From contig OZ223519.1 of assembly GCA_965140785.1 (NCBI GenBank), positions 256,001 through 320,000 on the forward strand: a DNA stretch of 64,000 bases, written 5' to 3'. Source of the stretch: an uncultured Ruficoccus sp. (GTDB taxonomy: Bacteria; Verrucomicrobiota; Verrucomicrobiia; Opitutales; Cerasicoccaceae). The notes beneath the pieces are model-generated. The model worked only from the letters and a program-made list of their open reading frames with translations, was not told the origin of the DNA and searched no databases. Positions 1 to 64,000 of the stretch are shown one piece after another. Within the stretch, counting starts at the first letter, position 1; every line of letters starts with the position of its first letter. The position numbers and the translations under genes are program-made.

Positions 1-225
1 GCACTCGAACTGCACCGCTTGGCCGCTGAGGAGAGCATTAACATCGCGCCCGGCCAGATATTCTGCCCGCACACGGACATCACCAATCGCATCCGCCTCA
101 GCTGCGGTTATCCCTGCGACGAGCGTATCCGGAAATCAATACGCACGCTGGCCCGGCTTGTGCGCCAGCTTGAGTCCGGCAGCGTCAAGCCTTGTACACT
201 AAAAAGGAAAACCCCTTCTGCCTGA
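1..225 (+). CDS. C-terminal part of a PLP-dependent aminotransferase / MocR-family protein (5' truncated by the window)
   Basis: Frame open from base 1 (ALELHRLAAEESINIAPGQIFC...NRIRLSCG). The pattern I-A-P-G-x-x-F...IRLS is typical of the class I aminotransferase/MocR C-terminus. Confidence 0.7.
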   Translation, partial: ALELHRLAAEESINIAPGQIFCPHTDITNRIRLSCGYPCDERIRKSIRTLARLVRQLESGSVKPCTLKRKTPSA

Positions 226-242
226 GCGGAAGGGGGTTTTCC
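206..242. terminator. Bidirectional intrinsic terminator candidate
   Basis: Inverted repeat ggaaaaccccttc...gaagggggttttcc between convergent genes. Confidence 0.7.
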
Positions 243-275
243 AGTAATGCGTGTGTGAGTCTTGGTTAATTTGGG

Positions 276-821
276 TTAGTTTACTACGTGCTTGAGCAGG
301 GAGCCTCCCAGCCCAAGAAAACGGTCTCGCAGCCGGAGCCTAGCTCCGCGGGCTTTCAGGTATTCAACCACGTCGCGTTGGCCGAACATGGCGGCGAAGG
401 CGATAGGCGTCATCCCGCCGCCGTTGTCCGCCTCGGTGTCGGCGCCGTGCTCGACGAGGAGCTTGACCTGATCGAGGTATCCCTTGAAGCAGACGCCACC
501 CAGCGGGGTTTGTCCGCGATCGTTGCGCCGGTCCACCTCCGCGCCCAGCTCGAGCAGCATTCGGGTGGTCTCCGTATTGCCGTTATAGCTGGCGAGCATG
601 AGCAGGGACTGGCCCTTGTGGTCGCAGAGATTGACCGGCAGTCCCGCCTCGATCATGAGCCGCAGCATCTCGGTCTCGCCGTGGCGGGCGAAATCAAGCG
701 CCTGTCGCTGAAGTTCGGCGTAGCGGGCTTCTTCGGCTTCGGTCAGCACGGTTTCAGCGGCAATGTTGCTCTCAGGCTGCATCTGACGGGAGGAATTTTT
801 GTCTTCGTATTGGATTTCCAT
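276..821 (-). CDS. Ankyrin-repeat protein (catalase-associated, AnkB/Cj1386-like)
   Basis: Ankyrin repeats GQSLLMLASYNG, GQTPLGGVCFKG and GMTPIAFAAMFG; directly downstream of the catalase. Confidence 0.9.
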   Translation of the reverse strand: MEIQYEDKNSSRQMQPESNIAAETVLTEAEEARYAELQRQALDFARHGETEMLRLMIEAGLPVNLCDHKGQSLLMLASYNGNTETTRMLLELGAEVDRRNDRGQTPLGGVCFKGYLDQVKLLVEHGADTEADNGGGMTPIAFAAMFGQRDVVEYLKARGARLRLRDRFLGLGGSLLKHVVN

Positions 822-843
822 GACAACTGACAGCAGAGGTGGC

Positions 844-2292
844 TCAGTCCGGAACGGGCAGACCGACGGCTTTGGCTACGCCCTCGCCGTAGGCGGGATC
901 TACATGGGTGAAGAGCTCGATCTGGCGCAGCTTGATCTCGTCGGGAACGCCCTCCATGGCGGCGGCGATGTTGCCGAAGAGACGTTCGCGTTGTCCCTCG
1001 TCGAAGAGGTTAAAGAGGGCGCGGGGCTGCGAGAAGTCGTCGTTGCCTTCGCGGTGGTTGTAGCGGTCGGCGTCGCCGTCGATGCGCAGGGGCGGCTCGG
1101 CCACGGACGGGTCTTCCTGCGGTCCGTTCATGGAGTTGGGCTCGTAGTAGGCGTCCGGGTTCTCGTTAAAATTGTCGAAGAAACGCATGAGGCCGTCCTT
1201 GTGGTAGTGGTGGACGGGGCTCTTCGGGCGATTGACGGGCAGGGCCTCGTAGTGCGTGCCCAGGCGGTAGCGGTGCGCGTCGGCGTAGGAGAAGACGCGG
1301 GCCTGGAGCATCTTGTCCGGCGAGTAGCTGATGCCGGGCACGATGTTCGAGGGGGAGAAAGCCGCCAGCTCGATGTCGGTGAAGTAGTTCTGCGGGTTGC
1401 GGTTGAGCTCCAGCTCGCCGACTTCGATCAGCGGGTAGTCCCCGTGCGGCCAGACCTTGGTCAGGTCGAAGGGATTATAGGGCGTCTTTTCGGCGTCCTT
1501 CTCGGGCATGACCTGGATGAAGAGCTTCCATTTGGGGAACTTCTTGTTTTCGATCGCGCCGAACAGGGCCTCCTGGTAGCTCTCGCGCGTCTTGCCGATG
1601 AGCTCTTCGGACTGTTCGTTGGTGAAGTGCTTGTGCCCCTGCTGGGTCTTGAAATGGAATTTGATCCAGTAGCGCTCGCCCTTGTCGTTCCAGAAGCTGT
1701 AGGTGTGCGAGCCGTAGCCGTTCATGTGCATGGGCGAGATCGGGATGCCGCGGTCGCTCATAAGGATAGTGACCTGATGCAGGCTCTCGGGCGAGAGCGA
1801 CCAGAAGTCCCACATGGCGGTGGGGGAGCGCAGGTTCGTGCGCGGGTGGCGCTTCTGAGTGTGGATAAAGTCAGGGAACTTGTACGCGTCGCGCACGAAG
1901 AAGACCGGCGTGTTGTTACCTACGAGGTCCCAGTTGCCCTCATCGGTGTAGAACTTTAACGCGAAGCCGCGCACGTCGCGCTCGGCGTCGGCGGCCCCCA
2001 TTTCCCCGGCCACGGTGGAGAAGCGGGCCAGCATCTCGGTCTTTTTACCGACCTTGGAAAAGATGTTCGCGCGGGTGTACTGGGTGATGTCGTGAGTGAC
2101 GGTCAAGGTGCCGAAGGCCCCCCATCCCTTGGCGTGGACGACACGCTCGGGGATGCGCTCGCGGTTCTGGTGGGCGAGTTTTTCCAGCAGTTGGTAGTCC
2201 TGCATGAGCAGGGGGCCGCGTGCGCCCGCGGAGAGGGAGTTCTGGTTGTCGGCGATGGGATTGCCGGCGGTGGTAGTCAGTCGTTTGGCCAT
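844..2292 (-). CDS. katA: Monofunctional heme catalase (small subunit, clade 3-like)
   Basis: [13 protein letters not shown] active-site signature, RVFSYADAH proximal Tyr ligand, VGNNTPVFF; 482 aa. Confidence 0.97.
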
Positions 2293-2374
2293 AGACGCTT
2301 AAGGGTTGAACATTCTTGTTCGTGAGCGGTGTTGGTTTCAGGTGTATCTTAGCGAAAAATCTTCCATTGGGGAA

Positions 2375-2411
2375 ATATATAGTTACTATACGCTCCATAG
2401 TTTAGGCCTAT
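2375..2411. promoter_or_regulatory. OxyR binding site
   Basis: ATAT-N7-CTAT-N7-ATAG-N7-CTAT matches 15/16 of the ATAG-N7-CTAT-N7-ATAG-N7-CTAT consensus; lies between divergent katA and oxyR. Confidence 0.85.
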
Positions 2412-2412
2412 C

Positions 2413-3306
2413 ATGGAAATGCATCAGCTACGTTACTTCGTGGAGCTGGCCCGGCAGGGGAATTTCTCGCGGGCGGCGTCGGCGTGCTACGTTTCCCAGC
2501 CCTCGCTGAGCCAGCAGATCATGAAACTGGAGGACGAGCTGGGGCAGCCGCTGCTCCACCGCACTCGCCGCGGGGCGCGACTGACGCACTTCGGCGAGGC
2601 CATGCTGCCGCGGGCGCGGCGCATCCTGCTGGAGGCCGAGTGCATCCGCGACGAGGCCCAGGCCCACAACGACGTAGCCTGCGGCAAGATCAACGTCGGG
2701 GCCATCCCGACGATTGCCCCGTTTCTGCTGCCGGCGCTGATGGGGCGCTGCCTGGCGAACTACCCGCGCATGCAGCTCTCGCTGGTCGAGGACACGACGA
2801 ACGACCTGGTGGCGGCCCTGCGCAACGGGCGGGTTGACTTCGCCCTGATGAGCCGACCCTATCCCTGGGAGAATGAGCTGGATTCGGTCACGCTCTGTGA
2901 GGACGAGTTGCTGGTCACCCTGGCCGAGAATCACCCCCTTAACAAGCGCCGCCGGATCAAGCTGGAGGAATTGGCCGAGTACCCGATGGTCGTGATGAAG
3001 GACATGCACTGCCTCGGGCGCCAAAGCATTTCCCTGTGCGAATCTTCGGGGCTGAGCCCGAAGGTCTCCATCGAGAGCTCGCAACTGGAAACAGTGGTGT
3101 CGCTGATCGAGGGCGGGTTGGGCTTTTCCTTTATCCCGAAAATGGCCGCCACGCAGATGACGCACCGCAGGGTCGGCTTTCACTCGGTCGCGCCCAAGCC
3201 TGTCAGCCGCGCCATCGTCCTGGCCTGGATGCGCGACACCAGCCTGACGCGTACCCAGAGTACCTTCCGTGACGAGGTGGAGGCATTCTGCCGGGAGCGG
3301 GGGTAG
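2413..3306 (+). CDS. oxyR: LysR-family hydrogen-peroxide sensor OxyR
   Basis: LysR HTH (FSRAASACYVSQPSLSQQI), IPTIAPFLLP, redox pair HCLGRQSISLC (C199/C208 equivalents); divergent from the catalase. Confidence 0.88.
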   Translation: MEMHQLRYFVELARQGNFSRAASACYVSQPSLSQQIMKLEDELGQPLLHRTRRGARLTHFGEAMLPRARRILLEAECIRDEAQAHNDVACGKINVGAIPTIAPFLLPALMGRCLANYPRMQLSLVEDTTNDLVAALRNGRVDFALMSRPYPWENELDSVTLCEDELLVTLAENHPLNKRRRIKLEELAEYPMVVMKDMHCLGRQSISLCESSGLSPKVSIESSQLETVVSLIEGGLGFSFIPKMAATQMTHRRVGFHSVAPKPVSRAIVLAWMRDTSLTRTQSTFRDEVEAFCRERG

Positions 3307-3407
3307 TTGGGGGAACGGCAGCTTCGCCATGCTTTTTGTGTGAGTGTCACGATTCGCGGGTTGCGTTGGCCGGGGCGGGTGGTTGAAGCTCGCGGGCGCT
3401 TTTTGTT

Positions 3408-4283
3408 ATGAAACCGACTCTCCTTGTTCTCGCCGCTGGTATGGGTAGCCGCTATGGTGGCCTCAAGCAACTCGACCCCATGGGCCCGCAGGGGGAGACG
3501 CTGCTGGACTATTCGCTGCGCGATGCGCGGGCGGCGGGCTTCGAAAAGGTGGTCTTCGTCATCCGGCGCGAGTTCGCCGACGCCTTTCGGGCGGGGGTGG
3601 GGGACAAGGTGGCCGATGTCATGGAGGTCACTTACGCTTTTCAGGAACTGGGCGACCTGCCGGAGGGTTTCTCCGTGCCGGAGGGGCGGGTGAAGCCGTG
3701 GGGGACCGCTCACGCCATCCGCGCGGCCCGCGAGGGGGTGAGTGATCCTTTTATCGCCATCAACGCCGACGACTATTACGGGGCCGATGCCTATGCGCGT
3801 ATTTTAAACCACCTGCGCGGGCTCGACCCTTCTGACGCCAGCGAGCTGTGCATGGTCGGCTATCCGCTCAAAAACACGCTCTCGCCCCACGGGAGTGTCA
3901 ACCGCGGCATCTGCCGCCTCGACGGCGACCGGCTGCAAAGCGTGGAGGAGCACACGGACATCCGCGAGGAGGCCGACGGGAAAATCCGCGGCGAGAATCT
4001 GGCCGGCGTGCGGGTGGAGATTCCCGCCGAGGCGCCGGTCTCGATGAACTTCTGGGGCTTCACCCCGGCGCTCTTCGGTGTGTTGGAGGAGCATTTTACG
4101 TCGTTTTTGAAAGAACACGGGACGGAGGACAAATCCGAGTGCTACATCCCGACCGTGGTGGACGAGCTGATCCGCGCCGGACGCGCCCGCTGCACGGTCC
4201 TGCCGACGAGCGGGGAGTGGTTCGGCGTGACCTACCCGGCGGACAAGGCCCGCGTGCAGGAGAGACTGCTTGCGTTGAAGTGA
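3408..4283 (+). CDS. Sugar-phosphate nucleotidyltransferase family protein
   Basis: LAAGMGSRYGGLKQ, KPWGTAHA and INADDYYG motifs. Confidence 0.85.
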   Translation: MKPTLLVLAAGMGSRYGGLKQLDPMGPQGETLLDYSLRDARAAGFEKVVFVIRREFADAFRAGVGDKVADVMEVTYAFQELGDLPEGFSVPEGRVKPWGTAHAIRAAREGVSDPFIAINADDYYGADAYARILNHLRGLDPSDASELCMVGYPLKNTLSPHGSVNRGICRLDGDRLQSVEEHTDIREEADGKIRGENLAGVRVEIPAEAPVSMNFWGFTPALFGVLEEHFTSFLKEHGTEDKSECYIPTVVDELIRAGRARCTVLPTSGEWFGVTYPADKARVQERLLALK

Positions 4284-4502
4284 GACGTCGCGTGTGGAGG
4301 CGGGGTTTTATCCGTCAGCCCGCGTGTCCGGGCTGGGGTGGAGAAGGGATGCTGTGTCTCCAGTCGGGTAACTTCCGTTTCCGGCAGTGCTAGCTGTGGG
4401 GGGAAAGCCTCAAAAATCCCTGTAACATCCGGTAAAAGGATAATTCGCGCTGGATATCAGGGATGAAGGCCGTTTGAGTGGGGCGATAACCCCTCTTGTT
4501 AT

Positions 4503-5600
4503 ATGGCAGAAAAAGCGGTTCTCGTTGATAAACTTCCTCCTGTAAGATCGAAAGCGGATGCCCCCGCGCCGGTAGAGGCGCAACAGGGTGAGTATAAAAC
4601 GTTACTCTCCGGTGACACGGCCCAGCCGGTCACGACCCACACGGAGGAGCCCGCGCCCGCCGAGGTGACGATCACGGCTTTTGACAAGCTGACGTATCAG
4701 TCCTTTCTGCTGGACCTGATCGTCTTCGGACTGATGGGGACGTTTTTCCTGGCCCAGGCCTTTCGCCGTCGCGCGCAGGTGCACTTCGGAGGGATGGTTG
4801 GCTTCGGGGTCTTCCTCTACGTGCTGGCGGCGAGCTTCTTCATCGCCAAGTCCGGGTACGCGGAGTTTCTCCGGGGCGAGTCTGAGTCCTATAATCTGCT
4901 CGTGCGGGGTGTGTGCTGGACGATTCTGGCGCCGTTTCTTTTCGTCATGCTCTCTCGGCTCATCCACGTGGCGAAAAAGGACCTGCCGGTGTACATCGTC
5001 ATGTTCGGTATGGCGGCGGGGCTGTTCTTTTTTATCGCGCTGTCGAACTTCGGGAGTATGCCGCAGGGCTTCCAGTTGGTGTTCGCACTTGGCTCCTTCA
5101 CCTGCTCGGCCAGCCTGATCGTGATGCTGTTCTTTACCTTGGGCTCCCTGCCCGAGGAGGACGTGCCGGAGAATCTGCGCCGCGGTGTGACCATCATCGT
5201 GTTGGTGATCGCCTGCGGCTGGTTTCTGTATCCGTTTCTCAACCTGCTCTCGCGCTTCCTGCCGAGCAGCTCGCTCTATCCATTCCTGCTTAACCTGGTG
5301 GACCTGGTAACGGTGGGGCTGATCGCGTACGGATTCTATCAGGGAGCCGGTCACCAGGCGGCCCGAATCGTGATGAAGCCCGCCTTCCGCAAGGCCCGGA
5401 TCGCCCCTTCCACCATGGAGGTGCAGGAGATTATCGAGGACGAGGAACCCGTGGCGAACGAGGACGCCGCCTACGTCAACGAGCCGAAGGAGGAGATTGC
5501 CGAGATGAAGGCCGACGGGGAATCCGAGAATCAAGCCGCCCGTCCCAAGCCGAAATTCCGCCGCCCGGCCAAGCGTATGCAAGACCCCGGCGACTCCTGA
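4503..5600 (+). CDS. Microbial-rhodopsin-like 7TM protein lacking the Schiff-base lysine
   Basis: About seven hydrophobic segments. Helix C-like RGVCWTILAP (cf. RYxDWxxTxP), helix F-like GWFLYP, helix G-like NLVDLVTV (cf. NLADxxxK, with V at the K position). Confidence 0.65.
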   Translation: MAEKAVLVDKLPPVRSKADAPAPVEAQQGEYKTLLSGDTAQPVTTHTEEPAPAEVTITAFDKLTYQSFLLDLIVFGLMGTFFLAQAFRRRAQVHFGGMVGFGVFLYVLAASFFIAKSGYAEFLRGESESYNLLVRGVCWTILAPFLFVMLSRLIHVAKKDLPVYIVMFGMAAGLFFFIALSNFGSMPQGFQLVFALGSFTCSASLIVMLFFTLGSLPEEDVPENLRRGVTIIVLVIACGWFLYPFLNLLSRFLPSSSLYPFLLNLVDLVTVGLIAYGFYQGAGHQAARIVMKPAFRKARIAPSTMEVQEIIEDEEPVANEDAAYVNEPKEEIAEMKADGESENQAARPKPKFRRPAKRMQDPGDS

Positions 5601-5693
5601 CGCCCGGCCCGCGAACCGGACTGCCGGGTTGCAATCTCTCTCACCTTGTCTAAAGGAGTAGGGTTTATTCTCACCCAACTTCTCTCAATCCCT

Positions 5694-6608
5694 GTGTCTT
5701 CCAAATCGTCCTCTCCTCAACCCTCCCTTATCATTTTTGGCTGTGGCTATGTCGGCAGCGAAGTCGCTCGGCAGGCCCTGCAAAAGGGCTGGCAGGTCCG
5801 CGCCCTGACCCGTAACGCGGAGAAGGCCGAGGCCCTGCGCGAACTGGGGTTGACCCAGGTCGAAGTGGCCGATCTCGACAGCCGCGAGTGGCACGACAAG
5901 TTCGAGCCCGAGCAGGACTTTGTCCTGAACTGCGTGAGCTCCGCCGGGGGCGGGCTCGACGGCTATCGCAAGTCCTACATCGAGGGGCAGCGCTCGATCC
6001 TGGAGTGGGCAGCCGGCTGGCATATCGGCACCTACGTCTATACCGGTGCGACCAGTGTGTACCCGCAGGCCGACGGCGAGTGGGTGGACGAAACCGCCTC
6101 CAGTGAAAACGCCTCTGATCACGGCAGCCTGCTGCTGGAGTCCGAAGAGCTGCTCAAGGGCGCGCGGGGGCTGAGCCGGTGGTTTGTGCTGCGTCTGGCC
6201 GGGATTTACGGGCCAGGTCGGCACTACTTTGTGGACATGCTGCGGGCGGGCAAAACAGAGTTCCCGGGCTCGGGCGAAACCTGGCTCAACCTCATCCACC
6301 GCGACGACATTGCGCGGGCGGTTTTCGCCGCCTTCGAGGCACCGGCCGAGATCGCCAACCGCATTTACAATGTGGCCGATGGCCACCCGGCCCCGCGTGG
6401 CGAGATCATCGGCTGGCTGGCGCAGCAGTGCGGGCAGCCCGCCCCGACCTTCGAGCCCGCGCAGTCGCGCGCACGTGACAGCGGGCGGCGCTCGGCGGGC
6501 GGGCAACTGCCAAACCGCCGCATCGACGCCGGACTGATTCGGAAGGAGCTTGGGTGGGAGCCGGCTTATGTTACATTTCGTGACGGCTTCACCGAAGTGT
6601 TACAGTAA
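5694..6608 (+). CDS. NAD-dependent epimerase/dehydratase (atypical SDR)
   Basis: IFGCGYVG Rossmann motif, LRLAGIYGPGR, NLIHRDD. Start uncertain (GTG 5694 or TTG 5646). Confidence 0.85.
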   Translation: MSSKSSSPQPSLIIFGCGYVGSEVARQALQKGWQVRALTRNAEKAEALRELGLTQVEVADLDSREWHDKFEPEQDFVLNCVSSAGGGLDGYRKSYIEGQRSILEWAAGWHIGTYVYTGATSVYPQADGEWVDETASSENASDHGSLLLESEELLKGARGLSRWFVLRLAGIYGPGRHYFVDMLRAGKTEFPGSGETWLNLIHRDDIARAVFAAFEAPAEIANRIYNVADGHPAPRGEIIGWLAQQCGQPAPTFEPAQSRARDSGRRSAGGQLPNRRIDAGLIRKELGWEPAYVTFRDGFTEVLQ

Positions 6609-6650
6609 AGGCTTTGCCAGCCGGGGGGCGGTTGTGGCTTTTCTGAAAGC

Positions 6651-8045
6651 ATGCCGCCTCTCGCTCGATTCGGACTCTGGTGTGTCCTGTCGGCTTTGCT
6701 GACCGCGCTGCCCGTATTCGCGGCAGACGAGGAGCTGATTCGGCTGCTGGAGGAGAAGGGCTACCTCAGCCAGAAAGAGGCGGACGAGATCCTGCAAAAC
6801 CAGGGCGAGTTCACCTTCAAGCCCAACACGCCGCGGACGGAGGAGCTGAGTGTGGGCGTCATGTTGCAGTTCCAATACAACTACATGGAGGTGCATAATG
6901 ACGGAGGCGCTAATCCGGCCACGCGGAATAACTTCCAGCTCCGCCGGGCCTATCTGATTTTACAAGGTGAGATCGGCGACGGCTTCGGCGCGGTGTTCGT
7001 GCCGAACTTCGGGGACGGTAAGGTGCGGCTGGACCACGCCTATCTTTACAAGACGGTGGAGAACCCGGATATCAATCTGTATGCCGGGCTGCGCAAGGTG
7101 AGATTCGATCGGGAGTCGTACGGCTCCACGGAAAAGCTGCGTACGGTCGAGCGCTCCATCGTGACCGAGTACTGGGGCAACGATACCGGCACCGAGAACG
7201 AAATCCCCGAGGGCACGGAGGCCGACGGCGACTTGGGCTTCGCCGCCCAGCACATGGGCCTCTTTGGGGACTGGGAAATCGACGACAACTACGGGCTGGA
7301 GGTTGCGCTGGTCAACGGCTACGCCTCCTACCTGCCGGGTAATAATTTTCAGAACAAGCTCGGCGCCTATGTGCAGTTGCGCACGGCCTGGGACCTGGCC
7401 GCCTCCAAAGACGAAAAGATGACCCTCGAGGCCGGGATCAACACCGGCTTTCAGCCCTCGGGCAATTCCTTCTGGCAGCCGACCGTCGATGGCACGAGTG
7501 CGACTATGCGGATCGGCAACTCCGACTCCGACGCCTCCTCCATCGGCGTGAACCCCTACGTGGCTTTCCAGTGGGAGGATTTCATGCTTTCGGGCGAGTT
7601 TCTCATGAACTGGATCGAGCACGGCAAGCTCTACACCAACAGCCAGCTCGTCGCCAGTGTGGGTGGCAGCTCACCGGCCTCCGGGCAGGCGATGCCCTGG
7701 GGGGTAATCGTCACACCCTCGTACCGTTTTTATGAAGACTACGAGGTGGTCTTTCAGTATGCGTTTTTGAACACGGACGGCCGTGGGGCCCAGGTGGACC
7801 GGACCATCCCCAACGCGCCCGATGCGGGGCGGCTGTTTTTCAACGAGGCGCAGTCCTACTACCTCGGGTTCAACTGGTACATCTTCGGCGACGACCTCAA
7901 GCTCCAGTTCGGCTACAATTTTATCCAGTACTCCGGCCAGTACACCCTGCCAAGCGGGGGCGTGGTGACGGCGAACGACGGGAGCTTCAACGGCCCCGGC
8001 TACGACGTGCATGTCTTCCGCACCCAGCTCCAGGTGGTCTTTTAG
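6651..8045 (+). CDS. Outer-membrane porin (OprO/OprP-like superfamily)
   Basis: Signal peptide, LIRLLEEKGYLS N-terminal helix, FQLRRAYL motif, amphipathic beta strands, C-terminal Phe (QLQVVF). Confidence 0.75.
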   Translation: MPPLARFGLWCVLSALLTALPVFAADEELIRLLEEKGYLSQKEADEILQNQGEFTFKPNTPRTEELSVGVMLQFQYNYMEVHNDGGANPATRNNFQLRRAYLILQGEIGDGFGAVFVPNFGDGKVRLDHAYLYKTVENPDINLYAGLRKVRFDRESYGSTEKLRTVERSIVTEYWGNDTGTENEIPEGTEADGDLGFAAQHMGLFGDWEIDDNYGLEVALVNGYASYLPGNNFQNKLGAYVQLRTAWDLAASKDEKMTLEAGINTGFQPSGNSFWQPTVDGTSATMRIGNSDSDASSIGVNPYVAFQWEDFMLSGEFLMNWIEHGKLYTNSQLVASVGGSSPASGQAMPWGVIVTPSYRFYEDYEVVFQYAFLNTDGRGAQVDRTIPNAPDAGRLFFNEAQSYYLGFNWYIFGDDLKLQFGYNFIQYSGQYTLPSGGVVTANDGSFNGPGYDVHVFRTQLQVVF

Positions 8046-8051
8046 CGGGGT

Positions 8052-8146
8052 TAGAGCAGTTCCAATAAAATCGTAGCCCCTGTCGAAATGCATAATGGCT
8101 AATTGTTGTTTTCTACTCTGAGCTACAGTTTTTTTGAATCGCACTA
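8052..8146. repeat. MITE-like palindromic element with imperfect ~25-bp terminal inverted repeats
   Basis: Left end TAGAGCAGTTCCAATAAAATCGTAGC versus reverse complement of the right end TAGTGCGATTCAAAAAAACTGTAGC; TA at both ends; AT-rich. Confidence 0.5.
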
Positions 8147-8201
8147 AGCCGCGTGTGGTAAGTTTTCGGCATAATTGGGGGGGCAGTTTTGATACTTTGG
8201 T

Positions 8202-8248
8202 TCTGCGATTGGCGAGGGCAGCGATAAGCTGCCCTCGCCAATCGCAGA
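8202..8248. repeat. Perfect 21-bp inverted repeat (5-nt loop)
   Basis: tctgcgattggcgagggcagc-gataa-gctgccctcgccaatcgcaga. Confidence 0.9.
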
Positions 8249-8346
8249 GACGATGCTGTAAGCATCGGAAGTGCAGGCTATGCCTGCCGCGGGCGCGGGC
8301 TGCGTAAGCCCGCAATCAATAGGCCGTGAACTTCAAACTCACCACA

Positions 8347-9189
8347 CTAGATGCGCGTGTCGATGCTTTCCTCGCCGCCCCACATGAGCTTGCTGCGCAG
8401 GATGCGGAAGTGCGAGTAGTTGGGGGGCTGGAGCAGGGGCACGGTCATGTCGGCCTTATGCACATGCAGCGGGAGCTTGCGGTTTTGAAAGGCGAGGTTG
8501 CCGTCCACCGAGATGATCGGGGGCTTGCGGTCGGGGGAGCTGGTGATGCTTAGCCGCGAGCCGGGAGGAAAGATCATGCTGCGGTTGGTCAGGGTGTGCG
8601 CGCAGATCGGCGTCATCCCGATGACGTTGGAGTGCGGGTGGATGATCGGGCCCCCGGCGGAAAGGTTGTAGGCGGTGGAGCCGGTCGAGGTACAGAAGAT
8701 CAGCCCGTCGGCCCAGTAGTCGGTCACCAGTTCGTCGTCGCAGGTCACACGCAGGCCGATCAACCCCTGGGTGTCGGGGCTTTTCAGGACCACGTCGTTG
8801 AAGGCATAGGCCTCCTCGCCTTCGGCGCAGATGCACCGCAGGATGGAGCGCTCCTCGACCAGGTACTCGCCGCCGAGGATCTGCTTGAACTGCCACTGCG
8901 CCTCCTCGACCGAGAAGGTGGCCAGAAAGCCTAGCTTGCCCTGGTTGATGCCGAAGACCGGGACACGGTGGGTCATCGACTCGGGCACGGCGGAGAGCAG
9001 GGTGCCATCGCCGCCGAGCACGCAGCAGGCGTCCATGCCTTTTAAAAAATCCTTCTCCAGTGGGTGACTGGTGGTGAGACGGCTCTCAACGCCCGCCTCA
9101 TCACAGAGCCGGGTCAGCATCTTGCCCAGTTCCTGTGCGCCGGTCTTCTGTGCGTTGAGGACGAGGGCGATTTTCGAAATGGGCTTCAT
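8347..9189 (-). CDS. nadK: NAD kinase
   Basis: GGDGT, GKLGFL, ND and ADGLIFCTSTGSTAYNLSAGGP motifs. Confidence 0.95.
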   Translation of the reverse strand: MKPISKIALVLNAQKTGAQELGKMLTRLCDEAGVESRLTTSHPLEKDFLKGMDACCVLGGDGTLLSAVPESMTHRVPVFGINQGKLGFLATFSVEEAQWQFKQILGGEYLVEERSILRCICAEGEEAYAFNDVVLKSPDTQGLIGLRVTCDDELVTDYWADGLIFCTSTGSTAYNLSAGGPIIHPHSNVIGMTPICAHTLTNRSMIFPPGSRLSITSSPDRKPPIISVDGNLAFQNRKLPLHVHKADMTVPLLQPPNYSHFRILRSKLMWGGEESIDTRI

Positions 9190-9215
9190 CGGGCAGAGCA
9201 GGTGAAGGGCACAGG

Positions 9216-9968
9216 CTAATCTCCGGTCTTGGTCAGACCAAGCAAAAACTCCCGGTTGCCGTCGCCGCCGGTGACGGGGCAGTCCATCTCGCCGATCACC
9301 AGGCAGCCGCTCAGGTTGCCCTCGGCGAAGAGGCGTACGGTCTGGAGGGTCCGCTGGCGTACGGCCTCGTCGCGGATGATGCCCTTGGTCCGGCGGGTTT
9401 CCTCCGGCCCGGCCTCGAACTGCGGCTTGACCAGCGCGACGAGGAGTCCGCCGGGAGCGAGCAGGGGCCAGACGGCGGGCAGGACCTGGGTCAGGGAAAT
9501 GAAGGAGAGGTCCATCGTGACCAGCTCGTAGGCGGGGCGGGGCAGGGCGAAGGGGTCGAGGTGCCGGGCGTTGAGGCCCTCGAAGTTGGCCACGCGCGGG
9601 TCGGCCAGCAGGGTCGGGTGGAGCTGGCCGTGGCCGACATCGATGCAGGTGGCGCTGACTGCTCCGGCCTGGAGGGCGCAGTCGGTGAAGCCCCCGGTCG
9701 AGGCACCCACATCGAGCAGGTTGCGCCCGGTCAGGTCCGCCGGGAAGCGCTCCAGGTACGCCGCCAGCTTGTCGCCCCCGCGGCTGACGAAGCGGGGCGG
9801 GTTCTCCACCCTCAGGGGGGTGTCGGCGGGCAGGGCGCGGCCGGGTTTGGCGAGCGGTTCGCCCCCGGCTAGGCTCACCCGGCCCTCCAGGATGAGACGT
9901 CTGGCCTGGCTGCGGCTGGCGGCTTGGCCGGAGCGGACGAGGAGGTCATCGGCGCGGATTTTGTCCAT
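9216..9968 (-). CDS. tlyA: TlyA-family rRNA 2'-O-methyltransferase
   Basis: S4-like N-terminus, FVSRGGDKL, DVGASTGGFTD, DLSFISL, LVKPQFE, GNREFL; ATG at 9968. Confidence 0.93.
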   Translation of the reverse strand: MDKIRADDLLVRSGQAASRSQARRLILEGRVSLAGGEPLAKPGRALPADTPLRVENPPRFVSRGGDKLAAYLERFPADLTGRNLLDVGASTGGFTDCALQAGAVSATCIDVGHGQLHPTLLADPRVANFEGLNARHLDPFALPRPAYELVTMDLSFISLTQVLPAVWPLLAPGGLLVALVKPQFEAGPEETRRTKGIIRDEAVRQRTLQTVRLFAEGNLSGCLVIGEMDCPVTGGDGNREFLLGLTKTGD

Positions 9969-10054
9969 GGTCGGGCGGGTCGGTGGGAGATTTTCAGAAA
10001 GCACGGAATCGCCGTCATTCCGAGTCAAATTGCGGTTCGCGTGGATTTTTTCAT

Positions 10055-10100
10055 TTGACAGAGGGGGCGAAGTGGGATGATTTGGGTCGAAGTGGAACGA
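10055..10100 (+). promoter_or_regulatory. dcw promoter -35 (TTGACA) followed by MraZ binding repeats
   Basis: Four 10-bp-period units GAGGGGGCGA/AGTGGGATGA/TTTGGGTCGA/AGTGGAACGA with (G)TGG cores directly after TTGACA, upstream of mraZ. Confidence 0.75.
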
Positions 10101-10120
10101 ATCTCCTCCATCTTCTCTCC

Positions 10121-10576
10121 ATGATTTCCTTTGAACAGGGCCTTTATGCTGGAGAACACCGGCATAATCTGGACGCCAAAAAGCGTCTGACGGTCCCGTC
10201 GAAATGGCGTTTCGACGGGGACGAGAATGCTCTGTACCTCGCCTTTGCCGACCCCAGCGGCTGCGTGACCGTTTATCCGCCCAAGATGGTGGAGCAGCTC
10301 AAGGCCCGCTTGTCCTCAATCAGCCTGGGTGACAAGAAAGGCCAGCGCGCGATCATGCGGCTGCTCGGGCAGTCGGATCAGTTCACTTTTGACAAGAACG
10401 GACGCATCAACCTCAACGACCGCCTCTACCGGCACGCCGGGATCGAGAAGGAGGTCGTGCTGGTGGGCACCGTGAACAAATTCCACCTCTGGGAGCCGGA
10501 CCGCTACGAGGCCTACATCGAGGCCGACGAAGACGACGGCGATCTCAGCGATGTCCTCACCGAACTCGGACTCTAA
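10121..10576 (+). CDS. mraZ: Transcriptional regulator MraZ
   Basis: LDAKKRLTVPSKWR and FDKNGRINL motifs; first gene of the dcw cluster. Confidence 0.93.
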   Translation: MISFEQGLYAGEHRHNLDAKKRLTVPSKWRFDGDENALYLAFADPSGCVTVYPPKMVEQLKARLSSISLGDKKGQRAIMRLLGQSDQFTFDKNGRINLNDRLYRHAGIEKEVVLVGTVNKFHLWEPDRYEAYIEADEDDGDLSDVLTELGL

Positions 10577-10614
10577 CTTTACAACGTTTCTTCTTTTTTA
10601 ACCGAACACCAACC

Positions 10615-10821
10615 ATGAGAATCAGCCAGGAACTCTATAACGCCGGTATCCTGGGGCGCCAGGAAACCCGTAAACCGACCACCTTCGAGGTGGTTGCCCG
10701 TCACGCCCCGCGCTTTGGCGAGGGCGGTCCTCTGTTCGAGGCCTTCCAACGCCGCGAGCAGTCCACCAAAGTCAACGCCCGCGGATGGAGAGCCCTCTCC
10801 CATGTGCTTCGCCTTCGCTAG
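10615..10821 (+). other. Small ORF (68 aa) and/or structured RNA element between mraZ and rsmH
   Basis: ATG-started ORF in the 273-bp spacer, overlapping several GC-rich hairpins. Confidence 0.35.
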
Positions 10822-10849
10822 GTCGGCATGGGACGCCCTCGTTTATAAG

Positions 10850-11794
10850 ATGGCCGGTCACCTGCCCGTGATGCTGCGAGAGGTGCTCGCTCTCCTCGCG
10901 CCGCAGCGGGGCGGGCATTACCTGGACGGCACTTTCGGCGGCGGCGGCCACAGCCGCGCTATCCTGGAGGCCAGTCCGGAGGTTCGGCTGACCGCGTTGG
11001 ACCGCGACCCGGAGGCCGCCCTGCGGGCCCAGCGATTCCGCGAGGAGTTCGGCCACCGTTTCACTTTTCACCACCTGGAGTTTTCTCAACTACAAACACT
11101 GACTGATCAAGATTACGCCGGGGCTCTTTTCGACCTCGGCGTATCCTCTTTCCAACTCGACGAGGCCGAACGCGGCTTCTCCTTCGGCAAACCCGCCCCC
11201 ACCGACATGCGTATGGACCCCGACTCCGGCCAGAGTGCCGCCGACTTTCTCGAGACCGCTCCCGAGCGCGATCTCGTGCATGCGGTGCGCGACCTGGGCG
11301 AGGAGCAGTCCTGGCGCCGGGTGTGCCGGGCGATCGTCGATGCCCGTGGCACGGGTGCGCTCGCCCGGACCGACTCGCTGGCCGAGCTGGTGGCCGCGGC
11401 CATCCCGAAGCGCGGCGGCAAGCCCGCCCGTATCCATCCGGCGACCCGGACCTTTCAGGGCATCCGCATGGCGGTCAACGACGAGTTGGGCGTGCTGGAG
11501 CGCATGCTCCCCGCCGCCTTCGCGCGGCTGGCCGTGGGCGGCGTCCTGGCCGTGATCACTTTCCACTCACTGGAAGACCGTCCGGTGAAACGCTTTTTCA
11601 ACCGCCTGGCGGGCCGTCCCGAGCACGCCGGCGACTCCCGTCCCCAGGACGAGCGGGTCAAGCTGGCCGAGCTGCTGACACGCCGCCCGCTGAGCCCGGA
11701 CGAGGACGAACTGACCGCCAACCCCCGGAGCCGTTCGGCCAAGCTGCGCGCCGTGCGCAAGCTTGAGAGCGCTCCCGAACTTCAACCTGCCTGA
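10850..11794 (+). CDS. rsmH: 16S rRNA m4C1402 methyltransferase
   Basis: HLPVM, DGTFGGGGHS, DLGVSSFQLD, HPATRTFQ, FHSLEDR, NPRSRSAKLR. Confidence 0.96.
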   Translation: MAGHLPVMLREVLALLAPQRGGHYLDGTFGGGGHSRAILEASPEVRLTALDRDPEAALRAQRFREEFGHRFTFHHLEFSQLQTLTDQDYAGALFDLGVSSFQLDEAERGFSFGKPAPTDMRMDPDSGQSAADFLETAPERDLVHAVRDLGEEQSWRRVCRAIVDARGTGALARTDSLAELVAAAIPKRGGKPARIHPATRTFQGIRMAVNDELGVLERMLPAAFARLAVGGVLAVITFHSLEDRPVKRFFNRLAGRPEHAGDSRPQDERVKLAELLTRRPLSPDEDELTANPRSRSAKLRAVRKLESAPELQPA

Positions 11795-11797
11795 GCC

Positions 11798-12217
11798 ATG
11801 CATTACTTCAAAGACCTGAACTCTTACCGTTGGATTTCGATCGGCCTGTGCCTGGCCATCCTGCTGGTGGCTGTGGGCGGTTCGCTCGGCATCGTGTGGA
11901 TGCGCACCCAGATGACCGGCACGGCCCGCAACGTGGCGCAGATGGAGAAAGACCTGCGCGCCCTCGACAACGACAACGCCTCCCTGTCGGCGCGCATGGC
12001 CCGTGCCCACAACCCGGAATTTCTCATCACGCACATGCCCGCCGGTCTGCGCCCCACCAACGGCAACCAGATCGTGTGGATCCAGACCAGCGCCGCTCCT
12101 TCCTATGTGGCCCAGGCCCGCCAGAGTGCGCCCACCGAAATCGCCGCCAACACCAGCGCGGCTTCCGTCTCCTTTGACCTCGCCCTGATCAACCAGCCCC
12201 GGGACCCGCAGCCCTGA
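11798..12217 (+). CDS. FtsL-like bitopic cell-division protein
   Basis: Single TM plus coiled coil, in the canonical ftsL position between rsmH and ftsI. Confidence 0.65.
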   Translation: MHYFKDLNSYRWISIGLCLAILLVAVGGSLGIVWMRTQMTGTARNVAQMEKDLRALDNDNASLSARMARAHNPEFLITHMPAGLRPTNGNQIVWIQTSAAPSYVAQARQSAPTEIAANTSAASVSFDLALINQPRDPQP

Positions 12218-13992
12218 TGAACCGCTCCTTCGTCTCCAGTTTTCGCTTTATCCTGATCGTCGTCGGCATCGTCGCTTGTTTCGCCGTCGTCTTCAGCCGT
12301 CTGTTCTTTTTGCAGGTGGTCGATCAGGAAAAACTGAGCCGGATCGTCGAGAGCAACCGCAAGACCTTCCAGATCATCAGCGCCCGTCGCGGCGACATCG
12401 TGGATTCGCGCGGGGAACTGCTGGCCACGACGAACGAGGTTTATCAGGTCGGGGTGGACCCGCAGTCGGTCAAGGAAGAGGACTACGAAAAGATTTCTGC
12501 GCTGGCCGCGATCCTGCGTGTGCCCGAGGCCGAGGTGCGGGAGAAGTTCGACGATCGCCTGCGCGAGGTCAACGGCCCTGACGGCCCCGAGCTGCGCGAC
12601 ATCCACTGGCACAAGTTGGCCGACAATGTCAGCCGCGACGCGCTCATGCGCATCCGCGACCTGGAGATCCGGGCCGTTTACGGAAACCCGCAGTACCGCC
12701 GTATTTATCCCTCGACCTCGCTGGCCGCCCACACGGTCGGTTTTATTAATAAAGAAGAGACCGCCGTTGCCGGGGTGGAGAGCTGGTTGGACTTTTACCT
12801 GCGCGGCCAGGACGGTTGGCGCGAGGCCGAGCGCGACGGGCGTCGCCGTGAGCTGGCGCAGTTCCAGACCCGTGAGGTGCAGCCGCGCTCCGGGCTCAAT
12901 GTCGAGCTAACCCTCGATATGGTCATCCAGCACTTCGCCGAGGAGCAGGTGCTCGAACTGGTCAAGGAGTACCAGCCCAAGGGTGTGACTATCATCGTCA
13001 GTGAGCCGACCACCGGTTACCTGCTGGCCCTGGCCAATTACCCGAGCTTTAACCCGAATGTCTTCTGGAAGTCGTCCCAGGAAGCGCTGCGCAACCGGGC
13101 CCTGACCGACGTTTACGAGCCGGGCAGCACCTTCAAGATCGTGGCCGCCTCTGCCGCGCTCGAAGAGCGCCTCATCCGTCCCGAGGATGAGCTCGACTGT
13201 AGCCTCAGCTCGGTCGAGTACAAGGGGCGGGAACTGCGCCTGCCCGCCGACGACCACGCCATGGGCAAGATTTCCATGGAGGAAGTCGTGGTCAAATCCA
13301 GCAACCGCGGCGCCGCCCTGTTGGGCATGCGCCTGGGCGAGGACCGCCTTTACAAGTACGCCCGTGCTTTCGGCTACGGCGAAAAGACCGACCTGGGCCT
13401 GAGCGGGGAATCCCGCGGTCTGCTGGCCGAGCCGAAGAATTGGGACGGGCTGACCATCAGCCGCCTGCCTATGGGGCACGCCGTCGGCGCGACACCCTTA
13501 CAAGTGCACATGGCTATGGCCACCGTGGCCAACCGTGGCGTGCTCATGCAGCCCCAAGTCGTGCGCCGGCTTTTCGACGATCATGGAGACACCGCCGTGG
13601 CCTTCGATCCGGTCGCCCGCCGCCGCGTGATCTCCTCCGACACGGCCCGGACGCTGGCCGGCATGCTGGCCAAGGTCTGCACCAACGAGGGCACCGCCCG
13701 CCAGGCCGCCATCCCCGGTTACGAACCGGCGGGCAAGACGGGCACGACCCAGAAGATCGTGGACGGGCAGTACTCCAGCCATCACCACGTCGCCTCTTTC
13801 AGCGGGTTTTTCCCGGCTTCTTCCCCGGCTCTGGTCATCACCGTTGTGGTGGATGACCCTCAGCTCCCAGGTATCGGCTACGGCGGCAAGGTCGCCGCGC
13901 CGGTCTTCAGCGAACTGGCCAAGAAGTGTGCAGCCTACCTCGGCATCCCGCCGAGTGAGGAGAAACCCATGCTGGCTCTTTCTGAAAGGTGA
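12217..13992 (+). CDS. ftsI: Class B penicillin-binding protein (FtsI/PBP3)
   Basis: RGDIVDSRG, SxxK (EPGSTFK), SxN (KSSN), KTG. Confidence 0.92.
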   Translation: MNRSFVSSFRFILIVVGIVACFAVVFSRLFFLQVVDQEKLSRIVESNRKTFQIISARRGDIVDSRGELLATTNEVYQVGVDPQSVKEEDYEKISALAAILRVPEAEVREKFDDRLREVNGPDGPELRDIHWHKLADNVSRDALMRIRDLEIRAVYGNPQYRRIYPSTSLAAHTVGFINKEETAVAGVESWLDFYLRGQDGWREAERDGRRRELAQFQTREVQPRSGLNVELTLDMVIQHFAEEQVLELVKEYQPKGVTIIVSEPTTGYLLALANYPSFNPNVFWKSSQEALRNRALTDVYEPGSTFKIVAASAALEERLIRPEDELDCSLSSVEYKGRELRLPADDHAMGKISMEEVVVKSSNRGAALLGMRLGEDRLYKYARAFGYGEKTDLGLSGESRGLLAEPKNWDGLTISRLPMGHAVGATPLQVHMAMATVANRGVLMQPQVVRRLFDDHGDTAVAFDPVARRRVISSDTARTLAGMLAKVCTNEGTARQAAIPGYEPAGKTGTTQKIVDGQYSSHHHVASFSGFFPASSPALVITVVVDDPQLPGIGYGGKVAAPVFSELAKKCAAYLGIPPSEEKPMLALSER

Positions 13993-13999
13993 TTGAATA

Positions 14000-15595
14000 A
14001 TGGCGCTACCGGGAATGGAAATGCTACTGGGGGGGCTGCGCAGCGGACGCCGGCCCTTCGTATGCTCGTTTGGAATGGCTGGAGGCGGTGCCTCCAATGT
14101 CGGGCCGCAATGGCCGAGCCTGGACGAGCTGATCAAGGACCTGCCCGCGGTGAACTTCCGTGGCGAGGGCAAGACGCCCGTCCGGGCCCTGGTCACCGAC
14201 AGCCGCCGTGTCGCGCCCGGTTCGCTCTTTTTCGCCCTGGGCGGTCTGCGCACTGACGGTAATCTCTATATCGAGGAAGCTATCGATAGGGGCGCCGTGG
14301 GCATCGTGTCGGAGAGCCCGGCCGAGTCCATCCGCCAGGTGCCGTTCCTTCAGGTCAAGGACTGCCGCGTCGCCCTGGCCGAGGTGGCCCGTCGCTTTCA
14401 CAGCCGTCCTGACGACGAGCTGGATCTCTTTGCCATTACCGGCACCAACGGCAAGACCACCGTCTCCTTCCTCGCCCAGCACCTGCTCGCCGACGAGCCC
14501 GACACCGTGGGCCTGATCGGGACCGTGCACTACGACCTGGGCAAGCGCACGCTGCCCTCGTACAAGACGACCCCCGAGTCGCTCGATATTTACTCCATGC
14601 TTAACCAGATGGTGGGCGAGGGCTGCAAGCAGGCCGTGCTTGAGGTCAGCTCGCACGCGATCCAGCAGCAGCGGGTGGACGGGATGCGCTTCGGCGTGGC
14701 CGCATTCCTGAACCTGACGCAGGACCACATCGACTACCACCGCAACATGGAGGCGTACTTCGAGGCCAAGACCCGGCTCTTCACCGGAGCGCTGGGGAAC
14801 ACACCCGAAACCGCGCTGATCAACATCGACGACCCTTACGGTCGCCGTCTGGTGGGCATGATTCCGGAAGGGGTCAAGGTCATCACTTTTGGCGTCTGCG
14901 CCGATGCCGACCTGCGCGCCGAGCACATCAAGCTCGGGGCCGGGGGCAGCTCGTTCGACCTGGTTTGGCCGGAAGGCCGCGTGCGGGTCGAGACGCCGCT
15001 GCTGGGCCACTTCAACGTCGCCAACACCGTGGCGGCGATCGGCCTGGCCTACGCCACCGGTAAATCGCCCGCAGACCTGGTCGCGCGTATCGCCTCCTTC
15101 GGCGGCGTGCCCGGACGGATGGAAAAGGTCGAGGCGGGCCAGCCCTGCCAGGTGCTGGTGGACTACGCCCACACCGACGACGCCCTGCACAACGCTCTGA
15201 CCATGCTGCGCGAGATCACGCCCGGCCGGCTGCTGGTCGTCTTTGGCTGCGGCGGCGACCGTGACCGCACCAAGCGCCCGAAGATGACGCACGCGGTGCA
15301 GAATTTCGCCGACTACGCCTGGGCCACCGCCGACAATCCCCGCAAGGAGGACTTGAAGCAGATCTTCGACGATATGCGCGAAGGAGTGAGCGTGCCTGAG
15401 AAAATCGCCTTTGTGGAGGATCGCCGCCGCGCCATCAGCCTCGCGCTGGAGGAAGCGAAGCCCGGCGACTGCGTGCTGATCGCGGGCAAGGGCCACGAGA
15501 CGTATCAGGAGTTTTCCGACACGGTCGTGCCTTTCGACGACCGCCAGGTCGCCCGTGAACTGATCAAACTGAAAACCATCGAACCGGATGCCTGA
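14000..15595 (+). CDS. murE: UDP-MurNAc-L-Ala-D-Glu:meso-DAP ligase
   Basis: TGTNGKTT, EVSSH, DYAHT, DNPR (meso-DAP-type motif), AGKGHE. Confidence 0.95.
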   Translation: MALPGMEMLLGGLRSGRRPFVCSFGMAGGGASNVGPQWPSLDELIKDLPAVNFRGEGKTPVRALVTDSRRVAPGSLFFALGGLRTDGNLYIEEAIDRGAVGIVSESPAESIRQVPFLQVKDCRVALAEVARRFHSRPDDELDLFAITGTNGKTTVSFLAQHLLADEPDTVGLIGTVHYDLGKRTLPSYKTTPESLDIYSMLNQMVGEGCKQAVLEVSSHAIQQQRVDGMRFGVAAFLNLTQDHIDYHRNMEAYFEAKTRLFTGALGNTPETALINIDDPYGRRLVGMIPEGVKVITFGVCADADLRAEHIKLGAGGSSFDLVWPEGRVRVETPLLGHFNVANTVAAIGLAYATGKSPADLVARIASFGGVPGRMEKVEAGQPCQVLVDYAHTDDALHNALTMLREITPGRLLVVFGCGGDRDRTKRPKMTHAVQNFADYAWATADNPRKEDLKQIFDDMREGVSVPEKIAFVEDRRRAISLALEEAKPGDCVLIAGKGHETYQEFSDTVVPFDDRQVARELIKLKTIEPDA

Positions 15596-16973
15596 CTTTA
15601 TGCCCGAAGAACTGGCACAGTGGACAGGCGGCTCTTGGGCCGAAGATCGCGCGCCGGCGCGTGTGACGGGCTTTACGCAGGATTCCCGCCGCGCCCACAC
15701 GGGCGATATGTTTGTCGCGCTGGAGACCCCGGCGCGCGATGGTCATGACTTTGTGCCCGCCGCTGCCGCGGCCGGGGCATCCTCCGCTCTGGTGCGCAGA
15801 CGGGTGGAGGAGGAGGTTCCGCAGCTCGTCGTGCCGGATACACTGGAGGCTTTTCAAAAAATCGCCGCCCGCCACCGTGAGGACTTCACCGGGCGGGTCA
15901 TCGGGGTGACCGGCAGTTGCGGCAAGACCTCGACCAAGGACCTGCTCGGGCTCCTGCTGGGCGAGCGGACGCTGCGCACGGAGGGCAACCTGAACAATTT
16001 TCTCGGTGTCCCGTTGACCCTGACCCGGCTGGACGCCGGGCAGCATGATTTCGCCGTGGTGGAGGCGGGGATCAACGAGCCGGGCGAAATGACGACCCTG
16101 GCCGCCATGATCGACCCGGATATCGCCATCATCACCTGCGTGGCCCCGGCCCACCTGGAGCGCCTCGGCACGGTCGAGCGCGTGGCCCACGAGAAGGCGC
16201 TGCTGGGCCGCTCTGCCGGGTGTGTGATCTTTCCCGGAGCCTGCCTGCGCTATACGCCCTTCCGCGATCTTGGGGCGCGTGCGCTGGTGGTGACGGAGGA
16301 CATGGCCCTGGCCCGGACTTTGCCTGACGAGCAGTGCGTGGTTAGCCGATTGGGCAATGTGGATGTGGGAAGCTGCCGGCTCGAACTAGAGTCGGCAGCG
16401 ATTCCCGCGTTCGCCTGCGAACTGCCTTTCCGCTCACCGGGCATGGTGAGCAATGCCGCCCTGGCCATCACCGCCGCGCTCCTGTGCGGGGTCGAGCCGG
16501 AGCAGGTCCGCGAGCGCCTGAGCCAGTGGCGCGCCTCGCCCAACCGGGGCGAATGGCTGCGGGCGGGCAAACAGGTCTTTCTGGTGGACAGCTACAACGC
16601 CAATCCGGCCTCCATGGCCGAGGCGATGGCGACCTTTGAGGCGACCGCGCCGGAGGGCCCGCGCCTGTATGTGCTCGGTGGCATGCGGGAACTCGGCGTG
16701 GACAGCTACCGTTACCACATGGAGACCGGAGCGCGGGTGCAACTGCGCGAGTACGACCGCGCCGTGCTGATCGGCAGCGAGGCCGACGGCTACCGTGACG
16801 GCCTGCTCAAGGCCGGTAACGACGCCGCGAAGGTTCGCGTCTTTGCCGACACGACGGCCGCCGCTGCTGCGGTGAAAGATTTCGGCGGGTCCATTCTGCT
16901 CAAGGGCAGCCGCGCCTATGCGCTGGAATCACTCCTGCCGACCGGGGTGAGGGGAGGCGCCGACCGATGCTGA
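15588..16973 (+). CDS. murF: UDP-MurNAc-tripeptide:D-Ala-D-Ala ligase
   Basis: TGSCGKTSTK, NNFLGVP, DSYNANP, LKGSR. Confidence 0.94.
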   Translation: MPDFMPEELAQWTGGSWAEDRAPARVTGFTQDSRRAHTGDMFVALETPARDGHDFVPAAAAAGASSALVRRRVEEEVPQLVVPDTLEAFQKIAARHREDFTGRVIGVTGSCGKTSTKDLLGLLLGERTLRTEGNLNNFLGVPLTLTRLDAGQHDFAVVEAGINEPGEMTTLAAMIDPDIAIITCVAPAHLERLGTVERVAHEKALLGRSAGCVIFPGACLRYTPFRDLGARALVVTEDMALARTLPDEQCVVSRLGNVDVGSCRLELESAAIPAFACELPFRSPGMVSNAALAITAALLCGVEPEQVRERLSQWRASPNRGEWLRAGKQVFLVDSYNANPASMAEAMATFEATAPEGPRLYVLGGMRELGVDSYRYHMETGARVQLREYDRAVLIGSEADGYRDGLLKAGNDAAKVRVFADTTAAAAAVKDFGGSILLKGSRAYALESLLPTGVRGGADRC

Positions 16974-18067
16974 CCTATCTGGCTGAGTACAGCGACATCT
17001 TCGGACCCCTGCGGCTTTTTCGATTTCTGACTTTTCGAGCGGTGATGGGAGCTGGCACGGCTGTCGTGGTCGGCTTCGTCATCGCTCCGTGGCTGTTTGC
17101 CCGGTTGCGCCGCCTGAAGCTATCCCAGACCCTTCGTAACAAGGACGAGGTGGGTAAACTGGCCGACCTGCACGCCGGTAAAAAAGACACCCCGACCATG
17201 GGGGGGCTGATGATTTTCGCCGCCGTCTTCGTGGCCACACTCTTGTGGGCCGAGCCGAATCTCTACGTCATCGTCGTGATGATCGTTTATACCGGACTGA
17301 CCGGGCTGGGCTTTGCCGACGATTACCTGAAGGTGAGCAAGAAAAACTCCAAGGGGCTGGCCAGCCACTGGAAGCTGGCCGGGCAGGGCCTGCTCACGCT
17401 GCTTGCTCTCGGTTTGCTTTTGGGCAGCCCGGAGACACACCTGAAAATGTCGCAGTTGTGGGTGCCGTTTTTGAAGGAGCCGCTCATTCTGGCCATGCCG
17501 ATCTGGTTCGCCTTTGTCTTTTTCTTTCTCGTCATGGCCGGCTCCAGCAACGCCATCAACCTCACCGACGGGGTGGATGGGTTGGCCATCGGCTGCACGG
17601 TGACGGCCACGCTCGTTTACGGGCTCATGGCCTACGCGGCGGGCAACACCATCATCTCCGATTACCTGCTGATCAGCTATGTGCCCGGCGTGGGCGAACT
17701 GGCCGTGATCTGCAGCGCGCTGGTCGGGGCGAGTCTGACCTTCCTGTGGTACAACAGCCACCCGGCGACCGTCTTCATGGGCGATACCGGTTCGCTGGCG
17801 CTGGGAGGACTGATCGGTACCATCGCCTTTGTCATCCACCAGCCTTTTACGCTGGTCATTGTGGGTGGGATCTTCGTGGCCGAGGCTGCCTCGGTCATCC
17901 TCCAGGTCGGCTCGTACAAGCTCCGGGGCAAGCGCATCTTTCGCATGGCGCCGCTGCATCATCATTTCGAACTGCTGGGCTGGCACGAAAACAAAGTCGT
18001 GATACGTTTCTGGATCATCTCGTTGATGTGCGCCTTCGCTGGATTGGCCACGCTCAAGCTGCGCTAG
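16967..18067 (+). CDS. mraY: Phospho-MurNAc-pentapeptide transferase
   Basis: TPTMGG, DDYLK, NLTDGVDG, FMGDTG, MAPLHHHFE. Confidence 0.97.
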   Translation: MLTYLAEYSDIFGPLRLFRFLTFRAVMGAGTAVVVGFVIAPWLFARLRRLKLSQTLRNKDEVGKLADLHAGKKDTPTMGGLMIFAAVFVATLLWAEPNLYVIVVMIVYTGLTGLGFADDYLKVSKKNSKGLASHWKLAGQGLLTLLALGLLLGSPETHLKMSQLWVPFLKEPLILAMPIWFAFVFFFLVMAGSSNAINLTDGVDGLAIGCTVTATLVYGLMAYAAGNTIISDYLLISYVPGVGELAVICSALVGASLTFLWYNSHPATVFMGDTGSLALGGLIGTIAFVIHQPFTLVIVGGIFVAEAASVILQVGSYKLRGKRIFRMAPLHHHFELLGWHENKVVIRFWIISLMCAFAGLATLKLR

Positions 18068-18082
18068 CCCTCTTTCCCCCAA

Positions 18083-18110
18083 CCAAGCACTACGCACAAA
18101 GCACCAACCA
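18083..18110 (+). repeat. Heptamer tandem repeat (4 units)
   Basis: ccaagca-ctacgca-caaagca-ccaacca in the mraY-murD spacer. Confidence 0.6.
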
Positions 18111-18121
18111 CTCACTTTTCC

Positions 18122-19447
18122 ATGGAAATCCCCGAACTGCTCAAGCCCTTGCTGGACCGGCCCGTCGCGATATTTGGCGGCGGGGTCAGCGGGCGTGCCG
18201 CGGGTGACCTGTTGCGTTCGCAGGGCAGGTTGCACGAGGTGTACGACGAGCGGGGAGGGCAGTACGCGCACAGGGATTTCGGCGAGCGCGAGGCCGGTCG
18301 CCACCGGCTGGTCATTCACAGTCCGGGCTTTCCGCCGAGCCATCCGTGGTTCGCCGCCGCGCAGAAAGCCGGCTGCACCGTGCTGGGCGAACTGGACTTC
18401 GCCTCGCTTTTCTGGGGCGGGGGCACCGTCGCCGTGACCGGCACCAATGGCAAAACCACGGTGACGGAGTTTCTGGCCTACGCCTTCAAGCGCGCCGGGC
18501 AGAAGGCGGTGGCAGTGGGTAATGTCGGCTATCCGATGTCGCGGCTGTTCGAGTTGAGCAACCACGAGGGCGCAGTGGCGGTGTGTGAGGTCAGCTCTTT
18601 CCAGTCCGAGTGCCTAAAGCACTTCCGTCCGCAGTCGCTGATCTGGACGAATTTCGACGAGGACCACCTCGACCGCTACGCTTCGCCGCAGGAGTACTTC
18701 GATGCGAAGTGGCGGCTGGTTGAACAGTTGTCCCGGCCCAGCCTGGTGATGGGCGAATCGGTGGCGGTCTGGGCGGAGAAGCTCGGCAAGAAGCTGCCCT
18801 CTTATACACGCATCGTGCGCCGCAGTGATCCACTGGGCGACGCGCCCGCCAATTCACCTTTCCTGAGCTACCCGCAGCAGGAGAATTACCGCCTCGTGCG
18901 TGCCTTCTGGGAAAAAGAGAGCATGAGCATCCATACCCTGGAGTCGGCCGCCATCCAGTTTCGCCTGCCCCGGCACCGCCTGCAAAAGGTGGCCGAGTGG
19001 GGTGGCATCGCCTTCTGGAACGACTCCAAGGCCACTAATTTCTCGTCCGCCCTGGCCGCGTTGAAAACCTTCAAGGAGCCGGTCTTCTGGATCGGCGGCG
19101 GCAAATCCAAGGGCGGCGACATCGCGGCTTTCACCCGGGCCGTGGCCGCGCAGATTAAGGGGGCTGCCCTGATCGGGGAGACCGCCCCCGTCCTGGCGGA
19201 ACATTTACAGGCCGCCGGGGTCGGGTGCCGGGTGTGCAAGACCCTGCCCGAAGCCGTCCGTGAGGCCGTCGAGCGGATGGCCGGATCCGGCATAATTTTA
19301 CTCAGTCCGGGCTTTTCCAGCCTGGACATGTTCGAGAGCTACACCCAGCGAGGATTTGCTTTCGAGCAGGCTGTTTTGAGTTTGAAGAAACAGATGGCCA
19401 CTGATACGAACAGCGCATGCGCAAAAACTGGAGAAAAGTTGTCATGA
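18122..19447 (+). CDS. murD: UDP-MurNAc-L-Ala:D-Glu ligase
   Basis: SPG, TGTNGKTT, EVSSFQ, DHLDRY, NDSKATN, LSPG. Confidence 0.94.
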   Translation: MEIPELLKPLLDRPVAIFGGGVSGRAAGDLLRSQGRLHEVYDERGGQYAHRDFGEREAGRHRLVIHSPGFPPSHPWFAAAQKAGCTVLGELDFASLFWGGGTVAVTGTNGKTTVTEFLAYAFKRAGQKAVAVGNVGYPMSRLFELSNHEGAVAVCEVSSFQSECLKHFRPQSLIWTNFDEDHLDRYASPQEYFDAKWRLVEQLSRPSLVMGESVAVWAEKLGKKLPSYTRIVRRSDPLGDAPANSPFLSYPQQENYRLVRAFWEKESMSIHTLESAAIQFRLPRHRLQKVAEWGGIAFWNDSKATNFSSALAALKTFKEPVFWIGGGKSKGGDIAAFTRAVAAQIKGAALIGETAPVLAEHLQAAGVGCRVCKTLPEAVREAVERMAGSGIILLSPGFSSLDMFESYTQRGFAFEQAVLSLKKQMATDTNSACAKTGEKLS

Positions 19448-20547
19448 AAATCAGTCAGATATTCCTCTGTGTGATCGGTCTGCATTTGGCCGTCATCGTG
19501 TTCCTCTTTGCCACCCCTGGCTGCCAGAGTGGACCAGAGGCCGAGACCACCGGTTCCGAGGGGGTTGTTGGCCCGCCGAATGAAACCGTCGCCGCTGAAG
19601 CGGACGAAAACTATCGTCAACAGGAATACACCGTCGGAGGTGCGCCGGTTAAGTCGGAAGCGTCTTCCGATGTGAGCCGCCCACGCTACCCGCCGACCCG
19701 CCCGACCTGGAACCTCAACCAGGGCCAGCCCGCCGAAGTGATCGAAGGGACTGAGGTCACCGTGATCGAGCCCGTGAATCCCTCGAGCGACATCCCGACC
19801 TCAACCGAAACCTCCACTTACGTAGTCAAGAAGGGTGACAACCTGACTGTGATCGCCCGCCGCCACGACGTGACCCTCAGCGAACTGATGGCCGCTAACG
19901 GATTAACCAAGAAGTCCGTTCTCCAGGTCGGCCAGGTCCTGACCATTCCCGCGGCCAGCGCTGAATCCTACGAGCCGCCCGCAGGCGACCTTTCCGCCGG
20001 TGCCGCCACCTCGGTGGGCGAAGCGGGCAAGAACTACACCGTCAAGCCCGGCGATTCGCTCTCCGTGCTGGCTCGTCGCAATGGCACCACCGTGGGCGCG
20101 ATCAAGAGTGCCAACGGCCTGACCAGCAATACCATCTACGTGGGCCAGAAGCTGCTCATCCCCGCCGCCGGGACGAGCGTGCCGGTCTCTTCCCGCACGC
20201 AATCCCTGCCCGAAGGCACCTACCTGGTGCAAAAGGGTGACACCCTCGGGGCCATCGCCAAGCGTTACGACGTCAAGGTCTCCGAGTTGATGACGGCCAA
20301 CGGCATCTCCGACCCGCGCAGCCTGCGCGCCGGCCAGAAGCTCTACATCCCCGGCCAAGGTGGGACCCCGCCGCCGGCCTCGACGAGCAAGCCCAAGTCT
20401 TCTTCCCCGGCGCCGGTCCCGGCCCCGGTTCCCGCTCCGCAACCCTCACAGGCCCAGCAACCCCGGGTGATCGAGGAGTATGACGCGGACATCCTGTTGG
20501 AAAATCTCGACGACATTCCCGCCGCCGAGGTTCAGAGCACAAACTAG
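19444..20547 (+). CDS. LysM peptidoglycan-binding protein (3 LysM domains)
   Basis: YVVKKGDNL, YTVKPGDSL and YLVQKGDTL repeats; N-terminal hydrophobic helix followed by GC; ATG overlaps the murD stop. Confidence 0.92.
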   Translation: MKISQIFLCVIGLHLAVIVFLFATPGCQSGPEAETTGSEGVVGPPNETVAAEADENYRQQEYTVGGAPVKSEASSDVSRPRYPPTRPTWNLNQGQPAEVIEGTEVTVIEPVNPSSDIPTSTETSTYVVKKGDNLTVIARRHDVTLSELMAANGLTKKSVLQVGQVLTIPAASAESYEPPAGDLSAGAATSVGEAGKNYTVKPGDSLSVLARRNGTTVGAIKSANGLTSNTIYVGQKLLIPAAGTSVPVSSRTQSLPEGTYLVQKGDTLGAIAKRYDVKVSELMTANGISDPRSLRAGQKLYIPGQGGTPPPASTSKPKSSSPAPVPAPVPAPQPSQAQQPRVIEEYDADILLENLDDIPAAEVQSTN

Positions 20548-20639
20548 GCTGTTCATCCAGAATCCATTCCGCCCGAGAACAGCCGCTGAACATCCATTGA
20601 ATTATTCATCTGAAACCGCGAGCGAGTAACCTCCGTCTG

Positions 20640-21740
20640 GTGAGTGCCGGCAGTGTGCTGACACTCTGTGTGGCCGCGCTCACCTTCCTCGGGCTGGTGG
20701 TGCTCTCCAGCGCCGGCAAATCGCTCAGCTCCAATCCGTACTTCTACTTTCAGCGCCAGAGTCTCTGGCTGGCTCTGGCGCTGACGGCGGGACTTTTCAC
20801 CACCTTCCTCAACCTCGAAACGGTCCGCAAGGGCACGTGGATCTTCGTCGGGGCGGTCGTGCTGCTGCTGATCGCGGTCCTCATCCCCGGCATCGGGGTA
20901 AAGGTCAACGGCGCGAGCCGCTGGCTCGATCTGGGGATGATGCGCCTGCAGGTGTCCGACCTGGCCAAGCTCGCGCTGATCTTCGGGATGGCGCACTTCC
21001 TGGCGCAGAACCAGCGCCGGATCACGACCTTCTGGGTTGGCTTCATCCTGCCTTGCGTGGGGCTGGGCTTCATCTGCGGGCTGATCATGCTGGAGCCGGA
21101 CTTCGGCACCACGGCTCTGTGTGGCATCGTGGGTTTCTCCATGCTGTTTGTGGCCGGGGTGCGCATGCTTTACCTCATCCCGACTTGCCTGGCCGGGGTG
21201 GCACTCTTTGGGGTGGCCGTTTACCTCGACCCGATCCGCCTGCGCCGGGTGACGTCCTTTCTCGATGTGGAGGCGAACAAATCCGACAGCGCCTACCAGC
21301 TCTGGCAGGGCATCCTGGCCTTCGGGGCGGGGGGCGTGGACGGCGTCGGTCTGGGTAATGGCCGTCAGCAGCTTTCCTACCTGCCCGAGTCGCACACCGA
21401 CTTTGTCTTCCCGGTTATCGGGGAGGAGTTGGGCTTCATCACCACGGCCTCGGTCGTGGCTCTCTTCCTGACGGTCTTTCTGTGCGGGGTCTGGAGCCTG
21501 CGCCGCGCGCCGAATATGTACCAGTTTCTGCTGGTGTGCGGGGCGCTGTGGTTTCTCACTTTCCAGGCCCTGATCAACATGGGCGTCGTGACCGGCCTGC
21601 TTCCGACCAAGGGCATGTCGCTGCCCTTTATCAGCTACGGGGGCTCAAATCTCGTGGTCATGTTCATCCTGGTCGGGCTGATTTTGAACTGCTTCCGCAA
21701 CTGGCAAAAACCGGCCCTGCAGCGGCCCCGTCACCTATGA
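20640..21740 (+). CDS. ftsW: SEDS glycosyltransferase FtsW
   Basis: NGASRW, QVSDLAK, EPDFGT, PESHTDF, LPFISYGGS. Confidence 0.94.
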   Translation: MSAGSVLTLCVAALTFLGLVVLSSAGKSLSSNPYFYFQRQSLWLALALTAGLFTTFLNLETVRKGTWIFVGAVVLLLIAVLIPGIGVKVNGASRWLDLGMMRLQVSDLAKLALIFGMAHFLAQNQRRITTFWVGFILPCVGLGFICGLIMLEPDFGTTALCGIVGFSMLFVAGVRMLYLIPTCLAGVALFGVAVYLDPIRLRRVTSFLDVEANKSDSAYQLWQGILAFGAGGVDGVGLGNGRQQLSYLPESHTDFVFPVIGEELGFITTASVVALFLTVFLCGVWSLRRAPNMYQFLLVCGALWFLTFQALINMGVVTGLLPTKGMSLPFISYGGSNLVVMFILVGLILNCFRNWQKPALQRPRHL

Positions 21741-22837
21741 GCCTGTATCTGATTTCATGTGGAGGAACGGGCGGGCACCTGGCCCCGGGTATTGCGCTGG
21801 CCGAGGGGCTGAACGAGGCCGGGCATGGCTGCTGCCTCGTTATCAGTAACAAGGACGTGGACTCCCGGCTGGTTAAAAGCTACCCGGATCTCGACTATGA
21901 GCGTTCGCCGGGTTGTGGCATGTCGTGGAAGCCGCTCGGCTTCCTGCGCTTCCAGTTCCAGCAGATCCGGGCCTTTATTTTCGCCGTGCGCCTGATCCGC
22001 CGCCGCAAGCCCGCGGCCATCGTGGGTTTCGGGGGCTTTCTCAGTGTCGGAGTGGCTCTGGCGGGTTTTCTCCTGGGCTACCCGATCGTGCTGCACGAGG
22101 CCAACCGCCGCGCCGGCCGCGCCATCCGCATGCTCAGCGGGCTGGCCCAGCGCATTTACCTGCCCGAGGGCACGCAGTTGAAAAGCCTGCCACCGCAGAC
22201 CGTGCGCCACTCGGGCTACCCGGTGCGCAAGGAAATCCGTCGTCTGCCCCAGGACGTGGCCCGGCAGAAGCTCGGCATCCAGGTCTCCGGTAAGCTCCTG
22301 CTCGTCTTCGGCGGTAGCCAGGGAGCCGTCGCCCTGAACAAGTGGGTCAACGAGAACTTCGAGCGCCTGGCCAAAGAGAACATCAGCGTGTACTGCCTGA
22401 CCGGGCTGCGTCACGGCTCGCAGGGCACGGTCGAGCACAAGCTGGAGGACGGGCAGGTCGCCCGCTGCTACTTTGAGCCGTTCTGCGACCGCATGACCGA
22501 GGTTCTCTCGGCCGCCGACCTCGTCGTCTCCCGTGCCGGAGCGGGCAGCATCGCGGAGTTTATCCGCTGCCGTACGCCCTCCATTATCGTGCCTTTCCCC
22601 TATGCCGCGGACGACCACCAGCGCGCCAACGCCAGCTTCTTCGAGCAGCAGGGCGGCACCATCGTGGTCGAGCAGGAGAACCTCTCGCAACTGACCGACG
22701 AGGTCATCGACACCATTTTTAACGACTGGCTCCTGACCAAGATCCGCGACAACCTCGCCCGGCTCGACCGGCTCAATCCCATCGATTTGATGATCCGCGA
22801 TCTGGAAGGAATCGCCGCCCAGAACCAGCCCGCATGA
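21737..22837 (+). CDS. murG: Lipid II GlcNAc transferase
   Basis: GGTGGH, HEAN, GGSQGA, RAGA, HQRANA; ATG at 21737. Confidence 0.95.
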   Translation: MSLYLISCGGTGGHLAPGIALAEGLNEAGHGCCLVISNKDVDSRLVKSYPDLDYERSPGCGMSWKPLGFLRFQFQQIRAFIFAVRLIRRRKPAAIVGFGGFLSVGVALAGFLLGYPIVLHEANRRAGRAIRMLSGLAQRIYLPEGTQLKSLPPQTVRHSGYPVRKEIRRLPQDVARQKLGIQVSGKLLLVFGGSQGAVALNKWVNENFERLAKENISVYCLTGLRHGSQGTVEHKLEDGQVARCYFEPFCDRMTEVLSAADLVVSRAGAGSIAEFIRCRTPSIIVPFPYAADDHQRANASFFEQQGGTIVVEQENLSQLTDEVIDTIFNDWLLTKIRDNLARLDRLNPIDLMIRDLEGIAAQNQPA

Positions 22838-25011
22838 TGACTGCGCCCGACAATCCGCCCACCACGATCCCCGAGGAGGTCTTCCTGCTCGGCATTGGCG
22901 GTATGGGCATGGCTCCGCTGGCGGTTTACCTGTCTCAGTCCGGCTGCCGCGTGCGTGGCTGGGACGACAACCTGAAGCCCTCCGTGCGCGCCTTGCTGGA
23001 GGGGCAGGGTATTGAAATTCTGGATACACCGGCGGCGGACTCCTCCGCGCTCATCGTGCGTTCCAGCGCCGTCGATGAAGATCATCCGCTGCTGGCGAAA
23101 ACCGCCGCCGAGGGCGCCGCGACCTGCCTGCGCCGGGGCGAATTCCTCGCCCGCCTGGCTGCGGACAAGAAGCTGGTCGCGGTCGCCGGCAGCCACGGCA
23201 AGACCACCACGACCGGCATGTTGATCGACATGCTGCGCGACGTGGGTTTCGATTTCAGCTATGTGCTCGGCGGGCTCTTCAACGGCGGTGGCTCGACGCC
23301 CCCGGCGCACTTCTCGGCTTCGTCCCCATGGCTGGTGGCCGAGGTGGACGAGAGCGACGGCACGATTGAGAACTTCGACCCGGCGGTTACGGTGGTGGTC
23401 AACCTCGACTGGGACCACGCCGACCGCTACGCCACCGAGGCCGACCTGCGGGCCACCTTCGAGCGGCTCTTCGCCCGCACGAGCGAGCACATCCTCCTGC
23501 CCGACGGCTTGCCCGGCGCAGAGGATGGGACGGCGGAGGTGATCCGTTTCGAAGCGCCCGGTATCAATTTCAACCTCGATAACGCCAATGCCGCGCTGCA
23601 CGCCTGTCGCCTGATCGCGGGCACCGTGCCGCAGAATCCGCTGGCCCGCTTTCCCGGCATCTGCCGCCGTCAGGACGTGCTTCACCGCGAGCAGCGTATG
23701 CGCGTGATGGCCGACTACGCGCACCACCCGACGGAGATTCGCGCCTTGCTCAATCTCGTTCGCAGCGAATCCGAGGGGCCGGTCTGGGTCGTCTTTCAGC
23801 CGCACCGCTACAGCCGCACGCGGCAGTTCGCGCGCGAGTTCGCGCAGGTGCTCAGCGGGGCCGACCGGGCCTGGGTGCTGCCGGTTTACGCCGCCAGCGA
23901 GCTGCCCGACGCGGGTGGCACGGAGGCGCGCATTCTAGAGGAAGCGCCGGACAAGCTGGAGGCGCTCACCCCGGAGACTTTAAACGCCGTGCTCGACGAG
24001 GCGCTGGCCGGGGAACTGCCCGGAGCGCTGCTTTTCGTCGGGGCCGGAGACATTGACCGGATGGCGGCGCGCTTCGTCCGCGACCGGCAACTGGCCGAGC
24101 GCTGGCGGCAGGAACTTTCCACCGAAGCGGTGCTCAAGCTGGGCGAACCGCTTGCCCGCAAGACCACGATCAAGCTCGGCGGTCCGGCCCGTTTCTACGC
24201 CGAACCGGCCAGCGAGATCGACGTGGCCTACCTGTTGCGCGAAGCCCGCGACGCGGGCCTGCCGGTGCTCCCGCTGGGGCGCGGTTCAAATCTCATCGTG
24301 GCCGACGCTGGATTTGACGGGTTGGCGCTGGGCTTCAAGCACGCCACCTGGCAACGACTCGAACTCGACAGCGAGGGCCGGGTGGTGGCCGGGGCGGGCG
24401 TCCGTCTCAAACAGTTGTGCGCCTTCGCCGCGAAAAACGGTCTGGGCGGTTTCGAGTTTATGGAAGGTATCCCCGGCACCGTCGGCGGCTCCCTGCGCAT
24501 GAACGCCGGGGCCATGGGCGGATGGATGTTCGACCGGGTGGCGACGGTGTGTTTTATCGATGCGGAGGGGACCTTGCAGAGCTGGCCGCGCGAGCGCTTT
24601 CATTTTGGTTATCGGCAGTGCCGGGAGATTGCCCAGGGGCTGGCGCTGCGGGCGGTCTTCACCGGCAGCGAGAGTGGCGAAAGTGTGGCCATCCGCGCCA
24701 CTATGGACAGCTACGCCAGCACCCGCAAGGAGAGCCAGCCGCGCGAACCGAGTGCGGGTTGCATCTTTAAAAATCCCGAGGGCGGCCACGCCGGCAAGCT
24801 CATCGACGACCTGGGCTTGAAGGGCCTGCGCGAGGGCGGGGCAGAGGTCTCCGGCGTGCACGCGAACTTTATCATCAACACCGGCGAAGCGACCGCCAGG
24901 GACGTCATCGCGCTGGTGCGACGCATCCGCGAAATCGCCCGGCGCGAGCGCGGGGTGGAACTGGAGCCGGAGGTCTTGCTGGCCGGCCAGAAGTGGGAGG
25001 ACGTGCTGTGA
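22834..25011 (+). CDS. murC-murB: MurC-MurB fusion protein
   Basis: N-terminal part GIGGMGM, GSHGKTTT, EVDESD, DYAHHP, FQPHRYSR (MurC); C-terminal part GRGSN, IPGTVGG, MNAGA, SAGCIFKNP, HANF, LEPEV (MurB); single frame, 725 aa. Confidence 0.93.
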   Translation: MMTAPDNPPTTIPEEVFLLGIGGMGMAPLAVYLSQSGCRVRGWDDNLKPSVRALLEGQGIEILDTPAADSSALIVRSSAVDEDHPLLAKTAAEGAATCLRRGEFLARLAADKKLVAVAGSHGKTTTTGMLIDMLRDVGFDFSYVLGGLFNGGGSTPPAHFSASSPWLVAEVDESDGTIENFDPAVTVVVNLDWDHADRYATEADLRATFERLFARTSEHILLPDGLPGAEDGTAEVIRFEAPGINFNLDNANAALHACRLIAGTVPQNPLARFPGICRRQDVLHREQRMRVMADYAHHPTEIRALLNLVRSESEGPVWVVFQPHRYSRTRQFAREFAQVLSGADRAWVLPVYAASELPDAGGTEARILEEAPDKLEALTPETLNAVLDEALAGELPGALLFVGAGDIDRMAARFVRDRQLAERWRQELSTEAVLKLGEPLARKTTIKLGGPARFYAEPASEIDVAYLLREARDAGLPVLPLGRGSNLIVADAGFDGLALGFKHATWQRLELDSEGRVVAGAGVRLKQLCAFAAKNGLGGFEFMEGIPGTVGGSLRMNAGAMGGWMFDRVATVCFIDAEGTLQSWPRERFHFGYRQCREIAQGLALRAVFTGSESGESVAIRATMDSYASTRKESQPREPSAGCIFKNPEGGHAGKLIDDLGLKGLREGGAEVSGVHANFIINTGEATARDVIALVRRIREIARRERGVELEPEVLLAGQKWEDVL

Positions 25012-25955
25012 GCACCCCGGCCCAGATCAGCGTCCTGTGCGGCGGCCCCTCCAGCGAACGCGAGGTCTCACTCGTGTCCGGGCGCAGCATCGCCGAGGCC
25101 CTGCGGCAGCACTTCGCGGTCGAGCTGATCGAGTTCGACCAAGCGGCTCTGCCGGCGGGACTGGACCCGGCGAAGACCGTGGTCTTCCCGGCGCTGCATG
25201 GGGAGTTTGGCGAGGACGGCCAGATCCAGGCCCTGTTGGAAGCGGGCGGGTTCGCCTACGCCGGTTCCGGGCCCGCGGCGAGCGCCCTGTGCATGCACAA
25301 GATCGACACCAAGGCAGCAGTGGCGGAGTCGGGCTTTGCGCGGGCGGCGGATTTGACTTTCCTGGCCGAGGACGCGCCCTCGGCGCAGAGCTTGGCCGCC
25401 GAGGTGGGCGAACACCTGGTGCTCAAGCCGGTGGACCAGGGAAGCAGCGTCGGGCTACACATGGTCAGCGGACTGGAGGAGCTGGAGCGGGCGCTGGCCG
25501 CGCTCACGCCGGGCCGCTGGATGGCGGAGGCCTTTGTCACGGGCCGCGAGATGACCATCGGCGTCCTCGACGGCGAGGCGATGGGCATCGTCGAAATCGT
25601 GCCCAAGGGCGGCGTTTACGACTATCAGCACAAGTACACCGCCGGGGCGACCGAGTACCGTTACCCAGCCGAGGTGCCGGATGAATGGGCGGCGCAGTGC
25701 CGCCGTTACGCCGAGCGCGCCTTTGCCGCCTGCGGCTGCCGCGACTTTGGACGGGTGGACTTTATCCTGGCCGCCGACGGGCTCCCGTATTTTCTCGAAA
25801 TCAACACCATCCCCGGCCTGACGCCGACCAGCCTCCTGCCCAAAAGCGCCTCGTGCCGCGGGCTGGAGTTTGCGGAGTTGGCGCGCCGGATGGTCGAGCC
25901 CGCCCTGCGGCGAAAACTGAACCCGCTCCCGAACGCGGCAAACACCCTCAACTGA
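25008..25955 (+). CDS. ddl: D-Ala-D-Ala ligase
   Basis: GGPSSEREVS, LHGEFGEDG, GSSVG, YDYQHKY, EINTIPG; GTG at 25008. Confidence 0.95.
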   Translation: MSTPAQISVLCGGPSSEREVSLVSGRSIAEALRQHFAVELIEFDQAALPAGLDPAKTVVFPALHGEFGEDGQIQALLEAGGFAYAGSGPAASALCMHKIDTKAAVAESGFARAADLTFLAEDAPSAQSLAAEVGEHLVLKPVDQGSSVGLHMVSGLEELERALAALTPGRWMAEAFVTGREMTIGVLDGEAMGIVEIVPKGGVYDYQHKYTAGATEYRYPAEVPDEWAAQCRRYAERAFAACGCRDFGRVDFILAADGLPYFLEINTIPGLTPTSLLPKSASCRGLEFAELARRMVEPALRRKLNPLPNAANTLN

Positions 25956-25963
25956 CCTGAGCC

Positions 25964-26890
25964 ATGGCTAAGAAAAAAGCAGCGAAAAAACAATCCTCCT
26001 CCTGGCACAGCATCAAGCAGAGTTCGGCCGGACGCGCCCAGACCAAGGTCGCGCGTAAGCGCCGCTGGGGCATTGGCCTGCGCTGGGTCGGGGCCGCGCT
26101 GGCGATTCTGATTGTCCTGGGCAGCATCGGCGGGGGGCTGTACTTTTTAAACACGAAGACCGAGAAGCTCGCCGTGGTCGGTGCGAGCGGGCCGCTGCGT
26201 AACGTCTACTTTCAGACCGACGGGGTGCTGACGCGCGATTGGCTGATGGAGCGGCTCGATCTGCCGCAGGACATCGCACTGGCCGACGTTAACATCGCGG
26301 CCATCCGCAGCCAGCTTGCCGCCGAGGGGCAGACCCGCGAGGTCTCGGTGGAGAAGCGCTTTCCAGACGCCGTGGTGGTGAGTGTAAAGGAGCGCCGCCC
26401 GATCCTGCGGTTGGTCATCGTGGACGCTTCCGGTCGTCGCGGGCTGCGTCTGGTCGATGCCGAGGGGCAGGTGTATCAGGGGGCCCACTACGCCGCCGAC
26501 CAGTTGGAGCCGCTGCCGTTCCTCGATGTCTCCTCGATCGAGCGGGAGGGCGAGGGCTACGCGCCGGTGGCCGGGGTGGAGACGGTTTGGGAGCTGATGC
26601 AGGTGGCCAGCCAGGGCTACCCGGAGATTTTCAAGGAGTGGCGCATCCTCTCGGTGCGCAACTTCAACGGCGACCCCGAGGAGCTGGGCGCGACGATCTC
26701 CGTCATCACCCGCGGCAAGGAAGAACTGGTTTTTGCCCCCGAGGGATTCGACAAGCAACTCTCGCGCCTGCGGACGATTTACGCCCACCTCGAAGAAAAT
26801 GCGGTCGGGCCGGTCCGACGGGTTGACCTCAGCTTCCAGGAACCCATTATCAAGCTGGCCCAGGCGCAGGGCCGGCGCACCTATCGCTAA
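25964..26890 (+). CDS. ftsQ: Cell-division protein FtsQ/DivIB
   Basis: Basic N-tail, single TM, POTRA-like KRFPDAVVVSVKER; located between ddl and ftsA. Confidence 0.8.
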   Translation: MAKKKAAKKQSSSWHSIKQSSAGRAQTKVARKRRWGIGLRWVGAALAILIVLGSIGGGLYFLNTKTEKLAVVGASGPLRNVYFQTDGVLTRDWLMERLDLPQDIALADVNIAAIRSQLAAEGQTREVSVEKRFPDAVVVSVKERRPILRLVIVDASGRRGLRLVDAEGQVYQGAHYAADQLEPLPFLDVSSIEREGEGYAPVAGVETVWELMQVASQGYPEIFKEWRILSVRNFNGDPEELGATISVITRGKEELVFAPEGFDKQLSRLRTIYAHLEENAVGPVRRVDLSFQEPIIKLAQAQGRRTYR

Positions 26891-26908
26891 CCGATAACGC
26901 ATGATCCC

Positions 26909-28120
26909 ATGAGCCAAAGCAAAATCGTAGGAGCCGTCGAAATCGGGACCACCCATGTGGTGGCGCTGATCGGAGAGATCGTCAACGGGCGCAGCTTGAA
27001 CCTGATCGGGATGGCCGAGAGCTCTGCTGCCGGGGTTAAAAAGGGCGAGATCATGGACTTTCGCGCCGCCAGCAACAGCGTGCATGCTGCCATCATGGGG
27101 GCGGAGAAAAGCGCGGGCGTGCAGGTCGAGGCGGTTTATCTTTCGCAGACCGGGGGGCATTTGCAGGGCTTTCATCATGTCGGCTCGGTCAACGTCTCCT
27201 CCTCGGACAACCGCGTCTCACGCGCCGACATGCAGCGCGTGATCGAGGATGCCAAGGGCAAGGAACTGTCCGCCGAGCGCGTGTACATTCACCACATCAA
27301 GCACGGCTTCCGCCTCGACGGCGAGCCGGTGGCCGATCCGCTCGACCAGGTTGGCGAGAAGCTCGAGGTCAGCTACTGGTCCGCCCACGGGGCGGAGGAT
27401 CGCGTGCGCGACCACATTCACATTATTAACGGTTTCGGCCTGCCGGTGGAGGACATGATTCTCTCCAGCATCGCTACTGCCAGCATGGTGGCGACCGCCG
27501 AGGACAAGCGCCGCGGCGCGCTCGTGCTCGACATGGGCGGGGGCACGACGGATTGGGCGATTTACCGCGACGGGGTCATTATGCGCACCGGCGTGGTGCC
27601 GGTCGGCGGCGACCACTTAACCAACGACCTTACCCTCGGCCTGCGGGTCAACCGCAAGTACGCCGAGAAGCTCAAGAAGCAGTTCGGCAAGGCTTTTGTG
27701 GAAAAGGACGACAAGGGGGAAAAGGTCTGGATGGTGGGCGACCAGATGATCGGCGACCGCTACCTCTCTCGCCAGTCGCTGGTGCAGATCCTCCAACTGC
27801 GCCTGGAGGAGGTCTTCCAGATTTTAAAGCAACAGCTCGGCGAATTCTGCTCCGAGGAGATGCTCCCGTGCGGGGTAGTGCTCAGCGGCGGGGCCTCGGT
27901 CCTGCCGGGTCTGCCCGAGCTGGCGGGGAAGATTCTCGGTCTGCCCGTGCGCATCGGCAGCAACCCGGATTGGGTGCGGGAGGACTTGCGCGGTCCCGGC
28001 TACAGCACGGCCCTGGGCCTGATGCACTACGCGCTGACCGGCCAGCATCAGGAGGAGTTCACGGCCCCGCCGCCGGAAAAGGGACTCATGAAAAAAGTGG
28101 GCAAGCTCTTCTCAATTTAA
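26909..28120 (+). CDS. ftsA: Cell-division protein FtsA
   Basis: EIGTT, GVKKG, LDMGGGTT, GGDHLTND, SGG. Confidence 0.93.
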   Translation: MSQSKIVGAVEIGTTHVVALIGEIVNGRSLNLIGMAESSAAGVKKGEIMDFRAASNSVHAAIMGAEKSAGVQVEAVYLSQTGGHLQGFHHVGSVNVSSSDNRVSRADMQRVIEDAKGKELSAERVYIHHIKHGFRLDGEPVADPLDQVGEKLEVSYWSAHGAEDRVRDHIHIINGFGLPVEDMILSSIATASMVATAEDKRRGALVLDMGGGTTDWAIYRDGVIMRTGVVPVGGDHLTNDLTLGLRVNRKYAEKLKKQFGKAFVEKDDKGEKVWMVGDQMIGDRYLSRQSLVQILQLRLEEVFQILKQQLGEFCSEEMLPCGVVLSGGASVLPGLPELAGKILGLPVRIGSNPDWVREDLRGPGYSTALGLMHYALTGQHQEEFTAPPPEKGLMKKVGKLFSI

Positions 28121-28140
28121 ACCAACCCGGAGCACGCACG

Positions 28141-29439
28141 ATGGACGCAGACAATTTTGGCAAACAGGACGGGATGTTCAGCGGCGAACTGGCCGAGGAA
28201 TCCACGCGGATCAAGATCATCGGGGTCGGCGGCGCTGGCACCAATGCCGTGGACCGGCTCCAGCTCGACCGCAGCGGGTCGGTCAAGCTCGCGGCCATCA
28301 ACACCGATGCGCAGGCGCTGGCCAGCTCCCCTCTGCCGGAGAAGCTCATGATCGGCCGCAAGGTGACACGCGGTCTCAGCACCGGGGGCGAAGGCGAGCT
28401 GGGCAAGAAGGCCGCCGAGGCCGACGCCGACGGCATTCGCAATCTGCTGCGTGGGATGGACATGATCTTTCTGCTGGCCGGGCTGGGCGGGGGAACCGGC
28501 AGCGGTGCCGCCCCGGTCGTGGCCAAGCTGGCCGCCGAAGAGGGCGCGCTCGTCATCGCTTTTGTCACGCTGCCTTTTACCATCGAGGGGGCCAAGCGCC
28601 ACCAGCAAGCCGAGGACGCCCTGGGCGACTTGCGCAAGAGCTGCGACGCGGTGATTCCGCTCCCCAACGACCTGCTCATGCAGATGCTCGACGACAAGGC
28701 CACCGTGCTCGACGCCTTCACCCAGGCCGACATCTGGATTGACCGTGGCGTGCGCTCGATCTGCACCATGCTTTCGCAGACCGGCCTGATCAACCTCGAC
28801 TTCGCCACGCTGCGCAAGGCCTTCTGCAACCAGGGGGGCAAGACGCTCTTCGGGCTCGGCCACGGCGAGGGCGAGGACTACGTGGCCGCCGCCATTGAGG
28901 ATTTAAAAGCCTGCCCGCTGCTCAATCTGCCCGAGTACGCCCGCAAGGCCGACCGCCTGCTGGTCAATATCGTCGGCGGGACGGATCTGGGCATCCGCCA
29001 GGTCAACGAGATCATGAGCGTGGTGACGGAGAAGTTCGGCAGCCGCGAGAACACGATTCTGGGGGCGGTCATCGACGAGAGCCACCAGCGGCGGGTGGAT
29101 ATCTGCGTCATCGGCACCACCGATGTCGCCGGGAGTCGCTACGTGCGCACGGTCACGCGCCAGCCTGCTGCCGCCCCTGCCTCCGCTCCGGTGGAGGACG
29201 AAGAGGCCGACGAACCCGTCCTGCGCACCGCATCGGCCACCCAGAACGTGCATCCCGTCCACCGCTCCAAGCTGAAGAAGTCCCAGTCCCAGGCCGACGC
29301 GGAGTCCCAGGAGGAGTTCATGTTCGTTTCCGAGGAGGAGCAGCGCGGATATTTTGATAAAACCGAGCGCAATATCTACGAAGGTGAAGATCTGGACGTG
29401 CCGACCTTCATGCGCCGGGGCGTGCGTATCGCCGTTTAG
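28141..29439 (+). CDS. ftsZ: Cell-division protein FtsZ
   Basis: GVGGAGTN, NTD, GGGTGSG tubulin signature, INLDFA, C-terminal LDVPTFMR. Confidence 0.96.
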   Translation: MDADNFGKQDGMFSGELAEESTRIKIIGVGGAGTNAVDRLQLDRSGSVKLAAINTDAQALASSPLPEKLMIGRKVTRGLSTGGEGELGKKAAEADADGIRNLLRGMDMIFLLAGLGGGTGSGAAPVVAKLAAEEGALVIAFVTLPFTIEGAKRHQQAEDALGDLRKSCDAVIPLPNDLLMQMLDDKATVLDAFTQADIWIDRGVRSICTMLSQTGLINLDFATLRKAFCNQGGKTLFGLGHGEGEDYVAAAIEDLKACPLLNLPEYARKADRLLVNIVGGTDLGIRQVNEIMSVVTEKFGSRENTILGAVIDESHQRRVDICVIGTTDVAGSRYVRTVTRQPAAAPASAPVEDEEADEPVLRTASATQNVHPVHRSKLKKSQSQADAESQEEFMFVSEEEQRGYFDKTERNIYEGEDLDVPTFMRRGVRIAV

Positions 29440-29595
29440 GCACACAGCTTTGTCTTGATGGCCAGCGCGTTGCGCATTATGGCGTAAGGTCGATTGATGG
29501 CTCCTAACGCTTTTTTAGAATGAATATAAATAAAGGGCTTCCGGCCCTTGCCAAGCGATGGGGATGGCCGCATATTTGAGGAAAGCTTTTTTTCC

Positions 29596-30027
29596 ATGCC
29601 ACACGACAAGCCCCGTATAGACGACGCCATTGATATTTTGCGCCGTGAGCATTACCGAATCACCGAGCCGCGCAAGGCCATGCTGGCCGTACTCGTCGAA
29701 GAATCCAAGCCGCTCTCTGCCGAGCAGGTCCACCAGATGGTGGGCGCTGAGAAGGCCGATCTGGTCACCGTTTACCGCAGCCTGGAGGCCTTCGAGAAGG
29801 CAGGGATCGTGCAGCGCTTCAACCTCGAGTCCGGCAAGGCGCTCTACGAACTGGTGGAGGAGAACCACCACTACCACCACATTATCTGCCGCAAGTGCCA
29901 CCGGGCCGAGAAGCTCGACTTCTGTGAGGCCGAAAAGCTCGAAGCCCTGGCCAAGAATCTCGGCTACGAGGATGTCAACCACGTGCTCGAACTCTACGGC
30001 GTGTGCGAGGATTGCCGCGGCCACTAG
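29596..30027 (+). CDS. Fur-family metalloregulator
   Basis: RITEPR, TVYRSL, HHYHHIICRKC, CEDC. Confidence 0.9.
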   Translation: MPHDKPRIDDAIDILRREHYRITEPRKAMLAVLVEESKPLSAEQVHQMVGAEKADLVTVYRSLEAFEKAGIVQRFNLESGKALYELVEENHHYHHIICRKCHRAEKLDFCEAEKLEALAKNLGYEDVNHVLELYGVCEDCRGH

Positions 30028-30170
30028 GCCGTGACCTGAGCAGGTTTGCGGACAGTGCCTAGGCCGGCAAGGGTGTCCTTGGCGCGGCAAATAACCGGGC
30101 CACAAACTGGGCGCGCTTGTCTTTTAACATTGTCCAGCCAGTGGGGTGGAGCTAGGGATGTTGGCCGACC

Positions 30171-30524
30171 ATGATCGCCCCGAAGGAAGCTTTTAGGAAG
30201 AAGCAGCCGCCGCGTTTCCGCGTCGGCCAAGTGGTGCGGCATACCCGCTACGGTTATCGTGGGGTGGTGGTCGCTTTCGATCATACCTGCCAGGCTTCGG
30301 AGGCCTGGTACATGCACAACCAGACCCAACCGGAGCGCAAGCAGCCCTGGTACCACGTGCTGGTGGACGGCTCGACGTACTCCACCTATGCGGCCCAGAC
30401 GAGCCTGACCGAGGACGACTCGGGAGAGTGCATCATCCACCCGTGGACGGAGTTGTACTTTTCCGACTTCGACAACGGTCGCTATACCCGCAACAAGACA
30501 CCCTGGCCCCACGGGGCTCCGTGA
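30171..30524 (+). CDS. hspQ: Heat shock protein HspQ (YccV-like)
   Basis: FRVGQVVRH..YGYRGVV and QPWYHVLV motifs. Confidence 0.88.
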   Translation: MIAPKEAFRKKQPPRFRVGQVVRHTRYGYRGVVVAFDHTCQASEAWYMHNQTQPERKQPWYHVLVDGSTYSTYAAQTSLTEDDSGECIIHPWTELYFSDFDNGRYTRNKTPWPHGAP

Positions 30525-30628
30525 GGTTGTTTGGATAGCGGCATCCGGGACAGGAGCCTTTCTAGCTCCGATGGGACGAAGCTTCATCCGGATATGAGCG
30601 AGTATCCAGGGTACTTGGCATGCCCGGC

Positions 30629-31639
30629 CTAGGAGCCTTCGACCGGCTCGATCACGATGATGGGCGGCGGGGAGTTCTGCTCGGGGTGAGTGGCGGTACC
30701 GGATTGAGCGGGTGGGCTACCGGGGCCGTTCAGTGCCTGGTCGAGCGCGGCTTCCAGCTCGTATTCTTCGAGCAGGGCGGTCACTTCGGGGTCCTGGGCG
30801 AGCGTGAGAATACGGGGGTGACTCATCAACCGGTGAATGTCCCGCTCCTCGGCCAGGGTGGCGATTTCCTCGTCGGCCAGGAGTTCCTTGACCTGCGGAT
30901 CGTCGAGCAGCCGGCGGGTTTCGGGCTGATTGGTCATGCGCTGGAGCGCCGCCGGGTCGCTCAAGACACGGATCATCTTGTCGGTGAGGCGGTAGGTCTT
31001 GTCCGGTACCGGATCGATTTTGGCGATGGCGCCTTCGCCGGGCAGGGTTTCCAGGGAGGAGTTGAGCCGGACGATCCAAGCCAGCGAATCCAGCGCGAGC
31101 TGGGTTTCGGCGGGTATCTCAAGCGAGTCCTCCTCCTGCGAACGGGTTTCCAGCAGCGGGCCGTATCCCCGGATGAAGCTTTCCCCGAGATGGCCCACGA
31201 TGCGAATCATGACCAGGATGAGCAGCACGCTGAGCAGGCCCAGCACCAGACCGGCAACGGCACCGCCGATGCCGACCATGCGCTTGAGCTCGGGGTCCTC
31301 AACCTTGCGGGTGGGGCGAAAGACGATCATCCCGATCAGGCTGAAAACCACGCTGAAAAGTACGAAGCCGCCGAAGCCGCCGATGACCCGCAGAACGGCG
31401 GGCGGGTAGGACAGAAACTGTCCGGCCAGCATACCCCAGAAATCCGCCGCGAAGTAACCGACGCATACCCCGCCGATCAGAGCGATGACGCCGAAGCTCT
31501 TGCGGCCCAGCCCTTCGCGGCGTCCGTCCCAGATGCTCAGGATAATAAAGAGGGCGCACAGCGCGAGAAAGCCGATGCGCAGGTTGGGGTTGGCGGACAG
31601 ATCCGGCATCTGCCAAGCCAGAGAAACGGGGGAAATCAT
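30629..31639 (-). CDS. CvpA-family membrane protein with a C-terminal soluble domain
   Basis: Four N-terminal TM helices with G..GLG and GG..GLV patterns, then a helical domain. Start uncertain (31639 or 31609). Confidence 0.65.
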   Translation of the reverse strand: MISPVSLAWQMPDLSANPNLRIGFLALCALFIILSIWDGRREGLGRKSFGVIALIGGVCVGYFAADFWGMLAGQFLSYPPAVLRVIGGFGGFVLFSVVFSLIGMIVFRPTRKVEDPELKRMVGIGGAVAGLVLGLLSVLLILVMIRIVGHLGESFIRGYGPLLETRSQEEDSLEIPAETQLALDSLAWIVRLNSSLETLPGEGAIAKIDPVPDKTYRLTDKMIRVLSDPAALQRMTNQPETRRLLDDPQVKELLADEEIATLAEERDIHRLMSHPRILTLAQDPEVTALLEEYELEAALDQALNGPGSPPAQSGTATHPEQNSPPPIIVIEPVEGS

Positions 31640-31795
31640 AGGTTTTCATCTATCATATGGAGGGAAATTGCCAACTTTTTAGCGGCGTTATTTTGCGCGC
31701 ACGTATTCGCGGGGCACCTTCGCCCGGAGGGAAAATTAATCCGGTTTGCGAACCGACGGCTTGCGGCGGGGGCGGGTTGCCGCTTGCATGGAGCT

Positions 31796-32245
31796 ATGAA
31801 TTTACGTGAGTTCGGGGAAGTTTTGGAGCTGTCCGTCAGCCCGTCCATTATCATTTCGGCCTGCGGGTTGCTTATGCTCAGTATGACGAACCGCTTCGGG
31901 CGGGCCATTGACCGGGCGCGCCTGCTGGTGCGCGAGCGGCCCCACGCCGAGGGCGCCACCCTGAAAAGCATCCTCGCGCAAATGGACATCCTGCGCCAGC
32001 GGACCCGCATCATCCGCACCTGTATTTTCTGCGCTTCGTTCTGCATTCTGTTCACCGCGCTGGAGATGCTCACGCTCTTCGTCTGTGCCGTGACGGGCTT
32101 CGACAACGGGGTCTTCGCCGGGTTGCTCAACATCCTCTCGCTGGTGTGCCTGTGCCTGGCCATGGTGTACTTTATCTTGGACATCTCGCGTTCGCTGGAG
32201 GCCATGCAGGCCGATCTCGACCGGGATGTGCCGCCGGTGCCCTGA
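31796..32245 (+). CDS. DUF2721-like membrane protein
   Basis: SVSPSIIISACGLLMLSMTNRFGRAIDRAR plus two more TM helices; ATG at 31796. Confidence 0.8.
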   Translation: MNLREFGEVLELSVSPSIIISACGLLMLSMTNRFGRAIDRARLLVRERPHAEGATLKSILAQMDILRQRTRIIRTCIFCASFCILFTALEMLTLFVCAVTGFDNGVFAGLLNILSLVCLCLAMVYFILDISRSLEAMQADLDRDVPPVP

Positions 32246-32339
32246 GGTATTGAAGGCCGCGGCGCAGGGTGGGGGCGTGATCGCGTGAAAAACGGTTTGC
32301 CAAACGCCCGGTGGGGGGGCACCCTAGCCGTTTTTTCCC

Positions 32340-33854
32340 ATGAGCGAAGGACAGACAGACAAGACGAGCGATCTTATTGCCGTGCGCCGCAAGAAGCTGG
32401 CGGACATGCGGGAGCAGGGGACTGACCCCTTCCGCGCCAACTGGGACCAGACGCATACTTCCAAAACTGCGCTGGCCGCCTACGACGAGTTCGAAAAAAC
32501 GCTCCCGCCCGCCGAGTCCGAGGACGCCCACGCTCCCGACGGGCCCGAAGTTTCCGTGGCCGGGCGCATCGTGACCTTCCGCCTCATGGGCAAGGCCAGC
32601 TTCGTCAAGATCCTCGACCGCGACGGGCTGATCCAGCTCTACGTCCAGCGCGACGCGCTGCCCGAGGGCCTGTACAACGGCGAGTTCAAGAAGCTCGATC
32701 TGGGTGACATCATCGGCGTGCGCGGCCCGCTCTTCCGCACCAAGACCGGCGAGGTCACCGTGCGCGTGCAGGACTACAAGCTCGTTTCGAAGGCCCTGCG
32801 CCCGCTTCCGGAGAAATTTCACGGCATTACCGACAGCGAGCAGATTTACCGCCAGCGCTACCTCGACCTGATCTCCAATCACGAGTCCCGCGAGCGTTTC
32901 ATCACGCGCAGTAAGATTATTCAGGAGATCCGCAAGTATCTGTGGGGAAAGGATTTTCTCGAAGTCGAGACGCCCAGCCTGCACGGTGTGGCCGGCGGGG
33001 CCGCCGCCCGGCCCTTTATCACGCATTTTAACGCGCTGGACTGCGACTTTTACCTGCGTATCGCCCTGGAGCTGCACCTGAAGCGCCTCCTGGTGGGCGG
33101 CTTCGACCGGGTCTTCGAGCTGGGCCGCGTCTTCCGCAACGAGGGCATCTCCCGCCGCCACAACCCGGAGTTTACCATGCTCGAGGTCTATCAGGCCTAC
33201 ACGGACCACCGGGGTATGATGAAGCTCATCCACGGGCTCCTGCACCATATCTGTGAGAACGTTCTGGGCACCTACCAGATCGAGCGCGCCGACGACGGCG
33301 TGGTGATCGACCTCTCCGGCGACTGGCGCGAGGTCGAGTACTCCACGTTGATCAAGGAAACGACCGGCGATGCAGACTGGTTCAGCCGCTCCCGCGAGGA
33401 CAAGCTGGCCGCCACACAGAAGTTCGGCATCGAGGTCAACCCCGAGGCCGCCGACTACGAGATCACGCAGGATGTTTACGAGAAGATGATCGAGCCCAAG
33501 CTCATCCAGCCGACCTTCGTCACCCGCATCCCGAAGGAGCTGATCCCGCTGGCCAAGCTCAACGCAAGCAACGACGGCACCCTGGATATTTTTGAGCTGG
33601 CCATCAACGGGCAGGAAATCGCCCCGGCTTACTCCGAGCAGAACGACCCGATCCTCCAGCGCGAGATGCTGGAGGCGCAGGTCGGAGAGGAGAAGCAGAA
33701 CCTCGACGAGGACTTCCTCGTGGCCCTCGAGCACGGCATGCCGCCCGCCGGCGGGATGGGCGTCGGCATCGATCGCTTAATTATCCTGTTGACGGGTGCC
33801 GCTAATATCCGCGATACGATTCTGTTTCCGGCCTTGCGTCCGGAAAAAAGCTGA
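32340..33854 (+). CDS. lysS: Lysine--tRNA ligase (class II)
   Basis: RQRYLDL, GGAAARPF, FRNEG, HNPEFT, GMPPAGGMGVGIDR. Confidence 0.98.
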   Translation: MSEGQTDKTSDLIAVRRKKLADMREQGTDPFRANWDQTHTSKTALAAYDEFEKTLPPAESEDAHAPDGPEVSVAGRIVTFRLMGKASFVKILDRDGLIQLYVQRDALPEGLYNGEFKKLDLGDIIGVRGPLFRTKTGEVTVRVQDYKLVSKALRPLPEKFHGITDSEQIYRQRYLDLISNHESRERFITRSKIIQEIRKYLWGKDFLEVETPSLHGVAGGAAARPFITHFNALDCDFYLRIALELHLKRLLVGGFDRVFELGRVFRNEGISRRHNPEFTMLEVYQAYTDHRGMMKLIHGLLHHICENVLGTYQIERADDGVVIDLSGDWREVEYSTLIKETTGDADWFSRSREDKLAATQKFGIEVNPEAADYEITQDVYEKMIEPKLIQPTFVTRIPKELIPLAKLNASNDGTLDIFELAINGQEIAPAYSEQNDPILQREMLEAQVGEEKQNLDEDFLVALEHGMPPAGGMGVGIDRLIILLTGAANIRDTILFPALRPEKS

Positions 33855-33969
33855 TTATCGTTCTTTTCTTTCTCCCCGCACAAAAAAACTGAAAAAACCT
33901 GCAGATAAAGTGTTGACTGTGGATTTTTCGGTGCGCAATGTCTTGCCCTTCATTTTTCCCCTTGTGCGG

Positions 33970-34045
33970 GCCCCGGTAGCTCAGTCGGCAGAGCGCGTCC
34001 TTGGTAAGGACGAGGTCGGCGGTTCGAATCCGCTCTGGGGCTCCA
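33970..34045 (+). tRNA. tRNA-Thr(GGT)
   Basis: Cloverleaf with anticodon arm cgtcc-ttGGTaa-ggacg, GGTTCGAATCC and encoded CCA. Confidence 0.96.
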
Positions 34046-34072
34046 GCATATCTTCAAACACTCAACATCAAC

Positions 34073-35264
<1,192 letters not shown>

Positions 35265-35290
35265 GGACGCAACCGCGTCTGAACTTTTTC

Positions 35291-35325
35291 GCCGGGGCCC
35301 TTGAAAAAGGGTTCCCGGCTTCTTC
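35291..35325 (+). terminator. Hairpin after tuf (possible terminator or processing site)
   Basis: gccggggccc-ttgaaaaa-gggttcccggc followed by ttctt. Confidence 0.45.
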
Positions 35326-35356
35326 ATTAACAGAAAGACAGGCAATTTTTAAGCGT

Positions 35357-35432
35357 AGGGCGGTAGTTCAATTGGTAGAGCAGCGGTCTCCAAAACCGCA
35401 AGTTGGGGGTTCGAATCCCTCCCGCCCTGCCA
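35357..35432 (+). tRNA. tRNA-Trp(CCA)
   Basis: Cloverleaf with anticodon arm gcggt-ctCCAaa-accgc and encoded CCA end; canonical position before secE. Confidence 0.96.
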
Positions 35433-35544
35433 GCTTAGGGCTGGCCTATCCTGATTCGAACACGATTCTCTGAGCCCTTGCTTAATACTGTTGCCGTTTT
35501 TTACCGAAGATTTTTTGACCCGCTAACGCTTGAGCATTTAACCC

Positions 35545-35760
35545 ATGGCCAATCCTTTTTCCAAAATCCGCCTCTTCTTTCAAGAGACCGTGACCGAGGT
35601 CTTCAAGAAGTCGGTTTGGCCGAACTTCAAGGAGCTGAAGGAACTGACCGCCGTGGTCATCATCGCCATTGTCATCCTCGGGGTGTACATCGCGGTGGTT
35701 GACTTCGCGAACTTCAACTTTGTCGCTTTTTTCAGCGACCTCGTCCGCGGCAACAGCTGA
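35545..35760 (+). CDS. secE: Preprotein translocase subunit SecE
   Basis: FFQETVTEVFKKSVWP plus a single TM; before nusG. Confidence 0.92.
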   Translation: MANPFSKIRLFFQETVTEVFKKSVWPNFKELKELTAVVIIAIVILGVYIAVVDFANFNFVAFFSDLVRGNS

Positions 35761-35785
35761 GCTCCGCCACTCCACAACTCTGCCC

Positions 35786-36370
35786 ATGACCAGCACCTCA
35801 TCACTTGCCGGTTTGCACTGGTACGCCGTTCACACCCTCTCTAACATGGAGGGGAAGGTTAAGCGCTACCTCGACAAGTTCATCGAAGTCGAGGAGATGG
35901 GTGACTTTATCGAGGAGGTTCTCATGCCGACCGAGACAGTCACCGAGGTCAAGAACGGCAAAAAGAGCCAGAAAACCCGCAAGCTCTATCCCGGCTACCT
36001 GTACATCCGCATGCGCATGTACGACGAGTACGGCAAACTGCTGCACAAACCCTGGTACTTCGTCAAGAGCATCCAGGGCGTCATCGGTTTCCTCGGGGGC
36101 GAAGACGACCGGCCCACGCCGCTCAAGCAGAGTGAGGTCAACACCATCCTCGACCAGGTCAAGGCCGCCGAGGGTGTCGAGAAGCCCAAGATCACCTACG
36201 GAGTGGGTGAAGAGGTCAAAATCACCGACGGTCCGTTCCTCAACCTCATCGGCAAGATCGATGAGGTCGATCCGGAGCGCGGCCGCCTCAAAGTTTCCGT
36301 TTCCATCTTTGGCCGGTTCACCCCGGTCGATCTGGAATACTGGCAAGTCGAACGAGCGGAAGAGTCTTAA
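35786..36370 (+). CDS. nusG: Transcription factor NusG
   Basis: WYAVHT, YPGY, KOW ITDGPF, IFGRFTPV. Confidence 0.96.
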   Translation: MTSTSSLAGLHWYAVHTLSNMEGKVKRYLDKFIEVEEMGDFIEEVLMPTETVTEVKNGKKSQKTRKLYPGYLYIRMRMYDEYGKLLHKPWYFVKSIQGVIGFLGGEDDRPTPLKQSEVNTILDQVKAAEGVEKPKITYGVGEEVKITDGPFLNLIGKIDEVDPERGRLKVSVSIFGRFTPVDLEYWQVERAEES

Positions 36371-36403
36371 ATCAAGACGGCTCGCTAACACCGCATATAT
36401 ACC

Positions 36404-36829
36404 ATGGCTAAAAAAGTAGTAGGAACCGTACGCTTACAGCTGCCCGCTGGCGCGGCCAACCCGGCACCGCCGGTTGGTCCGGCCCTCGGTGCTGCCGGGG
36501 TCAACATCATGGCCTTCTGTAAGGAATTCAACGCCAAGACCAAGGGCGAGGCCGGCATGATTCTGCCGGTCGTCATCACCGTTTACGCCGACCGGTCTTT
36601 TACCTTCATCACGAAGAGCCCGCCCGCTCCGATTCTGCTGAAGAAGGCCGCTGGCATCGCCAAGGCCTCCGGCACCCCCAACAAGGAAAAAGTTGGCAAG
36701 GTGACCCGTAAGCAGATCCTGGAGATCGTCGAAATCAAAAAGAATGACCTCAACGCCTCGAACCCCGACCACGCCGTGCGCATGATCGAGGGGACTGCCC
36801 GCTCCATGGGCATTGAGGTCGTTGACTAA
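36404..36829 (+). CDS. rplK: 50S ribosomal protein L11
   Basis: [19 protein letters not shown]. Confidence 0.98.
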
Positions 36830-36846
36830 CCCGGTAGGAGGACAGG

Positions 36847-37542
36847 ATGAGCAAAATCAGCAAACGCATGCAATCCGCCACACAGGCCGGAGATCTGAGC
36901 ACGGTATATGGACTGCAGGACGCCATTGAGCTTCTGCAGAAGATGCCCGCCGCCAAGTTCGACGAAACCGTGGAAATTTACGCCCGTCTGGGCGTCAACC
37001 CGAAGCAGTCCGACCAGATGGTCCGCGGCACCGTTTCCCTGCCCAACGGCAGCGGTAAGAAAGTGACCGTCGCCGTCTTCACCGAGGACGCTCAGGCCGC
37101 CCTGGACGCTGGTGCCGAACACGCCGGTCTGGATGACCTGATCGCCAAGGTCAACGAAGGCTGGATGGACTTCGACGTCGCCATCGCCACCCCTTCTGCT
37201 ATGAAGGAAGTGCGCAAGATCGCCCGTGTGCTCGGCCCCCGCGGCCTCATGCCGAACCCCAAGTCCGGCACCGTGACCGAGGACATCGCCAGCGGTATTC
37301 AGGAAGTCAAGGCCGGTCGCGTCGAGTACAAGATGGACAAAACTGCCAACCTCGCCGTCGTCGTGGGCAAGCGCTCCTTCAGCGTTGAGCAGTTGGTCGA
37401 AAACGCCACCACCGCGCTGGACACTATCGCCAAGTCCCGCCCCGAATCCTTCAAGGGCGGCGCCTTCATCAAGAGCGTCACCATCAGCTCGACCATGAGC
37501 CCCGGTGTGAAGGTCGATCCCAAAACCCTCAGCCTCAACTAA
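36847..37542 (+). CDS. rplA: 50S ribosomal protein L1
   Basis: KFDETVE, LGPRGLMPNPKSGT, STMSPG. Confidence 0.98.
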   Translation: MSKISKRMQSATQAGDLSTVYGLQDAIELLQKMPAAKFDETVEIYARLGVNPKQSDQMVRGTVSLPNGSGKKVTVAVFTEDAQAALDAGAEHAGLDDLIAKVNEGWMDFDVAIATPSAMKEVRKIARVLGPRGLMPNPKSGTVTEDIASGIQEVKAGRVEYKMDKTANLAVVVGKRSFSVEQLVENATTALDTIAKSRPESFKGGAFIKSVTISSTMSPGVKVDPKTLSLN

Positions 37543-37547
37543 GCGCC

Positions 37548-38069
37548 ATGAGACCCGAAAAACAGTTTCTCGTCGATGAGGTGAACCAACACCTCGACAA
37601 GTCGGAGTACGTCTTTTTGACGGACTTCAGCCGACTCAACGTGGAAGACACGGCTGAACTGCGTGGCCTCCTGGCCGCCAAGGACGCCGAGTTTCACGTC
37701 GTCAAAAACAACATCTTCAAGGTCGCTTCCCGCGCCCGTGAGCTGCCCGTGGACGAGTCCGTCCTCAACGGCCAGACCGCGATCGTGGTCGGCGGGCCCA
37801 ATCCCTCCGAAGTCGCCAAGGTCCTTTTCAAGTTCTTCAAGGACAAGGAAAAGGTCGAGGTCAAGACCGGCATTCTCGGAGACAAGGCCCTGACCCGCGA
37901 GGAAGTCGAAGCCCTCTCCAAGCTCCCGAGCCTGGAAGCCCTCCGCAGCCAGCTGCTGGGTCTGTTCACGCAGCCGGGTACGCAGATGGTCCGCGTCCTC
38001 ATCGCCGGTCCGCAGGACTTCGTCAACGTCCTGCAGGCCAAGGTCCGCGCCGAAGGCGGCGAAGCATAA
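37548..38069 (+). CDS. rplJ: 50S ribosomal protein L10
   Basis: VVKNN, LSKLPS; canonical position. Confidence 0.95.
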   Translation: MRPEKQFLVDEVNQHLDKSEYVFLTDFSRLNVEDTAELRGLLAAKDAEFHVVKNNIFKVASRARELPVDESVLNGQTAIVVGGPNPSEVAKVLFKFFKDKEKVEVKTGILGDKALTREEVEALSKLPSLEALRSQLLGLFTQPGTQMVRVLIAGPQDFVNVLQAKVRAEGGEA

Positions 38070-38185
38070 TCTCACCTTTCCATTCCGGAAAACACCCAAC
38101 AACGTAAAGATACACAGAGTATCCAATGAACCGTGCAGGGGGGCATCCGCCCCTTAAACCGCCACCTGTCATTCAAGGAAACATC

Positions 38186-38572
38186 ATGAGCGACATCACC
38201 AAGGAACAAGTCATCGACTGGCTCTCCGGCCAGTCCGTTCTCGAAATTGCAGGCCTCGTCAAGGATCTGGAAGAAAAGTGGGGCGTCAGCGCCGCTGCTC
38301 CGGTCGCTGTGGCTGCTGGTCCCGCCGCTGGCGGCGAAGCTGCTGCTCCTGCCGAGGAGAAAACCGAATTCGACGTCATCCTGAAGGCTGCCGGCGGCAA
38401 CAAGATTGCTGTCATTAAGGAAGTCCGTGCCATCACCGGCCTCGGTCTGAAAGAAGCCAAGGAACTGGTCGAAGGTGCCCCGAAGCCCGTCAAGGAAGCC
38501 GTCTCCAAGGAAGAAGCGGCCGATCTTGAAAAGAAGCTCAAGGACGCCGGCGCCGAAGTCGAAGTTAAGTAA
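38186..38572 (+). CDS. rplL: 50S ribosomal protein L7/L12
   Basis: [23 protein letters not shown] at 38186. Confidence 0.98.
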
Positions 38573-38627
38573 ATTACGTTTATCGACGATAACGAAATTG
38601 CTAACAACGCTTTCTAATCCGTGGAAA

Positions 38628-38670
38628 AGCGGGCCCGCCTTTGGCGGGTCCGCTCTCTGCGTTTTTTATT
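38628..38670 (+). terminator. Attenuator/terminator hairpin between rplL and rpoB
   Basis: agcgggcccgcc-ttt-ggcgggtccgct followed by a T-rich tract. Confidence 0.65.
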
Positions 38671-38780
38671 CTATCCAATTAAACGCTGATCTTCACCGGC
38701 ACTGTCCGGCCCCGGCAAGGGTGGGGCAGTCCCGGTGGCGATGAGCACGCCACAGAATTAACAAGCATCCAGGCAGAACC

Positions 38781-42569
<3,789 letters not shown>

Positions 42570-42592
42570 GCACAAGAAGGAGACACACAGCA

Positions 42593-46753
<4,161 letters not shown>

Positions 46754-46775
46754 GCGTTCTCCCGCAAGTTTTTAC

Positions 46776-46807
46776 AAAGGCCGGTCTCAATGACCGGCCT
46801 TTTTTTG
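46776..46807 (+). terminator. Intrinsic terminator after rpoC
   Basis: aaaggccggtc-tcaat-gaccggcc followed by a run of T. Confidence 0.9.
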
Positions 46808-46852
46808 TAGCTGGGAACTTACCGGCACGGTGAGAGACTAAAATAGATAGTC

Positions 46853-47440
46853 ATGTCAGCGATTTGTGTGTTTTGCGGAGCCAACGACGGTTGTGATGCG
46901 ATTTATCTGAATGCCGCCGAGAGGGTGGGGCGTCTGATCGCGTCCGAGGGGCATACCCTGGTTTACGGTGGCGGACGGACCGGGCTGATGGGGGCCGTGG
47001 CCAACGCAGCGATCGCCGCTGGCGGTCAGGTCGTCGGCGTCATCACGCATCTGCTTCAGGACAAGGAAATCGCTCACCCCGGGCTGACGGAGCTGCACGT
47101 GGTGGATACCATGCACGAGCGCAAAATGACGATGGCGTCGCGGGCGGACGGCTTTGTGGGGCTGCCGGGTGGCATCGGCACCTTGGAGGAGTTCACCGAA
47201 GTCTTTACCTGGACGCAATTGGGCATCCATCCCAAGGCGTGCGCGTTGCTGGATGTTGACGGCTATTATTCACCGCTGGTCCGATTCTTTAACAATATGG
47301 TGGAGAACGGTTTCCTGCGGCAGGAGCAGTTGGATCAACTGATTGTCGAGGCGGATGAGAAGCGCCTGCTGGAGCGGGTTTTGTCCGAAAAACCGGAAGT
47401 TTTTATGAAATGGATGGACAACGCTTCAGAAATCTATTGA
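46853..47440 (+). CDS. LOG-family (TIGR00730-like) nucleotide phosphoribohydrolase
   Basis: VYGGG..GLMG, MHERK, PGGIGTLEE. Confidence 0.92.
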   Translation: MSAICVFCGANDGCDAIYLNAAERVGRLIASEGHTLVYGGGRTGLMGAVANAAIAAGGQVVGVITHLLQDKEIAHPGLTELHVVDTMHERKMTMASRADGFVGLPGGIGTLEEFTEVFTWTQLGIHPKACALLDVDGYYSPLVRFFNNMVENGFLRQEQLDQLIVEADEKRLLERVLSEKPEVFMKWMDNASEIY

Positions 47441-47669
47441 TTTTGGCGGTATATCCAGAGCGGACGAGTTGCTACCCGCTCGGAACCCTAGTATTAGAGC
47501 GGAGTAGCTGTCGCTATTCGCCCCCTGAAAAAAAAGCGAAAAGATTGAAAAAATCGCTTGCATCACAGGGGTGATAGCCTACTCTCTTCGCCTTTCCCGA
47601 AATCCGCAGGATCAGGGCTCAACCTCTGTTTCCCGCGGGTTTTATGTTTTCTAAGCCTACCGATTTTTC

Positions 47670-48053
47670 ATGCCAACGATCAACCAACTCGTCCGGAAAC
47701 CCCGGGTGCTGCAAAAGACCAAGTCGAAATCACCGGCTCTGGTCAGCAACCCGTTTCGCCGTGGTGTCTGCGTGCAGGTTATGACCCGCACGCCGAAGAA
47801 GCCGAACTCCGCCATCCGTAAAGTGGCCAAGGTTCGCCTGACCAGCGGCTACGAAATCATCGCCTACATCCCGGATGAAGGGCACAACCTGCAGGAGCAC
47901 AGCGTGGTCCTCGTCCGTGGCGGTCGTGTTAAGGACCTTCCCGGCGTCCGCTACCACATCGTCCGCGGTACTCTCGACACCCAGGGCGTGGAAAAGCGCC
48001 GTCGCAGCCGCTCCAAGTACGGGGTCAAACGCCCCAAGGACGCTAAAAAGTAA
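47670..48053 (+). CDS. rpsL: 30S ribosomal protein S12
   Basis: [23 protein letters not shown]. Confidence 0.99.
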
Positions 48054-48067
48054 ATCTTTATATAATC

Positions 48068-48541
48068 ATGTCACGCCGACGCAGAGCCGTTAAACGGGAA
48101 CCCATTCCCGATCCCCGCTATGACAGCACCTTGGTTGCTAGCCTGATCAATCTGGTCATGGCCAAGGGCAAGAAGGCCACCGCCCAGCGCATCGTTTACG
48201 GTGCCTTTGAGCGTGTGAGCGAAAAACTCGAAAAGGGCGACCCGGTCGACCTTCTGTTAGGTGCGCTGGAAAATGCCCGCCCCAAGCTTGAGGTCAAGAG
48301 CCGCCGTGTCGGTGGTGCGACCTATCAGGTACCGATCGAAATTTCCTATGAGCGCCAGCAGAGCCTGGCCTTCCGCTGGATGGTGATCTCGGCCAAGTCC
48401 CGCAAGGGCACGCCGATGCGTGAAGCCCTGGCCCAGGAAATCATCGACGCCTATAATAATACCGGCGTCGTCGTGAAGAAGAAGGAAGAAACCCACCGTA
48501 TGGCCCAGGCCAACCGCGCCTTCGCCCACCTGCGCTGGTAA
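48068..48541 (+). CDS. rpsG: 30S ribosomal protein S7
   Basis: [19 protein letters not shown]. Confidence 0.98.
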
Positions 48542-48582
48542 TCGTCCATTTTAAATAAGTAACACCCGACCAATTTTTGGCC

Positions 48583-50751
48583 ATGCCTGCTACCGCAGAC
48601 CTTTCACCCGTCAATTCTCCCAACCGGAAATATCCGCTGGAGTACACCCGCAATATCGGTATTGCGGCCCACATTGACGCGGGCAAAACGACCGTAACCG
48701 AACGCGTCCTCTACTACAGCGGCGTCGTGCACAAGATTGGCGAAGTCCATGAAGGTACGGCTGTGACCGACTGGATGGAGCAGGAGCGCGAGCGTGGTAT
48801 CACCATTACCTCCGCCGCCATTTCCTGCCAGTGGCAGACCAAGTTCGGCCCCTACGACGGCATTGAGCACCGCATCAACATCATCGACACCCCCGGACAC
48901 GTGGACTTCACGGCCGAGGTGGAGCGTTCCCTGCGCGTGCTCGACGGTGCCATCGGTGTGTTCTGCGCGGTGGCCGGTGTCCAGCCCCAGTCCGAAACGG
49001 TCTGGCGCCAGATGGAAAAGTACCACGTTCCCCGCCTCGCCTTCATCAACAAGATGGACCGCACCGGGGCTGATTTCTACGCGGCTGTTGACAGCATCAA
49101 GGAAAAGCTCGGTGGTAACGCCCACCCGATTTATCTCCCCATCGGCGCTGAAGCCGACTTGAGGGGCCTAGTCGACCTCGTCGGCATGCGTGCCGCCATT
49201 TACGACGAATCCGATCCCTCCGGTGTTGCCTTCGAATGGCAGGAAATTCCGGAAGAGATGAAGGAAAAGTCCGCGCAGTATCGCGAACAGCTGATCGAAG
49301 CGCTGGCTGACTTTGACGACGATCTGGCCGAGCGCTACCTTGAAGGTGAAGAGCTCAGCGCCGACGAAATCCGCACGGCCATCCGTAAGGCCACCTTGTC
49401 TCTTAAGTTCCTCGGTGTCATTCCCGGCTCCGCTTTCAAGAACAAGGGTGTGCAGATGATGATGGACGCCGTTGTCGACTACCTGCCTTGCCCGCTGGAC
49501 CTTCCTCCGATGAAGGCCTACGACGAGGACGAAAAGGAAATCGACATCGTCCCCGACGACAACAACGGCAAAGTGGCCGGTCTGGCCTTTAAGCTCTGGA
49601 GCGACCCGTACGTGGGTAAGCTCGTCTTCTTCCGCATGTACTCCGGCACCCTGAATAAGGGCACCGCTCTGTACAACCCGCGCACCCGTAAGACCGAACG
49701 CGTCAGCCGCCTGATGGTTCTGAAGGCCGACTCCCGCGAAGACATTGACACCGCTTACTCCGGTGACATCTGCGCCCTCATCGGGGTCAAGGATGTTGCC
49801 ACCGGGGACACCCTTTGTGACCGCGACCTCGACGTTCAGCTCGAGCCGCCGTCCTTCCCCGAGCCGGTTATCAGCATGTCCATCGAGCCTAATTCCAAGG
49901 CCGACCAGGAAAAACTTTCGATTGGCCTGCAGCGCCTGAAGGAAGAAGACCCGACCTTCAACGTCTTCACCGACGAAGAAACCGGCCAGACGATCATTGC
50001 CGGGATGGGCGAGCTTCACCTCGACATTATCCGCGACCGTCTCTTCCGTGAGTTCAAGGTCGAAGCCACCGCCGGTAAGCCGCAGATCGCCTACCGCGAA
50101 TCCATCACCAAGGAAGCCGACGGCGAAGGCAAGTTTGTCCGCCAGTCCGGTGGTCGTGGCCAGTACGGCCACGCGGTGATCAAGCTCGAGCCGAACGAAA
50201 AGGGCAAGGGCATCGAGGTCATCAACGAAATTGTTGGTGGTTCTATCCCCAAGGAGTACATCAAGCCGCTGTCCGACGGTATCGTCGAAGCCTCCTCCAA
50301 CGGTACCATCGCCGGTTACCCGGTGATCGACTGGAAGGTCCGCATCGTCGATGGCTCTTTCCACGAAGTGGACTCCTCGGAAATGGCCTTTAAGATGGCC
50401 GGTATTTTCGCCTTTAAGGACGCCATGGGCAAGGCTGGTCCCCAGCTGCTTGAGCCGATCATGTCCGTCGAGGTGACCACCCCGGACGAATACCAGGGTG
50501 ACATCGTGGGCGACATCAACCGTCGCCGTGGTCAAATCCAGTCCATGGAAGCCGGCCGTGGTGGCGTTACCGTCATCTCCTCGAATGTGCCGCTCGAAAC
50601 CATGTTTGGTTACGCCACCGACGTTCGTTCTCTTTCCAAGGGGCGTGCCAACTACGCCATGACGCCGTCACACTTCGATACCGTTCCCGCCAGTGTTCTG
50701 AACTCGATCGTGGAATCCTCCCCGCACAAGAACAAGGCCGCACGCAGCTAA
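48583..50751 (+). CDS. fusA: Elongation factor G
   Basis: [35 protein letters not shown]. Confidence 0.98.
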
Positions 50752-50772
50752 GCACTTTAAATCCTTACCGTA

Positions 50773-51081
50773 ATGACCGGACAACGCATACGCATTAAAC
50801 TCAAGGGATTCGACTTTCGCGTCATCGACCAGTCGGCGACCGACATCGTGGAAACCGCCAAGCGCTCCGGCGCCCGTGTGAGTGGCCCCGTGCCGCTGCC
50901 GACCCGCATCGAAAAGCTTTCCGTCAACCGCTCCCCGCACGTGGACAAGAAGTCCATGGAGCAGTTCGAACTGCGCACACACAAGCGCCTGATCGACATC
51001 ATGGAACCGACCGCCCAGACGGTGGACGAGCTCAAGAAGCTCAATCTCCCCGCCGGTGTGGACATCACCATCAACGTTTAA
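50773..51081 (+). CDS. rpsJ: 30S ribosomal protein S10
   Basis: [16 protein letters not shown]. Confidence 0.98.
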
Positions 51082-51187
51082 TCCAGACTTTTACTTCCTT
51101 CGAGAAGCAACTTTCTAAACAACATTTAACCCCTCACGCAGGTCTAGGAAACGGGAGCCGGAAACGGTTTCCACCTGCCAATGAGCT

Positions 51188-51832
51188 ATGAGCCTGACAC
51201 TGATTGGTAAAAAAATCGGGATGACCCAAGTATATGACGGTGAGAACCGTCTCATCCCGGTCACTGTAGTGCAAGCCGGCCCCTGCCCGGTCCTTCAAAT
51301 TAAGACCTCCGACGGTAAGGACGGTTACGACGCCATCCAGATTGGCTTCGGAGTGGACCAGAAGGCCCACCGCGTCGCCAAGCCCTTACAGGGGCACCTG
51401 AAAAAGGCCGGCGTCGAAGCGGTCACCGACATTTGCGAATTTATCCCCGACGGGGAAGAAGTCAGCCTCGGCGACGCCCTCACGGTTACCCGTTTCGAGG
51501 AAGGCCAGAAGGTCGATGTCATCGGCACGACCAAGGGTAAGGGCTTCCAGGGCGTCATGAAGCGCCACGGCTTCGCCGGTTCTCCGGCCAGCCACGGTTC
51601 GATGATGCACCGCCGCGGTGGTTCTTACGGCATGTGCCAGTGGCCCGGTGAGGTCATCAAGGGCAAAAAGATGCCCGGCCACATGGGCAACGCCCGTCGC
51701 ACGACGCAGAATCTCGACGTCGTCCGCATCATTGAGGACCAAAACCTGATCCTGATTCGCGGCAGCGTGCACGGCCCCAAGGGCGGCACGGTGTTCATCC
51801 GCAAGGCGATCAAAAGCAAAAAGCAGCAGTAG
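51188..51832 (+). CDS. rplC: 50S ribosomal protein L3
   Basis: GKKIGMTQ, KGKGFQG, KGKKMPGHMG. Confidence 0.98.
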   Translation: MSLTLIGKKIGMTQVYDGENRLIPVTVVQAGPCPVLQIKTSDGKDGYDAIQIGFGVDQKAHRVAKPLQGHLKKAGVEAVTDICEFIPDGEEVSLGDALTVTRFEEGQKVDVIGTTKGKGFQGVMKRHGFAGSPASHGSMMHRRGGSYGMCQWPGEVIKGKKMPGHMGNARRTTQNLDVVRIIEDQNLILIRGSVHGPKGGTVFIRKAIKSKKQQ

Positions 51833-51849
51833 GGAAGGGGACGCCAGCT

Positions 51850-52479
51850 ATGAAATTCAAGATATATTCCGCAGATGCTTCCTCGAACTCGGAGAAGGAT
51901 TTTGATAACTTCCCGACCTTCGAAGACAACAAGGGCCTCCAAGCCCTCAAGGACGTGATTGTGGCCTATCAGGCCAACAGCCGCCAGGGCTCCGCCAAGG
52001 TCAAGACCCGTTCGGACGTCAACCGTACCGGCAAGAAGGTTTACCGCCAGAAGGGAACCGGTCATGCCCGTCACGGCGACCGCGGCGCTCCGATTTTCGT
52101 CGGTGGTGGCATTGCCCACGGCCCGAAGGTCCGCGACTGGTCCAAGCACATCAACAAGCGCGTCAAGAGCCTCGCCTTCAAGCGTGCCCTGTTCAACAAG
52201 GCCAGCGAAGAGGGGATCGACCTGATCGAGAAGTTCGACGTCGAGCAGCCCAAGACCAAGCTCTTTGACACGCTCATCGGTAAGATTCAGCCCAAGGGCA
52301 AGGTGCTCATCGTGGACAGCGAGTTCACCGATAACGCCGCCCTGGCCGCCCGCAACATCGACCGCGTTTACATCGTCGACGCCGACTCGATCAACGCCTG
52401 GGACCTGATGCGCTTCGACAAGATTGTCGCCAGCGAAGAAGGTTTTAACCGCATCCTCGAACGTGCCAACCAACGCTAA
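51850..52479 (+). CDS. rplD: 50S ribosomal protein L4
   Basis: RQKGTGHAR, GGGIAHGP. Confidence 0.97.
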   Translation: MKFKIYSADASSNSEKDFDNFPTFEDNKGLQALKDVIVAYQANSRQGSAKVKTRSDVNRTGKKVYRQKGTGHARHGDRGAPIFVGGGIAHGPKVRDWSKHINKRVKSLAFKRALFNKASEEGIDLIEKFDVEQPKTKLFDTLIGKIQPKGKVLIVDSEFTDNAALAARNIDRVYIVDADSINAWDLMRFDKIVASEEGFNRILERANQR

Positions 52480-52494
52480 GGAACTTTATTTGTC

Positions 52495-52785
52495 ATGATT
52501 TCACCCGACAAAGTTATTAAGGAAAAGCGCGTGACCGAGAAGTCGGCCCAGCTGGAAGCCAATTTGAACCAGCACGTCTTCGAAGTCTACCCGCAGTCCA
52601 CCCGCACCGAAGTGGCCCAGGCCGTCGAGAAGCTCTACGGCGTCAAAGTCGCCCGTGTGAACGTCTTCAAGGTCAAGGGCAAGAACAAGCGCAGCCGCAC
52701 CGTTCGCGGCCAGTACGGGAAGACCCCCGACATGAAGAAAGCCGTCGTCACCCTCCAGCAGGGTGAATCCATCGACACCGTCTAA
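52495..52785 (+). CDS. rplW: 50S ribosomal protein L23
   Basis: VTEKS, KKAVVTL. Confidence 0.95.
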   Translation: MISPDKVIKEKRVTEKSAQLEANLNQHVFEVYPQSTRTEVAQAVEKLYGVKVARVNVFKVKGKNKRSRTVRGQYGKTPDMKKAVVTLQQGESIDTV

Positions 52786-52806
52786 CCCATTTAGCCGCGA
52801 CCAGCC

Positions 52807-53655
52807 ATGGCCATTGTTAAGACCAAACCCATTACACCCGCTCAGCGCTTTCATTCCAAAAGCCGCCAGGAACTCGCCAAGAACGATCCTGAGAAGAGCC
52901 TGACCATCTCGCGCCACCGCAAGAAGGGCCGTAACAACAACGGCCGCATCACTTCTCGCCGCCGTGGTGGTGGTCACAAGCGCCTGTACCGCATCATCGA
53001 CTTCCGCCGCGACAAGCTCGACATGGCGGCCGAGATCGTCTCCATCGAGTACGATCCGAACCGCTCGGCTAACATCGCCCTGCTCAAGTTCGAAGACGGC
53101 GAAAAACGTTACATCCTTTGCCCGCGCGGCCTCAAGGTCGGTGACAAGCTTCTGAGCACTAACGGCGAAGTCGAGGAGTTCACTCCCGGCCTCTGTGTGC
53201 CGCTGAAGATTATTCCGCCCTCCACGCAGATTCACGCGATCGAGATGCAGCCCGGACGCGGTGCCCAGATCGCCCGTTCTGCCGGCCAGTCGGCCCAGCT
53301 CATTTCGGTCGAAGGCACCCGCGCCACGATCAAGATGCCCTCCGGTGAAATTCGCATGGTTCACTCCAACTGCCGCGCCACTATCGGCCGCGTCGGTAAC
53401 GAGGAGCACGAAAGCCTCAGCGCCGGCAAGGCCGGTCGCAACCGCTGGAAGGGCAAGCGCCCCCGCGTCCGTGGTGTGGCCATGAACCCTGTCGATCACC
53501 CCATGGGTGGTGGTGAAGCCAAGACCTCCGGTGGCGGCCATCCGGTTTCCCCGTGGGGCCAGCTCTCGAAGGGCTTCCCGACCCGTACCAAGTCCAAGCC
53601 CTCCAACTCGATGATCCTTGTCCGTCGCAACGGCAAGAAGATGAAGCGCAAGTAA
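52807..53655 (+). CDS. rplB: 50S ribosomal protein L2
   Basis: [28 protein letters not shown]. Confidence 0.98.
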
Positions 53656-53676
53656 CCCGACAACGAATTTTTCGAT

Positions 53677-53946
53677 ATGGCACGTTCAATTAAGAAAGGC
53701 TTCTTCGTAGATCCGAAGCTGATGATTAAGGTGGAAAAGGCCCAGGCCGAAGGGACACACAAGCCCTTCCAGACCTGGTCCCGCCGCTCGACCATCACCC
53801 CGGACTTTGTCGGCCTCAACATCAACGTTCACAATGGCAAGGGCTTCACCCCCGTGCACGTGACGGAAAACATGGTTGGTCACAAGCTCGGCGAATTCGC
53901 CCCGACCCGCACCTTCAAGGGTCACCAGCCTCACACCAAGAAGTAG
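53677..53946 (+). CDS. rpsS: 30S ribosomal protein S19
   Basis: [17 protein letters not shown]. Confidence 0.98.
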
Positions 53947-53957
53947 TTCCACCTCCG

Positions 53958-54374
53958 ATGTTCACCCGCGTACAACTCATCACCTTTTTCTCCCTGCTCA
54001 TGGCCGGGAGTCTGATGAGCTACGCCCAGGACGAGGCAGCGGTCGGGCAGGGGAGTGCGCCGGTCATCGACGCCACTCCGGTTTCTGTGGACCGCCCCTA
54101 CTTTGTTGAAAACTCTATTTATCCGACAGGCCAGACGACGGTCTTCGGGGTGGCGCAAACGCCCGTCACCGATGTGGTCATCCTCAACAACGGTCTCGAT
54201 CAGGGCTTTCGCCTGGGCATGGTATGCCAGGTGTCCCGCCCCGGCCAGAGTGTGGCTGACCTGATCCTGGTCGATGTGCGCGATAACCGCGCCGCCGGCC
54301 TTATTATCAACCTCGAATCCGGCCAGGCCATTCGCTCCGGCGACGGCGTCAACATCAAGACGATCAATCTTTAA
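53958..54374 (+). CDS. Hypothetical exported protein (signal peptide plus small beta domain) inside the S10 operon
   Basis: Fills the rpsS-rplV gap (11- and 13-bp spacers); Sec-type signal ending SYA|Q; VILNNG..G...V.R...I..GD.V pattern. Confidence 0.8.
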   Translation: MFTRVQLITFFSLLMAGSLMSYAQDEAAVGQGSAPVIDATPVSVDRPYFVENSIYPTGQTTVFGVAQTPVTDVVILNNGLDQGFRLGMVCQVSRPGQSVADLILVDVRDNRAAGLIINLESGQAIRSGDGVNIKTINL

Positions 54375-54387
54375 AACTGCAACCAGC

Positions 54388-54753
54388 ATGGAAGTTCAGG
54401 CTCTAACCAAGTACACCCGCATGTCCCCGAAGAAGGTCCGCGAAGTGGCCCGTCAGGTACAGGGACGCCCCGCGGCTGAAGCACTCGAATTGCTTCGCTT
54501 CATCCCGCGTAAATCGGCCCGTCTCATCGCCAAGACGCTGACCAGCGCCGTGGCCAATGCGGAAAACAACCACAATCTTTCCTCCGACGACCTGATCGTG
54601 AAGCGCTGCCTGGTGGAAGAAGGCCCTGCCTTCCGTCGCTTTCAGCCCGTGGGTCGCGGTTCGGCACATCCTATCCGCAAACGCACCAGCCACATCCGCA
54701 TCGTCCTGACGGACGAGGTTGCCAAGCCCGCGGCCAATTCCAACGAGCAATAA
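54388..54753 (+). CDS. rplV: 50S ribosomal protein L22
   Basis: [23 protein letters not shown] at 54388. Confidence 0.97.
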
Positions 54754-54755
54754 TC

Positions 54756-55391
54756 ATGGGACAAAAAGTCAATCCGATCGGTTTCCGCCTCAGTGTCCGC
54801 CGTAACTGGGATTCGCGCTGGTACGCGGACAAGAAGAGCTTCCCGGCCTACGTCGCCGAGGACAACAAGATCCGCCAGTTCCTCAAGAAGAAGATGAAGT
54901 ACGCGGCCGTGCCGCGCGTGTTCATTGAGCGTGCCGGCCCGAAGGTCCGCATCAAGCTCTTCACCGCCCGCCCCGGTATCGTCATCGGTCGCAAGGGCAG
55001 CGAACTGGAAAAGCTCAAGGACGAGCTGCAGAAGATCACCGGACGCGAGATCATGCTCGACATCCAGGAGATCAAGAAGCCCGACGTCGTCGCCCAGCTC
55101 GTGGCCGAAAACGTCGCCTTGCAGCTTGAGCGCCGCATTTCTTTCCGTCGCGCGATGAAGAAGACCATCATGACCACCATGAGCATGGGTGCCGAAGGTA
55201 TCCGTATCCAGTGCTCGGGCCGTCTGATGGGCGCCGAAATCGCCCGTACCGAACAGCAGCGCATGGGTCGCGTGCCCTTGCACACCCTGCGCGAAAACAT
55301 CGACTACGGCTTCGCTGAAGCCGACACCGTCTATGGCAAGATCGGCATCAAGGTGTGGATCTGTAACCCCAGCGACGTGGATACCCTCTAA
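54756..55391 (+). CDS. rpsC: 30S ribosomal protein S3
   Basis: [28 protein letters not shown]. Confidence 0.98.
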
Positions 55392-55403
55392 GCATCATTT
55401 GTC

Positions 55404-55832
55404 ATGGCTAAGCTCCTTCCTTCCAAAACGAAATACCGCAAGGTCCACAAGGGCCGTATCCGTGGCAACGCCAAGGGCGGCGATACGCTCGCTTTCGGCG
55501 AGTTCGGCATCCAGTCCCTCGAGCGCGGCAAGATGAGCGCCTCCCAGCTCGAAGCCGCTCGTGTGGCCATCAACCGCCACCTCAAGCGTAAGGGCAAGAT
55601 GTGGATCCGCGTTTTCCCGCACAAGCCGGTGACCAAGAAGCCCGCTGAAACCCGTCAGGGTAAGGGTAAGGGCTCCGTCGAGTACTGGTGCGCCGTGGTC
55701 AAGCCCGGTACCATCCTCTTCGAAGTCGGCGGCACCACCCAGACCCTCGCCCGCGAGGCTATGCGCCTGGCCGACGGTAAGCTGCCTTTCCGCTGCCGCT
55801 TCCTCAGCCGCGAAGAACTCGAACAGTACTAA
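55404..55832 (+). CDS. rplP: 50S ribosomal protein L16
   Basis: WIRVFP, RQGKGKG. Confidence 0.98.
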   Translation: MAKLLPSKTKYRKVHKGRIRGNAKGGDTLAFGEFGIQSLERGKMSASQLEAARVAINRHLKRKGKMWIRVFPHKPVTKKPAETRQGKGKGSVEYWCAVVKPGTILFEVGGTTQTLAREAMRLADGKLPFRCRFLSREELEQY

Positions 55833-55873
55833 CAAACACACGCCCAGCGTTTACCTAAACCCAATCCTTTCCC

Positions 55874-56071
55874 ATGAAAGCCGCAGACATCCGCGAACTG
55901 AGCACCGACGAAATCAAGAAGAAGCTCCGCGACACCCGCCAGGAGCTCGTCCAGCTGCGCGTGCGCAAGCAGGCCGGCCAGGTTGAAAAGTCGAGCGAAC
56001 TGCGCGAACTGCGCCGTGACATCGCCCGTCTGGAGACCTTCCTCAAGGCCAAATCCACCGTCACTGCCTAA
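55874..56071 (+). CDS. rpmC: 50S ribosomal protein L29
   Basis: LRRDIARLET; canonical position. Confidence 0.95.
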   Translation: MKAADIRELSTDEIKKKLRDTRQELVQLRVRKQAGQVEKSSELRELRRDIARLETFLKAKSTVTA

Positions 56072-56088
56072 CCTTATTTCTTACGACC

Positions 56089-56373
56089 ATGTCCGAAGAG
56101 AGCACACGTAACAACCGCAAGGACCTCATTGGTGTCGTCACCAGCCGCACCGGCGACAAGTCGGTCAAGGTCACCTTCTTTTACAAGATCGCCCACCCGC
56201 TGTACCGCAAGGAAGTTAAGCGCAAGACGGTCGTCCACGTTCACGACGAAAAGAACGACTGTAACATCGGCGACAAGGTCGAGATCATGGAAACGCGCCC
56301 GCTGAGCAAGCTCAAGCGCTGGCGCGTGGTCAAGGTCCTCGAAAAGGCTCCCATCGTTGGGAACATCGGCTAA
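56089..56373 (+). CDS. rpsQ: 30S ribosomal protein S17
   Basis: HPLYRK, HDEKN, ETRPLSKLKRW. Confidence 0.97.
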   Translation: MSEESTRNNRKDLIGVVTSRTGDKSVKVTFFYKIAHPLYRKEVKRKTVVHVHDEKNDCNIGDKVEIMETRPLSKLKRWRVVKVLEKAPIVGNIG

Positions 56374-56436
56374 AGGAGCTTAGCTCCATATGCCGGAAGC
56401 CGATTTAACCCTTTCACACTTTAAACGGAACCCGCA

Positions 56437-56802
<366 letters not shown>

Positions 56803-56822
56803 CCCCGGCACCACACACGAAG

Positions 56823-57074
56823 ATGAAGTATAAGATCAAACGTGGAGACGAAGTCGTCGTCATCGCCGGCGCCCACAAGGGGCAGCGCGGCAAAGTTCTC
56901 GAAGTGCTGCGCGGCAAAGACCGCGTCGTCATCGAGGGCGTCAACATGGTCAAGCGCCATCGCAAAGCGACCAAGGAAAACGATCCGGATGCGGGCATCG
57001 TCGAGCGCGAAGGCTCCGTCCATTACTCAAACGTCATGAAGGCTGACCGCTACGACAGCCGCAAGAGCGCCTAG
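56823..57074 (+). CDS. rplX: 50S ribosomal protein L24 (short form)
   Basis: GDEVVVIAG..KG, VIEGVN, HYSNV. Confidence 0.95.
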   Translation: MKYKIKRGDEVVVIAGAHKGQRGKVLEVLRGKDRVVIEGVNMVKRHRKATKENDPDAGIVEREGSVHYSNVMKADRYDSRKSA

Positions 57075-57097
57075 TGCCGCGCAAGGAGACCCAAGTC

Positions 57098-57688
57098 ATG
57101 CAGAATACCGCATACGTCCCCGCCCTTAAGAAGGCCTATCTCGACAACGTCGTTCCCGAACTGCTTAAGAGCCTCGGCTATAAGAATGTTCATCAGGTTC
57201 CGAAGCTGGAGAAGGTGGTCATTAATTCCGGCCTGAACGCCTCCCGCGACAAGAACTGGGTGGCCGAGGTGCAGAAGGAAATCACCGCCATCGCCGGCCA
57301 GCAGGCCGTCATCACGAAAGCGCGCAAGAGCGTGTCGAACTTTAAGCTGCGCGAAGGCATGTCCAACGGCGTCGCCGTTACCCTTCGCGGGAGCAAGATG
57401 TACGACTTCCTGCTGCGCTTCATCAACATCGCCCTGCCGAACATCCGTGACTTCCGCGGGGTTTCGCAGAAGCTTGATGGTCACGGTAACTACTCCATCG
57501 GTATCACCGACTCGACCATCTTCCCCGAGATCAGCCACGACACTTCCGGGCGCGAATCCATCGGGATGGACATCACCATCGTAACCTCCGCCACGACCGA
57601 CAAGGAAGGCCGCGAATTGCTCAAGCAGCTCGGCATGCCCTTCCGCAAACCCTCCTCCTCCCAGACTGCGGCCGCCGCCGCCAACTAA
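57098..57688 (+). CDS. rplE: 50S ribosomal protein L5
   Basis: VPKLEKVVIN, FKLREG, PNIRDFRG, GMDITIVT. Start ATG 57098 or GTG 57074. Confidence 0.97.
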   Translation: MQNTAYVPALKKAYLDNVVPELLKSLGYKNVHQVPKLEKVVINSGLNASRDKNWVAEVQKEITAIAGQQAVITKARKSVSNFKLREGMSNGVAVTLRGSKMYDFLLRFINIALPNIRDFRGVSQKLDGHGNYSIGITDSTIFPEISHDTSGRESIGMDITIVTSATTDKEGRELLKQLGMPFRKPSSSQTAAAAAN

Positions 57689-57697
57689 TTTACCAGC

Positions 57698-58003
57698 ATG
57701 GCTAAGAAAAGCTCCATTGCCCGCAACAAGAAGCGTGAACGCCTCGTCGAAAAGTACGCGGCCAAGCGCGCGGAACTCAAGGCGATCCTCGCCGACCCGG
57801 AAACGACCGACGAGGCCTACTGGGATGCCCAGCGCAAGCTCAACAAGCTGCCGCGCAACTCCTCGCCGATCCGCGTGCGCAACCGCTGCAACGTCACCGG
57901 TCGCCCGCGCGCCTACATCCGCAAGTACGGCCTGTCCCGTATCACGTTCCGCGAACTGGCCTCGAACGGCCACATTCCCGGCGTAACCAAATCCTCCTGG
58001 TAA
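57698..58003 (+). CDS. rpsN: 30S ribosomal protein S14 (long, Zn-independent form)
   Basis: 101 aa; [20 protein letters not shown]; only one Cys. Confidence 0.97.
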
Positions 58004-58023
58004 CCCTCAGCACGACACAGACA

Positions 58024-58422
58024 ATGGCAGTACACGACACCATCGGAGACTTTCTGACCACGATCCGCAACGCCAACGCTGCGGGTAAGGAAACCTGCAC
58101 GGTCCGCTATTCCAAGCTGCGCGCCGGCATCGCCCAGATCCTGCTGCGCGACGGCTACGTCAGCGACGTACGCGAAGTGGAGGAGGTCAAGGGGCACCGT
58201 AACATTGAAATCACCCTCAAATATGTGGATGACGCCTCGGCGATCGTCGGTATCGAGCGTTTCAGCACGCCGGGCCGCCGCCTCTACGCCAAGTACACGG
58301 ATATTCCCCGTGTCTTGGGTGGCTTGGGCACCTCCATCCTCACCACTTCCAAGGGCATCTTGAGTGACCGTGACGCACGTCGGCAGAAAGTCGGCGGCGA
58401 GGTCATCTGCAAGGTCTGGTAA
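58024..58422 (+). CDS. rpsH: 30S ribosomal protein S8
   Basis: DFLTTIRNA, STPGRRLY, GGEVICKVW. Confidence 0.97.
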   Translation: MAVHDTIGDFLTTIRNANAAGKETCTVRYSKLRAGIAQILLRDGYVSDVREVEEVKGHRNIEITLKYVDDASAIVGIERFSTPGRRLYAKYTDIPRVLGGLGTSILTTSKGILSDRDARRQKVGGEVICKVW

Positions 58423-58428
58423 AACAAG

Positions 58429-58514
58429 TGTTTTTGTGTTTGGTGCCTTGTTCTTTGTTATGAAGCGAGCAGCCAAGCACTAAGAACCAAGCACTAAGCA
58501 CAAAGAACCAATAA
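58429..58514. repeat. Inverted pair of heptamer tandem-repeat arrays
   Basis: Left tgtttttg-tgtttgg-tgccttg-ttctttg; right ccaagca-ctaagaa-ccaagca-ctaagca-caaagaa-ccaataa. Confidence 0.8.
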
Positions 58515-58527
58515 CAGAAATTTCCTC

Positions 58528-59064
58528 ATGAGCAGAATCGGAAAACTCCCGGTAGCCGTCCCCGAAAAGGTCAAAGTGACCGTCAACGGGTCGGAAGTCG
58601 CGGTGGAAGGCCCCAAGGGCAAGCTCTCCAAGACCTTTGAAAGCTGCGTCTCGATCAAGGTCGAAGACGGCAACGTTATCGTTTCTCCCCTGGACGACAG
58701 CCGCCACGCCAACGCCATGTACGGCACCGCCCGTTCCATTATCAATGGCATGGTCGCTGGTGTACAGCAGCCGTACTCCAAGAAGCTGGAGATCGAAGGC
58801 GTCGGTTTTAAGGCTGTCCTCAAGGGCCAGATCCTCGACCTCGCCCTAGGCTACTCGCACGCCATTCTTTACAATGTGCCGGCTGGCATCACCATCACCA
58901 TCGACGGCGGCACCAAGCTGACCGTGGAAGGCTGCGACAAGCAGGTGGTTGGTCAGGTCGCCGCCGACATCAAGGGCTTCAAGCCCGTAGAGCCCTATAA
59001 GGGCAAGGGTGTCCGCATCGTCGGCGAATACGTCCGCCGCAAGGAAGGTAAGAAAACCGCTTAA
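58528..59064 (+). CDS. rplF: 50S ribosomal protein L6
   Basis: MSRIGK, GPKG, EPYKGKG. Confidence 0.98.
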   Translation: MSRIGKLPVAVPEKVKVTVNGSEVAVEGPKGKLSKTFESCVSIKVEDGNVIVSPLDDSRHANAMYGTARSIINGMVAGVQQPYSKKLEIEGVGFKAVLKGQILDLALGYSHAILYNVPAGITITIDGGTKLTVEGCDKQVVGQVAADIKGFKPVEPYKGKGVRIVGEYVRRKEGKKTA

Positions 59065-59075
59065 TCGCACGAGCC

Positions 59076-59438
59076 ATGAAACTTCAGAAGAAACGCGAAC
59101 TGTTGCAAAAGCGCCGCTGGCGCATCCGCAAAACAATCAAAGGTACCGCCGAACGGCCCCGCTTGGTCGTGCGTTTTTCGCACCAGCATGTCTATGCCCA
59201 GTGCATCGACGACGTCGCCGGTCATACCCTTGCCTCCGCTTCGTCCCTGGACAAGGATCAGCGCGAGAATGCGATCAAGCCCAATACCGAAGGCGCCGCC
59301 AAGCTCGGCAAGGCCCTCGGCGAGAAGATCAAGGCCGCCGGTGTCGACAGCGTTGTTTTCGACCGCGCCGGTCGTCGCTATCACGGCTGCGTGAAGGCCT
59401 TCGCCGACGCCGCCCGTGAAGCCGGTCTCAAATTCTAA
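59076..59438 (+). CDS. rplR: 50S ribosomal protein L18
   Basis: [17 protein letters not shown]. Confidence 0.97.
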
Positions 59439-59451
59439 CCTATTTATCAGC

Positions 59452-60129
59452 ATGAGTAATCAGCCCAGCAGCAGCAACCCCTCCCAGCATCAAGGCCGTG
59501 GTGGCCCCGGCGGCCCCAATCGTGGTGGTCCTGGCGGTCCCAACCGTGGTGGACAGGGTCGTGGCGGACCCGGTCGTGGCGGACAAGGCCGTGGCCGTGG
59601 ACCGCGCCGCGAACGTGCTTCCGAACCCGCCGAAGAACAGCAGTTCGTCGAAAAAGTCGTTCACATCAACCGTTGTGCCAAGGTCGTCAAGGGCGGTCGC
59701 CGCTTCAGCTTTGCCGCGCTGGTCGTCTCCGGCGACGGCAAGGGCAAGGTCGGTGTCGGTTACGGCAAGGCCAAGGAAGTTCCCGAAGCCATCCGCAAGG
59801 GCACCGAACGCGCCCGCGCCAACCAGGAAGAGATTCGCCTCAAGGGCCGCACCATCCCGCACGAAGTCCGTGGTGAACACGACGGTGGCGAAGTGATCCT
59901 GCGCCCGGCTTCCGAAGGTACCGGTGTCATCGCCGGTGGCGGCATCCGTGCCGTGCTCGAAGCGGTCGGCATCCATGACGTGCTTTCCAAGTCCCTCGGT
60001 TCCAACAATCCCGGTGCTATGGTCAACGCCACCCTCGACGGCCTGCGCCAACTGCGCACCGCCGAGCAGATTGCCCAGATCAAGCAGGCCGGTACGAAAA
60101 AGGAAGAGCCGGCTGAGACCCTGGCTTAA
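59452..60129 (+). CDS. rpsE: 30S ribosomal protein S5 with an RGG-rich N-terminal extension
   Basis: [22 protein letters not shown] at 59452. Confidence 0.97.
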
Positions 60130-60161
60130 GACATACTCGTTCAAGAGAGGAAATCCTTATC

Positions 60162-60644
60162 ATGAAACTTCATTCCCTGAGCAACAATCCCGGCGCCACC
60201 AAGCGCAAGAAGCGCCGCGGCATCGGGCCCGGCAGCGGTCGTGGTAAAACATCCACCCGCGGCCAAAAGGGCCAGAAAGCCCGCGCCGGCTCCAGCATCC
60301 GTCCCGGTTTCGAAGGCGGTCAGATCCCGTTGTACCGTACGCTCCCGCACCGCGGTTTCAACAACGCTAAATTCCACAAGGAGTACGCTGCGATCAACGT
60401 GAGCGAGCTGGAACAGCTGGAAGCGAGCGAGATCGACGCCGATGTGATGAAAAAGGCGGGCATTCTGCGCCGCAAGGCCGCTCTGGTCAAGGTGCTCGGT
60501 CACGGCGAAATCACCCGTGCGGTCACTGTGACGGCGGACAAGTTTTCCGAAACTGCCAAGCAGAAGATCGAAGCCGCCGGCGGCAAGGTCATCCTGAGCC
60601 AGCCTGAGAAGACTGCGGAGGAAGAATCCGCCAAGGAGGAGTAA
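60162..60644 (+). CDS. rplO: 50S ribosomal protein L15
   Basis: GSGRGKTS, GFEGGQ, KIEAAGG. Confidence 0.97.
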   Translation: MKLHSLSNNPGATKRKKRRGIGPGSGRGKTSTRGQKGQKARAGSSIRPGFEGGQIPLYRTLPHRGFNNAKFHKEYAAINVSELEQLEASEIDADVMKKAGILRRKAALVKVLGHGEITRAVTVTADKFSETAKQKIEAAGGKVILSQPEKTAEEESAKEE

Positions 60645-60684
60645 TCCACCGGGCCTCGGCCTGAGACCCAAACCTGCTGCACCG

Positions 60685-62187
60685 ATGCTCAACGCCTTCC
60701 TCAACTGCTTAAAGATTCCCGAGCTGCGGAGCCGGATTTTCTTCACCTTCGGCATGGTCTTTGTGGCCCGTGTCGGGGCGGCGATCCCGCTGCCGGGGCT
60801 GAACCCGGAACCGCTCCAGAAGTTCTTCGAGTACCAGGCCTCCGCCACCGGCGGGGTTCTTGGTCTTTATAACATGTTCACCGGGGGCGCTCTGCTCAAC
60901 GGGGCCGTGTTCGCGCTGGGCATCATGCCGTACATCAGTGCCTCGATTATTCTTCAGCTCATGGCGGCCGTGGTTCCGACCCTGGCCCGTCTGCAGCAGG
61001 AAGGGGAAATCGGCCGGCAGAAGATCACGCAGTACACCCGCTACCTGACCATCGGGATTGCCCTGGTGCAGGGGTTGCTGCTGAATCTCGCGCTGGTGCG
61101 TTACCCGGACCGGATCTTCCAGGGCTTCGATATCGATAAGTGGGGGGCGATCGTGATGATCGACCCGACCTGGTTCCTCATCACCTCGACCATCTTCCTC
61201 ACCGCCGGTACCATCCTGCTGATGTGGATCGGTGAGCAGATCACCGAAAATGGTATCGGTAACGGGATTTCCCTGCTGATTACGATCGGTATTCTGGCCC
61301 GTTTCCCCAGCGCGGTGCTTTCCGCCTGGCGTCTGGTCACGGCCAAGGCCGGGGCTGAAGCCAGCATGAGCGTCCCCGAAGCTGTGCTGATGCTGATCCT
61401 TTTTGTCGCGGTGGTGGCGGGGATCGTCGCTGTCACCCAGGCGGTACGAAAAATACCCGTCCAGTACGCCAAGCGCGTGGTGGGGCGGAAGGTTTTTGGC
61501 GGCCAGAGCTCGTTTCTGCCTTTAAAGGTGAACTACTCGGGCGTTATGCCGGTCATCTTCGCCAGCGCCATCATGTTGTTCCCGGCGCAGATCCTGAACA
61601 GTCTGGCCGGTGTGTTTAACAGCGAGACTCTGTCTAACATCGCCAACTCTTTCAGCGTGTCGGGCTGGACCTATTACGTGACCGAAGCTGTCCTGATCAT
61701 GGGCTTCAGCTACTTCTGGGTCTCGATCATGTTCAAGCCGATCCAGATCGCCGACGACTTGAAGAAGAACGGCGGCTACATTCCCGGCGTTCGCCCCGGC
61801 GAGCCCACGGCCAAGTTCCTCGACTTCGTCATGACGCGCCTGACCCTGGCCGGTGCCATCTTCCTGACCGTGATCGCGCTCTTCCCGAACCTGATCATGG
61901 CCACCCAGCGTATCCCGCAGAACATCGCCCTGTTCTTTGGCGGTACCGGTACGCTGATCGCCGTCGGTGTCATGCTCGACACCATGCGTCAAATCGAAAC
62001 CTACCTTTTACAGCGGCACTACGACGGCTTCCTCAAGAAGGGCCGCCGCCGCGCGCGCGCCAGCTCGCGCACCCGTCAGCTCGTCGATTCTTCCGAATTG
62101 AAGAACCTGGGAGCCCTGTGGATGCCGCTGGGAATCCTCTTTGCCATCGGCATGATTTGCTGGATTCTGCGCACACAGGCGCTCTAA
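60685..62187 (+). CDS. secY: Preprotein translocase subunit SecY
   Basis: ALGIMPYISASI, GIGNGISL, GVMPVIFA, IPGVRPG, FGGT. Confidence 0.98.
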   Translation: MLNAFLNCLKIPELRSRIFFTFGMVFVARVGAAIPLPGLNPEPLQKFFEYQASATGGVLGLYNMFTGGALLNGAVFALGIMPYISASIILQLMAAVVPTLARLQQEGEIGRQKITQYTRYLTIGIALVQGLLLNLALVRYPDRIFQGFDIDKWGAIVMIDPTWFLITSTIFLTAGTILLMWIGEQITENGIGNGISLLITIGILARFPSAVLSAWRLVTAKAGAEASMSVPEAVLMLILFVAVVAGIVAVTQAVRKIPVQYAKRVVGRKVFGGQSSFLPLKVNYSGVMPVIFASAIMLFPAQILNSLAGVFNSETLSNIANSFSVSGWTYYVTEAVLIMGFSYFWVSIMFKPIQIADDLKKNGGYIPGVRPGEPTAKFLDFVMTRLTLAGAIFLTVIALFPNLIMATQRIPQNIALFFGGTGTLIAVGVMLDTMRQIETYLLQRHYDGFLKKGRRRARASSRTRQLVDSSELKNLGALWMPLGILFAIGMICWILRTQAL

Positions 62188-62193
62188 CGGATC

Positions 62194-62982
62194 ATGTTGC
62201 GCCAAGCCGGATACCAGCCCCCCGTGAAAACCGCGGCAGAAATCCTCGCCATGCGCGAGGCCTGCGCGGTGGCAGCCACGGTCCTGGACAAGCTCTGCGC
62301 GCTGGTCAAGCCCGGTCTCAATACCTATGATCTCGATCAGGAGGGCCGTCGGCTGATCGAAGAGATGGGGGCCGAGAGTTCTTGTTATAATTACTCGCTC
62401 GGGCACAAAGTCTTTCCCGCCTACACCTGCTTGTCGGTTAACGATGAGGTGGTGCATGGCATCGGTTCGCTCAAAACCGTTCTGGCCGAAGGGGACAACA
62501 TCACGGTCGATGTCGTCATCCGCTTCAACGGTTGGATCGGTGACAACGCCCGCACGGTCATCGTGGGGGAGGGGAGCGACGAAATGAAGCGTCTCGTCCG
62601 CGCAACCGAAGAGTCCTTTTACAAAGGACTGGAAATGGCCCGCCCCGGTAAACGGGTGGGGGACATTTCCAACGCCGTCCAGCGCTATGTCGAGGGGCAG
62701 GGGTTTTCGGTGGTGCGTGAGTTTGTCGGCCACGGCGTCGGGGTCGGCATGCACGAGGAGCCGCAGATTCCCAACTACGGACGTCGCAACACGGGCGACC
62801 GGCTGCGCCCCGGCATGACTCTGGCTATCGAGCCCATGGTCAACGCCGGCAAACCTGCCGTCCGGATGTCCAACAATGGCTGGACCGCCCTTACCCGGGA
62901 CGGTAAACCGGCCGCCCATTACGAGCACACTGTGCTCATCACCGAAAATGAGCCGGAAATTTTAACAATTGCGAAAAAATAA
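62194..62982 (+). CDS. map: Methionine aminopeptidase type I
   Basis: SVNDEVVHG, GDNART, GHGVG..MHE, AIEPM, HYEHT. Confidence 0.97.
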   Translation: MLRQAGYQPPVKTAAEILAMREACAVAATVLDKLCALVKPGLNTYDLDQEGRRLIEEMGAESSCYNYSLGHKVFPAYTCLSVNDEVVHGIGSLKTVLAEGDNITVDVVIRFNGWIGDNARTVIVGEGSDEMKRLVRATEESFYKGLEMARPGKRVGDISNAVQRYVEGQGFSVVREFVGHGVGVGMHEEPQIPNYGRRNTGDRLRPGMTLAIEPMVNAGKPAVRMSNNGWTALTRDGKPAAHYEHTVLITENEPEILTIAKK

Positions 62983-63054
62983 CTTTGCAAAGCGGGAATT
63001 TTTGTTAGTCTTCCCGTTTTCCCAAATTCCAGGATCCCTCAACTTTACCATTTT

Positions 63055-63429
63055 ATGCCGCGTTTACTAGGTGTAGATATCCCTGCCAACAAAAAGATCG
63101 AATACTCCCTCCAGTACATTTACGGAGTGGGCCCTCACCGCGCACGCATGTTGTGCGATGAAGCTGGCATCGATCCCAACATTCGCGCCCACGAGCTGAG
63201 TGAAGAAGACCTCAACAAGGTCGTCCACCTGCTCACGCAAAAGGGCTTCAAGGTCGAGGGCGACTTGCGCCGCGAAGTCACCGGCAATCTGAAGCGCCTC
63301 CAGGCCATTCGTTGCTACCGTGGCATCCGTCACCAGCGTGGTCTGCCCGTTCGCGGCCAACGTACTCAAACTAATGCCCGCACCCGCAAGGGCGGCCGCC
63401 GCACTGTCGGCGTCATCAAGAAGAAATAA
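63055..63429 (+). CDS. rpsM: 30S ribosomal protein S13
   Basis: IYGVG, GLPVRGQRTQTNARTRKG. Confidence 0.98.
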   Translation: MPRLLGVDIPANKKIEYSLQYIYGVGPHRARMLCDEAGIDPNIRAHELSEEDLNKVVHLLTQKGFKVEGDLRREVTGNLKRLQAIRCYRGIRHQRGLPVRGQRTQTNARTRKGGRRTVGVIKKK

Positions 63430-63444
63430 CTTTTGGTTCCACCC

Positions 63445-64000
63445 ATGAGCGAAGAAGAAAACAAGCAGGCCGCTCCGGCGGAAGAAAAAGCCCAGCAGGC
63501 CGCCCCCAAGGCGGAAACCGCCGCGACCGAAGCCAAGCCCAAGGCTCCGGCCAAGGAAGAGGCCCCCAAAGCTGAAGCAGCCGAAGGCAAGGAAGGCGAA
63601 GAGTCCCAGGAGGGCGAGGAAAGCAAGTCCTCCCAACCCACCGCGCAGGACCTCCTCTCCGAAGGTCTTGGCGAGGTCAAAATCCGCAAGGCCAAGGGCA
63701 GCAAGAACATCCACAGCGGTGTTTGCCACATTCTGGCCACCTTCAACAACACCAAGGTGACCTTCTCCGACGCCAACGGCAACGTGGTTTCGTGGTCGAG
63801 CTCCGGCAAGTGCAACTTCCGCGGCTCCCGCAAGTCCACCGCTTACGCAGCCCAGGTCGTGACCCAAGACGCCGGCCGCACGGCCATGTCTCACGGACTG
63901 AAGGAAGTCTCCGTCAAGGTCAAGGGTCCCGGCATGGGCCGTGACTCGGCCATCCGCGCCCTCCAGTCCCTCGGGCTGAACGTTCTCTCGATCGAGGACG
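63445..64000 (+). CDS. rpsK: 30S ribosomal protein S11 with a long acidic N-terminal extension (3' truncated by the window)
   Basis: Own translation from ATG 63445: MSEEENKQAAPAEEK...HILATFNNT...RGSRKSTAYAAQ...KGPGMGR. Not in the ORF track because no stop lies inside the window. Confidence 0.95.
   Translation, partial: MSEEENKQAAPAEEKAQQAAPKAETAATEAKPKAPAKEEAPKAEAAEGKEGEESQEGEESKSSQPTAQDLLSEGLGEVKIRKAKGSKNIHSGVCHILATFNNTKVTFSDANGNVVSWSSSGKCNFRGSRKSTAYAAQVVTQDAGRTAMSHGLKEVSVKVKGPGMGRDSAIRALQSLGLNVLSIED

Follow-up and report, generated by a model that had tools for sequence, protein, structure and literature searches.

Our analysis confirms, by sequence profiles and by predicted fold, that the gene P0001 encodes a type-1 rhodopsin homologue with a rhodopsin fold, and it indicates that the protein probably descends from a proton-pumping rhodopsin of bacteria and is now retinal-free and independent of light. 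The gene lies in a window of 64,000 nucleotides (the whole stretch of DNA that was analyzed) and is an intact open reading frame with an ATG start, no internal stops, and a product of 365 amino acids. Judged from its sequence, P0001 forms no retinal Schiff base, given that helix G is without lysine. A light-independent job is considered probable because the gene has been kept under selection in hosts that are mostly without a true rhodopsin. The gene and its parts are as follows.

4503..5600, + strand: lysine-less opsin-related gene P0001 (open reading frame, translation, rhodopsin homology by profile and fold, dN/dS)
4503..4544, + strand: conserved N-terminal peptide MAEKAVLVDKLPPV, residues 1-14, kept from Met1 in the close clade and in a kinase-linked sister clade
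4677..5348, + strand: seven-helix rhodopsin-fold core, residues 59-282 (AF2 helices, Foldseek, VIA-align, dN/dS of the transmembrane core)
4905..4934, + strand: helix C motif R135-G-V-C138-W139-T-I-L142-A-P144, aligned with bacteriorhodopsin (BR) R82, D85 (here Cys), W86, T89 (here Leu), and P91
5220..5243, + strand: helix F motif W240-F-L-Y243-P244-F-L-N247, aligned with BR W182, Y185, P186, and W189 (here Asn)
5292..5315, + strand: helix G motif N264-L-V-D267-L-V-T-V271, with Val at the position of the Schiff-base lysine
5547..5585, + strand: conserved basic peptide K349-P-K-F-R-R-P-A-K-R-M-Q-D361 at the C-terminal end of the disordered acidic cytoplasmic tail

Rhodopsin homology and the missing lysine

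When P0001 was searched with phmmer against 1.84 billion representative proteins, 19 matches were obtained, two of which are bona fide lysine-bearing rhodopsins, P0019 (E 1.8e-6) and P0022 (E 4.8e-5); these score 134 and 139 bits, respectively, with Pfam Bac_rhodopsin. A profile made from the family only had four matches in the PDB, all of them rhodopsins, with the Exiguobacterium sibiricum rhodopsin (ESR, 4HYJ) the best at E 2.4e-7. The AF2 model of P0001 predicts helices at residues 59-88, 95-123, 130-154, 158-181, 188-214, 223-249, and 258-282, with pLDDT values of mostly 81-95 in the core, less in loop blocks, and below 50 for residues 1-52 and 286-365; the alignments behind this model and that of the sister clade were shallow (10 and 8 sequences, respectively). 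Microbial rhodopsins made up the Foldseek matches listed throughout, 30 at E <= 0.001 and with TM-scores by target of up to 0.84, as well as the best 36 rows of a VIA-align comparison over 48,161 chains (Z 24.3-15.6; next was TMEM87A at 13.6). Bac_rhodopsin clusters accounted for 29 of 30 feature matches in the ESM Atlas.

The preliminary description had proposed a divergent type-1 opsin that keeps the R/W/P, W/Y/P, and D landmarks, and the profile searches, the pairwise alignment, and the two structure searches all agree with it. Three points set in advance as able to overturn this proposal do not do so: similarity to rhodopsins is present, the predicted helices number seven, and the Schiff-base position is without lysine in every alignment. 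The motif match goes beyond chance, given that the landmarks are invariant in relatives down to ~22% identity and that rhodopsins are recovered both by sequence and by fold in independent searches. The Pfam model PF01036 (Bac_rhodopsin) itself gives P0001 14.6 bits (E 0.024), under the gathering threshold of 24.6 bits; among the relatives scanned, P0017 scored highest at 24.3 bits, and several had no match. Since the Pfam and NCBIfam models miss the family, rhodopsin surveys using those models overlook such derivatives. Other Pfam matches, to MARVEL and MscS_TM (P0001) and to 7TMR-DISM_7TM (P0010), were sub-threshold and taken as noise, and cyclin-A2 matches to P0001 were confined to the disordered C-tail at E of about 1.

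The landmarks R135/W139/P144, W240/Y243/P244, and N264/D267 were found at the residues originally given for them, in alignment columns that are invariant or nearly so: R135, W139, and Y243 occur in 19/19 family rows, W240 in 18/19, and P244 in 17/19. The codon at 5313-5315 (GTG) encodes Val271, the residue that had been placed at the position of BR K216, and the codon at 5301-5303 (GAC) encodes Asp267. MAFFT sets D267 and V271 opposite the D and K of DxxxK; in BLASTP, unlike MAFFT, the rhodopsin lysine faces a gap, and residues 258-282 are without lysine under either alignment. Position 271 is V, L, M, F, or I in all 19 family rows and K in all 15 canonical rhodopsin rows. When P0001 is aligned to lysine-bearing rhodopsins, the BR positions 85/89/96 read C138/L142/M149, which bears out the earlier reading; across the family, position 138 is C, S, T, A, G, V, I, or M (19/19 rows) and Asp or Glu in none (0/19). 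P0001 cannot work as a proton pump by the known route, given that the acceptor and donor positions are neutral (C138 and M149). The equivalents of R82, W86, Y185, and D212 are invariant in the family; the old counter-ion network has been kept while the lysine and the pump residues have been lost. In helix D, the HMMER and MAFFT alignments of P0001 are offset by two residues.

The core is flanked by an N-tail of 58 residues and a C-tail of 83 residues, both predicted to be disordered, and the AF2 model agrees with the first account of tails of about 58 and 80 residues around approximately seven transmembrane segments. Both tails are undocked in the model (pLDDT <50). Lysine and arginine residues number ~12 in the cytoplasmic loops and the start of the C-tail versus ~3 in the periplasmic loops, as counted with the AF2 helix limits, and the N-terminal peptide is predicted to lie on the periplasmic side with the C-tail in the cytoplasm. 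Within the C-terminal peptide, P350 and R353 are invariant in the close-clade alignment, and K349, F352, P355, and K357 are nearly so. A motif search of the genome that carries P0001 found the N-terminal motif in P0001 alone; one unrelated match to KPxFR(R/K)P and one match to LLEKLPP elsewhere in that genome were judged to be due to chance.

Family, hosts, and gene neighborhood

The lysine-less clade is monophyletic (support 100/100), with a single loss of the lysine, and it joins the tree at the DTK grade, with a long stem branch to the canonical rhodopsins. By sequence comparison, its nearest lysine-bearing relatives are ESR-like DTK pumps. P0001 is held under purifying selection, with dN/dS against four same-genus orthologues of 0.14-0.31 overall and 0.07-0.22 in the transmembrane core, and the open reading frame is intact in 12/12 close-clade genomes from at least four genera. 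Invariant residues and terminal motifs are retained across ~22-35% identity. A profile search of 301 genomes of the order matched 22, a number that includes canonical rhodopsins (G201, G281, and a second match in G134) and two weak matches (G144 and G192); those counted are 12 close-clade and six distant-clade genomes. The family is small, was found in one lineage of the class Opitutia only, and has all its members annotated as "hypothetical"; the nearest named homologue, from Ruficoccus amylovorans, is 76% identical.

The sister clade has N- and C-terminal motifs in common with the close clade, its C-terminal version being APAKPKKRF, and hhalign supports homology of the two clades across 285 columns (probability 99.8%, E 5.5e-29). 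A rhodopsin fold is also predicted for the sister clade (best 35 structural rows, Z 22.6-15.9); of the landmark residues, R, D, W, and Y have been lost there. At 4/4 of its loci, a Pkinase (Ser/Thr kinase) gene follows the sister-clade gene. The genome of P0001 holds no orthologue of this kinase, and the best match there is 27% identical.

Genes within about 4 kb of P0001 encode a catalase, a LysR protein, a nucleotidyltransferase, an SDR, a porin, and an NAD kinase. Two features lie downstream of P0001.

5646..6608, + strand: extended-SDR (epimerase/dehydratase family) gene, directly downstream of P0001, with an uncertain start at TTG 5646 or GTG 5694
6618..6634, + strand: terminator-like hairpin after the SDR gene, a consensus-scan match that is not evidence of function

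The SDR scores 64 bits with Pfam Epimerase and has no specific NCBIfam assignment, and its best PDB relatives are uncharacterized structural-genomics entries. It lies directly downstream on the same strand in 11/11 loci of the relatives' genomes and follows the opsin-like gene in 12/13 loci, the exception being the divergent member L080. The consensus scan found no terminator-like site between P0001 and the SDR gene. From this arrangement the two genes are probably co-transcribed, and the hairpin at 6618..6634 is a possible end of a two-gene transcription unit. The preliminary description had left open whether the SDR and porin genes are linked to P0001; the SDR synteny proved real, whereas the porin linkage holds at the level of the genus only.

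Widespread and single-copy, the SDR has an orthologue in 167/301 genomes of the order, whereas the opsin-like gene occurs in far fewer. In genomes without the opsin-like gene, the SDR gene comes directly after an acyltransferase gene. Given that the acyltransferase and SDR open reading frames abut and overlap in one such genome (G215), the opsin-like gene looks inserted into an acyltransferase-SDR pair. It lies between the acyltransferase orthologue and the SDR at L036, L037, L039, L040, L041, and L042 and directly after the acyltransferase at L080, and the acyltransferase is upstream in 7/13 loci overall. No acyltransferase orthologue was found in the genome of P0001 at E < 1e-8, and the window's genus has lost that neighbor. 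The SDR linkage seems to go back to an older acyltransferase-SDR backbone. In G209 and G062, the SDR gene lies 2-3 kb from that of a canonical rhodopsin, with CBS and recR genes in between in G209; this, too, was set aside as backbone synteny and not taken as a pairing.

The genome of P0001 (90.85% complete) contains no further PF01036 match, no blh, and no lycopene cyclase; a heliorhodopsin search of it gave no match, and the control for that search matched nowhere either. Two CrtI-family desaturase genes and SQS_PSY (phytoene/squalene synthase) genes are present, and carotenoids are therefore probably made. The earlier statement that no blh or crt genes lie in the window was followed up at the genome level: blh was found nowhere, contigs C34 and C40 hold the phytoene/squalene synthase matches, other contigs hold those to the CrtI family, and none of the matches listed is on the window's contig C48. 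A canonical rhodopsin, of the DTK type, was found in 1/12 close-clade host genomes (G134), where blh and a lycopene cyclase gene are also present. The 11 close-clade genomes other than that of P0001 are 93-99% complete, and 10 of them yielded no canonical rhodopsin.

Candidate functions

We hypothesize that the seven-helix bundle is a re-used membrane scaffold or sensor acting via the two terminal peptides, a reading to which we give slightly less than an even chance. The buried R135-D267-Y243-W139 cluster, which was the Schiff-base counter-ion network, would then form a structural core or bind a small polar ligand or ion, and output would pass through the periplasmic N-terminal peptide and the basic cytoplasmic C-terminal peptide KPxFRRPAKRMKD. 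From its place at the tip of a disordered tail, the C-terminal peptide may dock or recruit a soluble partner; for the sister clade, the adjacent Ser/Thr kinase would be the most plausible partner, and for P0001, the putatively co-transcribed SDR is a candidate. Against this mechanism, the SDR adjacency may represent an inherited insertion site and not a functional pairing, the sister clade's kinase has no orthologue in the genome of P0001, and the strict keeping of the pocket aromatics could mean that a hydrophobic ligand is still bound. We also considered a wider interpretation, which we think distinctly unlikely, that P0001 and the kinase-linked sister clade make up a bacterial receptor superfamily that has not been described before, with a rhodopsin fold but no retinal, in which a proton pump became a chemical or physical sensor, signaling by its terminal peptides to a kinase in one clade or to the SDR here. 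If this were true, bacteria would have a counterpart of GPCR-style 7TM signaling.

A light-independent lipid role, in which P0001 would be a phospholipid scramblase or other lipid handler co-expressed with the PlsC-like acyltransferase and the extended SDR, is an unlikely alternative. Retinal- and light-independent scrambling is described for a proteorhodopsin in PMC10730872, which also cites scramblase activity for bacteriorhodopsin and bovine opsin. The gene order is consistent with such a role, given that six of the seven loci with the acyltransferase upstream have the SDR downstream, that the gene looks inserted into this pair (G215), and that no terminator-like site precedes the SDR. However, the genus of P0001 is without the acyltransferase neighbor and its genome without an orthologue at the threshold given above, the closest PDB relatives of the SDR are uncharacterized, and scrambling would account neither for the terminal peptides nor for the sister clade's association with a kinase gene.

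We find it quite improbable that P0001 is a non-covalent binder of a pigment or other hydrophobic ligand, with W139, W240, Y243, P244, and D267 holding a carotenoid or retinoid that is possibly exchanged with the SDR. SDRs include retinol and retinal dehydrogenases, and the probable production of carotenoids in this genome would fit. The pocket landmarks, (nearly) invariant over the 19 rows, are lost in the sister clade; several pocket aromatics are absent from the haloarchaeal opsin-related proteins (ORPs) as described in PMC4915679, and the pocket of PsFAR is reported to be filled by other side chains (10.1101/2025.04.29.651185). Yet neither blh nor lycopene cyclase was found in the 90.85% complete genome, which leaves no known route to retinal, and the residues that were kept also make up the D212-Y185-W86-R82 hydrogen-bond network and might have a structural role only. 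In helix D, the alignment is uncertain and the ionone-ring site may be occupied by F175, which is invariant; the SDR is widespread, single-copy, and independent of the opsin-like protein.

The suggestion that P0001 is a partner of a true rhodopsin fared poorly. A regulatory subunit joining pump oligomers has been proposed for Rh-noK and flotillin-associated rhodopsins (FARs), both of which are reported with paralogous pumps (PMC10308929; 10.1101/2025.04.29.651185), and G134 has the opsin-like gene together with a DTK rhodopsin. Such a role is nevertheless highly improbable here, given that no canonical rhodopsin was found in the genome of P0001 or in 10/11 others and that the two genes of G134 are on separate contigs. 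A decaying relic of a pump gene without present function, as the loss of all residues for pigment attachment and proton transfer and the long stem branch might suggest, can be dismissed almost entirely, since it is contradicted by the intact reading frames in 12/12 genomes, the low dN/dS (0.14-0.31; core 0.07-0.22), and the kept motifs.

Comparison with other opsins

Lysine-less opsins are known repeatedly (haloarchaeal and fungal ORPs, Rh-noK, and FArhodopsins), with an established function for none, and the Opitutia lysine-less family is a new variant among them. Our literature search, outside which most subscription journals lay, found no published description of a lysine-less opsin family in Verrucomicrobia. 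The family is useful for the question of function, given that cultured hosts exist and that the terminal peptides through which a re-used scaffold or sensor would act are testable interaction handles. With most members in hosts without a true rhodopsin or retinal pathway, any phenotype must be light-independent.

Among the DTK pumps, ESR (4HYJ), the best profile match in the PDB, aligns with P0001 over 215 residues in VIA-align (Z 23.3, rmsd 2.3); it is named as a DTK-motif rhodopsin in PMC8927995. The residues D/T/K stand at 85/89/96 in P0019, in P0022, and in the rhodopsins of G134, G201, and G281. P0001 and the DTK rhodopsins have in common the equivalents of R82, W86, P91, W182, Y185, P186, D212, and NxxD, along with the E-F loop motif FxxLxxLP(E/D). 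Unlike the pumps, P0001 has V271 for Lys, C138 for Asp, Leu for Thr89, and Met for the donor Lys, bears the long N- and C-tails with their conserved end peptides, and has no adjacent blh or carotenoid cyclase gene.

Fungal opsin-related proteins are of the HSP30/YRO2 type. Like P0001, haloarchaeal and fungal ORPs (Becker et al. 2016, PMC4915679) are type-1 opsin homologues without the Schiff-base lysine, which is replaced by Arg, Leu, or other hydrophobic residues; as described in that source, they are expressed, show no canonical retinal binding, and are proposed to be non-light sensors. The haloarchaeal ORPs are described as derived from sensory rhodopsins and, in group A, located beside HAMP/MCP transducers, whereas P0001 has a bacterial DTK pump ancestry and no adjacent transducer. 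The 45 non-haloarchaeal ORPs in PMC4915679 are given as two fungal groups (31 and 8 sequences) and six unnamed singletons, and the terms "Verrucomicrobia" and "Opitut" are absent from its main text.

Rh-noK (Yamauchi et al. 2019, as cited in PMC10308929 and 10.1101/2025.04.29.651185) is described as a lysine-less, xanthorhodopsin-related protein of marine betaproteobacteria and resembles P0001 as a bacterial, pump-derived opsin in which the helix-G lysine is gone and the architecture is kept. The family studied here differs in belonging to another phylum, in its terminal extensions, and in its hosts, 11/12 of whose genomes yielded no canonical rhodopsin. A single lysine is unlikely to restore pumping in P0001, which, unlike Rh-noK, has lost its acceptor and donor residues as well.

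FArhodopsins, as far as they are described in these sources, share with P0001 a retinal-free rhodopsin fold and Met at the donor position, and PsFAR was among our matches both by family profile (9r22, E 0.002) and by fold (9r21, TM-score by target 0.78). In contrast to the FArhodopsins, P0001 has no flotillin gene beside it, nor is one among the conserved neighbors of its relatives, and no proteorhodopsin paralogue, with which FARs are reported to co-occur, was found in its genome. In marine FARs, the lysine is retained and the pocket is abolished by the side chains of His and Glu (PMC10308929; 10.1101/2025.04.29.651185), whereas in P0001 it is the lysine that is lost; the position of FAR His84, counted by its offset from the donor, is occupied in P0001 by the small residue Ala143.

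Rhodopsin fold and residue mapping

The opsin-like gene and the features that follow it lie in the window as listed here.

4503-5600, + strand: opsin-like gene, an uninterrupted ORF of 365 codons with an ATG start
5646-6608, + strand: extended-SDR gene (Pfam Epimerase; no specific NCBIfam assignment)
6618-6634: terminator-like site after the SDR gene, from the window scan

AlphaFold2 predicted seven helices in the product, P0001 (residues 59-88, 95-123, 130-154, 158-181, 188-214, 223-249, and 258-282), in keeping with the roughly seven transmembrane segments of the preliminary description. The pLDDT was mostly 81-95 in the core, lower in blocks of loops, and <50 for residues 1-52 and 286-365; these models were built on shallow alignments (10 family sequences for P0001 and 8 for its sister clade of kinase-linked distant homologues). 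Given that lysine and arginine number ~12 in the cytoplasmic loops and the start of the C-tail versus ~3 in the periplasmic loops by sequence count, P0001 probably keeps the type-1 orientation, with the N terminus outside and the C terminus inside.

The Pfam Bac_rhodopsin model scored P0001 at 14.6 bits (E 0.024), below its cut-off of 24.6 bits, the NCBIfam scan of P0001 gave no match, and the best PDB match by phmmer was the MAR rhodopsin 5JSI, a weak single-sequence match (E 0.11). Among 1.84 billion representatives, phmmer matched 19 proteins, including two bona fide lysine-bearing rhodopsins, P0019 (E 1.8e-6; 134 Pfam bits) and P0022 (E 4.8e-5; 139 Pfam bits). BLASTP between P0001 and P0019 covered all seven helices (pairwise E 5e-10). 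When 14 family members were made into a profile, with canonical rhodopsins left out, it matched four PDB entries, all rhodopsins, with Exiguobacterium sibiricum rhodopsin (ESR, 4HYJ) the best (2.4e-7), followed by an actinorhodopsin, PsFAR, and MAR. For the P0001 model, itself predicted on a shallow alignment, microbial rhodopsins made up all rows among the Foldseek matches listed (30 at E <= 0.001), and a structural all-against-all search of 48,161 chains placed 36 rhodopsin entries first (Z 24.3-15.6), with TMEM87A the next fold (Z 13.6) and GPCRs at Z <=13. Bac_rhodopsin clusters also accounted for 29 of 30 ESM-Atlas feature matches. Profile, phmmer, Foldseek, and structural searches all returned rhodopsins, which upholds the proposed kinship with type-1 opsins; as judged from sequence and predicted model, P0001 is a type-1 rhodopsin-fold protein.

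The residue alignment combined 19 rows of the close family, 11 of the distant clade, and 15 canonical rhodopsins from the order, with the numbering and motifs of bacteriorhodopsin (BR) as reference.

Conservation of opsin landmark residues in the close family (P0001 residue, BR equivalent, rows)
R135, BR R82, 19/19
W139, BR W86, 19/19
Y243, BR Y185, 19/19
N264, no BR equivalent given, 19/19
D267 (codon 5301-5303, GAC), BR D212, 19/19
W240, BR W182, 18/19
P144, BR P91, 18/19
P244, BR P186, 17/19

The alignment confirmed the three opsin landmarks at the residues previously named. The K216 position had been assigned to valine, and the DNA indeed reads GTG at 5313-5315 (Val271). This residue stands opposite the lysine, ungapped, in the MAFFT alignment, BLASTP places a gap of one or three residues opposite the rhodopsin lysine, and helix G of P0001 (258-282) holds no lysine under either alignment. 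At position 271 the close family has five V, six L, three M, three I, and two F, and the canonical rows have K in 15/15. The close-family residues at position 138 (BR D85) are C, S, T, A, G, V, I, or M, none of them acidic; P0001 has L142 in place of T89 and M149 in place of D96, so the C/L/M reading of positions 85/89/96 holds. This alignment also gave the D/T/K, D/T/E, and N/D/Q readings for the canonical rows. The sole near-helix lysine of P0001 is K116, at the end of helix B, where some DTK rhodopsins also carry a lysine. At the level of sequence, P0001 lacks a Schiff-base site and has neutral acceptor and donor positions. Its helix-D alignment, which bears on whether the retinal pocket is filled, is uncertain, HMMER and MAFFT differing there by two residues.

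Distribution and descent of the family

A search of 5.8 billion clusters recovered only 10 family proteins, P0001 included, all unnamed or "hypothetical." The closest named homologue is from Ruficoccus amylovorans (76% identity), and MAGs of Puniceicoccales and Verrucomicrobiota supplied others; a single cluster carries a Bacteroidales label, on a 1.7-kb contig. The family profile matched 22 of 301 sampled genomes of the order, from which canonical rhodopsins (G201, G281, and the second G134 match) and two weak matches were dropped. The close clade occurs in 12 of the 301 genomes and distant forms in six. By genus, the close clade was found in 5/5 genomes of the window's genus (its own genome counted), 5/6 of a second genus, and single genomes of two further genera; among 401 genomes sampled across the phylum, close-clade matches (E <= 1e-30) occurred in four, all in the window's family. 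These counts describe samples, and absences hold for the genomes searched.

An unrooted maximum-likelihood tree was built from 34 rows, the 11 of the distant clade being omitted; a 100/100 branch set 19/19 lysine-less rows apart from the rest, implying a single lysine loss. The long stem of this clade meets the canonical side among DTK-motif rhodopsins; given that the tree is unrooted, we infer that the family derives from DTK pumps, of which ESR is described as one (PMC8927995; PMC10154332).

Lysine-less type-1 opsins are already established, among them the haloarchaeal and fungal ORPs (PMC4915679), Rh-noK, and the freshwater lysine-less FArhodopsins. Going by their descriptions, the P0001 family is set apart from all of these by its putative DTK-pump ancestry, the lack of a paralogous pump and of a flotillin or transducer gene beside it, a retained counter-ion network, long tails with conserved terminal peptides, and the kinase-linked sister clade. 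No description of the family was found in the literature searched, whose coverage is without most subscription journals.

Gene neighbourhood

The SDR gene is next on the same strand in 11/11 relatives' genome loci and in the window. The link to adjacent genes, left open in the preliminary description, stands as synteny for the SDR; the porin, like the nucleotidyltransferase, is a conserved neighbour within the genus only. The gap between opsin-like gene and SDR is 5-93 bp in most loci and larger in two (~230 and ~460 bp), and the window scan found no terminator-like site between the two genes. An SDR orthologue, mostly single copy, occurs in 167/301 genomes of the order, and its closest PDB entries are uncharacterised.

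In six loci of relatives without the opsin-like gene, different genes lie upstream of the SDR, and in G215 a PlsC-like acyltransferase ORF abuts and overlaps the SDR ORF. In 7/13 loci (L036, L037, L039, L040, L041, L042, and L080), the gene immediately before the opsin-like gene is an orthologue of this acyltransferase. The last, a metagenomic locus of a divergent member, carries hemE and hemF, then the acyltransferase, the opsin-like gene, and a tRNA synthetase gene, with the SDR absent. Genes resembling hemF or hemE also lie near the SDR in L052, L055, L056, and L070, the first three named by N-terminal sequence only, and in the second genus the SDR is followed by ybaB and recR. Read most simply, an acyltransferase-SDR-ybaB-recR backbone is the older arrangement, which the opsin-like gene entered by insertion and has kept to since. 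Such an insertion supports co-expression and is a weak sign of functional pairing with the SDR.

Across the window SDR and loci L052, L055, L056, L070, and L080, several genomes show a hemE/hemF-acyltransferase-SDR-ybaB-recR neighbourhood. Elsewhere in the window, a catalase gene (844-2292, − strand; named by sequence and tblastn label) and a LysR-family regulator gene (2413-3306, + strand) are divergent in an OxyR-like layout, and the pair is also adjacent in L033. A few kilobases downstream of the opsin-like gene, mraZ-like and rsmH-like ORFs (9983-11794, + strand; named by reading translations) mark the start of a cell-division (dcw) cluster, with synteny within the genus.

Sister clade, pigment context, and candidate functions

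The sister clade comprises P0020, P0021, P0025, and four genome loci with 7TM genes.

L043, 6112-7020, − strand: sister-clade 7TM gene
L047, 8761-9717, + strand: sister-clade 7TM gene
L048, 8823-9779, + strand: sister-clade 7TM gene
L049, 5699-6652, − strand: sister-clade 7TM gene

The two clades are homologous over 285 columns (hhalign probability 99.8%, E 5.5e-29), and the predicted sister-clade fold is that of a rhodopsin (top 35 structural-search rows, Z 22.6-15.9). Both share an N-terminal peptide, M-[AS]-E-K-x-T-L-L-x-x-[IL]-P-P, a long disordered tail, and a basic motif at the extreme C terminus (APAKPKKRF in the sister clade). By alignment, the sister clade is without equivalents of R82, D212, W182, and Y185. 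The next same-strand gene in 4/4 sister-clade loci encodes a Ser/Thr kinase of 300-318 aa (69-81% identical among themselves). The window's own genome has no orthologue of this kinase (best match, 27% identical), and the N-terminal motif was not found elsewhere in it. Given that the terminal peptides are common to both clades and the pocket residues dispensable in the sister clade, we tentatively favor, at somewhat under even odds, a scaffold or sensor that would act through its terminal peptides and tails. The type-1 orientation would place the N-terminal peptide in the periplasm and the basic C-terminal peptide in the cytoplasm.

A role in lipid handling or scrambling that goes with the acyltransferase-SDR context is a distinctly less probable alternative; scrambling without retinal has been reported for a proteorhodopsin (PMC10730872). 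Rather doubtful is a binder of a noncovalent pigment or hydrophobic ligand. In the own genome (90.85% complete), we found no second PF01036 match, blh, or lycopene cyclase. Contigs other than the window's hold two CrtI-family genes and three SQS_PSY matches, and given that neither lycopene cyclase nor blh was found in the genome, acyclic or C30 carotenoids are suggested. Canonical rhodopsins occur in 35/301 genomes of the order and in only 1 of 12 close-clade genomes (G134); the hosts are mostly without rhodopsin, and the own genome shows no known retinal pathway. The earlier proposal of a partner of a true rhodopsin is therefore disfavored, and a regulator of one is very improbable. The opsin-like gene is under purifying selection: compared with four orthologues from its genus, its dN/dS is 0.14-0.31 overall and 0.07-0.22 in the TM core. 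A relic is the least credible reading listed. The rest of our belief goes to something else beyond these readings.

Several pigment loci were observed alongside. At C26:192029-196653 of the own genome, two CrtI-family desaturase genes are separated by 1.7 kb, with a TAA stop in one match. In G134, lycopene cyclase and blh (beta-carotene dioxygenase) genes come directly after the gene for a canonical, ESR-like rhodopsin with the DTK motif (L051, 6943-9764), on a different contig from the lysine-less gene. In G209, SDR, CBS-domain, and recR genes precede a DTE rhodopsin, a polyprenyl synthase, and a fused CrtI-CrtB on one strand (L070, 520-7531), placing a true rhodopsin/carotenoid cluster 2 kb from the SDR backbone. 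A rhodopsin of the same order in G105 (L061, 1453-2364) carries N/D/Q at 85/89/96, the sodium-pump motif.
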